DNA of 63,387 nt, counting the filler, from Asterionella formosa (Eukaryota), in NCBI GenBank assembly GCA_002256025.1. It is 3 parts of 3 records of this genome, joined end to end, with 100 filler letters (N's around TTAATTAATTAA, not from the genome) between each part and the next. Parts side by side here need not be neighbours in the genome. Positions count along the whole stretch, not along the records: positions 30,748 to 61,366 come from NKIB01000844.1; 2 more parts are not named here. One strand, written 5' to 3'. The position numbers and the translations under genes are program-made. Of this stretch, positions 1 to 63,387 are shown one piece after another. The notes below the pieces were generated by a model that worked only from the letters and a program-made list of their open reading frames with translations, had not been told where the DNA came from and searched no databases. Within the stretch, counting starts at the first letter, position 1, and the number at the start of each line of letters is the position of its first letter.

Positions 1-172
1 GAAGTTGAATGGTGATAGGGTTGGTGGTAGGTCGTTTGTTGATGACAGGTAAATCAACAGTGGCGTAATTGCCAGAACTACCAGAATCAGCAATGAGTGT
101 GACGGGGGGACAAGTGATGGGAGATAACTTTGTGTTAATAGTATTATCGGCAGCAACTTGCTCCCCTCCACA
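1..172 (-). CDS. pol: N-terminus of pol (aspartic protease), in frame with gag after TGA; partial
   Basis: Manual translation after the gag stop: CGGEQVAADNTINTKLSPITCPPVTLIADSGSSGNYATVDLPVINKRPTTNPITIQL; no stop and no Met. Confidence 0.8.
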
Positions 173-1261
173 TCAAGCAAGTGGTGAAGGTGGCGGTGAA
201 ACACGGGGTGGCCGGGTAGGACGGGGACCATCACTGAACAGACGGACGCTGCCACCCAGACGTCGATCAAGGGTGGCATTGAGTTGATGGCCAGAAGCTG
301 GATGATTGCAAGTTGCACTGGTATGGTCAGGGTTTTTGGTAAGACCATGAGTCCAACAATAGCCTAATTGGACATTGTTGTAAGTGTATCCAGAAGGGAC
401 AGCACGAGCAGCGGCAGCAATAGCTGGCAATGGGGGAGGGCCACTGGTTTGAATGGCAGCATGGGCACCATGATAACCGGCAGTGGTGGCGGTGGCAAGG
501 CGCAATCGTTCCTTATCAGCATGCATGAAATGTGGGCAAAAATTAACCCATGTACGGTCCAGCTCAGCGCGATCACGCCAAGTTTGAATGCTATGCGAAT
601 ATACACCAGCCTGTTCTAAAGCAGAAAGAGTCAATCGCATGACAGTACTGTCAGAGAAAGGTTCTCCACCAGCATCAGCAATGGCACGAAGATGTTTGAT
701 GCGGATCCATAAATGCTCAATAGGTTCCTCTGGTGTCCAAGCATCGGCCAAGCGCATGCGATTGAGTTCCAAATCATCCGCACTCAATGTTGCATATGTA
801 GATTCTAAGTGAGCAAGTAAGGTCAGAACAGTGATGTCTGCATATCCAAATGTAGCATCTTCCAGAACGTTGTAGTAGGTTGGGTCAATGGCTGTTAGAA
901 TTTGTTGTCGGAGAATTTCACGGATTTGGGAGTAACGGCGGAATGCGTCAAGGGAGGTGTCAAAGAGACAGTTGGCAGCAGTGATTTGGGACTGTGTTGC
1001 AGTAGCACTGTGTGTCGGCTGGATGCCGGGATGTTCGGGCGGTACAAAGGGTTCACCGGCACGTAAGAGATAAGGAGCAGCAGCCATGACAATACCAAGG
1101 AAACCATTGGCACCACCACCACTGGTACAGTGGACAGAGCGAGCGTTGGCAAAGAGTTCCTTGCGAAGGCGGGTTACAGTGAAGGCTGTAGGTTTGCCCT
1201 CGATCGGCGTCAAGAGCGGATGAGGGAAGGGGAAAACAGCGGAAACGATTGGAGTCGTCAT
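173..1261 (-). CDS. gag: Gag-like protein of CoDi-type Copia element
   Basis: Intact 362-aa ORF; N-terminal FPHPLLTPIEGKP..NARSV..GGGANGFLG and C-terminal YCWTHG-x5-H-x4-C-x6-H motifs typical of diatom Copia gag; ATG in ccaccATG context. Confidence 0.85.
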   Translation of the reverse strand: MTTPIVSAVFPFPHPLLTPIEGKPTAFTVTRLRKELFANARSVHCTSGGGANGFLGIVMAAAPYLLRAGEPFVPPEHPGIQPTHSATATQSQITAANCLFDTSLDAFRRYSQIREILRQQILTAIDPTYYNVLEDATFGYADITVLTLLAHLESTYATLSADDLELNRMRLADAWTPEEPIEHLWIRIKHLRAIADAGGEPFSDSTVMRLTLSALEQAGVYSHSIQTWRDRAELDRTWVNFCPHFMHADKERLRLATATTAGYHGAHAAIQTSGPPPLPAIAAAARAVPSGYTYNNVQLGYCWTHGLTKNPDHTSATCNHPASGHQLNATLDRRLGGSVRLFSDGPRPTRPPRVSPPPSPLA

Positions 1262-1408
1262 GGTGGAAGAAGGCCTGAGAGACAGGGACAGCGAACGGGC
1301 AAGCGGTGCTGGACGGTTGATTGTTGAGACCAGTGCTGGTTTGCACTGTCGACAAGACCCGCAACTTCGCAGGTGCGGACAAGAGAGAAAGAACAGATAT
1401 TGTAGTTC

Positions 1409-1575
1409 TGTTGAGGGGAACCTTATCGTGAATAAAGGTGAACTACAATATTATGACTATTCTATTGCTGTTCCAAGTACATCGTTGTTAGCACTCACGC
1501 ATGTACCTAATCTGGTGGCTGCGCCGGTATGGTTCGTACGGCGCATGTATGGAGCATCATATGCAGATATTAACA
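1409..1575 (-). repeat. Putative 5' LTR (~167 bp)
   Basis: Starts tgttgagg and ends attaaca on + (TGTT/AACA termini); ~150 bp upstream of gag ATG; second LTR is outside the window so the boundaries are unconfirmed. Confidence 0.65.
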
Positions 1576-1797
1576 AAATGATCCCTTCACTATTTGTCAC
1601 CGGTATACATATATCTTATTACAATATCGAACTTTTTAAGTCGTTCATTTTGGATTTTAGTGGTCTTAAGCCATCCATATATTCCACGTCATGTATATAT
1701 ATTATTTACAGATAAACGGTTAGAAAATGACTAGTTTTCCATATTTTCTCCAATTTCTTGTGTCAACTGACGTCGATTTATTGTGCAAACACATAAA

Positions 1798-3487
1798 TCA
1801 CTCTTCTGTTACCACGACTTCATCCTCATCGTCCTCTTCAGTTGAGGCTGCTGGTGGCAGTACAGCTCCGACAACTGGGACTGGTGTATCGCCATTTCCC
1901 ATTGTATCAACATACCTGGTAAGCAGTAATTGTTTTGTTGCAGGTAATGAGCGATGCATCGCCAATTTGTTTGTGCAAAAGACACCATTGTTTTTGTTTG
2001 CGCCACCGTCCATTTGTGTGCCTGTTTGTTAAGCGCTCTGATCACTTGCACCTTGTTCAATGTTGTTGTGTAATCCATGAGTTTCTTATTCGCTTTCTCA
2101 CTCTCCTTCTTCTCTGCTCTTCTTTTCCTCCAAGTCATATCTTCGAGTGCTTCCATTACCAGTTTAAAACGTCCAGCCTCCACATGAAGTCCTCTCCACA
2201 TGAAGTCCTGCTGTATACTACCTTTTATATTGGGCAATTGCCAATAGCGCCGACTCCTTCCATTGGAAAGCCACCTGATCGAGATTGATGCCATTCCTTG
2301 AATCCTCTCTGTTCCTATATTCAATAACTTTGTCAAGAAGGGTGCCGGTGATTTCTTTTTTTAGATTCAGTCCTGCTGGTGTGATGGTCGAGATAGCGGC
2401 ATTCAATTCCGTCTGGATTGCTGAAACTGCTGTTAATTGTATTTCGTCATGAAGAAGTGTGTTGTAGTTCAATGGTCCCCATCTCTTTTCAGCAATTGCA
2501 TTCAGGTTGGTGTCAACTCAGGCATTGCTCATGTGTGTGTTCAACAATCAGTCCCTCCTTGCTGAGTTTTACACTGGAGTTTAGTTTGTTCGCAATTCCT
2601 CCTTTCACCATCTCCTCATATACCTAAGTATACATTGTTTCAAAGTTTTGGTAAGTGCACCAGTCTGCATGTTTGCTGTCGAACTTGACAGCATTTTTGC
2701 TTGTTACCAAGGGGCTTGTTCCTCTTCATGCAGTATCCAGTTCCCAGAGCGCCCTTCTTTGTGTTCCTGAAGTGAATATTGTGTTTCTGTTTACATTCCA
2801 GTAAGGAGTCATATGTTGGAGTGTCAGAGATAATGGAATTCGCAAGTAGGAGTCCAGTTGAGACAGAGATCGGTGTACGCATTTTAGCAAGCTGAGAGAT
2901 GACTTGGACAATGTAGGGCTCGAATGCAATTTTTGGAGAGGGAGTTCCTTGTTTCACAATTCCTGTTGCTGGGTTTGAAGTTTTATTCTTGAGTCTACTT
3001 CAGATGGTTTCAATTTTTATTGATGTTCATGGTGGAATGTTTAATTTCTTTTTGGCAGCATCTATGATTTTGGTAAGAAAATCTCCTTTCTTGACTCTGA
3101 TTTTGTTATTCATTTTGTGTTTTGACTGGCAGTTTTGTATTGGTTTGTTACACAGTTGGTTGCTAATTTAATACCTTGCTGGTAGTCTCTTGAAAACGCC
3201 ATGGTGCTTTGTTTGGGACAACCACTTGCTCCTGGTTCTGGAGAAAGTCGTGTAGTCTCAATTGCAGCACTATTTTCGTTTTTACTTCCCCCCCCCCCCT
3301 CACAGGTAAGTTGTGTTTGTTGACTCTCGCTCTGTGCATGTCTATCTGTTAGACTATTGTTTCTCACATTGATGTTTTCATCTGAGTTAAATGTAACTGG
3401 TGTCAAAGTGGATGCAGTAGTGGAGGCTCTGGTTGCAAAAGTAAGTGTGCTGCTAGTTTCAATTCGTTTTGCTGGGTAACAATTCAA
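1798..3487 (-). pseudogene. Degenerate, internally deleted pogo/Tc5-like (CENP-B HTH) DNA transposase relic
   Basis: Fragments EPYIVQVISQLAKMRTPISVSTGLLLANSII..LGTGY..MKRNK and frameshifted KFDSKHADWCTYQNF; C-terminal KWTVAQTKTMV piece; many stops and frameshifts; no DDE core recognised. Confidence 0.55.
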
Positions 3488-4899
3488 TAGAACTGTAGAA
3501 TTAAACCCCCTACTAGTAATAGATCTGTGCTGTTGTTGTTCAATTTCTACAAATGGTACTTCACCATGATGTCATCTTTTGTTAGCCATGTTATTGTGCC
3601 AACTTTGTTGGCTACTAATCTAGTGATAGCACACACCATATGGTAATGCTCCTCCATTGTTAGCCTTTGTAACTTCTAGTTCTCTGACAATGTTGTTTAG
3701 AACAAGCTTTACTTTTTCCTTATCTAGAGTCTTACAACTATCTCTGTACTTCGCTCAAGGTTTGGTGCGTCTTCGGTTCATCATACTAGTATTACTAAGA
3801 ACCGGTAATAAGATCTGAAAATATGGTATATTGCTGACAAAAGTATCATGAGTGTCATCAGCGTGTTGGAAAATGAAGCTTATTCTATGGAGGATCCCTT
3901 CCACAGTCTAGTCCCAACTGCAACACCAATACCCTTTGCTACTAATTCTGCTGATGCGTTGGATGGTTCTCGAGAAGGTGGCGGGCGGGATTTGCATTGA
4001 CTGCCAAGTCATCAACAGTGAACACTTGCATTGATTGTAAGAAATTTGTTTCTTCGATTTGTTGTGATGGTTTTTGTAACCTACAGAACATTTGGTGTTG
4101 TGGTACATGTTTCTCAATGCACAGCTCAGTTGAGCGAGAAAAAATTGGGCAGAATAAATATCCATGATTTGAGCTCAATAATATAGTAACTTAAAATTTA
4201 CCTACGGTACCTTGCTAGTTTGCTACTTTTACGAAATTCGTAAAAATGATTTACAAGTAGTTGGGGTTCAATTCCACCATTTGTTTTGTTTACTGACGGC
4301 AGTGATTTCATTGAAGTTGCTGTCGTGTACAGATGGCACATGTAATTCCATACAGCCTCCTTGCACAGTGACTGCCAAATGCTGCATCCAAGATGCTGTT
4401 TACGGCACTTTTTCACATTTATGTCGAAAGTGACGTATTTATGCTACTTATCTAAAATATTATGTTACTTTTTTGAAATATTATGTTACTTTTTCCCTAA
4501 TTTATTCGGGTTCAACAAAAATTTATTTCACTTATCGAAAAATTATGTGATAACACCAATTATCATGTGTGTTCATGACAATATTAAAGTTGACCAACTA
4601 GCCATGATTGCAACAGTAGAAAAGCGAAATTATGCTGCTCCACTACAATATTATGCTGCTTTCACCATATAATTAACGGAAGAGTCACCAATTCCAATTC
4701 ACTTATTGTTTTTTCTGCTCTGACATATTTCTTTGATCTCAACTGGCAAATAACAACAGTTGCAGGAGGAAGATTCACACAGTATAATTCAGCACACGTA
4801 GTAGTTGCTGTTGTAGACACACTGTTTGGTCATTGTTGATTGCAGAGTTTACAATAGCCTGCCAGATAAGAAATAAAGCACTGTTGGTCGTCGTTCAGC

Positions 4900-6065
4900 A
4901 TCGTTGAGCATTGCATGTCGGCGTAGTGAGTCGAAATTAACGATGAGTACCAGTAGCTGTCAAAGATTGAATTCGTAAAATCGTTTATTTAGAGCTGTTT
5001 CATATTTTAACATTCAATGCTTGTCGCCATAGTACTAGTGAGTCGAAATTGAGATGTGCCGCAATGGCCTTCTCCGTTTTGGAGCAGCTACAAATAGTCT
5101 ACCGCAATAACTTTAGTAAGCACAATAAAGAAACGAATGAAGGAATGAGTAGCTGACAACAATTGAATTCGTAAATTCGTTAAGAAACAGCTGTTGCATA
5201 TTTTAATATTCAATGCATGTCATTGTAGTGAGTCGAAATTGAGATGTGCCGCAATGGCCGTCTCAATTTCGGAGCAGCTAGCAATAGTCTGAAGCGACAA
5301 CTTTAGCAAGTACAATATAGAAAAAGAATCAAACGATGAGTGCCAGTAGCTGTCAAAGATTGAATTTGCTAATTCGTTTGGGAACAGCTGTTGCATATTT
5401 TATCATTAAATACATGTCGCCATAGTGAGTCAAAATTGAGATGTTGTGCCGCAATGGCATTCTCTGTTTTGGAGCAGCTGCAAATAGTCTGCAGCGATAA
5501 CCCTAGAGAGTAAAATATAGAAAAAAATAAGCAAAAGATTAGTAGCTGTCAATGATTGAACTCGTTGATTTGTTTAGAAACAGCTGTTGCATATTCTGCC
5601 ATTCAATGCATGTCGCCGTAGCACGAGTGAGTCGAAATTGAGATGTGCCACAATTACCGTCTCCTCTTCGGAACGGCTACAAATAGTCTTCAGCGATAAC
5701 TCTAGCAATTACAATGTATAAAGAGAACCAAAGGATGAGTAGCTGTCAACGATTGAATTCGTAAATTCGTTTAGGAACAGCTGTTGCATATTTCAACATT
5801 CAGTGCATGTCGCCGTAGTGAGTTGAGATTGAGATGTGCTGTAATGTCCTTCTCCGGTTTGGAGCAGATAGCAATATTCTGAAGCGATAACTTTAGCAAG
5901 TACAATATAGAAAAAGAAGGAAAGGATGAGTAGCTGACAACAATTTAATTCATAAATTCGTTAAGAGACAGCTGTTGCATATTTTAACATTTATTGTATG
6001 TCACCATAGTGAGTCAAAATTTAGATGTGGCTGCCGCAATGGCATTCTCCTTTTCTGATAGGCTA
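4900..6065. repeat. Diverged tandem array 1, ~190-200 bp unit, ~6 copies
   Basis: Anchor gtgagtcgaaattgagatgtg (variants) recurs at ~4926, 5038, 5228, 5425, 5627, 5818, 6009, with shared ggagcagcta, gagtagctgtcaa and cagctgttgcatatt blocks. Confidence 0.95.
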
Positions 6066-6419
6066 GAATACATCTACATTAATAACTGTATTATAAACAA
6101 GTTGGTTGTAAAGGCAAGGGCCAAGGAAATGAGGACTATCAACTTCATTGAATTCAACCACTTCATAACCTGTATTTTTCGCAATATTTCGCATTTTTTC
6201 TGCACACCACCATTCAATAGACTCCAAAAATATTTGCTGATGTCTGATTTGACCAATAAAGAAACTCTTAGAAATTTAGTAGATCGATGCAATTTGGTAG
6301 AGAATAATAGCTTTGAGTTTGGTGCATCCCTGGTGCTCATGTACTAACTATCATCACGGCATACTAGCGCATCCTACTATGGTAGTAAATCAAAAATGAG
6401 AAGTGCCACAATTGCCATC

Positions 6420-7545
6420 TACACATCCTGATGCCTCTTTTGATCAAAATATTTTTGGTATGAGTATATCGACATTTGCCTTGACGGCATTGATCTCGTG
6501 TACATCAAATACTATGCTGAAAAGAAATCGGCTTTAAATTCTTGGTGGAGAATGATGGTTTGGAATTTCCGTTGCTACTGCACTGCCTGGTCATGCAGCA
6601 GTCCACAGCAAGCAGCGAAATCTTACACATCCTGATGAAAAATTTGATCAATATATATTCGTTCTAAGAATATCGACATTTGCCATGACGACATTGATCT
6701 CGTGTACATCAAATACTACGCTGGATAGAGGAAAGCAGTCTTAAATTGGTTGAGAAAGATGGTTTGGAATTTTTTTCAACAGCACTGGCTGATGATCAGT
6801 CCACAGCAAGCACAGAGTATTTTCAAATCATCCTGATGACAAATTTGATCAATATATGTTTGTTCTGATAATATCGATATTCGAAATGAGTGCACTGATC
6901 TCGTGTACATCTAATACTATGCTGGATAAAATCGGCTCCATATTCTTGGTGGAGAAAGGTGGTTTGCAATTTTTGTTGCCACAGCACTGATGATCAGTCC
7001 ACAAGCACAGAAAATTTACATATCCTGATGACCAATTTGATATATATTTTTCTTTCTGAGAATATCGACATTGTCCATGACAACATTGATCTCGTGTACA
7101 TCGAATACTATGATGGACAGAAAGCAGCCTTAAATTAGCTGAGAAAAATGGTTTGCAATACTGGTCATGCAGCAGTACGCAGCAAGCACCGATATTTTAC
7201 ACATCCTGATGAACAATTTGATCAATATATGTTGGTTCTTAGTAGTATTTACAAAATTTACACATCCTGATACTTTCATTGATCAATATATGTTCGTTCT
7301 GAGCATATCAACATTCGAAATGACGGCAGTGATTTCTTGTAAATCAAATACTATGCTAGAAAGAAATCGGCCTTAAATTGGTTGAGAAGGGTTGTTTGGA
7401 ATTTTTGTTGCTTCTGCACTAATGATCAGGCCACAAGCACCGAAAATTTACACACCATCCTGATGACAGATTTGATCAATATATGTTTGTTCTTAGCATT
7501 TCGACATTCGAAATAACGGCATTGATCTCGTGTACATCGAATTCG
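6420..7545. repeat. Diverged tandem array 2, ~180-205 bp unit, ~6 copies plus a partial
   Basis: Anchor catcctgatga..tttgatcaatatat..attgatctcgtgtacatc recurs at ~6421, 6626, 6828, 7019, 7199 (partial), 7261, 7455. Confidence 0.95.
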
Positions 7546-8299
7546 ATCAATACTACAAGTAAGCATAGACTGCGCCGGCTTTTTCTGAAGTGCAATGTAC
7601 AAAAATTTAGTACAAAATGAATGTCGACAAGGAGGACCATCTGCGCCAGTTTTCTTAATTAAAAGCAGCTGCTGGAATGAAAGGAACAAAATATCACATT
7701 CATGGTAAAATGAAATTTTTGTGATTGCTATTGTTGTCGTCTTTGTCGTCTTTTCTGCTATCATGGTTGTGTTCTCGTTGTCGTTATCGCTGTCCCTGTT
7801 GTTTCTGCTGTCATTTTTCTTGTTCTTATTCTATTGTTTCATTTTGGCTACTGTGGCTGTATAATCTTCTCTTCCTTGGTATTCTTTGCCCTGCGTTTGA
7901 ACTTGAACATGCATTGTTTGATATGGAATGTAAAAAGGTCTTGTTTGTTAATAACCAGCCATCATCTGACTCTGTCAATCTTGGCTGTTCTTCTCTTCCA
8001 GATAACAAGGAATCTGTTGTGGGCGAGTTCCTCTGAAAGAAACAGGCAGGCATTTTTTGTTTCTCCTTTTCATCACAGAAAGGATGCATCTGAAAGATCG
8101 AAAAATATATGGTTGCTATTAATATATTGGGAAAAGGAAACAGGTCTTGTGATACATTGTTGTTGTTCTTTTTTGTTGCTCTGCACCGTCGTTTTCTTCG
8201 TCTTGTCTTCAAAACTATGCATGTTTGATTGTTGTTGAAGTTCCTTTACCACCATTTAGTTTTTCCTCGTGCTTATGCCGTTTGGAATTGGAAAAGTGG

Positions 8300-9595
8300 T
8301 CAGTCATGAACTTACTCTGCGAACCTTGTTCTTTTTCTACAGACAACCAATCTGTTTTTGGCAGGGCAGGGTTGAACCTTGGTGGGAACAATGAAATGCG
8401 TCGTGCTCTGTGTCAGGAAGGCTATCCTGTGTCAGGCAGACTATCAATCTTTTGTAATTCGCATTGTTGAATGAATTCTTCTGGTCAAATGGGAAAATCA
8501 TACTATACATGGTAAGCAAGTGCAACGTTTTCTTGCCTTCTGCTGATATTGTTTGCTGTTGCTTGCTGTGGATCTCCTCTCCTATTCTACTTCGTCTTTG
8601 TTCGGAAATGTTAGCGCATGCATTGCTTTTTTGTCATGAATTAGATGAAGGGCTTGATTGTGTACATGTTATTTGTTGATCACGAACTTACTCTGCAAAC
8701 GCTGTTCTTTGTCTACAGACAATCAATCTGTTGAGCGAGAGATTCTTTGGGAATCAGGCGGTATGGTAAGCACAACGAAAACGATGCCTTAGTAACAATT
8801 GTTTGTTCATGAACTCACTCTTCGATTGTTGGCCATTGGGGAACATGGTAAAGAGCAAAACATAACCGAAAGCATGGCTTTGCAACTTTTGTTTTCTCAT
8901 CAACTCACTCTGAAAATGTTGCCCTCTTTCTAAAACAGAAAATCAATCTGAGCAATGAGAATGAGCAGTCGGCTCATTTGATATGAATTCATCTACCGGT
9001 AGTAGGTAACAGGGACTCCTGCAAGTATCTCATGAGTAGCCAAGCAATCTTGCAATTATTAGTTACAGCATCCAGGCAGCTGCAAGAATGAACATGCATT
9101 GCTTGTCGTATTGGTTTAAGAATTGCGTTCTATAGAAAGTATCAATATAAACTATATAGCGAAGCGATTAATTTGATTGATTTTGTGATTGTAGAATTAA
9201 ATTGAAATGTTGATTGGTTACACATACTACTTATTTGTTTGATTAGCGTATATATTTGTTTAACCTTCTTAAGGAATTAATGTGATCAAAGTAAAGATAA
9301 AATGGGAGCAAACAAACAGAATTAATGGTAGTCAGAGTGAAGAATAGTATTTGTGAACGGAAATGTTGCGAATTGTCGAGAAAAGTAGCGTATTATAGAG
9401 AATATTAATGAACAAATTTTTCTTTGTGTCGCCAGAAAATATTGTCAGTTGGCCCCAAAAATTATGTGGGTTTCTAAAATAATTGTGGAAGTTGTCGAAA
9501 CTATTTTAGTTCACTCCTTTCATATATATTGTATGATGCATCATATTTTCTATGTGATGTCATATCCTGCTTAAATTATGTGCGAGAGCGATGGG
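8300..9595 (-). repeat. Dispersed repeat (probable end of a non-autonomous element) with internal ~130-bp repeated cassettes; further copies at 25.76-26.11 kb (direct) and 26.19-26.90 kb (inverted)
   Basis: 9421-9483 ttggccccaaaaattatgtgggtttctaaaataatt is the reverse complement of 26203-26240; similarity continues to ~8720/26900; 8540-8845 matches 25760-26110 directly. Confidence 0.9.
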
Positions 9596-9820
9596 TCTGT
9601 TCGGTATTGACTCTCTTGATTATTTTATGAACTAGTTTTTGCTGGACGTAAAGTGGAGGAGGATGACACAAGATGCAGAATCGAAAAGTCTTCTTTCACA
9701 AACGGGCTCAGCACCATTTAGTCGAATTTGCAGAGTTGGAACCAAACTAAGGGCATGAGAGAAAGCGTGATTTGTTGAAGGCAGCCAGATTCAGCACAAA
9801 TCATTGGACAATTGCGTTGG

Positions 9821-10432
9821 CTAAGGGGAAGGAGCTGCAGAATTAACTACATCTTCGCCTTTAGTAGGCGCAGGTGTAACCTTTGGCTTCTTAGTCTTTT
9901 GGGGCTTTTTAGTCACGACAGGTGCACGAGTTTGACCCTCGTTGGTCGGTGACAGTGTGACAGGTGCTTTAGTCTTTTTGCCCTTCTTTGGTTTTGGGGT
10001 CACAACTGGTGCGCGAGTTTCACCCTCGTTGGTCGGTGACAGTGTGACAGGTTGAGAGGTACCACCCATGCCGCCAGCACGTGCTACTTGAGTAGCTGAA
10101 GTTGAAATGGGAGAACGCGTTAATGGAACACTTGTGACTTTAGCGACAGTAGGGCTTGAAACTGGAGCTGCCGTGGGAGCGGGAGTCAATGGTACCGCTG
10201 TGACTGTAGTGCTTGAGATGAGAGATCCTGTGGGAGGGACGGTTCCCATGCCGCCTCCACCCATGCCTCCACCGCCGCCGCCCCCTATGCCGCCAGCACC
10301 AGCTAGGCGGCGGAGGTTCAAATCTGCTGCCTGTGTGTTGAAAATGCGCTGCATGAGACCGCGGAGGTTCCAGTCGGCTGCAGCGCCCAAAGGGAGGAGG
10401 AGAAGACATATAAAGGAGATATTCATTTTCAT
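9821..10432 (-). CDS. Secreted Gly/Pro/Thr/Lys-rich low-complexity protein, silaffin-like or cell-wall glycoprotein
   Basis: Intact ORF; signal peptide MKMNISFICLLLLPLGAAA; two RxL motifs (NLRGL, NLRRL); poly-Gly; TPAPT/PTAAPV motifs; duplicated PVTLSPTNEG(E/Q)TRAPVVT-Lys-rich unit with KxxK motifs. Confidence 0.8.
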   Translation of the reverse strand: MKMNISFICLLLLPLGAAADWNLRGLMQRIFNTQAADLNLRRLAGAGGIGGGGGGGMGGGGMGTVPPTGSLISSTTVTAVPLTPAPTAAPVSSPTVAKVTSVPLTRSPISTSATQVARAGGMGGTSQPVTLSPTNEGETRAPVVTPKPKKGKKTKAPVTLSPTNEGQTRAPVVTKKPQKTKKPKVTPAPTKGEDVVNSAAPSP

Positions 10433-12326
10433 TTTGCGATCGAGTAACTCCACGTGATGAACAATAGCTTTCGCTTTCGCGAATGTTATTTTATGATATT
10501 TTGCAGGAGGATCTGCATCCTACAAAAAATAAATTTGGAGGTACAAAGGTCCACAAATTCTTTGTTGGTATGTTGAGAACGTAGTCGACTTCATAAGAGG
10601 TCGCCTGGCAAACGAAAAATTAAGAGGTCCCTCAAAAATTTCAAATTTAAAGAGCTTATCTTGTATTAGTGAAGGATGTAAAACGGGCGACTTTCGTGTC
10701 CTATTGCCCCGAGTTTTATGAAAAATTGGTTTCACGAGGTACCAGTTAATTATTTGAAATTTTTCGCGAGGTCTTGTGATATTTCATAACCACAACACCT
10801 TTGAAATAAAACATTGCCAGTATATAGTCTACATGCGCATGTTAAAAGAAATAAAAAGGAGTTCCGGTACCCGGGAATTCGATAACCTGGCAGTCGCATA
10901 AATTAATGGGAATCGAAATTTAAAACAATAACGGTAGTACTGTTTTTGTACATAATTCAAATGGCGACAGTAAATGACTGGCATTGGGTCCAATGGGTTT
11001 TTGATTTCGATTTCGACGCGAGGACTTTTTGTCGGTGTTTACTACAGCCCTCACCTTTTACATGGAGCACTTCCCGTAGCGGATAGGATTCGGATGCCAG
11101 GGCAATATGACATGGATCTTTACACTATAGGTCTAATGTATGCTATATATTTATAATTTTTTTGCCTTTAGAAAAGGGAAAACTGCCCCCCGGTACATAG
11201 TGTTGTAAAAAAACTCTTCCAATTTCTTTGCCTTCAACTGGTAATCCTTTTGTGTAGTCGTTCTCCAACTCGGGCAAAAGACACCCAGAGAAGGGTTACC
11301 ATCAGTTCAAGTCAATACTATTGACAAAGTTAGAAATCGACTCCAAAATGTTTGTCTACAGCCAATCCGTAACGAGAAGTGCTCCACGTGTCGTCACAAT
11401 GATCGGGAGAGCAGAATAAATACAAATAATAATAAAATACTGGCAGTGAGTCCGATCGATCGCTTATGGATTTCAATCTTGCCCCGACTTAGGCGGTACT
11501 TACATCCCGCAGCTTCCATGATCCGGAGCAGAATAAAGTGATGTCATCGGGTCCGATGGGCTTTTGATTTCAATCTTGCCGCGACTCAGTCGGCATTTAC
11601 ATAGCTGTACCGGTACCGCTTAGATTTAACTTTCACCCGAATCGAACAAGAGTACATATTAGGTAAATATGGAGATACTGACGCACAATACCGGTAGAAT
11701 GTCTATTTGAGTGATGTCGTTGTCTGATGATTATTGTAAGCATAATTCACGACCAGGGCAGTCGTGATGACGTCAAACGCGTCGATAATTCCTAATATGT
11801 ACCGGAACATCCCTATGGTATTTCTATTTTCACGAGAACACTCTGACGTTGCTACGAAGTTGAGACACAAAGGTTTTAGAAAAATGGGAAGCAAGCAAGA
11901 AGAAGCATTTTACGATTCAGTAATGCCTCAAAAGTCCTCTGGCAATTCAAAGGAGGATGTCTGAGTTCGCGTTGCTCGGAAGGCTGCACAAACTCATTTA
12001 CCAGTACCTGGTACCATGGTCAATATTGTATAGTCAAGATTAAATGGTCCCAAAAAACCAGAAACGATATCGCAGAAAATTTCAAACAGGACCTCGTAGA
12101 GCAAATATCATACATGCAAGAGACAATAGACACTCCTGGGCACTTTCCGCTATTTTTACAATATACCGGTACCTGGTACCAGTACCATTTGACCGATTTT
12201 GTTATGAATTTTGTTCTGTTGTAAATCAGTACCGATATTACTCTATGACATTTCAGTCTTTGTCTTTGTGTCTGACTACATCTGTGACCTCCTCGAACCA
12301 CTATTATTCTTGTTTACGTATCTAAA

Positions 12327-12827
12327 TGTTGAGGATAAACGACTACTGTTAGCAGACAGTAGTATATCTAGTACTGCAATGACTGCACAGTCTGCACAAC
12401 CGACAGTCATGGTGAGGAATTCCATGGAACAAGAAGGTCAGTTCAGGAAAATATATGCGGGATTCGTAAATAAAATAGCAATTCCTACAGAGCAAGTCCA
12501 ACATGCAAGATTAAATGACAAGACTGAGACGATTGGAATTGCAAATCGTATGAAGTCGACCAATGAGAAAGAGTGGATTGAGGTGAAGAACAAATCCAAG
12601 AAAGTAAGATTTGTGAAACAAGATCAATTTGGTAAGACCAAGTAATTTGGCAGGATTGATAGAATTTGGTAAGATTGATAGAAAAAGTAATCTGAAGTAA
12701 TCACAACATTGAAAGAGGTTAATCTAAAAGTAGATTAAAGTGTTGTCGAAAACTAGCTAGTGGAGAACTAGTAGTACTGGACACTAGACGTGTAAGTACT
12801 ATCAAGGAGATCTGGAACATCTCAACA
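12327..12827 (+). mobile_element. Solo LTR (501 bp) with 6-bp target-site duplication
   Basis: Termini TGTTGAG...CTCAACA (7-bp inverted repeat); TCTAAA directly flanks both sides (12321-12326 and 12828-12833). Confidence 0.85.
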
Positions 12828-13599
12828 TCTAAACGCCAGTATTCATGCTCTACTCGAATCACTCTTTTAACAAATTCCCCTTCCAAACTCCTCTAGAGCT
12901 TGTCAGGACAGTTATCAGTCCAACACACTTTCAACTCCTCAATCATTCTTATCTCGTTATTTTTCTTTCTTGTTTGTTGGTTTGTTTGTTAACTAAGTTG
13001 ATTAGCATCATGCATATAGGATCAAGGGTATCATATGCAAAGTGGCACAGGATTTTCATATATTTATGATAGTTTCTTTTTTGGATCAAAACTATGATCA
13101 ATGTATCCTAGAATTATGATAATTTATTAATATTTACCATACTTGAAGTATAATGATTATAAGAACATTATCATTACACAATGTAAATCAACTGATCAAC
13201 AACATTTCTTATCAATATCACAAACCTTCTCATTTTATTTTCACTTCTTGTGATCACCAGCCAAATGTAAAATATTACTATAACACATGCTAAAATCAGC
13301 TAAACTCTACGCTATCATGTGAACTGTTTCATCATATATCTATCTTAAACATGATCATAATTCTGATCACAAGCATTGTTTAAAATAGATTGAAATGTAT
13401 TGTAATTTAGCAATGCTATCTATGATTCTACAGGCCAGCAACCCAATGTTTCTCTCTCCACTTGGCTCAGTGTATATTGTTCCTGTCTTGCCCTTTTCTT
13501 CCTCAATTCTGAATCTTTTGCTGTGCAGTGCATGCTTAATGTCTTGTCTCTCTCCCTGCTGATAGTTACACTCTGAACTCGCCGACTATTCCATTGTTT

Positions 13600-16500
13600 G
13601 ATTGATTCTATTGTCCTATGCAGTTACAGTAACAATGAGAAAGAATGACTTGTTAGCTAGACATGTTAAATTGACACAACATCACGCACGCCATTCCACC
13701 ATATCCTCTTGCTTGCTTCACTTACAACAAATCAAAGCAACTGATGCATATGTCTATAATAGTAAATTGTCGGTCGATTCTTGAATAAGTAAATATCAGA
13801 TATTCAATGTTGTCGAATAAAACTTACCAATTCATTTTCATTAGCTTGACTTTGAAAGATGGAAAACGGGTCCATCAGATATGTTCCAACAGTAGTGAAT
13901 AGGTCCAAGGACAATAGTACTTACCAGCTTTGTTTTGTTCTACATTGGTGCTGTCTAACAAGCGAAATGAGCTATTGAATCAACTGAGAAGAAAGCAAAC
14001 GTGCATTTAGTTTACTATTTGTTGTTGCCCTCCCAACAATTGTCATCCACGTACCACATTGATGGCTTCATTACCTTGAACATACTCCATCCTTTGAAGG
14101 CGCTTTACTATTCAACGCACCGCTCCAAAACAGCTGCATATCGATAGTTTTCTTCATGTCAGGTCTCATCATTCCAGCAACACACTCAAGCAACATATTC
14201 TAACATATCTCAAATCATCCAAAATGTACTATATGGAGGAGTACTACCTAAAGATTCTTGAAAAAGTCCAAGTATGATGGTTTTTGGAAAAAATTGTTTT
14301 CTAGTTTCAAGTGCGGGGGTAAAATCTTGGCTAAACAAAAAAAGTTGGGCACCACAGCACTTGAGATGCACTATCAGATCCGCATGCAGAGTATCAGGTT
14401 CAGAAATTCGGCATTTATTCTTCTTCTCACGCTTGGGTGATCAGCGCTAGTAAAAGTTCGGCAATGCACAACATTTAGAAACTTCATGTTAGAGTCTGTT
14501 GATGCATCAGGAAATTGCTTGATGTTGGATGCTGACTATGCAGCAAATGTCAAACCTTTCATGATTTTCCCGAAAGATCATGAACAAGCAGCATACTTGA
14601 GAGCCAAAGAATTCAATAGTCTTATCTTAAAAGAATATAACGGAAATACCCCACAATCTTTTTCGATGAAGCAGGTCCCACTTGGTGGAACTAGCTACCA
14701 CGCTAAAAGATAAGCAAGCAGTTGCAGCCCTTCTAACAAGGTTCAAGAAGCTTCCAATCATGGTTCCAACAAGGAATGTCCCTGGGAATTCAGATACATA
14801 GAATTTTTCCACAACTACAGAGGTAAAAAAGCCAATAAAATCCTGGGCTCAAACTGCGACAATTGGCTCCACATCACAGGGTACTGCTCTGACAACAGAT
14901 TAAACTCAGAATACAGAGTTCCATACAAAAAGGCTGGAGTACCATCTTACAGAACTATCAAACCGTCAAAACCAGACAAACACAGCAATGCAGCGACTTG
15001 ATGTTACTCTCAACCAGCTACTCTCTTTGCAAGAAATGCTGTCTCTCCAGGCGCAAAAAGACACAGAAACTGTTGACAAGCTGGTATCACAAGTTATGTG
15101 CACAAACAGTACAGTGGATACTCTGGTGCATGCCTTGGTTACACAAGGTATCAATCCAGGATTCAGTCCTCTTGATTACCTCAAGAAAAAGATCAACACC
15201 TTATGCAGACTTTCGAGACATGAGTCAACAGAAAACTCCCCCACCAAGTCCGGAGAATTCTGGAGTTGTAGCGGAAAATTTTACCACAGCGCAAACATCC
15301 TTGTCTTGGGCATCTAGACAAAGGGAGCCAGTCAATGCCTGGCAAATTCCGAAGGGCCGGAAAAGGAAGAGTACCAAGCCAGGTACACTCCCTAATGTAA
15401 AAGTCCTCAATCACTGTCTAGGTACTCAGTTTTGGATGATGTGGAGGAAGAGGAAGACATTTACGGAGATTGAGGAATCCAGCTCTCAATTTGTTTTGGT
15501 AGCAACTCTCGAAAGGAGTGACTATTCATCGATCCAATCTCAAGTCGACGAGATTGTCTCTATGAAGCAGTCAGGTACATTGAAACAAAGCAAATTGATC
15601 AAAGTCCAAACAATCTATCGAAAACTGAAAAATGTTACTAGCGCAATGCAACATTACTAGTCCAGTGCTTCAGTCTACAGCGGTCAACCAAGTAGACAAT
15701 GCACACTTTTTGTACACACCATCCTCCAATGCGGAACAGCAACAAGGAACAACATTACCAACAAGCACAACAACTCAAGCACATACTCAGATCTACAAAA
15801 ATATGAAACAAAATTTTATACCAAGAAATACCACATTCTCCCAATAGGAACCCTGGGTTGACGTCATGCACGACAACCAAGACAATACTTTTAGAGTATT
15901 TTTTCAAAACGTATGCGGCTTACACCTTCAAAAAACAGTAATGGACTTACAATTTTATATGGAAACAATGAAAAACTACCAAGTGGGTCTTTATGGATGG
16001 TCAGAAACAAACACGAATTGGCTAAATCTAGAAACACAAATGGAATACAGAGAAAGATTGGCAAGGACATTTGAAACTGCAAAAAGTTCCTTTTCAACCA
16101 GCTCCATTCCCTCAGTTTCTAATTATAAACCAGGGGGCATGGTCACGACAGTAATCGGAAAATGGTGTGGTTGAGCAGATCATGACTCTGGCATGGACAA
16201 GATGGGCATGGGCTGTTGGAGCTACTTTCTACTCAAAGGAAAAAACAATGTGCTAATAACAGTGATTACAGCATACAGAGTATCACAGGTTTCCAAGCCA
16301 AAGCATGGATAATTTGCAACAAATCATCAAAAACACATGGTGATGTCTAACAAGGGTAATCTGACACCAAATCCAAGGCAGCAGTTTATCACAGATATGA
16401 CACCACTATTTATTCAGGATCAACAAACTTTGGGAAGGGAAATACTTCTCATGATGGATGCAAATGAGGAAACGAGTCCAACAAATAGAGGCATTGTCAA

Positions 16501-18445
16501 TCTTTTTCATGATTTCTCACTATTAAATTTAATGGAGGCACTCCACCCAGGGAAAGCAACTCCAACAACATATGACAGAGGTACCAAAACAATTGATCAT
16601 ATGTTTGGTAGTCTACAGGTTAGAAATTCGATGACAAGAGGGGGCTATTTACCCTTTTATCATTTCATTCAGGCGTACCACCGTGGCATGTATATCGATT
16701 TTGATGCCTCCTGGCTGTTTGGGGGTGTTCAGGAGAAAGGGCATAGGCTTGTCATAGAACTTTTATATCTTCCAATCCAAAGTTAAGTCAGAAATATCTT
16801 CAGGCAGTGAAAACATATTGGACCAGCCATCAAATATTTAAAAGAATCAAAGCTCTACATTCTTGGGAAACTTGGACTAAAGAAAAAATTGCGAACAAAT
16901 GGGAAATCATCGATGCAGACATTGGCAGAGCGATGAAACTCGGGGAAAAGGCGGTAAGACGTCAATGAAGAAATATTCTTGGTCTAAAGAGCTACGAAGG
17001 CGAGTATATGCTTATCAGTATTGGAAAAAACGTCTAAAGCTGCTAAAATACGCTGACCACCATGATGAAGGACTACAGGCGACGCGGGAAATCGCAGAGC
17101 TTGAAGATTCAGAGGCTGATCTGTCTGAGACTCAGATACAGGAGAAAATATTTGGAGCATGAAAAGGTCCTCTAGTTTGTCAGGCACAACATGAATCTCT
17201 CAAGTTTAGACAACTAGATTTCGAAAAAGACATGATTGCAGATTTGACAGGCCAGCGATCAGCGGAATCTAAGAAGAAAGTAAGGATTTTAAAGACCATC
17301 TTGCTTGCATGCAGAATCAAAGAAGGAGAGTTTTTAATGTCTTTTTTACCAGTACAGGAAACTGATGGTACATCACTCACTTGGACCACTGAATTTGAAT
17401 CTGATTAACTTGAGTCAGCAGTGTTGCAACACCACTGCCACCAGCAGTACAGAAAAGCTTCACAGTCTCCTCAATTTTGCCATGGCACCTTGCAAGCTTT
17501 GCTCGGATTTAATGGCGTATCAAAGGCAGCATCGCAAATTTTGGAAGGGACCCTTTTCGAAAATGTCGATGAGGAATGCCATCCAGGCGTGGTGGAATTA
17601 TTTACAGCAATGGCAGTGCCAGAGGGTATGCGAGATGTTCTCTCTATTAGTATTTGTATATCAGAACAGGATTTTCTAATAGGTATGCGGAGCTGGAAGA
17701 AAACGACATCAATATCTCCAAGTGGTCGTCACTTAGGACACTATAAAGATGGCAAAACGTGGTATTGGTCCTGTTAGAAAAGGATCCTGGCAGCCCAAAA
17801 CGTTCGAGACTGAGAATCATACATCTGTTTGAGGCAGATTACAATATGTTTCTTAAGCTGATCTGGGGCTGCAGATTGGTTTTTTGGCACGCAGAAGATC
17901 ATGACCAGCTGGGAGATGACATGCAAGGCTCCAGAAAACACAGAGGAACTATGGACTTATTATCAAAAAAGTGCTCAGCTACGATAGTTCTCGTCAATTT
18001 AGATAAAATATGGCAATTTTCGACAATGACGCACGATGATTGGGAATGCCTGCGCCAGCAGTCATTGCACACTCAGAAACATGAAGGCAAATAATATATG
18101 GAATCATTACAGTGGAACAGATACTCAGCCACTAGCAGGCACAGGTCAGGTTAATGGGGCTTCCCCGGCCATGTGGCCTACCATCTGCATAGTTATTATC
18201 CAGGCATACTGCAAATTGGCTTCAAAAAGAATGAAGTTTATGGGTCCAACCGGAAGCATAGCATCAGAACGAAGCGTGGATGCTTTTGTTGATGACACCT
18301 CAATTGGTATCACGGACTATCCAAAAGGGGCATCATTGTCAGCCCTCACAATGCTCCAACTCTTGGAAAAGTGTGCTCAACTATGGCAAAATCTACTATT
18401 TGCCTCGGGGGGGGGGGGGGGNNNNNNNNCCCCCCCCCGCCCCCG

Positions 18446-18494
<49 letters not shown>

Positions 18495-21400
18495 TTGAAC
18501 TCAGTAAACGTTATCACTACATGGTTCGCTGGCATTGGGATATCCAAGGGTATCCGAAACTTACAGAATTTCGCACCCATCTGGATAACATTGGAGAACA
18601 CAATTTTGGGGAGGGAGCCTATAGGTCATTAAAGATTACTTCGGGCATCGATAGGACTCCTGTAGAGATTCGCAATAAATCAGTGAAAATCAGTTCAAAA
18701 ATACTTGGAGTAATGGTACCTGTGAACAAGAACAACTGGGAAGAAGAAATTAGCAGGATGACGAAGAAAAGTAATAAATATGCAAGACTAACAATGTCAA
18801 ATCGTCACCGCCACTGTGACGCAAATTTATCTCATAGGATTATTTGAGCTCCCCACAAACCAACTTGCTTCCAATCACAAGTATGATATCATTAAAATCT
18901 CTTGAAAGCATTCAAAAACATGATGCCAGACAGGCATATGGTTGTCCCATGTCCTGCGGGGAGTTGAATATGATGAATCTGATGAATCTGATGCTTGAAC
19001 AGGGCATACGGCGGGGTCTTGCTAATCTCCGGCACCATTTTTATGCGCAAGACTCACAACATCTCTAAGATGATTAGAATATCGAAAAGAGCCTCTCAAC
19101 TTGAATCTGGAAGACTCGAAGATATTATGATGCATCCTTGTATTAAGATACCATATCTCACGCCAACCTGGATCACAAATATATGGCAATTCATACTACT
19201 ATCACAACATGATTTATGGCTGGAAATCTCCAATGCCTGGACACAGGCACCCCAAAGCCAACATGATAGAGCTCTGATGGAGATATTTTCGGAGTCGAGT
19301 ATTAGCAATTTCAAATTGTTCCATCTCAACTGTTGTCGGATATTTCTAAATTGCCACAGTTGCTGATATAGCCACTGCGGACCACGGGTTGCGCTTATGA
19401 CCAGAAGATTTCAAAGGCAAGAAATTAAAGGACAGAAAATCTCCGTTTCTCTGGCCAAACCAACCTGAACCTACAGACCAGCAAAAAGCAGACTGGAAAT
19501 CAGCTCTAACCAAATGCTTATTTAAGACCAAGACATCGGATGCACTATACCTTGTTCACCAACGTCTGGGAAAATGGATAGGTCCACCAGCACAAAGGTG
19601 GAAATTTTATTACTCAGTATGAACAAAAGAACTTTCTTGGCAGCAAGCCAAAACAAAATGGCTACTCCACAGACCTATAACAACATCGCGACTGTCAACC
19701 ATGTACCATCCAGAGGGGACTGCAACTATTCGTAAATTGCCAGAAAAGGGGGTTTGTCCCTGCGACTTTACTCCAAATTGGAAGGCTACATATAGACAAA
19801 CACTCACGACAGATGGCTCACATGTTATCTCTTCCCCAACCATGTTTCAAAATCATCTAGAGACATTCCCAATATACTTACAAAGATTGACACACTCTCT
19901 AAAGTATACGACTGCAACAAAATCATCGAGGCTAATACACCACCTGAAACTGGGACTTCCGTGCTGAGTGGGAACAGATAACTCACTTAAGGATGGCCGG
20001 GGCATCCTCCTACGCAAGGTCATTACATCTGAAGAGTGGATATACGATTATTCAATAGAAAACAGTTTCTTGCTCAGGCCCAGTTGATGGGGAGCCAGAG
20101 GGAAACAGCTCTACACGAGTTGAGCTATTTGTAATCGCCTCAGTTTTGCGGTTCTTTACAGAATTTATTAAGTAACATGCAGTGAATACATCTCTGTATA
20201 TCTGGTGGAGTGATAGCGCTTTGGCGATCAAACAGGTCCAGGTTATCAAGGAAGGCATGTCAAGGGGTCGACCTCCTCTTAATGCCGACATTGTCTCCAT
20301 ACTTCAAGAGCTGGTTGGTAGTACACCAATTGAAATGAAAGTGGATTGGGTAAGATCGCGGCATCAAGACACATCTAGGGACATAGAGGGACTCTCGTTG
20401 TCAGCGAAACTAAATGTAAGAGCGGAAGCTCTGGCGGAGCAATAACTTTTGATGCATCCCACAGGTCAAACCGGCTATCTGCATCCAAATACACCACATT
20501 TTCCGCAAATGGGAGCCAGCGTGCTTATTGGAAACACAAGAATACACAGAGCAACTTCACAGAATGAGAGTTGCGATACAACAAAAACTGTACAAGACAT
20601 TCTTCTCATAAAAACTAAGTATAGAGTTTTCTTACTCAAATATTCATTGGGTGGCATTTTCTCAAGTATTTAAAGCCAAATCGGCAAATGAATGAGTGAT
20701 CACAAAGTTCATCCATGGCTGGTTACCAACAGGCTCAAGACGCGCTATCATCTCCAAAGGGAGCATATCCTGTCCTCATTGCAAAGATTTTGAAACCACA
20801 GAACATCTCCTCGCCTGTAACAATTCAAAAATTAAGTACAACAGAGGACTCAGAAAGACGTTTCTTGATTCTCAGCTTCGCAAACAAGTGCCAGGAGGAC
20901 ACCACATCACTCACGTTTTCGTTGCCTACGTACATCATTTGTTAAGCAACAAGTCCTCTGCATTTTCCATTCCCCATGGAAACAATTCATCAGGAACTAC
21001 CAAGGCGGCTATCATAAAGGCGGTGTCTAATCAACAGCAAATCGGCAAGGTTTTGACCCTAAGGGGATATCTGACAAAACATGGAGCGAGGCCATGCTCA
21101 CAGATCTTGTACAAGACATCACATTGGCTCAGGCACAGAAATGGACAATGGTGGCGATCCCAAAATTGTGGGGGATAGCATCCAAAGCATGGAAGGAACA
21201 GAATCATGTCTTACACAAAGACAAAAATGCGACCATAGCCCAATCTGAATGGACGTAAAAATTCAAGAATACTATCGCAACCAGCAAACGATTAGTACCA
21301 GGGACGTCCAACTGTTCACCCAACCTCTCCAGGATTTACTTAGGGCCAGATTGGGCACCAAAAGGAGATTTCTGGAAGAAGCAGCCAGCCTTCCTATTTG

Positions 21401-21830
21401 AGGATTCAGCTCGGATGGCAAAAAGTGATCAACGATGTTTGAATCAGTTTTACAACACAATTCCACAAGAATCAAGGGACCATCGTCCACACCTCCTCCA
21501 AGTGGGGCAATACACTCCCTCTCGATATCAAGCAAACAAAGCTCACAACTTTCTTTACCCACTGAAACGAGGTTAAAGAATGGCATTTAAGAAACCTACA
21601 CAGCACCACATGAAACTCCCTTACTCTCATTAGAGAGAGTGTATCAACCTCATTCTCCCCACAAACAGGCACCGAGCGTCACCAAACCTGATGGGATGAT
21701 CCATGGCTGGTTAGTTTTACCCATAAAAACCCAGGATTGGCATGCCAGGAAGCGCTATGCTGGCTACCCTACCAATCATAGAGTATTAATAAGGCGCTTA
21801 ATAAATGAAATTATTTAATTTAATTCAATT
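13600..21830 (+). mobile_element. Decayed non-LTR retrotransposon (Ambal-like LINE): ORF1 remnant + ORF2 with APE endonuclease, RT, RNase H and C-terminal zinc finger
   Basis: In order: FFQNVCGL/GWSETNTNW/MMDANE/TIDHMFGS (APE, 15.9-16.7 kb); SPSGRHLGHYK, LLEKDPG..LRIIHLFEADYN, GTGQVNGASP, AFVDDT (RT, 17.7-18.4 kb); SDSALAI/WVRS.HQD/LNVRAEALA (RNase H, 20.2-20.4 kb); CPHC..ETTEHLLAC (20.8 kb); many stops and frameshifts; 5' boundary approximate. Confidence 0.9.
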
Positions 21831-23185
21831 TCAGCAGCATTATCAGAACATCGTTCCCGATTAACTAAAATTGAACCATCAATTGTCAAAAAGATTTCGA
21901 GTTTTATTTTTAAAACCAAGAAGTTTTGCGGTGAACATGTAAGTTTGATGCTATAGTTTGTGATTTGCAGGTACTGTAAAACAGAATACCCATCAAAATA
22001 CCCATCAAATATGCTTTTTTCTTGTCCCAAAGTGAATCAAACATCCCGCCCTATCTGGTCCAAGTAGCATTAAAGGCATTTCAAATCAAAGACAGGATTG
22101 GTTTGCCCAATGTTGCCCAACTTGGTTATATACAGTGAAACCGGACTAAAGCACCAGAGAAGTGAAGAGTGACCCCGAGCTTGCTGATTTCATATGGAAT
22201 GGTTCTGATGCACTACTTCCTATGGATCAGAGCATTGAACATATCAACAAGAAGGCACGTTTAGATAACATCAAATCAACATTTTGTGGCATGTGTATTG
22301 AAAAGTAGGGAGAATGTCAGAATGTATTGAATAATCAATCTAAAGGAATCTTAGGTAAGTTCTCGCAGGGAGATGCTCCGAAAAGATGATGTTTTATTCT
22401 TATCAAATATGTTTTAATTTAAATATGCTAAAATAACTCGTGACACAGCTGGTCAAACATAGTATAACTTCCAGACAATGGATATTGATGACTTCATTTA
22501 ATTGGGCATTCACGCTTTATCGTTTTGCGCAGTCACAGGACATTGACAGGGGAAGCCACCGATACCAACAAGTTTGGATTGATGTTCATGCTCTTGTGTA
22601 TTTTATAGGCATGACAAGCCGTGGGAACCATTTCTAATATGACACAAATCTGGTGTGACCTAATTTCAACTAAGTGTTCGGGAACAGTGTGAATTGCAAT
22701 CACGTTTTGTTGGTTTGCTGATCAATGCCGCCAGTACAGAAGCATTCTGCTTGTTGGTGCTGAAAGTAAAATCCCGATTGCAACCAAAATATTTGGGTTT
22801 CAATCCAGATACCCACGAAATGTCAGAGAACAATATTCGTCATTCTACTGATTTGGTCGACATTGGTTAGGAAACCACTTATCAAAAAAAGTTTGTCCCT
22901 CTATTGATGATGATACGGATACCGGTTTTTCCAGGAGCAAATAACAATGAAGAGAGCCAATTGTCCCTCTATTGATGGTAACAAAGATGTGGAAAAGTTT
23001 AACAGTGAATACAAGAACAACATCCCAAAAGCGGAAACAAGCGATATGAAAAAGAAATTGTAATCAGAATCATTCAATAACTATAGCTAACTATGTGGAC
23101 AGCAGGCCCGGCAGTTTCTTACATTTTCGTATCTACTTCTATGCTGAATCTCAATTGTAGATGTAGTATGTGAGAATTTAAATTG

Positions 23186-24126
23186 TCAACAAGAACAAGT
23201 AGAAGAATATTTCAAGACTTGCTTGCTTGTATTCGAAATTGCTTGCTCTTGCCAAAATAGGTATGCATATATCATGGTTGCAAACATGGTGGCTTTGTCT
23301 GCTACAGGCAGTCTCACAATGGCATCTTTGTTTGTCTGCAGAACTATTTTAATAATTTGCCTTGAAAACCTCAACCAAACACTCAAGGAACCATAAGCTA
23401 ATCCGAAAAATATTTGAAGAATCATGTAGGAACCACGAGTCCTGGTCCATGATAACGCAAGCGCCAGACCACTGATGGAACTGAGGAATCTGGGCTGACC
23501 CTTTTTGATTGTTGAACTTCTAACAATGAAATCCGTATATTTCCTAGAGTGAGTAAAGGAATTAAAACAGGGCTTGAATAGTTGGTGTAGGAGCTCAAAA
23601 GAATCATGATCAAACCCACACAATTTGATGAGAGCATCATCATGCTTGATGTTGAACAAAAACCAGAATGGACTTGACAATGGATTCTTTATTGCCTTGC
23701 GCCGAATTTTGCCACTTCTCCTTCTGACCTTGTCAATAGTCAATCGGTCACTGAACAATGGCGTCTTGTTTGCTAGATTTCATGCTGCTAGCAGTATCAA
23801 TGTGATGATCATGTCATCATGCTCATCATGACGAGATGAACAGAAAGCCGACATGGTCAGTGGCCAACAATGGTGAAATAATGGAACTCATTTACCCCAG
23901 TACTCCCTCTGTAGCAAGAGGAGAGCGGAGGCATACAAGAGGATGCATTGCTATGAAATTTTAACTGTTTTAAATTATAGTTAACCATTTATTTAATGTC
24001 AGATAAGTAATTTAAAATATCTCTACTATCAGAGCGCAACAACGATATTATGTGTCAAATCACCAAAATAATTTGTGTTATCATATACACATGATATAAT
24101 TCTTTTGTAATCAGGAGAGCGCGCCC
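23186..24126 (-). mobile_element. 5' part of PIF/Harbinger-like (DDE_Tnp_4 type) DNA transposon; transposase truncated before the catalytic core
   Basis: ORF 23186-23758: SPFWFLF..DDALIKLCGFDHDSFELLHQLF..GQPRFL..LALALSWTRTRG..LQIFFG..LSVWLRFSRQI; possible terminus GGGCGCGCTCTCC on minus at ~24126. Confidence 0.65.
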
Positions 24127-24193
24127 ACTGAAATATGTTCGGTCGCACATAATGACGGTTATATACATCTATGCACGTATTCTGAATGCGTGA

Positions 24194-24573
24194 TATGCAG
24201 CATGCAGTGGTAACACAGGCTGTAAGTAATTGTCGTATTCAAAACGATAACAACCCAGGCTGCACTTAATTGTCATATTCACAACGATAATAATACGTTA
24301 ATCCTGATACTGCGGCTTGACATTGTGGCTATGCTAAAATACAAAGTGGCTGAATCACTACAACGTAAGGAGTACTACTGTTCATGTTGCATCATGCAGC
24401 ATGCAGTGGTGACCCAGGCTGTAAGTAATTGTCGTATTCAAAACGATAATAACCCAGATTGTACTTAATTGTCATATTCAAAACGGTAATAATACGTTAA
24501 TCGTGATACTGCGGCTTTACATTGTGGCTATGATACTAAAATACAAAGTGGCTGAATCGCTACAACGTACGGA
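24194..24573. repeat. Tandem duplication of a ~199-bp unit (2 copies), each containing an internal ~39-bp repeat
   Basis: atgcagcatgcagtggt..caggctgtaagtaattgtcgtattcaaaacgata..aatacaaagtggctgaatc at ~24194 and ~24395. Confidence 0.95.
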
Positions 24574-24717
24574 GGCTAGCTATGTTACAGTATGAAGCGT
24601 ATGCATACCGTGTATAGAGGAGTAATGTACCATTAGTAATTTGGAATCATAGTGTACCAGATACTCCGTACTCACCATGAGTAACTTATTTTAGTAGGGC
24701 CGGGTAGGGCCGGATGA

Positions 24718-25170
24718 TGCCATTCCAGACATATTCACAATACAGATATGCTATTCATATGTTTTGTATATTTAGAATTAATAAAACTGATAATTTTTGT
24801 AAAAGAATAAGAGAATTCATATTGGATGTTGACAATACTGGCCGATGGTAAGGATGATTGTCAATATGCTTCATGCATCCGGTTGGTGCTGACAGCGACC
24901 ACATTGTTTCGATTTCCTTCATCAATTCATGCCCGATTGCATTCCAAAAATTTGCAGTCCTCGATAACAGGTATTTATCCGAATAGATATTAAGTCCATC
25001 ACTTAAATCTCGATATGAATTGATTCGTACTGTACCTGTTTTGTTTAGTATTAGGGTTGGTTGTTGCTTGCATCTGGTTGAATTATGTCGCGATATTTCT
25101 CGAGATCCATTTTGCTTCGCTTTTCTCAATCAATTAAGTATCGATTACACTCAAACAATTGTAATCGATA
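24718..25170. repeat. ~430-450 bp direct repeat; second copy at ~27306-27730
   Basis: Shared gccattccagacatattcacaatac, gaataagagaattcatattggatg and attagggttggttgttgcttgcatc blocks. Confidence 0.9.
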
Positions 25171-25759
25171 GAATACAATACTAGCGCTCATATAAAGTTA
25201 GCTTAAGTGTTCAAATCGGAATTGAAATGAGTGAACGATAGGACAATATCGACAGTTAACCCATTACAACAACGTCATAATGAAAGATGATAAAATCTCC
25301 ATCCTCCTAGATTTCATGATCATTCTTCCCTTTAAACTTGCTTGGCTTCGCCCCATCCCGTTGGACGCATGCAATCCAAATGATGCTGAAAAAAGACTTG
25401 GGTAGCCCACTTAGCTAGTAGCACACGCCAAACTTTTGGAGGCAGATGGCATGAACCTCGCCTTTCGCCTCCTGATTTTGTACTGCTGTGGTATGGGGAC
25501 GATGAGACAGCAACTCCGCATTGACCATGACGACATTATTGGACACAATATCTCCACTAATATTGACAATGAACAATTCCTATCATGCATGTTTATGCAG
25601 AATTACATAGTCAAAATAATTGTTCAATAACAAAAATTTTTTGCAGTAGCATTGACAATAAAAGCTTGAAATCGCCACTAGAAGTTGTTTTTGGTTGTAG
25701 TTTGCTCAGTTTTGAGGATACACTTACATGCAAGGATGTTTATGCACTGTTTTCTTTCC

Positions 25760-26900
25760 ATTTGTTGATATTTTTTGCTGTTGTTGTGATCTTCTCTCAT
25801 ATTCTCCTTTGTCTTCTTTCGGAATCGTTAGCGCATGCATTACTTATTTGTCATGAAGTAGAAGAAGGGCTTGCTTGTCGTCTTCTTACCTGTCATTCAT
25901 ATACTTACTCTGCAAATGCTGTTCTTTATCTACAGCCAATCAATTTGTTGAGCGAAGATATTGCTGGGAATCAAGAAACAAGGTATGCAAAAAGAAAATG
26001 ATGCCTTGCTTGTGTAACAATTCTTTGTTCATAAACCCACTCTGCAAACATTGTTCCCTGATTGCAGACAATCAATTTGATGAGGGCTGGGCTGGCCATT
26101 GGGGAACATCATCTACAACGCCGACTACTGGTACAGCCGCCTGAAAAAATGTTAAGTATATAGCTACATATATAATTTAAGGGTGTGACATCGCTCACAT
26201 AAAAATTATTTTAGAAACCCACATAATTTTTGGGGCCAACAGACAATATTTTCTGGCGACAAGAAGAAAAATTTGTTCAGGAATATCTCTATAATACGCT
26301 ACTTTTCTCTACAATTCGCAACATTTCCGTTCAGAAATATTCTTCACTCTGACTACCATTAACTTTGTTTGTTCGCTCCAATCAACGTTTCAATTTAATT
26401 CTACGATCGCAAAATCAATCAAATTAATCGCTTCGCTATATAGTTTATATTGATACTTTCTATAGAATGTGATTCTCAAACCAATACAATAAGCAATGGA
26501 TGTTCATTCTTGCAGCTAGATAATGTAACTAATCGCAAGATTGCTTGGCTACTCATACTTGCAGGAGTCCCTCTTACTACTACCGGTAGATCAATTCATA
26601 GCAAATGAGCCGGCTGCTCATTCTCATTGCTCAGATTGATTGTCTGTTGTAGAAAGAGGGCAACATTTGCAGAGTGAGTTGACGAGAAAACAAAAGTTGC
26701 GAAGCCATGCTTTCGGTTATGTTGTGCTCCTTACCATGTTCCCCAATGTCCAACCCGGCCCTCATCAAATTGATTGTCTGCAACCAGTGAACAACGGTCG
26801 CAGAGTGAGTTCATGGACAAACAATTGTTACAAAGGCATCATTTTCGTTGTGCTTACCATGCCGCCTGATTCCAAACAAATCCCTTGCTCAACAGATTGA
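25760..26900. repeat. Two oppositely oriented partial copies of the 8.3-9.6 kb repeat, forming a local imperfect fold-back
   Basis: 26070-26110 atcaatttgatgagggc..cattggggaacat is the approximate reverse complement of 26737-26775 atgttccccaatg..gccctcatcaaattgat. Confidence 0.85.
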
Positions 26901-28599
26901 TTGATGATTTGGACATCATACATCTGGTACCTGGTACCACTCGTTGATTACCGGTACATTTTCAAATATTTGCTGAGCCGCCGGGTCGTATATAAGAAAA
27001 TTAATCGTCGGTACATATACATACAGTGATGCACAATGTCTATATATATATTTAGCTATTTCAAAAAGGAATCTATGTACGTACGCGCAAATTTCCACTG
27101 ATTTGAATATTTCAAACGGAATCATGTCATTCAAAAATAGCTCCTATAAATTCTTAGTTCCAGGGAATTTCGGCAACCCTAAGCAATCTTTTAATTTTTG
27201 TCTTAGGGTTGAAATGCAGGAACCTTAAGCAAAATGACTGCAACTTGCAGGTACCAGGGTACCTATTCATTAGCTGAGGTCAACGCACTCAGCATGCATC
27301 ACGTTGCCATTCCAGACATATTCACAATACATGTATGTTATCCATATATTTGTATCTTTAGAATTCACATGAAGTAAAATTGATGTAAACGAATAAGAGA
27401 ATTCATATTGGATGCTGACAAAATCGATGATAAGGATGATTGTTGATATGCTTCATGCATCCAGTTGCCGACAACCACATCGCTTCGATTTTCTCCATCA
27501 ATTCATACCCGATAGCACTCCAAAGATTTGCAGTCGATAACACACACTAATTTGAATAAATATTTAGTTGAGCATTTCAAATTCAATATTAAATGATTTG
27601 TTCCATACCTGTTTTGTGCTCATTAGGGTTGGTTGTTGCTTGCATCATGAATCATGTCGTGATATTTCTCGAGATCCATTTCACTCCGTTTTTCTCAATC
27701 AAATAAGGGCAGATTGCAATCAAACAATTTGTTGTGAATTTGTCTTTCGCAATGATTTATCCTCTAAAAAGATTTATCCTGAATTCTTAAAATATTTAGT
27801 TGTAACATCAACTAGTCCTGCCTTGGAAATAACTGTATGATTGTGAACCATAACATGAAACCACGACAAGTAATTTTGTTCAGTATATTAGTAAATATTA
27901 TTTACGTGAAGTGCAAAACCATAAACTGTAGCATGAATTACTAAGACGACACCACTAATATCCTTACTAGTTCTATTTCACAAAGGAAGATGCATGCTGT
28001 AAATGAATTAGCCTCAAGAGCAGGACTTAGTTGAACTTTGATATGAATTATTTGAAACATCGACTAATTCAGTCTCAAGTTCAAAGTTTTTTGTGAAATC
28101 TTCACATGAAACCGTGAAAGTAACCTTTTTTATGGGAAGAGTAGCATTAATTCATGTGAAGTACAGTACCACATAATTAACACTCCTACGTAGAACAAAT
28201 TTCGAGAAGTGGTGTATTTCACGGCTTAGATGTGGTACAGTACCTTACTGATTTTTATATGTAGTTTGTGCATCAAGTAATATTGAAAACTACATACAGC
28301 AGCGTAGATTAAATATTACCTATAGACAGGAACCATGAGCATACATGTTGGCATACTCCGGTATATATTTGGCGTTGAGCAAAATCATGTCTACAGACAG
28401 CGATGTTGATATACCTGGTAGTACAAACGTTCAAATATCATTTTTGTTTGTTTAAAATGGAACTCCATCAATCTGGCACCGATTCCAATTTACGGTTGCG
28501 GCCCCACAGTTACATATCGCGAGGTCTGTTTTTTCCCAAAATAATTTTATGATGTAATTCAATCTACACAGTACGTACAACTAAATAAAATAGTTAAAG

Positions 28600-30360
28600 G
28601 TAAAATTAGAAAGGAATGCATGAGAAAGGCAATCAAATGGGACACTTTGCAATCAACAACATGTTTGTTCTTGGTTGTTATGAAGCAGGAATGGGTACGG
28701 TTGATGCTGATATAACATGCTCATCCCTTTCCTTACCTTTGCAGAGTGGTTACTGGAGTAGGAAGGGAAGGTTCAATCAACTGGAGCAATGAACAGGCGA
28801 AGCTGAAATCGATGTAACAAAACATTCAATGAGAGAGTCAGTGAATGAGGAGGTACCACTTACTCTGGATGTACATGAACATCATGTTTGGTCTGATATT
28901 GGGAAAGACTATTCTTGGTGGGAAAATCTTAGCGAAAAAGCATGAGTGATCCTGGAGAACATGCCAAGACTTACAGTAAGTTTTGATATGGGCTGGCAGC
29001 AGTGCTCCAGTAATAATAAATATAATTCGAATAGCGGGCATGCTTTTTGTATTGGGGGCTATTCAAAAAAGATACTGGACTACTTTGTAAAATCAAAGGT
29101 ATGCAACACTTGTGACTATGCTGCCCGGCGGTTTACATCAGCCAAGCCTCATGACTGCCCTAAGAATCACCAATTGGGTAGTTCCAAGTCAATGGAACCT
29201 GATGCTGGGGATGAAATGGTGATCAAGGCAGTGAATAACTATCAAGTCTTCTACACTACAATGATCTGTGATGACGATTCCACTATGTGAGCTAACTGCA
29301 AATGGTCTCATAAGGATTTACAACTTCAAAATCCATTGTTTGAATGGCCAAAAAATAACAATGGCGCAAAAAAGGCAAACCATGGATGCCTCCCAATACA
29401 TGTCAAAGAACCGGTTTTTTTATCAGATCCCTCTCACCAAGTTCATGTATTACTACACCCCTGCTTCTTGCTGTCTCGAAGCCCAAAATCCGATGTGAGA
29501 TTGACAAAACAGGACTGCCTGCGTCTGAAATTTTTCATGGTTGTTTCATTAAAAAATCGACATTAAACATTTGAAGATTTCCAATTAGCATCAATGGCGC
29601 CAACGCACCACTTATTTGACAGTCACAAGCACTGTAATCCGGAATGGTGTCCTGCAAAAGCAAATAAAAATGTCAGTACAGGAAAATATCGGAACATTGA
29701 ATACAATAAGGAAATGTTTGATTGGTTAATTCAATCTTTTGGAAAAAGGATGGAAGGTGAGAAACTCAAAGCTTTACATCACCCATTTGATACACAAATG
29801 AATGAGGCAATGAACAATGCTGTTGCAAGGCGTTGTCCAAAAAACAAAATGTTTGCTGGCTCCCAAAGCCTGGTCTATCGAGTAGCATCAGTGGCAGTAC
29901 AACAGACAAAAGGCGCTAATAAATACATGTCAGATGTATATGAAAGATTAGGAATGACAATGTCAACCCGCCCAACAACAAACCTTTTGGAGTAAACGGC
30001 AGAAAAAGCGAAGAAATGATGCGGAACACAAGAAAAACCCAAAAAGGAAACGCAAACGAAGCGAAGTAATCCATAGTTCAAGATTTGAAATTATTAAACA
30101 AGAAAAGAGGAAGAACTTACGAATCAGGTATAGCAGTCACAGAGGATACCAAAGGAAGTGGTCAACCTCCTGCCACCAAGAAATGCAACCATTGTGGACT
30201 TACCGATCATTTGAGAAGGACGAATGCACGCTGTCCATTCAACAACAGCAACACGAGAGCACCTCCTCCTCTTGTTCAGGGGGTCCAACATGAAACTACT
30301 GGTACTAGTACTGATTTTACTGATGCATCAAATGCATCATCTAAGCCGCGTATTACGTGA
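28600..30360 (+). pseudogene. Degenerate 'Mutator-like' DDE transposase
   Basis: LTVSFDMGWQQ..NSNSGHAFCIG..ILDYFVKSKVCNTC..HDCPKNH.GSSKSME..ICDDDSTM, FLSDPSH, HHLFDSHKHCNPEWC, DTQMNEAMNNAVARRCPK, C-terminal CNHCGLTDH; broken by stops and frameshifts; flanked by (t)cac(a/g)tgaa-type subterminal repeats. Confidence 0.8.
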
Positions 30361-30532
30361 AGTGACCATCACGTAAATAAGCCTAGTTGATTTTGAATGG
30401 ATCACATGAATTAGTTGAATACATCAAAATGCTTACTTGAATATATCTATATATTATCTTAATACATCACGTTAATTATTTGATCAGAGTATCATGCATG
30501 CATTCCTGATCATCACTATATTACGTGATCAC

Positions 30533-30647
30533 CTTCACATAATTATTTGAAATACTTCACATAATTATTTGAAATACTTCACATAATTATTTGAAATACT
30601 TCACATAATTATTTGAAATACTTCACATAATTATTTGAAATACTTCA
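30533..30647. repeat. Perfect 22-bp minisatellite (cttcacataattatttgaaata) x~5, running into the assembly gap
   Basis: Directly visible; probably the subterminal repeat of the adjacent transposon. Confidence 0.95.
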
Positions 30648-30747
30648 NNNNNNNNNNNNNNNNNNNNNNNNNNNNNNNNNNNNNNNNNNNNTTAATTAAT
30701 TAANNNNNNNNNNNNNNNNNNNNNNNNNNNNNNNNNNNNNNNNNNNN
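30648..30747. other. Artificial 100-bp contig spacer N44-TTAATTAATTAA-N44 (same spacer at 61367-61466)
   Basis: Identical six-frame-stop linker embedded in Ns twice. Confidence 0.95.
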
Positions 30748-30874
30748 ATCTAGCAGGAAGGCTAGAAGCAGAGACAAGAGAGAAAGTGAGTGGTACTAGG
30801 TAGTACTACGATCACGTAAGAGTCTACGTGAAGAGAGACCCAACCCGCGGGAAGGAGTACGGACCATTTCAACA
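30748..30874 (+). mobile_element. 3' part of a Copia LTR, same family as the element at 59.6 kb
   Basis: 127 bp matching 59888-60014 with 3 substitutions seen; ends ...catttcaaca. Confidence 0.95.
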
Positions 30875-31076
30875 CACCCAGCCACATTCTCAAAACGGTG
30901 ACGATGGAGCACGGTGCATAAAATGAGCAAGAGGGGACCTTACTATATTACAGTAGATGTGTTGAAATTACCCTCGCAGTAGACTCAAAACATCATTACC
31001 TGTAATCTGGTTGACAATTTGCCCCCGTATTTGGCATACTGTCTCGATAATGCATACAAATGCCCATCGAACACCT

Positions 31077-31793
31077 ATGAAAGCAATTGTTCTTCGCTGT
31101 CTCCTCTGGCTCGGAACCCTCGTCCTTCCGCGGCATGCCTTCTTCACATTGTGTCCATCACGGAGAAAACTTGCGAACCTCCCATATAAGCTATCTCCAA
31201 TAATGTCGAGCTCAGAGAAATCCGAAGTACCCATTTACCTACATCATACTGCTATTAAAACGCGTGACATTGAAACGTGCATTCAGTTCTATTCCTTGTT
31301 CGGATTTGAGGTCGATACCAAATTTAGGGCTGGTTCCGAGCGCGCTGCATGGTTGTCGCACGACCATGGGACTCGGTTGGAAGTGTTGGAACTTCCAACC
31401 TCCCTGCTCAACGAGCCATCTGGCATGAAACGGCGAGCCCTAGATCTTATGCAACATCCACAGTTGCTAGGATTCAATCACCTTGCTCTGGATGTGACAG
31501 AGTCAATGAGGGTAAATGAAGTGACGGAACTCCAAGGGTGGCTAGATCGCTTGAATGAAACTTCTTTAACTACCTTTGGCAAGACTTTGCGGATTGCTGT
31601 ACCGCCGAGACAGCAAATAATTGGAAATGGCGTCTATCAGTTGGCTTTCTTATATGATGCGGATGGAGCCCTAGTGGAGTTAATACGAAAGCAGTGTATA
31701 CTGGAGCAACCTATGGATGATGGTTGGGCCCCGTGGGATGCGAATGACGTGCAGCTGAGCTTGGATTTTGACCTGGAGAATAGCAAAGAATAG
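31077..31793 (+). CDS. VOC/glyoxalase-superfamily protein, probably plastid-targeted
   Basis: LHHTAIKTRDIETCIQFY, RLEVLEL, GFNHLALDV, FLYDADGALVELI (H/E/H/E metal ligands); hydrophobic leader ending HA-FF; start Met uncertain (31050 or 31077). Confidence 0.85.
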   Translation: MKAIVLRCLLWLGTLVLPRHAFFTLCPSRRKLANLPYKLSPIMSSSEKSEVPIYLHHTAIKTRDIETCIQFYSLFGFEVDTKFRAGSERAAWLSHDHGTRLEVLELPTSLLNEPSGMKRRALDLMQHPQLLGFNHLALDVTESMRVNEVTELQGWLDRLNETSLTTFGKTLRIAVPPRQQIIGNGVYQLAFLYDADGALVELIRKQCILEQPMDDGWAPWDANDVQLSLDFDLENSKE

Positions 31794-31940
31794 ACATATC
31801 AGGTCCTCTAGGCAATGAGCATGTAATAACTAAGAAGCAAAGATATCATGTCACGAGAGTGTAGCAGACCCCTACCCCCTTGCGTGCCATCCCCTTCACT
31901 CATACTGCAAATAAACTCCTTTTTAGTCTTATCAGAATAA

Positions 31941-32384
31941 TTAAAGAGGAATGAATCGAGTCTGATGGGCAGCACTCACACCAGGTCGTCCATGGCGAAC
32001 AGGCTTGTACGTAATAGCGAATTCTCCCAAGTACATGCCAATCATTTCAGGCTTCATTTCCACACCGCAAAACATCTTTCCGTTGTAAATACCGATAATA
32101 CTTCCAACCATTTCAGGGACAATAATCATGTTGCGAAGGTGGGTCTTGACACCACGAGGCTTCTCTCCGGGAGGCGTTTCCTTCTTCGCCTGACGGAGAC
32201 GCTTGATCAGCGCCATGGGCTTTCGTTTCAAACCACGCGACATACGACGACGCGCTCTGGCCGTCACCAAATCCATGAGTTGGTCGTTTGTCAAGTCGAG
32301 GAGGGCATCGAGCTCGATACCACGGTAGGTAAATTTACGGAAAGTACGCTTTTTGCGGAGTTCGGCGACCTTTTCTTCGTCCAT
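31941..32384 (-). CDS. RPS15: 40S ribosomal protein S15 (uS19)
   Basis: [67 protein letters not shown]; intronless. Confidence 0.98.
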
Positions 32385-33474
32385 TTTGATATCGTTTGAT
32401 GTGATGATAAATGTAAACTGAGGAGTAGGGAGGAAGAAGTTGTTAGCAATCGAGGTGAAAGATGAAGGCAAATGACTAGCGATTGCAGAATTCCTCTAAA
32501 TCTAAGAAACGCATGCAACATGCCGCACAAGCTGAAATTTGCATGGGTAACGAAGGCACAGGCAGTAATCAAAAAACTGCCAATGGAGTATTTTGTCGTT
32601 CGCAGTCGCCGCTACAAAAGCACTTGCATCGAAATTGCTTTCCCCTTTATTTGGATAGAGCCACTCTACTCCTACACTCATGTATCCGTTGAGAACGCCA
32701 TGACCAGCAAGGAGCACACACCTTTCAAAGAAGTAGTTTACGATAATCCCGATGCCTCACGAAACCCCTTTTCAGTTTTTGAGTAAGCAGCAAAAGGTAA
32801 GTTTAGTCGAAGGCGTCGGCCATCGATAAATGGTCGCAGGGGTCGATTGTCCATCATAATTCGAGAAGCAAACAAGAGCGATGCTGAACTTACCGGTATA
32901 CCGGTATGTACCTGCGCGCTGTAAGATACCGCTCAGCTGTACCGGTATTATACCTGGTATGTACCAGTTGTCATCTTGACTCTACATACATATATGCACC
33001 GGTATGTAAATCACATCCACCAACCAGTAGCTATCAGGAGCAGCAGGACTGGTGTCCGTTCAAACATATATTTTGGTGGCGTGGTATTATGAGATTCATG
33101 CGTTCGTGGTGGTCCCGGTAGTGCAGTCGTCCGGTTTATTGTTGCTACTCCGAGTAGTACCAGGTACCAGGTAAACCATATCGTATGTTGTTGTGTGTAC
33201 TTACGGTAGACTACAATTCCTATCTAGCCTTACATATGATAAATGTTGTCGTAGAGAAAAGAATACGTTCTGTTATCGTGTGTTCTTTAGCCGGCTTCTC
33301 TTCTCGGGTTTCTTGATGTACGGGTTTTGTATTGTGCATCTTCGATGCGAAGCCTATCATTATTTACCGGTAGTATGGTACTGGATCTGATTTGTTACTT
33401 GTTGAAAATCTCAAAACATCCACAAAACTAGGTAGACAAAATTGATTTCAAAAATATAACTAGAAGCTTTACCC

Positions 33475-35802
33475 ATGGCGTATCGAGTTCTCTTTCAAAG
33501 CCGGTGCTCGATAGCGAGAGCAACCAATCGTCATCCAGCGCGACGAATGGCACGATCCTTTTCGATTTTGACTGATGATTTCCTTGACTATGTGAAGCCG
33601 AAATCGGTCGAACAGTGGGAAAAATTGGCAGAAAAGGAACTGAGAGGCGCTACAACCGTCGATGCAATGCGGACTCAGCGAATCACTCCTGAGGGCATTG
33701 CCCTCCAACCAGTCTATTTCGATCTCAAAGACGAGAATCCTGATATGCCAGGCGTTTTCCCCTACACGAGAGGTCCTTACGCTACCATGTACACGCATCG
33801 GCCCTGGACAATTCGTCAATACGCTGGATTTTCTACAGCTGAAGAGTCGAATGCCTTTTACAAACAGAACCTTAATGCCGGTCAACAGGGTCTAAGTGTC
33901 GCATTTGACTTGGCGACTCACCGAGGTTATGACAGTGATCATGATCGAGTTGTCGGAGATGTGGGCATGGCAGGTGTGCCAATCGATTCTATTTTGGATA
34001 TGAAGATTCTATTCGATGATATAGACTTGACGAAAGTATCGGTTAGTATGACCATGAATGGAGCTGTTCTCCCAATCTTGGCCATGTATGTTCAAACCGC
34101 CATAGAACAGAACCCAGGGAAAGATGCAGCCGAAGTTTTGCCGAAGCTTCAAGGAACCATTCAAAATGACATTCTGAAAGAATTTATGGTGAGAAACACT
34201 TACATATATCCACCCGAGCCAAGCATGAGAGTCATTTCTGATATTATGGGTTATCTGGCTGGGAACATGCCTAAGTTCAATTCAATTTCCATTTCGGGAT
34301 ATCACATGCAAGAGGCCGGAGCAGATGCAGCATTAGAAATGGCCTTTACAATTGCTGATGGTCTTGAGTACATGCGTACTGCCGTCAAGCACGCGCATCT
34401 AGATGTCGATCAGGTAGCTCCTCGGCTCTCATTCTTTTGGGGGATTGGAATGAACTACTACACGGAGATCGCGAAACTTCGAGCCGCTCGTAAAGTATGG
34501 GCTCAAATGATTCAAGAGGAATTCAGGCCCAAGAGTGACAAGTCATTATTGCTCAGAACGCACTGCCAAACCTCAGGTTACTCTCTGACAGAAGCACAGC
34601 CAATGAATAATATCATCAGAACAACAATTGAAGCCATGGCTGCAGTGCAAGGTGGCACTCAGTCGCTGCACACAAACTCCTATGATGAAGCCGTTGGCCT
34701 TCCAACGGTTCAGACAGCCCGTGTGGCTCGCAATACCCAACTCATTCTACAAGATGAAACTGGAATATGTGATGTCGCTGATCCTTGGGGAGGCAGCTAC
34801 ATGATGGAATCGCTTACGACGGAGATCGAAGAGAAGGCTCGAGCCATTATCAAGGAAGTTGAAGATATGGGTGGCATGACTAAGTATATTGCCAGCGGTA
34901 TGGCCAAAATGAGAATTGAAGAGAGTGCGACACGCAAACAAGGCAGAATCGATTCTTGTCAAGATATTGTAGTCGGTGTCAACAAATACACTCTCAGTAA
35001 GGAGGAGGAAGCAATAGAGCGAACGAATGTGTTGCAAATTGACAATTCAGCGGTTCGAGAGGAGCAAATTTCTCGAATCGAAATGATGAAAGCGAATCGA
35101 GATGAAGCTGCGGCTCAAGAGATCCTTGGCAAGTTAGAAGCAAGCGCCAGGATGGAGCGAAGTACAAGTGCTGGTGACGATCCCGACAACCTGATGAAAC
35201 TTTGTATTGATGCAGCCAGAATCCGATGCACGCTTGGTGAAATATCAATGGCACTTGAAAATGCATGGGGTCGTCATGTTCCTACCACAAATGTCGTGCA
35301 GGGAGCTTATCACTCTTCTTTTACTTCTGGAAACAAGAAGGACAGTGAATACGAGGATATTCTTAAGCTTGTGAATAAGTTTGCAGAAACCGAAGGACGA
35401 AGGCCTCGAATCTTGGTCGCAAAAATGGGACAGGACGGTCATGATCGAGGAGCCAAAGTGATTGCATCTGGTTTTTCTGATCTTGGCTTCGATGTTGATG
35501 TCGGGCCGCTGTTCCAAACTCCGGCAGAAGTTGCTCTACAAGCGTTGGACGCAGACGTTCATGTAATTGGAATTTCATCGCAAGCAGCCGGGCACAAAAC
35601 CTTGCTTCCAGCACTACAGAAAGAGTTGAATGATCGGGGAGCAAATCACATTGTTGTAGTTGCCGGCGGTGTGATCCCTCCACAGGATTACGAATTTTTG
35701 ATGGACGATACGAAATCGTGCAAAGCCATATTTGGACCAGGAACGAGAATCACAGATGCTGCCAAAGAAGTGTTGCGCCTTATCCCAAAGAGTTCCGTTT
35801 AG
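33475..35802 (+). CDS. MMUT: Methylmalonyl-CoA mutase (adenosylcobalamin-dependent), mitochondrial
   Basis: [56 protein letters not shown] (DxHxxG B12 motif); Arg-rich N-terminal presequence. Confidence 0.98.
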
Positions 35803-36064
35803 AGAAAATACTACATCGATTTAAATTTATTAGTTGAGGAATTTTAGAACCTTCGACTCAGCTTTCAGAGATTGTTCAGCCCGATTGGACAAAACACTGT
35901 GTGCACGAGGCTTTAGTATCGGAGTGAGCAAACACCACTTATGCTATTGTAAGTTGTCGTTCAAAGGAAAAGGCCCCGTGTAGGATAGTTGGTGAGGATA
36001 TCGAAATGCAATATGGCACAACAACTATTTACCCAAGCATCCGACTCAGCGCATGAATGATTCA

Positions 36065-36662
36065 CTAATACCCCGGTGGTGGCAAACCCCGACCCATTCC
36101 AGGTGGCATCATTCCTGGTGCTCCCGGAGGAGGTGGCATCATACCAGGCCCGCCAACTCCATGTACTGGAGCGGGCCCCAAACCCATAGCAGGCCCGCCA
36201 CCCATTGGAGGCGCTGCTGTTCCTCGTCCAGCACCACGTGCCATTCCAGGGCCTCCGGGTGTCAGTTTCCCGGAAATGCTTGGGGGAGGAGGCCCTTCGA
36301 CAGCCAAACTGACGACGTTTTCTCCTCGAATCAAGACCAACCCCAGGCTCCTCTTCTCTGTTCGCTCTTCCACGACAGCGCCCTTGCTTCGTAGCGTTCG
36401 AAATTCTTCAGCTTCTGACAAGACCAAGTTCATGTGCTTGTCAAATGCAAGAAAAGTGCCCAGAATTGTGCGACCATCACCCAATGTAACGCGAAGTCTG
36501 TGCTCCACATATCGCAAGAGCTTGCTTCCTTTTCCTGATGGCTGATGATTGCAACAGAAAAAACCAAAACAGAGCGTTAGAACGGTCACTTCGTTGGCTG
36601 CAAGCAACAAGGGATTAGCAAAGATTCACATGATACTGAGATCAGTCGAAAGGACGTACCAT
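36065..36662 (-). CDS. SNRPB: Small nuclear ribonucleoprotein SmB/B'; ATG-only first exon 36660-36662, intron 36542-36659
   Basis: RLRVTLGDGRTILGTFLAFDKHMNLVL..AEEFR..LGLVLIRGENVVSL.VEGPPP plus Gly/Pro/Met tail with RG motifs; ATG|GTACGT...CAG|CCA splice. Confidence 0.95.
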
Positions 36663-37189
36663 AGTTGAAGGGACACTGAGATGTTCAATATGCGACGGAG
36701 GCCTTGACTCTCTTTTTGTTTTTGTGGTCTTTTTTGTCGTCTCATGATGAACTGGTACCTTTTATTGGTATCTGGTACACTGCCAGGTAAGAATATTATC
36801 ATGGATCATCGCTATGTAGTATCATAGCTAGGTATACTGGGACATGATACGTACATAGACTTGACGAACTGAAGCAACCTTGCGGCGCTACATCGATCAC
36901 ACATCACTCCTTACAATGCATCTGAAAGGTCCGGTAATCAAGATATTTAGCTTTATCTTTTCTGAAGTCAAAACCGTGTTTTACCGGACCTTCCTACCGC
37001 CTGTATCAATCATCATTAGATGTTGCGACGTGGTAGTCCTGGTCCCTGTGCGTTGCTTTTGGATGCATCTTGTGAGCAGCAGGAGGAAAATGTATATCCG
37101 GGTCTTTACATGTGATTGAGTCTATGTACCGGTCCAGATTAATGTATTCATCATAAAGTAGTTCCTAAGAAATTTTTTAAAGCACGCGT

Positions 37190-37990
37190 TATAGAGCCTC
37201 GACTATTGTGGAGTTCGTTGGGTTGTACTGTGGCCCAGAGCGCCAGGTTTGTAGATGTAGGACATTGAAGCCGGGTAAGCAGCCCATGCGGCTCTTCGAG
37301 GATGGAGGAGAAATTTTAGAGTATAAATAGGGTGAGTCAGGCAAGGAGCCCAAGTGACTCTTCGAGTATGGTGGATATAAGTGAGATAGTATCTGGCAAT
37401 GAGTGAGGGAGAAATTAACTATAGCAAGTAGGTGATAGAATGAACAACAGAAGCTGACAAACAGCTTTGAAGCAGGGTTTGAGAAAACTTGAGTAGATAT
37501 TTGATGCGTGGTGTCAGAAGGAAGAGAGAGAGAGAAAGATTGAAGAATAGCATGGAAGCTGTGGATGGTAAATTGATAAAAAGGTATCAAAATTCAGATA
37601 AATAAAATGCAGCAGTCAAAATGGATTGAAAGCGAAAGGAATTCTTGAAGCTTGTGCAAGGCAGTATGCTTTTTGGGTAATAAAAAGGATAGAAGAAATG
37701 CAGGGATGGACATATATTATTGCTTGAAGAGCGAGAGGTCTTGATAGTGCTGGCATCGACTCGTTCTGAGGTGTAATCGACTGAAATTGGAGTAGGGACA
37801 GACTTACTAGACAATAAGTAAATTTGAAGTGCTTGATGGAATGATGGTCTAACAGAGCAAATTGAGCGTGAATAAAGTGGAGGAGGAGTAAGCGAAGGGA
37901 GCGGGATTGTCTAAAGATGACATGGTGAATGAGGAGGGTGTCAGCAGCAGCGCTACAGACTGCCAACGTAGGCTTAGTACTAGAAAATTA
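37190..37990 (-). mobile_element. Possible decayed 3' fragment of a non-LTR retrotransposon
   Basis: Strong purine skew on + strand unlike the flanks; broken ORFs; no diagnostic catalytic motif seen. Confidence 0.25.
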
Positions 37991-38767
37991 AAGAGAGTGG
38001 GGATAGCAACCCAGAAAGTTCAATGGTGCAATGTTGAAACTGTTGTATTCATCATAAACTATATTCTGCATACATACAACTTATGGAAGGTATGATGAAA
38101 GACGGTTAGGGCAGGTCTTAGGGTTATTTTTATCATTTTTCATCATGTATCAATTAATTTGAAAATTTTTGAAAATGAATCAGCAAGGTAATTTCAATTT
38201 GAACTGAATTTCGTCCATTCCAAACATGACACCGCATCAATAATTTGCATCACAGTGTATCATGGTGTAACATGGATCGTTAGTGGTGACAGGCCAGTGA
38301 CAAACATCTAAATACATCTGCGCAGTAAGATGCATACTATGCATAGCCTAAATAAATGGTATTGAATAACAAATATATCATGTGAAAGAGCCTGCATATA
38401 TATTCTAGTACCAGTACTGGTGGGAGACTCATCAACACATTGATCATGTTGATAATCGACCAATTCTCTATCAAAATGGCAAAAAGTTGCTGCGCCTTTG
38501 AGGTCTAATATATCATTGTGTGAACGATGCAATAGAAAAAGGAATATAGATATATCTTTAAAATTGTCTAAGAAATTACGAATCTACAATGTATAAGAAT
38601 ATTCATCAATTTATAGGAATGCAAATAGAACTATTGATTTGTTCCAGCCACGGCCGACTAAAGCTATGACCACTAATTTGCCTACAACAATAATATCATG
38701 TGACAAACGGGCTTACAAAAGTGGTGTGAGGCTAGATTTTGAATTATAGACGCCATTAGATCAATTG

Positions 38768-39115
38768 ATGGAGGGATGTGAGAGTCACATCATCTTCTGT
38801 GAATGCTGTGATTTTTGTTGCCGTGAATGTCAGTTCCAATGGTATGAAGTTGAAAAGTTGGTGGAAAAAAACTTGGAAGGTGAATCCATTCATAGCAGAT
38901 TGAAGGATTAGACATTACGGCATCAAGAGTCCGCAGTCATCTTTAAAAAAATTTTAATCAGAGTTTTCTGTGGATCATTGGGAAAAGGTGTTCGGATGGA
39001 ACATCCTGACTGTTGTTTGAAGGGGGTTTGATCCCTATTGAAAAACAAGGACCCAAACGAAGTCTACCCTGGCTTCAAACCTGATTCTAAACACTCTAAA
39101 TCTAGCAGTGATTGA
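38768..39115 (+). pseudogene. KolX / P2X7-ballast-like small Cys-rich protein relic
   Basis: Manual translation: Cys-rich N-terminus (FCECCDFCCRECQ) then GSLGKGVRMEHPDCCLKGV*SLLKNKDPNEVYPGFKP, matching the G-x-LG-x-G-x-R-x3-P-x-C...Y-x-GF pattern; in-frame stops. Confidence 0.55.
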
Positions 39116-40659
39116 GTTATTTTACTAATTTCATTCATTTCAATAGTATTTTTTCTTCAATGCAGCTGCATATGTCGTTTCAAATTCTTTTAGAAGTTAG
39201 GTGGCATGTATTCGGCTATATTTCTTTTCTAAATGTTGTCCTATATCTAGTTTAATAGTTTAAACACATCAAGCTCACTCTTCAGGTATACCCACTAAGC
39301 AGGAAATCGAAACAAGAATTCTGCACCTCCTCAGGATAAAAACCCACAACAGACCAACAGGGAAACAAATAGACCAGAACGCAATCTGGAAATCCAGGAA
39401 CGAGGAACTTCACATGGAAAAACACGCAGACATTACCCACTTGGCACAAAATGGAAGAATTAGATGGACATACATGCTCCAAAGCGAAATATGAAACCGA
39501 AACAAACATATCTTTGGCACAGAACTGGAAATTCTCTTGAAATCGCGAATGAGCAAAAAGCGCCGGTTCTTGGAAAGAGCAGACTTCATTCTCGCTGTAT
39601 CGCGAAAATTTGCGGCGACTGGCCAAACAACACTATGAACATTTTTCAACACGACAACAAAACCCTTGCGGGTGAGCCACTATATCATGCCATAGGAACA
39701 CGCACAACTCAACTAGAGCATTCAGGTCACAGACCCGTCTATACACCCGGCGGTATCTACACACCAGGAACGGATCATAGAAAACACAATTTGTCATAGA
39801 AAAGGGAGTGACAACCAAAACACACCATCCACCACCCCAATCTGTCTGGGCCATGGAGCGCATTGAATACAATGCTGTAGCTAGGCTAGTACTAATGCGA
39901 TGTAAAAATTATTGAAGTATAGTTTAACACTTCAATAGTAACAACAAACAATATAGACAACAGCTTCAATATGCCGCGCTCTAGTGGTGGCTGTCTTGTT
40001 TTCGAAATTTGAACTGGTGGACATGGCTGGAGGAGGTCAAAATGTAATTGGCAATGAAAATCATAATTGGTGGTTCATCAACATCCTCTCCCCCTCCCCC
40101 CACCACAATCAAAGCGACTAAACAACATCACAAACAACAACCATCTGAGCAGCAGCCAGAACAGGAACCACTTTATCGATTGTGTTTCAATTTTGAATAA
40201 AGATGTGATTTGCAAGAGTTGGATGAATGCATATGTCGAAGAATATTGTGAACAAACAGAACAAGACTTTGTAACTTACCTTCATAGCAATAGGGACTTT
40301 CACATTGGTCCCCTACACTTTTTGCACAAAAGTGTCCGAAAATACACAATGAATTAGTCTGGGGAATTCGTGATTACATTTTTTGACTAAATATGTAGCA
40401 AATCAATAATAATTTCTATCACTGATAGAAAATTTCTCTATCTTAACTTTAAATGACTCTTTTTGCTTACTAAAATGAAAATCGAAAAATATATATAATT
40501 TTTTCATTATCATCGAAATCATCAGTAAATCGGGGTGGGTTTCATGACATAGTACTGGTACTTGCTGCGTTATAATGTCATACCTAAATGCTGTTACCCG
40601 GTGCAGTAATGCCGGTATGCTTAGACAATGCTCATGACATGCAACATTGAAAGTTTTTA

Positions 40660-40965
40660 AAAAGTCGACAAAGGATGCCTTCCACTGCAGGTTCCTGAAC
40701 CTAGATTTCTTTCTGATCTATCTCACAGGATCCGCCCGCGTCCTTTTACGCCCTGTTTTCTGAAATCCTAAGGCCCAGTCTCTCTCGAATGACCCTCCAA
40801 GGCTGATTGCTTCCGATTGAAATTTATTATGGCGCTTGGATTTAAAAAACCGAACCTCTCTTTGACCGAATTCACTGAGTCCTCCCAAGCACCTATCAAC
40901 CACTTATTTGGTTGCCACGATAACTGCTGCTCTGAGACATGGCGGTGTCCTGTAAAGGCTGGAAA
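40660..40965 (+). pseudogene. Second 'Mutator-like' transposase fragment, paralogous to 29380-29670
   Basis: DKGCLPLQVPEPRFLSDLSHR..ADCFRLKF..QAPINHLFGCHDNCCSETW aligns by eye with NHGCLPIHVKEPVFLSDPSH..QDCLRLKF..MAPTHHLFDSHKHCNPEW. Confidence 0.7.
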
Positions 40966-41644
40966 AAGTGTTAATTACATGAGTTGCAATAATGATAACT
41001 GCTGTTGATCCCTCCTCCCAAAAGTCGATTTTGTTGTTGCTGTTAGAGATAAAAATGGTGTCTTTGTTGATTAAATTTAATATATAACATAAATTAAATT
41101 TATAAAATTAGTGTTGTTGCTTAATGCTGTTTTAGCAATACATGTGGATACACATTTCGAAGCAACAAAAAATGTGTTGCTGGAAGCAACATACAACCCT
41201 GCTGAGCAATGTGTGAGATTTTCTGGACCAAGCAACATTTTTTAATGTTTGTATCTCTGTGAAGACCTTTCCTTAAAAATAATGGGACGGAATTTACTTA
41301 AGAAATTTTGGAATGGAAAGCCAGCCTATCTCGTCCAGTAGGCATGGGATGAGTCATTGGGAGTGAGTCGAAACTGAATAAGTGCTCATAAAACATGTGC
41401 TACTGGGCCTTCCTGGTACTCATCATGATAACAAATACCAACCAGAATCTCTTCCTGCATTCATCGTTTTCATTTGTTCACACATGAAGCCCTTTTGAGA
41501 GATTCAGGTCAATTTTAGCAACTCAATTTTCATTTATTACAGTAGTCTAGATTAAATCGAGAAACAATGAGATGAGGGTTACATGGCGTGAGACCAGACG
41601 ACATCACTAGGGCTGATGCTTAGCCAGTAGCCTTTTATATCTAG

Positions 41645-42620
41645 TTATTCCTCGTCATCGATGTCTCTACCTTCTCGCCTCTCTTGCTCCTCGTATAGTT
41701 TGGTCAGGTCCATGCCCTTCATCGTTTCCATCAGTCTCTCCAAATCTTCCGTGCCTGCTGGAGCCGTTGTACCTCCATCTGGTGCCACGACGATTTCCGG
41801 CTTCAAGGGACGTCCATCGTCAGTTCTTAGCGTCCGAAAACCTTCTTCGCCTGGATCATACATCTCACCCTGAAAGCCAATCAACATTTTGTTAATTTCA
41901 TTGGCACCCTCCACGTTGCGATCCATTTTTTGAAAGATTGAATTCGGGTTGTTGTATACCACATCCATTTCAGAATCACCAGGAGCTGTCCAGACTTCGA
42001 GAAAACCTTTGTGTGGGTATAGCTCCAGGCGTCGTAGATTGGCAGCGTGTTCTTCGATTATTGGCCACTGCCGAGCGATTGCTTGATCCAAAGTTACATC
42101 TTAACAAGGCAAGTGAATCATTAGGAAACATGCGTCACCCCGCACTACTACCAAATGAGATCATTCCTCTTACCTGATACTCTAGCTACTTTTCCACAAA
42201 ACCAAAACACATTTGAATTGGGCTCTCGAAGGTAAACATCATTTGTCATGGCCGTTCCACCCGCCTCTCGAATGGCAACAAAATTTTGGTTTTGTCGAAC
42301 GACATTTCGAGGAATGTATCGCATGTCAGTTGGAATACTTAAATCCTTAAATCGATTCCATATGGTTTTAGTGAGAGACGAAGTAGCATTTCACGAACAA
42401 CTGCAAGAAACATTGTGTATATAGCTTGACTTACCGGTTCTTCATCATCATCGTCCACAAGATCATCCCACTTCGACGACTGTGTAGCGCCAGTAGCTTT
42501 CTGGTGGGAAAGTCGAGCAACATACGAAATCGGCAACACTGAGAATGCTACGGCTACGCCCATTAGACAGAAAATTGTCACAGAAAGCATGAGAAAAGGG
42601 CACTGTTTTTGACGATTCAT
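41645..42620 (-). CDS. Hypothetical protein, probably plastid-targeted; 3 exons (introns 42346-42434 and 42100-42173)
   Basis: Signal peptide ending VAVA-FSV; GT-AG introns restore one frame (..DEEP|DLSIPTDMRYIPRN..FWFCGKVARVS|DVTLDQAIARQWPIIEEHA..). Confidence 0.85.
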
Positions 42621-43042
42621 TTTGGTCAAGGACTTTTTATAAAGATGTTGTTGTTGATGATGTTGATGATGGGAAGAAATAATCACGAGGGGGAGGGATT
42701 TGGTTTTTTGTATTCTTTTGCTGGCTAAAAGAACATATTTTCTTAGCTCTATCATGAATTAAACCTAGCTACGGTATGTGGTTGGGTACCAGGTACCGTA
42801 CCTGGTACCAGGTTCCCAGCCACAGAAATAAATGATATGGCATACCGGCACTTGTACCTGGGTACCAGGTACCAGGCACTGGTAACGGTATTCATTTCTT
42901 AATGATGTTTGAACATGATACCGGTTTGTATAAGATGACATCCAATGCTGAATTCATCAATCTACGATCCATGCATGCATACCGGTGCCTGTATGCATAA
43001 CTTTGCTCTTTAGATTAGGACGATAGCAAAATCTTGACGGAA

Positions 43043-44317
43043 ATGAAGAAATGGAGAATTCGGAAAGATATCATTGGTGTCATCGTCGCAGCAAACCTGA
43101 CCATGTCATTGGGCGAACGAGCATACCCGCTTGGTTGCTCGCAGCGTGATCCATCTTACTACAACTACGACGATTTCATATTCCCGCCTTCTGAAAGCAT
43201 CGTAAGATCCTCTGATTCTTATCTGCTACTTCGGAGACTGGGCTCTGGCAAATTCAGCGATGTATTTGAAGCCGTTGACGTGGATATGGAGAGGAAGCTT
43301 CCCACGACGCAGCTCAACCATCAGGTTGACCCGAGAGCGCTGGTGGTTCTCAAGTGCTTAAAACCAGTTTCGGAACGCAAGATAAAACGAGAGATTCTAG
43401 TATTGACGCACTGCTCCGACTTGCCAAATCTAGCAAGATTGCTTGGACTTGTTGTTCCATACTCGGATCCTTTAAAATCAAACAAATCCATCCCGGCCAT
43501 GCCTTCCTTGGTACTTGAACATGCTGGAGTGAAGTCGCAGTGGCTTTGTCATGGTTCTGCAGTGGATCGAAAAAACAAGGATGAACAAACGTCTTCGCCC
43601 TATTTGTCAGAGTATGAAATACAGTATTACCTTTGCCATTTGTTAGTGGCACTAGATGCACTCCACTCTTGTGGTATTATGCACCGTGATGTAAAACCAC
43701 GGAATGTGCTCATTAATCGACGCAATCTACAGCACCCTCAGGATTTGGGCGAGCCATCCCCACTCATGTTGATTGACTTGGGGTTGGCGGATTTCTTTCT
43801 TCCGAATACACGCTACAATGTCAGAGTCGCATCAAGACATTATAAATCTCCTGAATTACTAATCGGATTGGAGTATTATGATTATTCCATTGACATGTGG
43901 GGTGTAGGCTGTATCCTGGCTGGTTTGCTGCTGAGGAAGGAACCTTTTTTTCGGGGTATGGATAACTTGGAGCAGCTGGGAAAGATTATAGGGGTTTTGG
44001 GCACTTCTGACCTGTTAAGTTACATGACCAAATACAAGGTGCAACTCACACCTGAGTTGCGTAAAGTGATGGCGAAATATATTGTTCGTGGAGGGAAAAA
44101 ACAATCTTGGGTGTCCTTGGTACAAGAAAGTTGTCCTATGCCAAGTAAGCTTGGATTGGATCTGTTGGATCAGCTGCTTGTGTACAACCCTGACGAACGG
44201 CTTACGGCTAAGCAAGCATTAGAACATCCATTCTTTGAGCCTGTTCGGGAACGAGTCAAGGGAGAAGTTCGACAGAGAGCGATAGCGAAAAAAGCAAGGA
44301 TACAATCGTATGATTAG
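43043..44317 (+). CDS. Casein kinase II alpha-like Ser/Thr kinase (divergent)
   Basis: LGSGKFSDVFEA, LKPVSERKIKREI, IMHRDVKPRNVL, IDLGLADF, YNVRVASRHYKSPELL, YDYSIDMWGVGC, KEPFFRG.DN.EQL. Confidence 0.92.
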   Translation: MKKWRIRKDIIGVIVAANLTMSLGERAYPLGCSQRDPSYYNYDDFIFPPSESIVRSSDSYLLLRRLGSGKFSDVFEAVDVDMERKLPTTQLNHQVDPRALVVLKCLKPVSERKIKREILVLTHCSDLPNLARLLGLVVPYSDPLKSNKSIPAMPSLVLEHAGVKSQWLCHGSAVDRKNKDEQTSSPYLSEYEIQYYLCHLLVALDALHSCGIMHRDVKPRNVLINRRNLQHPQDLGEPSPLMLIDLGLADFFLPNTRYNVRVASRHYKSPELLIGLEYYDYSIDMWGVGCILAGLLLRKEPFFRGMDNLEQLGKIIGVLGTSDLLSYMTKYKVQLTPELRKVMAKYIVRGGKKQSWVSLVQESCPMPSKLGLDLLDQLLVYNPDERLTAKQALEHPFFEPVRERVKGEVRQRAIAKKARIQSYD

Positions 44318-44734
44318 ATTTGAACTACAATAAATGAGGGTTTGATTGAAATGATGTCACGCTATATGATCCCATCGTTGTTAGTATTAAATTTGTGGTC
44401 TTGATCGTCTTCACTGCAAAACTGGAAAGGCTTTTGTAAATTTTGTGATCTGCAGTTGCAACTCTATAGCATTGGCAGAAAGGAATGATATCGATGCATT
44501 TCGACTGATACGTAATTCCGACGTGTTAAAGGCCTAGCTTCACAAATTGATTGTCTGTATCTACCTAAATACCGGTAGGCTAAAGCAGCGTAGTCTACCT
44601 GCAAGTTGTGGTCATTTTGCTTAAATAAACAATTTAATATAGGATAAAGATAGCTAAACCTTTAGTTTCAGCACAATTACCGCAACTTGCTGCTGTCATC
44701 TTTAACGGGATCAGAAGAAATTGTTTGGTGAGTT

Positions 44735-46348
44735 CTACATCATTAGTATCTTTTCGAACGATAACTTGCAGTCACAATAATCGTCCAAATAGTCATCCAC
44801 GAATCCTATGTTTGCGAATGGGACCTCGTGTCTTTCAGCGGCACATATCCATGCTTCCTTCACAACCCTTTGCTTCACCATTTCGTCGCCGTCACTTCGT
44901 GGCTCAAGACCAGGAAATCGATTCACTTCTATTAGCTGTGGTCGAAAGTTTCCGTCCACAAGAAAGTCCAGACCTAGAATCTTGGGGATGCCAAGTTTCC
45001 CTAGTTTGGATCGATACTCCCGTTTGGGTTGTTTTGTTGCAAAATCGTTGTAGCAGGTCATCAAAGTCTTGATTGATTGTCGGATTTCATTCCAAAATGA
45101 CTCGTAGGGCCAGTCATTCTTCTCAAAGATTGATTGAAGGTATTTTAAGTCTCGCTGGCGCATGTTATTCTCCCGCCCTGAATTTGTCATATACATTCTT
45201 TCATCACTAGACCCTTCGTCAAATGGCATAGACGCTAGCTTGACAAGACCCAAGCTCGACAAATAAGAGGTCGGTGAAGCATTCTCGTCAAGGAAAAAAT
45301 ACACATATACGCGAATGGAAAACTTGCGTCCGTCAATGAGAAGAGTAGGGTTCACTATGCGTTGACATAGGACATCTTCGGAATAAGAGTTACAAAGAAT
45401 GTCATTTCCACTCACAATACGATTACCGTGAGAACCGTAAGCAGCTCTTTCCTTTACAATCCATTTCTTTGTGACTCGATCGGCGTGAGACTCTTGAAAA
45501 GTTGACATTTCTCTGGAAAGAACGTAGCCTTGAGGCCAAAACGAAGTAGCCAAGGGTGACCTTGACAGGAGCTCATGAAGATGCACCTTATCGTCAAGAT
45601 GCAACAAAAAGGGGTCGTCGAATGCACATTGGTTAAGAGCAGCAAATTCCAGAACATGGTAAGGTCGATGAGCAGCGACATCGTTTGTCGCCAAGAAATG
45701 AACCCAAGAGTACAACGGCGAGAGCGATCGGCCACTTTTCAACGCCCCTATGACAGCGTCGCTTTCTCCGTTGAGAAAGAGTAAGCATCCAAGCATATCC
45801 GCCGCTTCACTTTCGGTCCCATATTCCTGGCAGTGCGATGTGAGGGAATCAATGGCATCATTCATGTCCAGCAAACGAAGGGAACATGTGGCAGCCCCAA
45901 TACAGGCTTTCTCAGTTGGAATTTCTCTGTACTGTTCTCGAGCTTGTTGGTAGCGCATCAGACGCTGCAGAGCATACGCATTACCAAGCTGCACATCTTG
46001 CAGCGTCAGGTGGTCGAGAAAGTTCCTGAAGTTTAGGCAGGCCGAATAAGAACTAAGGGAGTCTAAGTCACGCCCCACCCTCGTTAGAGAAGACGCTTGA
46101 AATGCGAGGCAAAGCGATCTAATCCTCGGTGGGAGTTCTTGAGAGAGGATATCATTCCACTGGTCGCAAGCCAAGTAGGCCATTGTAATGTTAGCTTTTG
46201 AGTCGTTCGACGAAACCATGGCCTTCTGAACTTTGCTTAGGATATCCGCTGATACAGTTTTCCCACCATTCTGAATCGAAAGCCCTGCGACCAGGAAGAT
46301 GAGACAATGTATTGTCACAGCCGCCGTGATTATGGTCTTGACTTTCAT
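44735..46348 (-). CDS. Tubulin-tyrosine-ligase-like ATP-grasp protein with N-terminal signal peptide and helical (TPR-like) region
   Basis: WIVKE...GSHGN, LCQRIV.PTLLIDGRKFSIRVYV, MYMTN, ILGLDFLVD..PQLIEVNRFP (ExN); hydrophobic leader. Confidence 0.85.
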   Translation of the reverse strand: MKVKTIITAAVTIHCLIFLVAGLSIQNGGKTVSADILSKVQKAMVSSNDSKANITMAYLACDQWNDILSQELPPRIRSLCLAFQASSLTRVGRDLDSLSSYSACLNFRNFLDHLTLQDVQLGNAYALQRLMRYQQAREQYREIPTEKACIGAATCSLRLLDMNDAIDSLTSHCQEYGTESEAADMLGCLLFLNGESDAVIGALKSGRSLSPLYSWVHFLATNDVAAHRPYHVLEFAALNQCAFDDPFLLHLDDKVHLHELLSRSPLATSFWPQGYVLSREMSTFQESHADRVTKKWIVKERAAYGSHGNRIVSGNDILCNSYSEDVLCQRIVNPTLLIDGRKFSIRVYVYFFLDENASPTSYLSSLGLVKLASMPFDEGSSDERMYMTNSGRENNMRQRDLKYLQSIFEKNDWPYESFWNEIRQSIKTLMTCYNDFATKQPKREYRSKLGKLGIPKILGLDFLVDGNFRPQLIEVNRFPGLEPRSDGDEMVKQRVVKEAWICAAERHEVPFANIGFVDDYLDDYCDCKLSFEKILMM

Positions 46349-46693
46349 TTTACCTCGTAGCGACAATTGAGTCAGCGTCAACAAGATTAGAAGCTGATGA
46401 TGGCGGTGGGGTCAGAGGGATATGACTTTCATCTGCTGCTTGCTTAATGCTCCCTCTGTTCCGGTGTAGTTGCAACCAAACGTTGGGTTTCACTATTTCT
46501 CATTGACACTCTATGTACCGGTATAGTAATAGCTGATATTATATGCAGGTCAGTATTACTCTGGCCGAAGAAAATCAATAGCCCTAAAGAACGATCCCCA
46601 CGTATCACTATTCGGAATTAGACTCGCTCATAACACTACCAGTTAATCCAACCGATGTAGGCGTCGCCTGCATCGTCTCGGTTAGGAAATGAA

Positions 46694-46895
46694 AATTGCT
46701 TAAGGCAATACACGCCCGAGGTGGTCTCTTGCCTGCGAGTATACATGTGTTCGAGGCTGAGTGGCGCGAGTAGGTTGACCGTACGAGTGGCGCCCCGGCG
46801 CTGCGAGAAGGTCACCCTACGAGTGCCATCCCAGCCAAGTACACATGTATACGAGAAGGCAAGTAGCCGCCGAGAAGGGTATTGTTGAGGCAATT
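46694..46895 (+). other. Long imperfect rod-like hairpin (structured ssDNA or ncRNA candidate)
   Basis: Arms pair in near-constant register around 46795/46796, e.g. gtatacatgtgt(46739-50)/acacatgtatac(46841-52), cttgcct/aggcaag, ggcaatac/gtattgtt, aattgc/gcaatt. Confidence 0.9.
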
Positions 46896-48037
46896 CCAGC
46901 TCAACCTATCGTCGCGTCATTCGCTTACCTCCTGCCCACAAATAAAGCATAAATGTCAATTTTAGCTTACTATTGCCCATCATATAAAATATATTTGGTT
47001 TATTTCCTATCTTCACATCGAAAATTGCAATAAGTCCGATATTGCCCATCATTAAAATGTGTATTGTATATTTCCTTTCTTCGCATTTTGGCAAGACAAC
47101 AGACGCCAATTGCCCCTCGGTTTTATAGCCCTGGGATTGCCGAAATCGGCAAGGGGTCTACTTAAGGAAACCATTTTATATACTATATATCTACATAAGA
47201 ACCAATGCATTTATCAATGACTACTCATTGAAGATGTGGTATTATGCCGTTGTTGATCGTATTTGTTGATTTGTATAGTCGTTGACAATGATGTCAGTAT
47301 TGCCGCCAAGCAATGCTTTTCTTGTACTAACGCGCTTTGCTACATTTCTACTACGAGTTCGTATCAGAAGCTATGTATATTCAGGTAGAGGGAGTCGATA
47401 GTGCCGAAGCAGCCTGGCGATTATACTCAATCAGAATGGATTGGAATGGAATGATGATCAGGGTTGTTTGGTGGGAGGAATGAGGACTGTGGGCGGAGGG
47501 AATGCAACTTGTGTCAGGCTCCCACAGCGATGTGCATGGTTACAACAAGCAGATCGTCTATGCTACATAACGATGCAGGTCAAGATTGGGTTCAGCATTT
47601 TCCCTTCTTATTTCGGTCGTTGATTGTGTGGTGATGGAAATTCAATTGCCTGTGTAAGTACTACAATGTCACAATGCATACATCTCCATTGAAACTCTTA
47701 TTTTTTACTTCATTTCTAACCCAAAACAATTTTTTCTATTTCTCATTTGACGCTACTTATTACATCGCATTTCATACTTTGGTTGCTCCAAACATCATGT
47801 TCAATTTTCATTGATGTTGCATGTTACAATCATTCTCGTGTGTTTACGCTTGTTGTACCATCTCCATGCATATTACCGTTATTCTGGTTGTCATGCTAAA
47901 ATCGGCAATTTTATTGCCGAAAAATTCGATGTGCCTAATATTGCCCTTAAATAAAAATTACTTAGAGCCTAAAAATTACTTAGAAGTACCCGAATGGCAA
48001 GGCGATAGCTGGAGCGGGAATTGCTTCTACAGAGGGC
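46876..48037. mobile_element. Putative non-autonomous element bounded by imperfect ~50-bp inverted repeats, with attgccc subterminal motifs
   Basis: 46885-46930 vs reverse complement of ~47983-48030, roughly 70% identical by eye (gcaattcc.gctc.a.ctatcg...cattcg..tac.tc). Confidence 0.45.
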
Positions 48038-48039
48038 TT

Positions 48040-49990
48040 ATAAACGAACAAAGGGAGGATCATTTTAGGTGGGGGGGAGGGGTTGAATATAATTTTATAG
48101 AACATTAAATCTAAACATAAAGTCGCACTTGGGTCTTTTAGACATTGGGAAAACGCAGGTGTTAAGGTGTCTTACTTAAGTCCAACATTTTTCAGCGCCC
48201 CTCTAGCATTTCAATTTGTTGTACTAGGCAGAGCTGAGCTCTGTCTCCCAGTGTAATCCCTCCTTACCTATGCCAAGCCTGTAAAGTAATGTTAGCTGTT
48301 CTGATCCACTGAAATTTCTTCATAGTTGTGTGATGCCTTTGGCAAGCATTCCCTGGCAGTAGAAAAAGTGTCAAATCTCATGGGTTAAAAAACCTTCGTC
48401 ATATCTGCCACTGCACATGTAAAGGAAGAATAGCTGGCACACATTCAATCATTTAAGTTCTTTTGGTGACAGATTTCCTGTTTGCATAGGCAACAGATCC
48501 ATCTTTTCCACCCATTTAAAGGCTGCTGTGGGAGGGTAACAAAGCACTGTTTGCGTGGAACAAATAATGAGTTTTCCACCTATTTAAGGGCTGCTGCTGG
48601 AGGATAACTAAGCACTGCTTGTGTGGAACAAATAATGAGAGTACGATTCTCCAGTTAAATTATAATCAACTTTGCTATCTCATCCTTGTATCTCAGCCAT
48701 CTGACCTACAAATAGCTGTAGTTGACCTACTATCCCCTGACCTGTTTATGTGTCTGTTAAAACATACACCCCCACCAGGGGCGAAAAAGGACCTAATAGG
48801 AGATTTCGCTTGGCCTTTCTGTTGAATGCCATGCAAGAAAGAATGGCTGGGAGATAAGACCTATTGATCTTCATACAGTTTTCTTGGATAAATGTAGACT
48901 CACACAAGGGATATTTCATAGCAGGACAGACCTTCACCACCCAGTTCGCTTTCATAACCTCAGGCTTCTGGAGAACAGATGCTCTTATATTCTGACTGAT
49001 AGTCGTGGTCCTTCCTTTATGAATCAAATTTTATCTTTCCTCCATGTTATAACCATCAGGTGCCAGGCATGCCCATGATAGGTTGTGAGGGCCCTCACTT
49101 GCAACCTTTTGGGGTATAATGGAATACCTTTGATAATCATTGGTGCCTGAAGTCCACTGAATGCTTGAATGCAATGTTTCCTTCAATTTGAAGTGTTGCT
49201 TGTCATTTTGTGTATCCCAGTCCATTGCCACATAGAATCATTTTTCGAAAGCAAGGGACCCACAACCTGTGGTGTACAGCAGCTGTTCCCAGAACTGCGC
49301 AATTTGCGTCATTTCTTCTGCAAAATCTGTCCGAACCTTGATTGAGCGCAAGCATCAGCTCTAAATCATCTACATATGTCTCTGCTGCACGTGACTATGC
49401 AGAATGTGATCCCACAAGACCTTTAGAAATTGCACCAAGGATGAAACGCCACATGTGATTGCCAACCACAGCACTAGTGATGCTGCAGAGCCTTGTATTG
49501 TCCCAAGAACCCAGTTTTGGATGTTAGAATAGGATTCTGTTGAAATCCTGAGTGTGGCATGTATCCGGTATGACATTTTTTCCAGTGTTTGAATGGTTTT
49601 GTGTGCTGCCCCCAGACGGCACAGGGCGATTCCTCCCACTGACGGAACGATATGGTAGTAGAACGCTGCTTTCCATAATTATTAAGCATTAGTGCCACTT
49701 TTTTACATATTCTTCTCCCATCATAAGTTAATCCATTGATGCCTTACTTGGTCAAGATTCCCACTGCAAGATGACATTGTTCCATGATCCATGGTGCAGT
49801 GGACCAACCATCGTCCAAAAATTATATGAAAGATCATGTTCAAGTCAGCTTCCATGAGTTGGATGACCCTTAGTTTATCAATTCTTTCTATCATCACCTG
49901 TAGTGCATTCTGCCAACGCTCTATAGTGAACCCAAATTCAAAGTCAAGGGAACCGACATCAATATTGAATACACCATGCAAATAATATCA
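48040..49990 (-). mobile_element. Second Ambal-like LINE relic (RT to 3' end, heavily deleted)
   Basis: GFTIERWQNALQVMIE..IDKLRVIQLMEADLN, LGTIQGSAAS.VLW, manually read MTQIAQFWEQLLYTTG. Confidence 0.8.
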
Positions 49991-50717
49991 TCTTTTAATA
50001 TGGTCTTGTAATGTCCTATGTGCCTCCCGCTTGGGGAGGAAGATTTTTTTCCAAAACCTGTTTAAATCCTTGTAGCTTGCATAATATCATGTTTCATCGA
50101 GACTATATTACCAGTATGTATTATAAGTTGGAAGAGGTTCCTTCGTATGTACTTGCACTTCATGTCCATACATACTACTGCAGAATACTCCTAAATGAAA
50201 AGAGTAAAAATGATATTATTTACATTTTTTATTGCTTCCATACTGAAGAACAGTTTGATGCAGTCATGATCATGGCAGCTAGCAGCTATATATAGTAGGA
50301 TCTACACCATGTACGGGTCTAGTGGAGTAACTTTTATACATGAACCCTGTATAGTAGATGTGGGTGCAGCCATTACATAGTCACAATTTCATGCGAAGTG
50401 ATGAATTGTGAATGTAAAACATCTTATATATACAGCAAATAATTTTTTTTCAGGACTTCCAATTTCTTGATTAAATATGAGGCACAAGCAATAGCTGCTT
50501 CTACTATTCTGTAGAAAAAAGTTAAAAGAAATGCAAGAAAAATGATACAGGACACAACGTGCTTGCTGATGTTGCAGAACAGAAAGTGGTGGACAGGCTG
50601 TACCACATCAATCTCACAAACGACTGTCTAAGTAGCACATTGTTGGCCATTGATATGCTCGATTATAAAATGGCCAAAACCTTCCAGCTGTTGACTCACG
50701 TTGAGATCGATTTTCAG

Positions 50718-51557
50718 TTAATTTGACTTTGTTGTTGCGATGCTCTCGTTTTCTTGCTTCGCAACATCCCCAACGTCCCAATAGTCTATGTGTGCGCCAC
50801 TTTCAAAGTTACCTGATAGTACCAGCTGGGCCAACTTATTTGAACTCTTCTCAGGGGACAGCAAGTCTCCCTTTTCGTGTGCTTCTTTGTACCAGGTTGC
50901 AACATTTGGCTCCAGGTCTTTGCTGGCTCGAATGTAATCCGTCATTTCTGTTTGCACTGCCCCAGGCGCCCAGTTGATAATCTTCATGGAAGGCATCTCT
51001 TTGGCCAAACAGGCATGAAACATGTCTCTAGCTGCTTTGCCAGTGCAATAGGAGGCCATTGTCGGAACAGGCGAGATGGCGCATAGCGATGAAATGTTGA
51101 TCAATGTACAGTCGATATCCGAGGCGTGCGGCTGTAATGCCTGTGCTAACCTTATCGAAAACCACAGGGATGAAGTGATGTTGAAGTCCATGTACTGCTG
51201 AAACGCTTTCACGGACTCATTCTGGTCAATCACCGCTCCTAAGTGACCAATTGAACCAGCATTATTGACGACAATCACTCGATTGTAGTTGCTGAATGGC
51301 CTGGCTGCGTCCAGTATACTATCAATGTTATTATCCAATTCATTCAAATTTGAAAGATCCATTTCATATATGACAGATTCGATTTCAACGGCCGAGTTCA
51401 TTTGGCTCTGAGTTTCAAGCAAGTCACTTCGAGTTCGAGATATTAGAATCGCTTTGAACTTCATCGTTGAATTGTCTGTCGATTTCACAAGTGCTTTGCT
51501 GACTGCTCGACCAATCCCTCGAGACGCTCCAGTAATGACTAGCAATGTAGACTGCAT
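50718..51557 (-). CDS. Sepiapterin-reductase-like short-chain dehydrogenase/reductase
   Basis: VITGASRGIG, NNAGSIG, NISSLCA, YCTGKAARDM (YxxxK), NWAPGAVQTEM, FESGAHIDYWD. Confidence 0.92.
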   Translation of the reverse strand: MQSTLLVITGASRGIGRAVSKALVKSTDNSTMKFKAILISRTRSDLLETQSQMNSAVEIESVIYEMDLSNLNELDNNIDSILDAARPFSNYNRVIVVNNAGSIGHLGAVIDQNESVKAFQQYMDFNITSSLWFSIRLAQALQPHASDIDCTLINISSLCAISPVPTMASYCTGKAARDMFHACLAKEMPSMKIINWAPGAVQTEMTDYIRASKDLEPNVATWYKEAHEKGDLLSPEKSSNKLAQLVLSGNFESGAHIDYWDVGDVAKQENESIATTKSN

Positions 51558-52040
51558 TGTGATTGAAAATGGAGGGAAGGAATATTAATAAATAGGGAAT
51601 AGACTATTACCGATAGAATATCATTACATGGTTTTTATGGTGCCTGATGTTGTGGTCTGATGAGAGGGGCTCACAACATGATACACGGTCATGGCCTCAT
51701 GACAGGCAGATATGTCATAATACCGGTGCTTGGAATACCGGTACCAGTACCAGGTACTGTACACACGGAGTGAGTGAAATCATGAGTATTTTGCAGGCTT
51801 CAATTTTAAATGTATTTTCCGGGAAACATTCTTTACATTACAAAAATTGCACATACATTGAAATTACATATTACACCGTTATAATACAAATCACATTACC
51901 GTCTGCATCGTCAAAACTCACCTTACATGGCGAATATAATGATGCAACCGGCTTGCTGATCGAGAAGTAATTGTCAATTGTACTCGTTCATTCCCTTTTG
52001 CCCTGGCATCTCGTTTTAGAGGTCCATAATATCTGCGAAC

Positions 52041-52961
52041 ATGCGCTGTGTCTATACGTTGCTCGTTCTGATGGCCCATCACTGCGCCTCTGGCTTTGCG
52101 CCGAGAAAGTTAACCTCATCAGTTCTGTTTCGACAGAATTCGCTACCAACAAAACTCTTCGTCGAGCGTGTTTCGATCGAATATTGCACTGGTTGCCGAT
52201 GGATGCTTCGATCAGCATGGATGGCTCAAGAACTACTAACAACCTTTCAAGACGAACTGGGTTCGGTAACGTTAGTTCCCAGTAGAGTCAAACCCGGAGG
52301 CGTCTTCACCGTTCGCTGTAACAATCAAATTCTTTGGGACCGAAAAGAACAAGGAGGATTTCCAGAATCAAAGGAGCTAAAACAACGAGTCAGAGATTTA
52401 ATTGCACCCGAGCAGTTTCTTGGACATTCTGATTCGGATGGGCGACTAGTAGCAGCCGTCACGACGGCAAATGATTGTGAAGACTGTCCAACTCCGCCAA
52501 CTGCTGGTACTGCATTTGTTGACTATGTTGCCCCTGAACCGCATGTTGCCATCACCTATTGTACGGGATGTCGGTGGTTACTACGTTGTGCGTGGTTTGC
52601 TCAGGAAATGTTGACAACTTTTGATTCGGAACTGAACGCCGTTACATTAATTCCAAGTCGACCGTCTGACAGTGTCAAAGGAGGAACTTTTGTAAGTTTG
52701 AAGTTGTTTCGATTTATTCATGTCGCCCCCCAGCATATCTAATATATCATCAAAATTAAGAAGGTGCAATTGAATGGAGAATTACTGTGGGACAGAACAA
52801 GTGAGGGGAGATTCCCTGAAATCAAGGAATTAAAGCAACTGGTACGCAACAGAATTTCTCCTACTAGAGATCTTGGACACAGTGACAACAAAGGAGAAAC
52901 GCTTGTCGAAATGGATGACGACGAAGCTGATAGGATGCGTAAGTTCTTTGGTGTCATGTAG
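52041..52961 (+). CDS. Tandem two-domain SelW/Rdx-family (SelT/SelW/SelH) redox protein, plastid-type leader; intron 52692-52760
   Basis: Two copies of V.I.YCTGCRW.LR.AW.AQE.LTTF..VTL.PSR..GG.F.V..N..LWDR..G.FPE.KELKQ.VR..I.P..LGHSD; ASG-FAP leader; GTAAGT..TAAG intron restores the frame. Confidence 0.92.
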
Positions 52962-53111
52962 GGACAGTTTTAGTATGCCCTTGGACGTCTCGTTGGCGCG
53001 ATGTCAACATAAACGCTTGAAACAAATCTTTCCTCTCTCTTCCAAGGACAGCAGCGATTTGCAATTATTCAGGTTCTAGAATAGATTAAAATTCAAAGAG
53101 AATCCAATTCC

Positions 53112-53978
53112 TCAATCATCAGGAAATACAGCAATCATGGACCTTAGTTCACAGTTGTCGAAGGAGCTCCTCATACTTTGCTCCCAGTCCCTATCTCCAC
53201 AGTATCGCACCACAGGATGTTCTTCCGCCTCGCCACCCAGCGTCTGAGGTGGCTTCATTGGCACACCATATCCCCAATTCAAAACACATCTTAGGAAGGC
53301 GGAATGTGTACAGACCACTACTTCATTGGGTGGACAAGACATCAAGTACCGAAAAAAGGTTCTACCGCGGGCTGCCACATTGACAAGGTCGGCCGACTCT
53401 CGGTGGTGCTCCCACACGTTTGGATCACCTAGTTTTGCTGCATATGAATTCCATATGGGATCTTCTTCCTCAATGACGGCACTGAAATCTACCATTGGGT
53501 AATCCTTAGCAATCTCTGTAATCGATCTTCGTTTATCGCATAGAAAGTTGACCGTTTCTCGAAGTGACTCGTGGGCAACAAACGTAGTTGATTTTGGAAA
53601 ACACAACAAAGCTGTCTGCACACATCTTGTCATAGTGGAGGTAATGACCATATTCGTATTAAGATCCCATCTCTGGGCCAATTCCTCACATTGCTGTATG
53701 CCAAGGTCCGTAAGTCTAGCGTCGAGATTGGCCTCGGAACGATAGTCCGCATTGACGTTGTGAGTACCTTCGGCATGGCGCACCACGTGGATAATCTTGT
53801 GAGAGTCTGGAAATTTGGTCGCGATCTCGTGGCGTGAAGAGTATGGATAAATGTCCACTGCCACCATTCTGTTACTGCTGACAACAAGCCTTGTTCTTGT
53901 GTTAGACTGATTGAGGGATCCGGCTGTAGCGAAAACACTTGCCAGAAAGACTGGTAGCATGCAATGGTCTAACTTCAT
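53112..53978 (-). CDS. Histidine phosphatase (phosphoglycerate-mutase-like) family protein with signal peptide
   Basis: HVVRHAEGTHN, DARLTDLGIQQ, STMTRCVQTA, LRE..CDKRR, VVCTHSAFL, FDNCELRS. Confidence 0.9.
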   Translation of the reverse strand: MKLDHCMLPVFLASVFATAGSLNQSNTRTRLVVSSNRMVAVDIYPYSSRHEIATKFPDSHKIIHVVRHAEGTHNVNADYRSEANLDARLTDLGIQQCEELAQRWDLNTNMVITSTMTRCVQTALLCFPKSTTFVAHESLRETVNFLCDKRRSITEIAKDYPMVDFSAVIEEEDPIWNSYAAKLGDPNVWEHHRESADLVNVAARGRTFFRYLMSCPPNEVVVCTHSAFLRCVLNWGYGVPMKPPQTLGGEAEEHPVVRYCGDRDWEQSMRSSFDNCELRSMIAVFPDD

Positions 53979-54585
53979 GCGATGGGATGAGTGCAGTGAC
54001 GGTGGTGGACAGCAACGTCAGGGGTGTGTTGAATCCGTACAGGTGAAGAAGGATGTCGGCTGATAATACATCCGGAATGATAGTAACTCAGAATCGCGGA
54101 GCAACATTCCTCGATGCGTCATGATGGTGGAATAATATCAGAATGCTCTATCATGTATTATATTCCGACAATGTACCGGTATCACAAATTCTGGCCGACT
54201 TCATTTATATAGGGCAGGCACGTATGTGTGAATAATTCTTTTTCCATACTGTATACTCCAGATGTTCCGCATTTGTGTCTCTATTTGCCAGGACAGCCCA
54301 ATGATATTCCGGTACAGATACCAGGTACCAGGTACCTGGTACTATCCAAGATTCGGTTTTATACATAGGCATCATCCGAGAATCTTCGTACATTGTACTA
54401 AAGAATGGAAGCAACATTATTATATGATGCCGGTATACAGTACCTGGTACAGTCTTTGTGTAGATCTTGATCCTTTCACACTCCCACCACAACAACGTCA
54501 TCATCAGCATACCGGTACATGGTAGTTCTCGTCGCTCTGCTTCAAAATTACAGCGCAGCCAGCCTCTGTCCCGACTCTCGTCGTC

Positions 54586-56052
54586 ATGACGCCATCTCGC
54601 ATTCTGTTTGGCTCTTGCAGCTCCCAGTGGTACGACCAACCGTTGTGGCCCAACATAATTCGGCGGCAAGCGACTGCGTGGGTTTGGGGAGGCGATGCGA
54701 TTTACGCCGATCGGAATACAGGCTTGGATTGGAGCACCTTCCCACCACACACGATTGTCCAAGAGGCAACTCCCGACATTCTGGTCAAGCTATACAAGGA
54801 ACAGAGAAGCCACCCTGTGTACTCTCAACTGATTCAGAATACAACCATATTTGGAACCGTTGATGATCACGACTACGGAGCGAATAATGGGGACAAGAAT
54901 TACAAACACAAACGTGAAAGCGCCATTGCGTTCGTGGAAACTTTTCTGGGAATGCCAGATGACTCTGCTATGGCAAAGCGGGCCAGAGATGGTAGAGGTA
55001 TTTACGGTGTCAAAGTTTTTGATTTCAAGCTATCGCAACCACTACTATCGGACAATGATGCAGGTGTTGATGCGGACGTGCCAGCGACAGATGGAGTTAA
55101 TTACTCGGACCACTCAGTGGCGGTCTTTGCCATTGATGTACGGTCGCACAGGACACCGTGGGGTTGTGGATTTAAAAAGTTCTTCCCCAACTACGAAGGG
55201 GACTTCCTTGGTGACGACCAGTGGGTTTGGTTGGAGGAATCACTTCGGAGGTCCAAAGCGAAAGTTAATGTCATTGTCACTGGTATACAAGTCCACGCCG
55301 ATCGCTACCCTGACGGCAATATAGCGGAATCATGGTCGAAATTTCCAGCAGCTCAAGCAAGGCTTTACAATGTTATTCTCGAATCAAACTTATCCGCTCC
55401 CATATTGATTTCTGGTGACGTTCATCACGCACAGCTCCTTCGCAAGGATTGTTACTACAATGGAAAAACTAGACCACTGATGGAGATTACTACTTCAGGG
55501 TTGACGCACTCATGGGGGGCGCGATTTTGTAGTCGACCTGACAGTAACTTCCTCTGTCAATCTTCGCACACCACACTTGCAACTCGATTGGCTATGACGG
55601 TCGGACATATCATCAATCCTTGGAACGATTTGATTAAGGATAGAGGCGCGGAAGGGGCTAAGAATGGTTTGCAATATTCTCTAGAGTTGAATTTTGGGGA
55701 AATCGACGTGGATTGGGAACTAGGAGCTGTTCAAGTAAGAATTATTGGACTTAAACCAAACCCGCTCTTATCACAACGCTGGACGTTTGAGGAATTAAAT
55801 GGACAGGCAAAGATGGGAGGTGGAACATTGAAAGTTGGCGACTTTGAAAAAGCGAGTTCATTCGATACGGGTCCATGGGTTTGCTTGAATTATCGAGGAA
55901 TATCTAATCCAGTTCACTTGCTTTTCACTACCTCCCTTTCATTGCTACTTGTTTCTGCACTCCTATTTTATCCTTTGACGCTAATAGTATTGTGTGGATG
56001 TTGGATACGTCGTCGGTCGTCTCGTCGGCGCAACAAACTCAAGGCCATTTGA
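54586..56052 (+). CDS. phoD: Alkaline phosphatase D (PhoD-like) with C-terminal transmembrane anchor
   Basis: ILFGSC, WVWGGDAIYAD, GTVDDHDYGANNGD, DVRSHR, LGDDQWVWLE, ESWSKFP, ISGDVHHA, EITTSGLTH; true 5' end may need an upstream exon. Confidence 0.92.
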   Translation: MTPSRILFGSCSSQWYDQPLWPNIIRRQATAWVWGGDAIYADRNTGLDWSTFPPHTIVQEATPDILVKLYKEQRSHPVYSQLIQNTTIFGTVDDHDYGANNGDKNYKHKRESAIAFVETFLGMPDDSAMAKRARDGRGIYGVKVFDFKLSQPLLSDNDAGVDADVPATDGVNYSDHSVAVFAIDVRSHRTPWGCGFKKFFPNYEGDFLGDDQWVWLEESLRRSKAKVNVIVTGIQVHADRYPDGNIAESWSKFPAAQARLYNVILESNLSAPILISGDVHHAQLLRKDCYYNGKTRPLMEITTSGLTHSWGARFCSRPDSNFLCQSSHTTLATRLAMTVGHIINPWNDLIKDRGAEGAKNGLQYSLELNFGEIDVDWELGAVQVRIIGLKPNPLLSQRWTFEELNGQAKMGGGTLKVGDFEKASSFDTGPWVCLNYRGISNPVHLLFTTSLSLLLVSALLFYPLTLIVLCGCWIRRRSSRRRNKLKAI

Positions 56053-57492
56053 TAGCCCGTAAGGCAGCTTCTCGGCTTTGTTCGAATGCCTGGATGGCGG
56101 CATCTTGGCGTCTCTTTTCTAGACGATTCCAGAATATCACAAGATTCATCCACACTGAGACAACAATAGCCAAGAACACTGGAACCATAAGAATTGCTGC
56201 CGTTGGAAATACCGTAGCGACAGAGATGGTAACAACCAGTTGTGATATAAAGTAAAGTAATCCGATGCAAGACCCTAACGCAACTCTACGCTCATTGATA
56301 AACACCCTGTGCCACTCATCTGTAAGCGCAGTTTGTATCAGGCAGCGCTTCATAAGACCTCTGGCTGTCGATATCTCCACTGTCGACTCGATCGCCAAGG
56401 TAACCGCCAGCAACTGTAACAATCGAAGTGGAAGCCATGTGGCTGGAAATAGCATGGGAATTGGCTCAAACGGCTCGCTTCGGGGTAAACTGGGAGTTGC
56501 CATCATGCTGACCCACGCTTCCGGATCTTGCATCCATTGGAAAATATGCCAAGGTCGAGTAAAGACTCGCGCCACTACAGACCTTCTTTTCGTCGTTGAA
56601 AAATGAGAGGCAGCCACTTGAATTCTAAGTGGGCCTCCCCACACTGCTACGGCACTCGATGCAGCGTGACCAGTCCCTATGACTGCCCCCATCCACAACA
56701 TGGAACACCACCAAGAGCAACTCCCATTTGCGTTACGACAAGGTGTTCTCGAGAGCCCAACCATCCATTCCATTAGATTGGAAAGTACGAACAAGATACA
56801 AAGCTGTGCGGCTGTTCTCGATAATGCCCGAAAGGCCGCTGGTAACTCGAAGAAACGCACATAGAGATGTTCCATCCGTGTATACGTAGTTCGAAGGTAG
56901 CGTCCCATGGAATAATCATATACCAAGTCACCAACTGTATTCAAAGATCTGCGGGCAACAATTCTGGAATTTATTCAGATAGTTTGAGAAGCATAATCCA
57001 TGTGCAAATATACTTGCCTGAAGGGCATACTTACAATGGGGCCAAAAGTCGCAAAGTGCCCATAAAGGCAGATATAAATGCTCCACTGGTAGCTAGAGCT
57101 ATTCGAATCAGTCGGGCTGTTGCGGCGAGATCCACAGAAACACTGGCTTCGGTTGTTGATTCTCGCAACAGTGATGATTTCTCGTCGACGTAGTCGAAAG
57201 ACGTGGACTTCCCAAAGGCATTGCCTTGCATATCAATAGTAAGACGACCATTCCTTTGCTTGCCGGACATAAATTCCAGCTGATTTACAGTCTGCTTTCG
57301 TTTTGTACGTCGGTTAATTTCTTGGTCCACCACAGACTCGTCAGGATTGCCCACAATAGCACCAAGCAGATCAACCGAGCTGAGATCACTGAAAGGGACA
57401 GGTATGGTCCATTTGTTTCTTCCTACTGATTCCCTCGCTACCACTCGCCCTGCTATGACAAGAAGAAGCGCAGCCCTTCTATGAATCGGCAT
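56039..57492 (-). CDS. Hypothetical multi-pass membrane protein; intron 56964-57034
   Basis: Two long ORFs joined in frame by a 71-bp GTAAGT..CAG intron (..LAPL|IVARRSLNT..); N-terminal hydrophobic leader and several hydrophobic segments. Confidence 0.85.
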
Positions 57493-57999
57493 GATTGGGC
57501 GATCGCTTTATTATGCGGCACCAGTGTACTGTGTTTATGCCGTTACACCAAAAACATGATGACATTCAAAGAATCGGAGTTCTGTCGAGGGTCACATCAT
57601 CATCGGACAAGTACCGGTATGCATATTGGCGCCGAGTGAGAAGGGGTTCAGCACTGCTGGGCGTGCTATGCATTTGTTCCTAAATGTAATATATAACGTT
57701 ACCGGTATGAAGATAGAAACGTGCTACATACATCATTGAAAACGTTGCTTTATGGGTCTGGTCATAAAACCAGCGTATATCAAGCTATTATTTTTGATAA
57801 AGCTATTCATGCCCGAATATTGATCATTAGCGGTCATAGCTATTAGCTGTTACCCGCATCGGAATTTAGAGTATTTATATCGTGTTTACCGTTAGTGGGC
57901 TCGTAAAAATATTTGCGTTTTTTTAATGCATTATCGGTACCATATGATGCATATTATATTCACAGACTAGTTATCATTTCAAAATTCATTTTGAAAAAA

Positions 58000-59450
58000 T
58001 ACTATGATATTGATTTTCCAACTTTGGTCTTGACTGTTGCCAATGTAGGTATCTTTGTTGTTCCAAATGAGTATCACCAACAGTAATGGGTAGTTCCTCC
58101 TCACTATTCTTGAAGGGTTTTTTCTTGGATATCTCCTTTTGTCCATTCTTATTTTTTTAGGGACATCTGGACATGCTCATTTGTTGAAGAATTGTTTCCA
58201 AATATCAGTAACAGATCTGTAATTTTACAGAGATTCTAGAATATATGGCATCATTCCAATAACAAATTGGTTTAGGGCTTCGAAAGGTGTAGCACCACCA
58301 TGGATGCCCTGTTTATCACCACCAAAATAGTGTTACATGAGGGCCGGAATGATGGTGTTTTGTGATATTTGTCTACACCATTCATCTTTCATCACATATT
58401 TTGGCGATTTCGCTTGATGTCATACTAGTGAGAAGGTCAATTTGGTAACTTTCCATCTGAATGATTACTATTATTTAGAACCCAGCCAAAATGGTTTAGT
58501 GTATGTCACAAGAAGCCATGGTTCGCATTTTGCATCTGGATTGATAATATGTTTGACCAATGGTAGGATTTCCTTAGATCTGTAGAAATAATTAACTTAG
58601 GTCAAAAGCTAAAATAACATTTGATGAAAGCACTTTAAACATTACGTCTAGAGATCAATTGACTTGATCAAATGGACTAGAATCTTCAGATCATTAATTG
58701 GAAAATCATTTGATAACACAGTAACGGTTCTGTATTAATGACGATGCCATTGTTTGATCAATGAGTTTAGAATATATTGATATATACATACATTCGATGT
58801 ACAATACTAACAGTAAAATAATTGATGCAACATAAGAAACTGTTCGATATAATAACAATATGTATACAATCATGCATACTAGTAGTATGCACACACAAAA
58901 AGTTATTGATCAATAACTTTTTGTGTGTGATCTTTTTTTATGTATAATCGATAAAAAAATTACGTCAAACTGCGATAATTTTGGGGCAGTCAATAATAGA
59001 GCAAAAGGGTTGTGTCTAACTCTTTTTTCATTCACAGATGCAGCATCATGCAAAAACTGTGCAGCATAACTATCTGTAGATCTTGGCTCAACTTTTCTGT
59101 GGGGTTGCAACCTTGGCTGGCTGCATGGCCAAGAGTGGCCATGAATCTTTGCTGAATAGGAATGGTGAGCACATCGAAAATAGCCATCACTCTCATTTGA
59201 GTCATGATGAACCTTCCTTGAAAAACCTGAAATGAGCTCTTATGCAACTGTTCAAGCTCATTTCAAGATGCCTGTGTGCCTTTGGGTTGGCAAAAGAATT
59301 CGCATCAAGGCAACTATGGCTGGGTTGGTATACATTCATCCTTTGGCAAGAAATTGATGATTCCATTGCTGCTTGGTCATGATTTGGGTATATAAATATA
59401 TTCAGTTTGAATATACCTAAAAGTACACACAATTATTTGGGTCTATCGAC
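58000..59450 (-). pseudogene. Highly decayed DNA-transposase relic, possibly Plavaka/CACTA-like
   Basis: Manual translation at ~58230-58335: YFGGDKQGIHGGATPFEALNQFVIGMMPYILESL; AT-rich, stop-riddled context. Confidence 0.35.
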
Positions 59451-59605
59451 ATTTTTCCGGACCATACCAGCACTGACTAGAGTCTACAGAATACCAGGCT
59501 TTGGCTAAACCATTAATCGAAATATGTAGCTGAATTTTTTTTAAGTACAAACGTGTTTTACCGGACCTTCCATTGCCATGAACATCACAGTAAAACGATA
59601 ATTTG

Positions 59606-61366
59606 TGTCAAGAATATTAGCCTGAGTCACAAGGATTGTGGACTCGATTGTAATCGAACGAGTCGAATATTGCATTGCCACGTCAATCAGCTGTCTAAGA
59701 ACGAGATCAGAGATTGAAGATTTCTAAAGAAATGTTAAGTGGAAACTCGAAGAGAGTCTTAGAATGACTTTGCAGGAAGCAAAGATGCATGGAAAGGAAA
59801 CATTTAGTTTAGCTTAAAATTTAATTTGAGTTTTAGATTATCAACCGAGGAAACAGTGTGTTAATTGACAGCAAGATCAATTAGTCTATCTAGCTTGAAG
59901 GCTAGAAGCAGAGACAAGAGAGAAAGTAAGTGGTACTAGGTAGTACTACGATCACGTAAGAGTCTACGTGAAGAGAGACCCAACCCGCGGGAAGGAGTAC
60001 GGACCATTTCAACACGCTTTAAAGCGGATAGGTTTGAAAGGGTACTCAAGATGGGAATTGACGACGAATCGTCAGGAGTGCGGTTGCCAACATTTGATGG
60101 TACCGATGCCAAGTGGCATGTTTGGAAAGCGAAGTTTGTGGCCTATGCCTGCTACAAAGGTTTTGAAGGAATCCTAAGTGGAGATGAAGTATCACCAGGT
60201 GAGAGAGATTCAGCTGGAGTGAAGATTGTTCCGAGCGACAACAATGAGAAGCGTGCGAAACGAAATAATACGGTTGCCTATGCAAGTTTAATTATGGCAT
60301 GTCAGAGTGGACCATTTGGATACGTAAATGGTGCCAGAAGTGAAGAGTTCCCCAATGGAAATGCGAAGGAAGCGTGGGACAAGTTAGTGTCTACGTACGA
60401 GTCAAGTAATATGGCAAATGTGATTGCCTTGTCAGGTCAGTGGACAAAATGCACGATTAACGAGAATGAGAACCCCGACATTTGGTTTGTGGAGTTGGAT
60501 AGAATTCGAGAACGATTGAGTCGTACGAGCTCCGCAATTTCGGATGGTGCCTATGTGGCCCATGTTATCAACAACCTACCGGAAGTCTACAAGAGTTTGG
60601 TGGTTGGAAAATTTGGTCTCGCGAGCTCCGAGCTCACGATCCAAGAGGTCAAGAAGAATGTACGCGACTATTACGATTTGTATGTGCGTGACGAAACCAA
60701 GACGAATAAGAATGGCGAGCAGGCCTTCTTTTCAAAAAGCAAGTTTAAGGGAGACTGCAGGAAGTGTGGCAAGTATGGCCACAAGGCAGTTGATTGCCGA
60801 AGCAAGGGCAATACTACAGAAAAGAGAGAATTAACTCCCGAGCAACGAAATAAGAGAAAGAATGTGAAGTGTTATAATTGCCAGAAGATGGGGCACTATG
60901 CCAGTGAGTGCAACAATCAAAAAAATGCACCAATCAAACAGAAGGGAGAAGACGCCAATACTACTACGCAAGGAATGTTCGTGGTGACGTGTATTGAGGC
61001 AAGGTACAATGAAGAGGTAAATTATACGTGCGTGCATAAGGACCGTTGGCTACTAGATAGTGGCGCTACGGTACATATATGCAATGATGAGCGCATCATG
61101 GAGGACAAGCGCGCAGTGCGTGAAACTGTTCTTGTGGGAAACGGCGCAGCAATTGTTGCGACCGTATCAGGCACGGTGACCCTTACGACGACAGACAAAG
61201 GAAAAGTGTTGAAACTCACCAATGTGCTCTATGCACCGGAGTTCAAGCAGAACATTATCAGTATTTCGAGAATTATTGACAAGGGAAATAAAGTTATGTT
61301 TGACGATGATAAGATGACGATCAGAAACAACAACGGATTTTTGATTTGTAAACGTGATGAAACGAG
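59606..61366 (+). mobile_element. Ty1/Copia retrotransposon: 5' LTR (~59606-60014) plus gag-protease, truncated by the contig end
   Basis: LTR 3' end defined by the second copy at 30748-30874; 5' start (tgtcaagaat) is inferred; ORF follows 36 bp after the LTR. Confidence 0.9.
60051..61366 (+). CDS. Copia gag-pol polyprotein, partial (gag, two CCHC zinc knuckles, protease)
   Basis: LPTFDG..WHVWKAKF, NLPEVYKSLV, CRKCGKYGHKAVDC, CYNCQKMGHYASEC, WLLDSGATVHIC, LTNVLYAPEFKQNIISI; uninterrupted. Confidence 0.95.
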
Positions 61367-61520
61367 NNNNNNNNNNNNNNNNNNNNNNNNNNNNNNNNNN
61401 NNNNNNNNNNTTAATTAATTAANNNNNNNNNNNNNNNNNNNNNNNNNNNNNNNNNNNNNNNNNNNNGGTTTCTGTTCACACAATAATTCTAATTTTTCTA
61501 ACCGTGCAACTTCACGTAGG

Positions 61521-61914
61521 CCAAATCAAGCAAGATTTTGAAGTAAAGGTTCTGCGAGACCAGCTGAAAATCAAGAAAGCAAATTGTGAGCTCGAAGCGG
61601 AGCAGACCGAACGAACCCTGAGAGTCCAACAACAAGTTTTGGCTATGCAGAAATATTATGACACAAAATTCAAAGCAGCGGACCAAGAAGCTGACGCCTT
61701 AAATGCTAAGTTTAGTGATCTGTTTCATCAGTTGAACTACGATGCTGATCAGTTGTTAAAAACACATCAGCAAAAGCAAATCTCGGTAAGGAAGGAATTG
61801 TGCGTGGAAACAAGAACATTTCTTACGACTTGCCTAAAGGAGGGGAAAGGAGATTGTGATTATTTGATTAAGGGACTCGAGAACTGTGTTCGTGACACAG
61901 TGATAGAAAAATAA
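61521..61914 (+). CDS. Last exon of a coiled-coil protein gene whose 5' part is lost in the gap
   Basis: ctaac branch point and gtag acceptor at ~61498-61520, then an open E/K/Q-rich heptad-like frame. Confidence 0.55.
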
Positions 61915-62011
61915 AAAAAGTGAAGCAGCAAGCTGCCCTACACATAGCTACATGCCCTCGACTTCAAATCTAATCTAACCAATAACATGTGCATTATCCT
62001 TGTCTCTACTG

Positions 62012-63325
62012 TCATGGCGCCAACCATAAGTGACTCCATGGCACCTTATCTCTAGGAAACAACTCAGGCCCACAATGATTCAATAAAGCCCTCATATCTG
62101 GGCAACTCAATTCATATGGTGGCGTCCGCGAAAACGGATTTCTCGAGCGTCGCTTCTCTTGCAGGACTGGGGTATGACATCCATAAGGGTCGCTCTCAAA
62201 CGGCCGAGCGGCGTTCTCGTCCTCGCCTTTGGTACTTGCTTGCAAATCAAAACCAGTTGATGGCGAAGGGTCAACACCTATGTAGCGAACATTGGCGGAG
62301 GGAAATTGGAGCGCTGGAGTATGGAGATTTTCAAAACGATGTTGTTTGAACGTAAAAGATACAATGGTTATCTTTGTTGGGTAACTTCCTGTCACTTCTT
62401 TGAAGCGGCAAAGGGAAAAGAGGCTGGTGTTACAGGCGAAAAATCAGTGTGTCAGATATTGTGTTCAACGTTGAGGCAAAGTCAAGCATGACAACTCACA
62501 GATTTTCGAAAGAGTCTGTTGCAAACTCTTCTGTGATTGTTCTGGCTCTGACTGTTGAACCTTCGGGCCACAGTTCCATAGCGTCTGCTACACGAAAGTA
62601 TGATGACCCTTCCGTCAGGGGTCCTGCGATGGACCGAGTCTCTCCACCTGAGAATATCAAAAGTGAGTCTGGATCTTTATTTGCCTCTTCAATACCAGCC
62701 TTAATGTGAGCCACAATGGCATGTGGCAATCCCCGGCCTTTTTGATAATCCAAGAGGAACCTGAGCATCATTCGACAGTTAGAAGATTTGTGACGTGCGT
62801 CTCAACAATGATGATCTTTTCGTTTCGAGGAGCTACCAAAACGTACCACACATTTTCGTCAGTCCCTGCTTCTTCAAGATTACCTGATATGACTACACTA
62901 TGACCTGCCACAACGATCAGGTGTCGCGCTTTCGTTGCTCGTGCATCTTGATTCTGGGTTGCAAAAGTTGAGATCAGAAAATGTCGAAAAGGGGATGGCA
63001 AATGTTCGGTTTGGTTTAAACTTACAAAAGGTTGTGCATCTGGGGCCACCCAAGAAGCGTTTTTGCCTCTCAGCCTAGGCCGCTTCGCATGGACTTGCGC
63101 CATTAGTTTGAGCCTCTTTCGTTGGTTCAAGTTATAAAATACAAACGTGAGAAACATGAGGATCACTAAAATCAAGTAGACAATATCTCGCATCTTATCT
63201 CGCTGTCTTTGTTGAGATCTCAAAAGAAATTTCCTTCTTGCTCCGGGTGGAATAAAGCCTCCCACTTGTGATGGCATAACGTCGTCGTTTCGAGGATTCG
63301 TCGACGAAACAAAAGCGACTGTCAT
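62012..63325 (-). CDS. YOR238W / DUF218-like Rossmann-fold protein, type II membrane anchor; introns 62761-62846 and 62424-62499
   Basis: HLIVVAGHSV, W|FLLDYQ, LLIFSGGETR, TEGSSY, TEEFATDSFENL|LFSLCRF, YPTKITIVSFTFKQHRF, DPYGC, RRSRNPF; single N-terminal TM helix. Confidence 0.88.
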
Positions 63326-63387
63326 TGTGATTTATGTTGCATTTTGCGCCCCGACTTTCTCTTTGTGCAGGTACATAAAGTATGATA

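Follow-up and report, generated by a model that had tools for sequence, protein, structure and literature searches.

To our knowledge, self-priming of reverse transcription has been proven experimentally only for the Gypsy-type element Tf1. In Tf1, the cut made by RNase H in the duplexed RNA reportedly releases the primer, and the primer binding site (PBS) is said to be re-copied from that primer. In plants, self-priming has been predicted for 12% of the LTR elements, the criterion being that at least 10 bp, beginning 0–5 bp after the 5′ LTR, are complementary to a region of the LTR (PMC6317226). Among plant Ty1/copia elements, the predictions are confined to the TAR lineage, including Houba and Osr-1, and in the available text of that study they are in silico predictions without experimental proof (PMC6317226). 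The earlier note on the DNA studied here did not know of self-priming as an established mechanism in Copia elements; this holds as far as experimental proof is concerned, but the prediction had already been made for TAR (PMC6317226). The fungal Copia element GalEa has no PBS and a palindromic, conserved hairpin site, for which its authors did not find a complement in the LTR, and it shares a major Copia branch with the CoDi clades of diatoms (PMC5445492). The CoDi elements have the order PR-IN-RT-RH, at most one stop separating gag from pol, and LTRs of 153–844 bp with TG/CA ends in most families (PMC2806351); the main text of the CoDi paper, as far as available, makes no mention of tRNA, priming or a primer binding site. 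Besides, no description of the primer of diatom Copia elements was found among the matches listed in the main-text literature searched.

Judging from its sequence, the window analysed here (the whole stretch of DNA, 63,387 nucleotides, from Asterionella formosa) harbours a diatom LTR retrotransposon of Ty1/Copia order, represented by its 5′ end, with the following features along the element strand.

1576–1580, minus strand: candidate target-site duplication CATTT (as read on the element strand), placed by position only.
1409–1575, minus strand: 5′ LTR of 167 bp, TGTTAA…TCAACA on the element strand, delimited by contig break points, depth and related loci.
1456–1575, minus strand: putative U3 (promoter part of the LTR), comprising everything upstream of the conserved CATAA.
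1451–1455, minus strand: CATAA initiator-like motif with the predicted transcription start (T 1453 or A 1454), from conservation and the fit to a published motif.
1440–1451, minus strand: 5′ arm ATATTGTAGTTC, the proposed self-primer with its 3′ end after C 1440, from complementarity, fold and covariation with the 3′ arm.
1409–1439, minus strand: loop between the arms and end of the LTR, holding an inner stem ACCTT/AAGGT.
1397–1408, minus strand: 3′ arm GAACTACAATAT, at the PBS position and beginning with the first base after the LTR, from complementarity and the LTR boundary.
1262–1396, minus strand: untranslated leader from the PBS to gag, not conserved between families.
173–1261, minus strand: gag ORF of 362 aa with the stop TGA (175–173), supported by 54 homologues.
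1–172, minus strand: beginning of pol, which continues the gag frame beyond the TGA, with the protease motif DSG (codons from 94), from comparison with the relative L001.

The element runs off the window at base 1 and its 3′ end lies outside the window, in which self-comparison found no second copy of 1–1850. Two LTRs with TG…CA ends belong to it, the 5′ LTR in the window and the 3′ LTR seen as junctions with the polypurine tract (PPT) in contigs of four runs and in locus L002. L001, a full-length relative with 99% gag identity, encodes gag-TGA-PR-INT-RT-RH in one frame, and its pol carries DSG, then SH3_retrovirus (residues 441–497), then RVT_2 (914–1030) and then RNase H-like motifs, with Pfam scores below the curated cut-offs (25.5 against 27, and 20.9 bits against 31.6 for RVT_2, PF07727). 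In the protein Atlas, the best 10 family-bearing neighbours all carry RVT_2, with scores of 0.95–0.99. Because the integrase precedes RT, the RVT_2 match, although weak, is present and the Atlas neighbours carry RVT_2, the assignment to Copia (Ty1/Copia, Pseudoviridae) made in the earlier note is supported. Membership of the Tf1/sushi group (Ty3/Gypsy chromoviruses), on the other hand, is excluded, since the integrase precedes RT and the order is not PR-RT-RH-INT. The gag homologues (n = 54) range from 99% to 22% identity and none has a Pfam family; no gag relatives were found in viral contigs.

Regarding the host, the window contains genes for LSM, TTL, a kinase and uS19 and belongs to a eukaryote. 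Its methylmalonyl-CoA mutase (33460–35799) has its best named matches in Cylindrotheca, Bacillariaceae sp., Nitzschia and Mayamaea at 72–77% identity, followed by lower matches in other diatoms (Thalassiosirales) and then in Parmales and oomycetes at 65–67%. As the best named matches are all diatoms, this gene supports the diatom host that had been assumed.

Other repeats were observed in the window. Several arrays of direct repeats of about 190–200 nt, 60–90% alike (families D1–D9), occupy 4950–7570, a minisatellite-like block about 3.4 kb from the element. Elsewhere, a 128-nt direct repeat with 98% identity is found at 30748–30875 and at 59888–60015, 29 kb apart; the former copy lies directly after a pair of 44-N runs (30648–30747), and a second pair of 44-N runs (61367–61466) lies about 1.4 kb beyond the latter. 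This repeat is possibly a scaffold-gap artefact or part of a longer duplicated segment.

The junction between gag and pol was compared in 27 gag-pol loci (the window at 161–175 on the minus strand, L001 at 1289–1303, and 25 more). A single stop codon (TGA, TAG or TAA), in frame with pol, closes gag in all 27, and in 26 of them the gag frame is open far longer than the other two frames, with only 89 nt left in L048. In these 26 loci, the gag stop is followed by a G-rich motif (GGGGAG, GGGAAG or similar) whose end lies 12 nt downstream of it, whichever the stop codon. Taken together, the gag-pol junction looks like a programmed read-through with a downstream signal.

The limits of the LTR were examined by aligning the contigs of two DNA and two RNA public runs to 700–2200. 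Contigs lose their match before 1409 in X1 (n = 17) and X18 (n = 4), and the flanks of the 17 X1 contigs at 1409 are heterogeneous, a consensus agreement of 0.45 indicating many different flanks. Behind 1575, the match is lost in contigs of X1 (n = 25) as well as of X9, X15 and X18, and all these contigs share one continuation, which on the element strand places GGTGAGGGTG directly before the TGTT of the LTR; the shared sequence is the PPT and the 3′ LTR junction. Besides, the depth in X1 is roughly doubled over the LTR (0.60–0.84 million in the bins at 700–1413 vs 1.27–1.92 million in the bins at 1414–1566). Among the related loci, L003 and L031 have unrelated flanks up to the same TGTTAA LTR start, and L002 has the PPT, 167 nt and the PBS in succession, that is, the same LTR length as the window. 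Since the contig breaks at 1409 and 1575, the doubling of depth in X1 and these three loci agree, we place the LTR at 1575–1409, and the break points thus bear out the boundary at 1409 assumed in the earlier note. The 3′ arm therefore starts at the first base after the LTR, the position of a PBS.

Nearly every family of the clade conserves the PPT GGTGAGGGTG and an LTR beginning with TGTTGA, and the distance from the LTR start to CATAA is 73–183 nt in most loci (280 in L053). The LTR end near the PBS was verified in the window's own family and was placed by alignment in the other families, in many of which the LTR ends in TA and not in CA, the LTR end of the L014 group being uncertain. Within the window's own family, none of the variant places listed (n = 40, contigs of the four runs) falls in the arms, and variable sites are located in the loop (1425 and 1428), in the leader (1389) and in U3 (1473, 1475, 1489, 1498 and 1535). 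The element family appears to be very abundant and diverse in the sample of X1, an 'algae metagenome' run, of which 10,638 contigs, 90–100% alike, fall on 700–1575. Contigs of the two RNA libraries (X15 and X18) cover gag, PBS and LTR.

Read across the junction on the minus strand, the LTR ends in …TCAACA, with its terminal CA at 1410–1409, and is followed directly by GAACTACAATAT and CTG…. The 12-mer GAACTACAATAT (1408–1397, minus strand) is the exact reverse complement of the 12-mer ATATTGTAGTTC (1451–1440) within the LTR, and a spacer of 31 nt (1439–1409, minus strand) separates the two arms. Direct reading of the minus strand thus reproduces the observation from which the earlier note set out, and the 12-nt complementarity at the LTR junction is confirmed as real. 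The 12-bp duplex is not extendable, with A/C outside and A/A inside. The fold of the 91-nt region 1380–1470 includes the arm stem (−20.4 kcal/mol, z = −4.82), and none of 200 shuffles was as stable. By an arithmetic estimate, the chance of finding a 12-nt complement in a 167-nt LTR is about 1e-5 (156 places × 4^−12). Measured by the self-primer criterion of PMC6317226 (at least 10 bp, 0–5 bp after the LTR), the 3′ arm of the window element pairs over 12 of 12 nt at 0 bp.

The loop contains an inner stem formed by ACCTT (1439–1435) and AAGGT (1424–1420), which stacks on the duplex and is present in the minimum-energy fold of the ACCTT group, while L026 and L028 have an inner loop stem of their own, different but compensated. 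As a clade-wide feature the inner stem was rejected, being limited to the ACCTT group and L026/L028 and inconsistent elsewhere.

A search of metagenome contigs with a 15-row gag profile yielded 58 loci, 99–22% identical, which make 59 elements with the window. Assessable elements were defined as those with at least 200 nt upstream of gag; this left 43 of the 59, the upstream sequence of the other 16 loci being too short. The hairpin is found at the homologous place in 42 of the 43 assessable elements. A one-mismatch scan had flagged 38 of them, preferring an unrelated stem in L037, L038, L046 and L049, where the homologous hairpin consists of 9 perfect bp, and the sole assessable element without the hairpin is L017, whose upstream region is a tandem repeat. 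The clade derives from marine, freshwater and microbial-mat metagenomes, with gag down to 22% identity. The arms occur in 17 different sequences (nested ones merged), each with its own complement after the LTR; beside ATATTGTAGTTC of the window, examples of the 5′ arm are TTTATCTAGCTC, CGTCTAGTTC, TTTAACTAGCTC, AATTTAGTCAAGTA and ACTTATATAGCTC, and further ones are TTAGGTAGCTC, TTTACGTAACTC, ATTAAGTAGAAC, TTAGTCAGTTC and ATTGACTATAAC. The loci, 193,605 nt in all, contain 63 perfect inverted repeats of at least 9 nt with a loop of 15–60, of which 41 are the hairpin and 22 lie elsewhere.

Some of the related loci have an unusual arrangement. L022 contains, at 557–953, two tandem LTRs 15 nt apart (ATCTT and the PPT-like GATGAGGGTG), the first of which has a decayed 5′ arm and no partner after the LTR; the tandem is possibly a product of aberrant reverse transcription or recombination. 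In L008 (3–473 vs 5537–6009) and L027 (1–3409 vs 5482–8826), diverged elements, 84% and 78% identical, respectively, stand head to tail with apparently one common LTR, and these arrangements are genuine tandem arrays or else the result of chimeric assembly. In many other contigs, a 'circular' collapse has left one internal region and one LTR, with periods of 5.3–5.6 kb.

For the analysis of covariation, 40 hairpin regions, L019 and L039 being left out, were aligned with MAFFT as 31 distinct rows after nine identical rows had been dropped (alignment A3). In A3, 85.1% of 363 cells pair, compared with 25–38% when the partner is slid by 1–3 columns; the figures from A3 are on the low side, because the short-loop L014 group was misplaced by MAFFT and two rows were shifted. 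Changes on both sides are observed in 10 of the 12 pairs, and the double-changed cells number 54, as against a shuffled mean of 16.7. The observed paired cells, double-change pairs, double-change cells and covariation score were each reached by 0/500 shuffles, and the observed further pair types by 3/500. In a second count, the arms of the 31 rows were anchored gap-free at their inner ends; positions 1–9 are then Watson–Crick in 278 of 279 cells, with 2–4 pair types at 8 of the 9 positions, a count biased toward pairing at the innermost positions, as the rows were found via the hairpin. Watson–Crick pairs occur in 27, 27 and 21 of the 31 rows at positions 10, 11 and 12, and in 6, 9, 4 and 12 of them at positions 13, 14, 15 and 16. 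The drop in pairing beyond position 12 gives the duplex a sharp outer edge, and the pair types observed imply no fewer than 20 compensated pair changes. The loop measures 31 nt in 16 of the 31 distinct rows and ranges from 20 to 41 nt.

The compensatory changes between PBS and LTR motif that the earlier note had proposed to look for in related elements are thus present and abundant, with the hairpin in 42 of 43 elements and 10 of 12 pairs double-changed. As read from these alignments, compensatory change has maintained the pairing of the arms during the evolution of the clade. Within the stem, conservation is highest where the 5′ arm ends inwards, at TAG[CT]TC and the A behind it (1440–1446 in the window, and in most loci).

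On the downstream side, no TGG occurs within 20 nt after the LTR end in any of the 31 rows, and A3 shows no conservation of the bases beyond the 3′ arm. The absence of a TGG-type PBS, reported before for the window, extends to all 31 rows. ARAGORN detected no tRNA genes in the window or in the 58 related loci, and Rfam gave no match in the window at gathering scores. Within 1250–1650, nothing tRNA-like was found with Rfam, the sole match, to RsaOG (E = 4.1), being judged a chance match.

Directly upstream of the 5′ arm, every one of the 31 distinct rows of A3 has an unchanged C-A-T-A, and the distance from the T of CATAA to the inner end of the arm is 14, 15 and 16 nt in 5, 22 and 4 rows, respectively. 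In Phaeodactylum, CAY+1A surrounds the mapped starts of FCP genes, and TCAH+1W has been proposed as a diatom initiator-like motif (PMC4686930). CATAA fits both and would place the start at 1453, or at 1454 if the A were the start, as in a classical initiator. The initiator-like motif is present in 68% of 80-nt upstream flanks (PMC4686930) and is of low information alone; it is the invariance of CATAA and its fixed spacing, not the motif itself, that hint at a start near 1451, as predicted in the earlier note. If the start is the T of CAT, 1–7 nt 5′ of the arm would stay unpaired. Contig ends near 1458–1461 and 1429 were considered as marks of transcription start or poly(A) and rejected, as they are bubble edges of the variants at 1425 and 1428; the 5′ ends of L013, L015, L035 and other contigs were also rejected as start marks, as these contigs begin at unrelated places. 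No poly(A)-marking run of at least 10 A or T was found in any related locus.

We consider it quite probable that the window element primes its own reverse transcription in a Tf1-like way. This reading was proposed in the earlier note, and the tests of the LTR boundary and of clade-wide covariation both turned out in its favour. The scheme that follows is our inference as to where transcription starts, where RNase H cuts, how priming proceeds and how far R extends. The RNA would start in the LTR at the invariant CATAA (about 1454–1453), and its first 14–16 nt would fold back over the 31-nt loop, the last 12 nt of the folded stretch (1451–1440) pairing with 1408–1397 directly after the LTR. Across the clade, 9–14 nt at the end of the folded-back RNA start would pair with the PBS. 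The RNase H of the element would cut the RNA behind C 1440, where the duplex ends on its inner side, and the 5′ RNA fragment would then offer a 3′-OH on the PBS. The RT would extend this primer through 1409–1439 and yield strong-stop DNA of about 31 nt, which would jump to the corresponding stretch of the 3′ LTR. G 1408 is the partner of the C at the predicted 3′ end of the primer (1440), and the final A of the LTR (1409) comes next on the template. From this orientation of the primer end, and the geometry of the predicted primer end and the LTR end, the strong-stop figure of about 31 nt expected in the earlier note is therefore correct. If the PBS is re-copied from the primer as in Tf1, this would be the reason why the arms are perfectly matched yet drift between families.

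Unlikely, in our view, is that the hairpin, as a conserved structure of the RNA or DNA, serves some other purpose (packaging, dimerisation, control of gag translation or strand transfer, for instance), and that the primer is something not yet recognised. Although the covariation proves pairing and not priming, and the fungal GalEa is a Copia element with a conserved hairpin of unknown role instead of a PBS (PMC5445492), the 3′ arm of the diatom element lies exactly at the place of a PBS, 0 nt after the verified LTR end, and the 31 rows contain neither another conserved sequence nor a TGG after the LTR. The sharp 12-bp edge and the fixed 14–16 nt to the initiator-like motif, moreover, are expected of a primer but not necessarily of a packaging signal.

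We regard it as very improbable that the PBS binds a host tRNA-derived fragment, the LTR arm being a copy or mimic of that fragment. The reading draws on the 5′ arm ending inwards in TAG[CT]TC and then A in most rows, six or seven bases presumably similar to the conserved first bases of the D-arm in tRNAs, at which short 5′ fragments end. Half-tRNA primers are also known in Copia lineages (PMC6317226), but here the arms differ between families at 10 of 12 positions and are always matched by their own LTR, the arms of L014, L041 and L057 lack the common core, and the outer arm halves are A/T-rich. Moreover, 17 arm sequences go beyond what one host primer would account for, and Rfam gave no tRNA-like match in 1250–1650 (only RsaOG, E = 4.1). 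That the arms are a chance inverted repeat without function, for which nothing more speaks than their shortness, can be dismissed, given the estimated expectation of about 1e-5, the hairpin shared with compensated changes by 42 of 43 assessable relatives, and a background of 22 unrelated repeats in 193.6 kb.

With self-priming preferred for the window element, the balance also tips toward a wider proposal, namely that a clade of diatom Copia-like elements gave up tRNA priming in favour of a minimal self-primer module about 45 nt long, in a development independent of Tf1/sushi and perhaps also of TAR. The module would consist of the initiator, a 14–16-nt primer, a loop of roughly 31 nt that ends the LTR, and the PBS. 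This would be a second Copia clade with a self-priming signature, in a host unrelated to plants and with unusually clean covariation, and it offers a compact, testable model in which about 45 nt hold promoter start, primer, template and PBS. In the annotation of diatom repeats, LTR candidates were filtered by predicted PBS and PPT with LTRdigest (PMC7466962), and if that step seeks tRNA-type sites, self-primed elements would have been missed despite their abundance in at least one algal sample. More generally, if self-priming holds clade-wide, pipelines that demand a tRNA PBS would systematically discard such elements. The finding also bears on whether hairpin priming is ancestral or evolved repeatedly in LTR elements, an idea raised in PMC3601003.

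Compared with the known systems, the diatom element is like Tf1/sushi (Ty3/Gypsy, Metaviridae) in that the PBS after the 5′ LTR complements its own RNA near the predicted start, no TGG-type PBS is present and the fold-back duplex is about 11–12 bp. In part of the diatom clade, as in Tf1/sushi, an inner stem stacks on the duplex, and we take it to resemble the U5-IR stem of Tf1. Unlike Tf1/sushi, the diatom element has the integrase before RT and an RT probably of the RVT_2 type, its proposed start and its PBS are only about 45 nt apart, and the system is known here from sequence alone. With the plant TAR lineage it has the superfamily and the computational signature in common, whereas the host is a diatom and the gag of the window element has no Pfam family, TAR being compared by its description only; the diatom case also rests on covariation across many families, which is not reported for TAR in the available text (PMC6317226). 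GalEa, a Copia element without a tRNA PBS, likewise has a conserved hairpin at the PBS position, but its 9-bp site after the LTR, palindromic together with the last A of the LTR, pairs downstream, whereas the partner in the diatom element lies in the LTR; a palindrome of the GalEa type is absent from the window, where A followed by GAACTACAA is not palindromic. With the CoDi elements, likened by description only, it has in common the diatom host, the order PR-IN-RT-RH, the single gag-pol stop and a short LTR (167 bp here) with TG/CA ends. Overall, the diatom case is best called one of self-primed LTR retrotransposons in a new host group, and not a new mechanism.

Follow-up and report, generated by a model that had tools for sequence, protein, structure and literature searches.

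Within intergenic DNA of the freshwater alga Asterionella formosa lies a rod-like hairpin of about 200 nt for which a first-pass annotation proposed three identities: the end or origin of an element mobilised as single-stranded DNA (ssDNA), a viroid-like RNA insert or a scaffold ncRNA. We asked what kind of sequence carries this structure and in which nucleic acid it is likely to fold. The window is a stretch of 63,387 nt from assembly GCA_002256025.1 (three parts joined by filler letters), numbered here along its whole length, and the features identified in it are collected in Table 1.

A rod-like hairpin that folds better from one strand

Folding both strands and comparing them with shuffled sequences recovered the unbranched rod where it had been proposed, with 46694 pairing with 46895 in the two-strand layout of the minimum free energy (MFE) fold and a CCCCGG loop at 46793-46798. 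As RNA, 46647-46930 reaches an MFE of -134.5 kcal/mol on the + strand (z -8.56, 0 of 200 shuffles as good) and -112.6 kcal/mol on the - strand (z -4.72). As DNA, the rod itself reaches -50.7 kcal/mol (z -7.41) and -43.4 kcal/mol (z -5.30) on the + and - strands respectively, the + strand folding better in either nucleic acid. The + strand MFE of the rod contains nine G·U pairs, where about seven G·T pairs had been counted in the first-pass annotation, versus one possible C·A (binomial p 0.02). The hairpin had also been described as a CpG-rich island in AT-rich surroundings. It is GC-rich (56 % versus 38 % in the next 291 nt) but not CpG-enriched, 16 CpG being observed and 15.8 expected (ratio ~1.0). 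The second, smaller hairpin noted just 5′ of the rod is real as a fold (DNA z -3.78) but belongs to the flank, and other copies have unrelated sequence in its place.

Table 1 Features of the hairpin and the surrounding repeat unit in window coordinates
Feature	Position	Strand	Evidence or remark
Small 10-bp hairpin in flank	46653..46675	+	Fold; not part of repeat family
Terminal palindrome (rod hairpin) of repeat	46694..46896	+	Folds; start common to copies; contig loose ends
AATTGCTT, first 8 nt of hairpin, identical to 48019-48026	46694..46701	+	Sequence
CGAG block 1, 5′ half, faces 46871-46874	46717..46720	+	Layout; invariant in 3/3 full copies
CGAG block 2, 5′ half, faces 46852-46855	46736..46739	+	Layout; G·A single mismatch precedes
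CGAG block 3, 5′ half, faces 46836-46839 (CAAG in window copy)	46752..46755	+	Layout
CGAG block 4, 5′ half, faces 46820-46823	46767..46770	+	Layout; copy comparison
CGAG block 5, 5′ half, faces 46804-46807	46784..46787	+	Layout; copy comparison
3′-arm partners of blocks 1-5, with starts at 46804, 46820, 46836, 46852 and 46871	46804..46874	+	Layout
Subterminal inverted repeat, directly inboard of palindrome	46897..46935	+	Complement at ~47981-48018
Non-coding body of repeat	46897..47187	+	Common to L001 and L003
Second repeated block B	47188..48018	+	Contigs; L001; last 16-35 nt = terminal inverted repeat
AATTGCTT, second copy; repeat ends after it	48019..48026	+	Sequence comparison

Periodic CGAG blocks along the rod

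The first-pass annotation placed CGAG opposite CGAG at five positions 15-19 nt apart, and the layout contains four CGAG/CGAG blocks and one CGAG/CAAG block at those positions, spaced by 19, 16, 15 and 17 nt on the 5′ arm and by 16, 16, 16 and 19 nt on the 3′ arm. We also counted the expected three occurrences of CGAGAAGG on the 3′ arm. CGAG is found nine times and CTCG not at all within 200 nt, with 0.45 expected from the window (Poisson P ~1.5e-9), and none of 20,000 randomly decayed palindromes carried four or more tandem G·A blocks, the maximum of three being reached once.

Other copies of the sequence, described below, sharpen this pattern. Position 46837 is A in the window copy and G in metagenome loci L001 and L003 and in nearly all contig depth of four sequencing runs, and CAAG at 46836 is thus a decay of the window copy. 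The family majority letters restore CGAG here and add one pair (46760). The partner of block 4 is TGAG in L003, which is still of the Y-GA-R type with a G·U closing pair, and a sixth block suspected at the base of the hairpin is present in other copies, where a G at 46702 creates U·G, G·A and A·G pairs.

The kink-turn RNA motif consists of a three-nucleotide bulge and, immediately after it, tandem G·A pairs. A kink-turn reading of the blocks was rejected because the G·A pairs of the rod lie in 2x2 symmetric loops with C-G and G-C as closing pairs; the irregularities adjoining them are single mismatches, with a C-G pair in between. The same four-base unit of CGAG facing CGAG occurs in single-stranded DNA in hairpins of the AUTS2 promoter repeat, where it forms C:G, sheared G:A, A:G and G:C by NMR (PMC10085684). 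In the hairpins described in that source the blocks are consecutive in a short repeat tract, whereas in the window hairpin single blocks stand 15-19 nt apart between Watson-Crick helices, in what appears to be a mobile-element terminus. Our search for literature joining tandem or sheared G·A pairs with transposons, single-stranded DNA and hairpins found none.

The hairpin is the end of a high-copy repeat

We looked for further copies in contigs of four public runs placed on a 2.4-kb stretch, which include a DNA run (X2) and RNA libraries from three studies (X15, X9 and X17). A pattern scan of metagenome contigs matched three loci (L001, L002 and L003), while two patterns gave 0 matches in genome contigs, three patterns gave 0 in viral contigs, and blastn at word size 7 returned only the self match within the window. 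A single X2 contig of depth 86 spans 45500-46599 and unique DNA stops near 46599. From ~46634 the summed depth rises several hundred-fold, as contig depth and not as copy number, and in X2 it amounts to 20,704 to 82,221 over 46634-46876, spread over many short contigs (2,432 records on the 2.4-kb stretch). Contig pieces with the hairpin number many hundreds, so it does not belong to one locus. Contig loose ends before it cluster at 46692-46697, the sequence shared by the window, L001, L003 and L002 starts at AATTGC or ATTAC, and the window, L003 and L002 have left flanks that bear no relation to one another. The depth rise, the clustered boundaries and the common start together show the hairpin to be the palindromic end of a dispersed non-coding repeat that occurs in high copy in this freshwater alga, the first base of the repeat lying at ~46694.

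In all three copies that extend far enough (window, L001 and L003) the hairpin runs on into at least 290 nt of further shared repeat. This continuity, together with the many hundreds of contig pieces, speaks against the proposed viroid-like insert and against a stand-alone scaffold ncRNA gene. Neither identity gains from Rfam, where the whole window had 0 matches at gathering score and there were only chance-level scores (E >=1.3) at E<=10 or E<=5 in the repeat region, L001 and L003. A viroid-like or retrozyme reading likewise gained no support from the ribozyme search, in which the window, L001 and L003 yielded no self-cleaving ribozyme (hammerhead, twister or HDV-like).

Copies differ at 3-5 of 196 hairpin positions and at 22-42 of 291 positions in the repeat DNA next to it (Fisher p 0.025 and 2e-7), making the hairpin 3-9 times better conserved than that DNA. 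The difference holds despite the 16 CpG of the hairpin. Two transitions affect paired sites, each of them C>T and each producing a G·U pair on the + strand. Compensatory changes number 0 across 74 pairs, a count that is uninformative rather than negative with three near-identical copies. Contigs also contain variants in which the tip is deleted (joints 46737>46838, 46741>46845 and 46754>46797). The earlier suspicion that this is not simply a decaying palindrome is borne out, since the better conservation, G·A blocks that are not random and the asymmetry of the strands together point to a selected, strand-specific single-stranded structure.

Layout of the repeat unit

On the + strand the window copy consists of the 203-nt palindrome, a subterminal inverted repeat of ~30 nt, a body of ~1.1 kb and a terminal inverted repeat ending at 48018. 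In the window copy the two inverted repeats agree at 32 of 42 aligned positions, GCAATT among them, and at 28 of 34 in L001, where they lengthen the hairpin stem by ~31 bp. The 8-mer that opens the hairpin varies between copies (AATTGCTT, AATTGCTG twice and ATTACTG), and the 66 nt that follow it are invariant but for one base. Identity to the window copy, hairpin included, is 94 % over 495 nt in L001 and 91.5 % in L003. The body contains a direct repeat (46971-47018 and 47040-47086), and past 47187 the window copy diverges from both loci.

Beyond this point lies block B. In L001 the DNA directly upstream of the hairpin matches 47616-48018 of B with 91 % identity, giving in that locus a head-to-tail B-to-hairpin junction with a single AATTGCT. 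The same adjacency recurs in predicted proteins P0002-P0005, retrieved by a protein search with a spurious ORF through the hairpin; the five weak matches are rearranged and frameshifted and bear on adjacency only. The window copy is the one copy with both ends, and it has AATTGCTT at both junctions. The boundary in the window copy, in L003 and at two contig loose ends carries A runs on the + strand (T runs on the - strand) that vary; T runs next to the hairpin end are absent in L002 and two others. Read on the - strand, the complete copy has T on either side; no empty site was encountered.

No long ORF or codon periodicity was found in the repeat, and the extra ~300 nt common to L001 and L003 have neither an ORF nor third-position bias (differences of 12, 8 and 5 by codon position). 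None of the 16 long ORFs scanned in the window has a transposase-like Pfam match or a RepHel.

Similarity to Helitron2/Helentron ends

In Helitron2 elements the 5′ ATIR stands 0-2 bp inside the end, and the terminal hairpin is immediately preceded by the 3′ ATIR (PMC3627910); HLE2 elements more generally are described as having TIRs, a stem-loop and a T-T target, with the stem-loop occupying the 3′ end in canonical HLE2 and the 5′ end in HLE2-reverse and the Phytophthora proto-Helentron (PMC11417382). Variable T strings occur at the boundaries of HINE/DINE-1 (PMC4067079). HLE2 insertions fall between two T residues and leave no target-site duplication. Joined ends or tandem insertions are reported for Helitrons (PMC5148889), and the head-to-tail junction of L001 fits these. 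As far as these sources describe HLE2, the window repeat shares with it an inverted repeat at the very end, which in HLE2 lies 0-4 nt from one terminus, and whose partner is subterminal and adjoins the terminal stem-loop, the end of B (to 48018) complementing 46897-46935 beside the palindrome. It also shares abundant non-coding derivatives and head-to-tail junctions, and some of its boundaries carry A/T runs. A single-stranded intermediate would be expected from this likeness.

The dimensions differ. HLE2 palindromes of 5-10 bp lie within ~8-60 bp of the end and ATIRs measure 8-15 bp (PMC3627910, PMC4067079), whereas the window palindrome, at 203 nt with a stem of ~100 bp, is about ten-fold larger, although it occupies the same position and reaches the very end, and the inverted repeats measure 18-31 bp. 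Periodic G·A blocks are not among the HLE2 features set out in these four sources (PMC3627910, PMC4067079, PMC11417382, PMC5148889), nor is an 8-nt repeat such as AATTGCTT at both junctions, and the window lacks a detectable RepHel. A second hairpin of the Helitron2 type was not predicted at the other end (47890-48018, either strand, z -0.45); the fold of that segment contains only a small hairpin ~100 nt inside. The canonical HLE2 orientation would put the hairpin 3′-terminal on the - strand of the window, which is the worse-folding strand.

Of the three identities first proposed, the terminal palindrome and the HLE2-like end architecture agree best with an element that is mobilised as ssDNA and has its end or origin here. 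We tentatively favour, at somewhat less than even confidence, the reading of the hairpin as the terminal palindrome of a non-autonomous HLE2-like rolling-circle element that folds in single-stranded DNA in this eukaryotic alga; a strand-selective single-stranded DNA hairpin is the best reading of the structure itself. Such an element would move through a single-stranded stage in which the + strand folds, its CGAG/CGAG blocks (C:G, sheared G:A, A:G, G:C) and G·T pairs stabilising the hairpin. The complementary strand would have C·T/T·C and A·C mismatches at the same positions, so that a good hairpin would form from one strand only and the 100-bp palindrome would be less prone to cruciform extrusion as a duplex. 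The spacing of ~16 nt (~1.5 helical turns) could present periodic two-fold symmetric sites to a protein of the element, and cleavage and joining would probably take place at the break between ...GCGGG and AATTGC... at the hairpin foot.

The bacterial recombination hairpins of integron attC sites and IS200/IS605 ends are imperfect palindromes of which a single strand adopts the recognised form, with non-canonical or extrahelical positions setting the strand choice. The window hairpin resembles them in being an imperfect palindrome of which one strand folds better; they differ in being prokaryotic, with much shorter stems, other enzymes and no periodic G·A blocks. The CGAG blocks might both select the strand and form a periodic docking array while a eukaryotic rolling-circle or hairpin-primed element is in its single-stranded transposition stage, a proposal that we regard as speculative.

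Alternative explanations

The hairpin could instead be selected in a + strand transcript, as the end of a retroelement RNA, an hpRNA or small-RNA precursor, or a repeat-borne protein-binding scaffold, with the regular non-Watson-Crick blocks holding any perfect helix to <=12 bp. The very strong fold of the + strand RNA is in keeping with this, as are the nine G·U pairs and exclusively C>T changes at paired sites, which are typical of RNA-level constraint. Hairpin-bearing contigs are also present in the three RNA libraries, and one, of 2,117 nt from a poly(A) library, carries a tip-deleted hairpin. These contigs show neither strand nor ends, however, and RNA libraries may contain DNA (uncovered stretches in their contigs are equally no evidence of silence). 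No poly(A) tail or reverse transcriptase was found in the repeat, which also lacks an Rfam family or ribozyme, and the combination of inverted repeat, terminal palindrome and junction at the hairpin foot is that of a DNA transposon. We consider a purely RNA-level origin unlikely, although an RNA-level role may exist beside the DNA hairpin.

Somewhat less probable still is a different DNA-level mechanism, either a small circle that site-specific recombination by a Crypton-like tyrosine recombinase would insert at an AATTGCT core, or a parvovirus-like ′rolling hairpin′ primed by the hairpin and nicked at its foot. The stretch 46694-48018 can be read as a circularly permuted unit bounded by the 8-mer AATTGCTT, the junction in L001 is closed with a single AATTGCT, and a variable 8-mer beside a near-invariant 66 nt is what a crossover or target-derived core would leave. 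In predicted proteins P0003-P0005, moreover, B appears to precede a hairpin of opposite orientation; however, these frameshifted translations can equally be read as the hairpin followed by an inverted B arm. Against such a mechanism, the window yielded neither a recombinase nor a Rep, no symmetric binding-site pair flanks the 8-mer, and only one copy has two ends.

A cut-and-paste foldback element or MITE, whose arms would be terminal inverted repeats and whose G·A pairs would be historical accidents fixed in a master copy, shares with the window repeat its abundance, non-coding nature, long inverted-repeat hairpin and the tip deletions typical of unstable palindromes, but is improbable given that the palindrome is not self-contained and forms one end of a longer unit, that no target duplication surrounds 46694-46896, that random decay does not produce five or six symmetric G·A blocks of identical sequence (0 of 20,000), and that the mismatches, far from random, follow an order and favour one strand, with nine G·U versus one C·A in a hairpin better conserved than its surroundings despite its CpG.

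Implications for mobile elements in algae

Genomes do not normally keep long palindromes stably, and little is understood of the structural signals that Helitron-like elements use. On the favoured reading of an HLE2-like ssDNA terminus, this repeat family may solve both the instability of a palindrome and its structural signalling by means of regular sheared G·A blocks and G·T pairs that leave the hairpin of one strand strong and that of the other weak. If the blocks do act as strand selector and docking array, the sequence alone would show which strand folds and where it is cut, and the hairpin would represent an undescribed giant asymmetric palindrome as a transposon terminus, possibly even of a new class of algal mobile element that is nicked at the foot of the hairpin and inserts beside look-alike AATTGCT sites. 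The case also counsels caution, in that what looks like a conspicuous ′structured RNA′ between algal genes can prove to be the end of a transposon. The family, once confirmed, would offer a test case for strand choice in eukaryotic single-strand transposition, for protein recognition of tandem G·A sites and for how a cell tolerates 200-bp palindromes at hundreds of sites in its genome.

A strand-asymmetric hairpin built on CGAG blocks

As RNA, the + strand of 46647-46930 folds to -134.5 kcal/mol (z -8.56), a value equalled by none of 200 dinucleotide shuffles, while the - strand folds less well (-112.6 kcal/mol, z -4.72), bearing out the strand-specific hairpin placed here by the first-pass annotation. 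Under DNA parameters, folding energies for the core (46694-46896) are -50.7 (z -7.41) for the + strand versus -43.4 (z -5.30) for the - strand. The two-strand layout is a single unbranched rod running from the 46694/46895 pair up to a CCCCGG loop, with five tandem G·A blocks at distances of 19, 16, 15 and 17 nt on the 5' arm and 16, 16, 16 and 19 nt on the 3' arm. These five blocks had been described from the sequence; the accompanying count of about seven further G·T pairs needs revision, since the minimum free energy fold has nine G·U pairs against at most one C·A opposition (9 vs 1, binomial p 0.02). CGAG occurs nine times and CTCG not once within the 200 nt of the hairpin (window-average expectation 0.45, Poisson P ~1.5e-9), and none of 20,000 simulated palindromes (40 random hits each) had at least four tandem G·A. 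The block, CGAG and G·U features are not due to chance. Facing CGAGs in DNA oligonucleotides form by NMR a 'CGAG block' with sheared G:A pairs (PMC10085684), and the CGAG-on-CGAG oppositions of the hairpin are the same unit.

Coordinates of the CGAG blocks (two-strand layout of the fold) and of selected genes in the window
Feature	Position	Strand	Remark
CGAG/CGAG block	46717/46871	+	C-G, G·A, A·G, G-C
CGAG/CGAG block	46736/46852	+	C-G, G·A, A·G, G-C
CGAG/CAAG block	46752/46836	+	CAAG on 3' arm
CGAG/CGAG block	46767/46820	+	C-G, G·A, A·G, G-C
CGAG/CGAG block	46784/46804	+	C-G, G·A, A·G, G-C
Protein kinase ORF	43019-44317		
Tubulin-tyrosine-ligase-like gene	44735-46411	-	
ORF with two Rdx-family domains	52020-52739	+	Pfam E 1.1e-45

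Genomic setting

The spacer that holds the hairpin is upstream of the tubulin-tyrosine-ligase-like gene. The intron-free long ORFs of the window are ordinary eukaryotic genes, further examples being a short-chain dehydrogenase and a methylmalonyl-CoA mutase; the Rdx family includes selenoproteins. Searches of the whole window found neither a tRNA nor, at gathering score, an Rfam family. Runs carrying the region are labelled as algae, freshwater or lake-water metagenomes.

Several other repeats were seen in the window. Inverted repeat blocks of 83-178 nt, 88-94% complementary, link 8571-9484 with 25788-26903 some 17 kb away (more internal inverted repeats lie within 25937-26903), and the two regions are probably opposite-orientation copies of another mobile element. 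Tandem repeats fill 4950-7570 (about 2.6 kb) at a period of ~190-204 nt, in several overlapping families 60-89% identical, and a 22-nt tandem array occupies 30491-30644. Two pairs of 44-N gaps share one layout at 30648-30747 and 61367-61466, the filler positions between joined records; a 128-nt repeat (30748-30875 and 59888-60015, 98% identity) adjoins one pair, and the gaps were probably left by assembly within copies of a single repeat. The sole other site in the window with five CGAG per 200 nt is 60441-60660.

The hairpin opens an abundant dispersed repeat

We compared 45500-47900 with Logan contigs of three public RNA libraries (X15, X9 and X17), in which DNA may be present, and one public DNA run (X2); such contigs give no strand, ends or expression level. 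In X2 a single contig of depth 86 spans 45500-46599 with zero differences and stops there. Summed depth is 20,704 from 46634, then 82,221 and 52,260 across the hairpin, and remains in the tens of thousands as far as 47900, figures which do not equal copy number and which we take only as hundreds of contig pieces versus one for unique DNA. The high depth is made up of many short contigs (2,432 records in X2, 649 in X17), whose 'before' loose ends cluster at 46692-46697 with varying letters upstream. Depth in X2 is ~200-295 over 46391-46633 versus 86 for the neighbouring gene, so this segment is itself present in a few copies. The X2 peak of the repeat (160,725 summed) falls in bin 47120-47200, which includes ATTGCCGAAATCGGCAA, a small perfect hairpin nested inside GCCCC...GGGG, and may be a module common to several repeat families.

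A pattern scan of metagenome contigs identified three loci. L001 and L003 match window 46694-47187 at 94% and 91.5% respectively over 495 nt, and L002 matches only the 5' arm because its contig ends there. The shared sequence starts at AATTGC in the window, L001 and L003 and at ATTAC in L002, while the left flanks of the window copy, L003 and L002 are mutually unrelated. It follows that a longer dispersed repeat begins with the hairpin, which makes up its first 203 nt. No second copy lies in the window, and the viral and prokaryotic genome collections scanned gave no match. GGTACC-type short repeats are abundant in the left flanks of L002 (1-170) and L003 (720-820, reverse strand), which suggests that these copies inserted into a different repeat family or that the element prefers certain targets.

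The first-pass annotation had proposed a selected single-stranded structure, such as the end or origin of an ssDNA-mobilised element, a viroid-like RNA insert or a scaffold ncRNA. Folds, chance tests and conservation uphold a non-random, selected structure; the RNA gene gives way, the hairpin being the terminus of an abundant dispersed repeat. An RNA-level function, to which the RNA fold and the contigs from RNA libraries might be referred, is unlikely.

Conservation among copies

Taking the window copy as reference for the three outside DNA copies, L001 differs at 5 of 196 hairpin positions and 22 of 291 in the adjoining repeat (Fisher p 0.025), and L003 at 3/196 and 42/291 (Fisher p 2e-7); between L001 and L003 the counts are 4/196 and 34/291. 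Despite its 16 CpGs the hairpin has fewer differences than the adjoining repeat and is the constrained part of it. Compared with the rest of the family, the window copy shows slight decay. G at 46837, found in nearly all contig depth of the four runs and in L001 and L003, converts CAAG to CGAG, and G at 46760 (most contig depth, L001 and L002, not L003) gives one more G-C pair. G at 46702 in all three outside copies sets up another unit, U·G, G·A, A·G, at the hairpin base, recovering the decayed sixth block suspected there. An extra loop C is present in L001 and L003, in about a quarter of the depth of X15, X17 and X2 and in nearly all of that of X9. C>T changes at 46820 in L003 (CGAG to TGAG) and at the paired 46835 in L001 are both accommodated as G·U on the + strand; a pair is broken in L001 by 46728 C>A. 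Compensatory changes number 0 in 74 pairs among three near-identical sequences, too alike to judge covariation. Tip-deleted hairpins have joints 46737>46838, 46741>46845, 46745>46845 and, in a poly(A)-library contig of 2,117 nt, 46754>46797; such deletions would be expected in a long palindrome where the facing CGAGs double as direct repeats.

Architecture of the element

On the + strand the window copy consists of the terminal palindrome, a subterminal inverted repeat, a ~1.1 kb non-coding body and a terminal inverted repeat; the repeat showed neither a long ORF nor codon periodicity. Its downstream segment B (47188-48018) ends ...GAGCGGG at 48018 and is followed at 48019-48026 by AATTGCTT, the same eight letters that open the hairpin at 46694-46701. 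The final 16-35 nt of B form an inverted repeat with 46897-46935, just inboard of the hairpin (identity 32/42 aligned positions in the window, 28/34 in L001). In L001 the DNA directly 5' of the hairpin matches B (window 47616-48025) at 91% identity, and the contiguous stem is ~31 bp longer, the extension having no G·A block. B also adjoins the hairpin, rearranged, in P0002-P0005, predicted proteins weakly matching a spurious ORF that spans the hairpin, three of which read as the opposite orientation. Among the copies the 8-mer varies more than any other part (AATTGCTT, AATTGCTG twice, ATTACTG), and the 66 nt after it are invariant except for one base. From one complete copy, we hypothesise that it is a cleavage or joining core or a target mimicking the element's own end. 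Site-specific circle integration or a rolling hairpin, DNA mechanisms to which such junctions might also belong, seem improbable.

The body has an internal direct repeat of ~48 nt (46971-47018/47040-47086, 83% identical). ATTGCC occurs at 46972, 47041, 47109, 47136, 47299, 47645, 47913 and 47940, and the word ATTGCC/GGCAAT, recurring in hairpin base, body and B, might be a protein-binding word of the element.

Possible relationship to Helitron-like elements

A strand-asymmetric, unusually well conserved palindrome ends an abundant non-coding repeat, with an inverted-repeat layout of the HLE2 (Helitron2/Helentron-type rolling-circle) kind. All classes taken together, the hairpin is very probably the terminal structure of a mobile repeat; we read it as a Helitron-like terminal stem-loop, not a novel RNA gene, and assign the element tentatively to the HLE2 type with a single-stranded DNA role. 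One ATIR of Helitron2 is 0-2 bp from one end and its partner directly precedes the terminal hairpin (PMC3627910), and the window copy likewise has an inverted repeat at one end and its partner beside the terminal palindrome. HLE2 elements have TIRs and a stem-loop, which is 5' in 'HLE2-reverse' and the Phytophthora proto-Helentron (PMC11417382). HINE/DINE-1 elements have boundary T strings of variable length and use TT as insertion target (PMC4067079). In the window copy, L003 and two loose contig ends, the hairpin borders a run of A on the + strand, equivalent to T on the - strand; L002 and two others lack such a run. Joined ends and tandem insertions are on record for Helitrons (PMC5148889), and the B-hairpin junction of L001 would be such a case.

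Compared with the HLE2 described in these papers, the palindrome is ~10x larger (supplement tables might show larger stem-loops), the inverted repeats are longer, no hairpin is predicted at the other end of the window copy, and both junctions carry the 8-nt repeat, a feature missing from the descriptions. No RepHel is known for the hairpin repeat, and a search of open-access texts turned up no transposon end described as having periodic G·A blocks.

The element would pass through single-stranded DNA and function with its + strand folded into the hairpin. For that strand, the CGAG blocks and G·T pairs would come at little cost, but on the complement they would turn into C·T/T·C and A·C, so that a strong hairpin would mark only one strand. 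Cruciform extrusion from the duplex would be disfavoured because both hairpins are needed. A plain foldback or MITE is very improbable. Should the element prove to be HLE2, the strand asymmetry would argue that the folded strand has its hairpin at the 5' end, not the canonical 3'. A 16-nt spacing (~1.5 helical turns) would set two-fold symmetric sites on alternating faces, possibly as a docking array. The hairpin carries an unusual, testable structural device.
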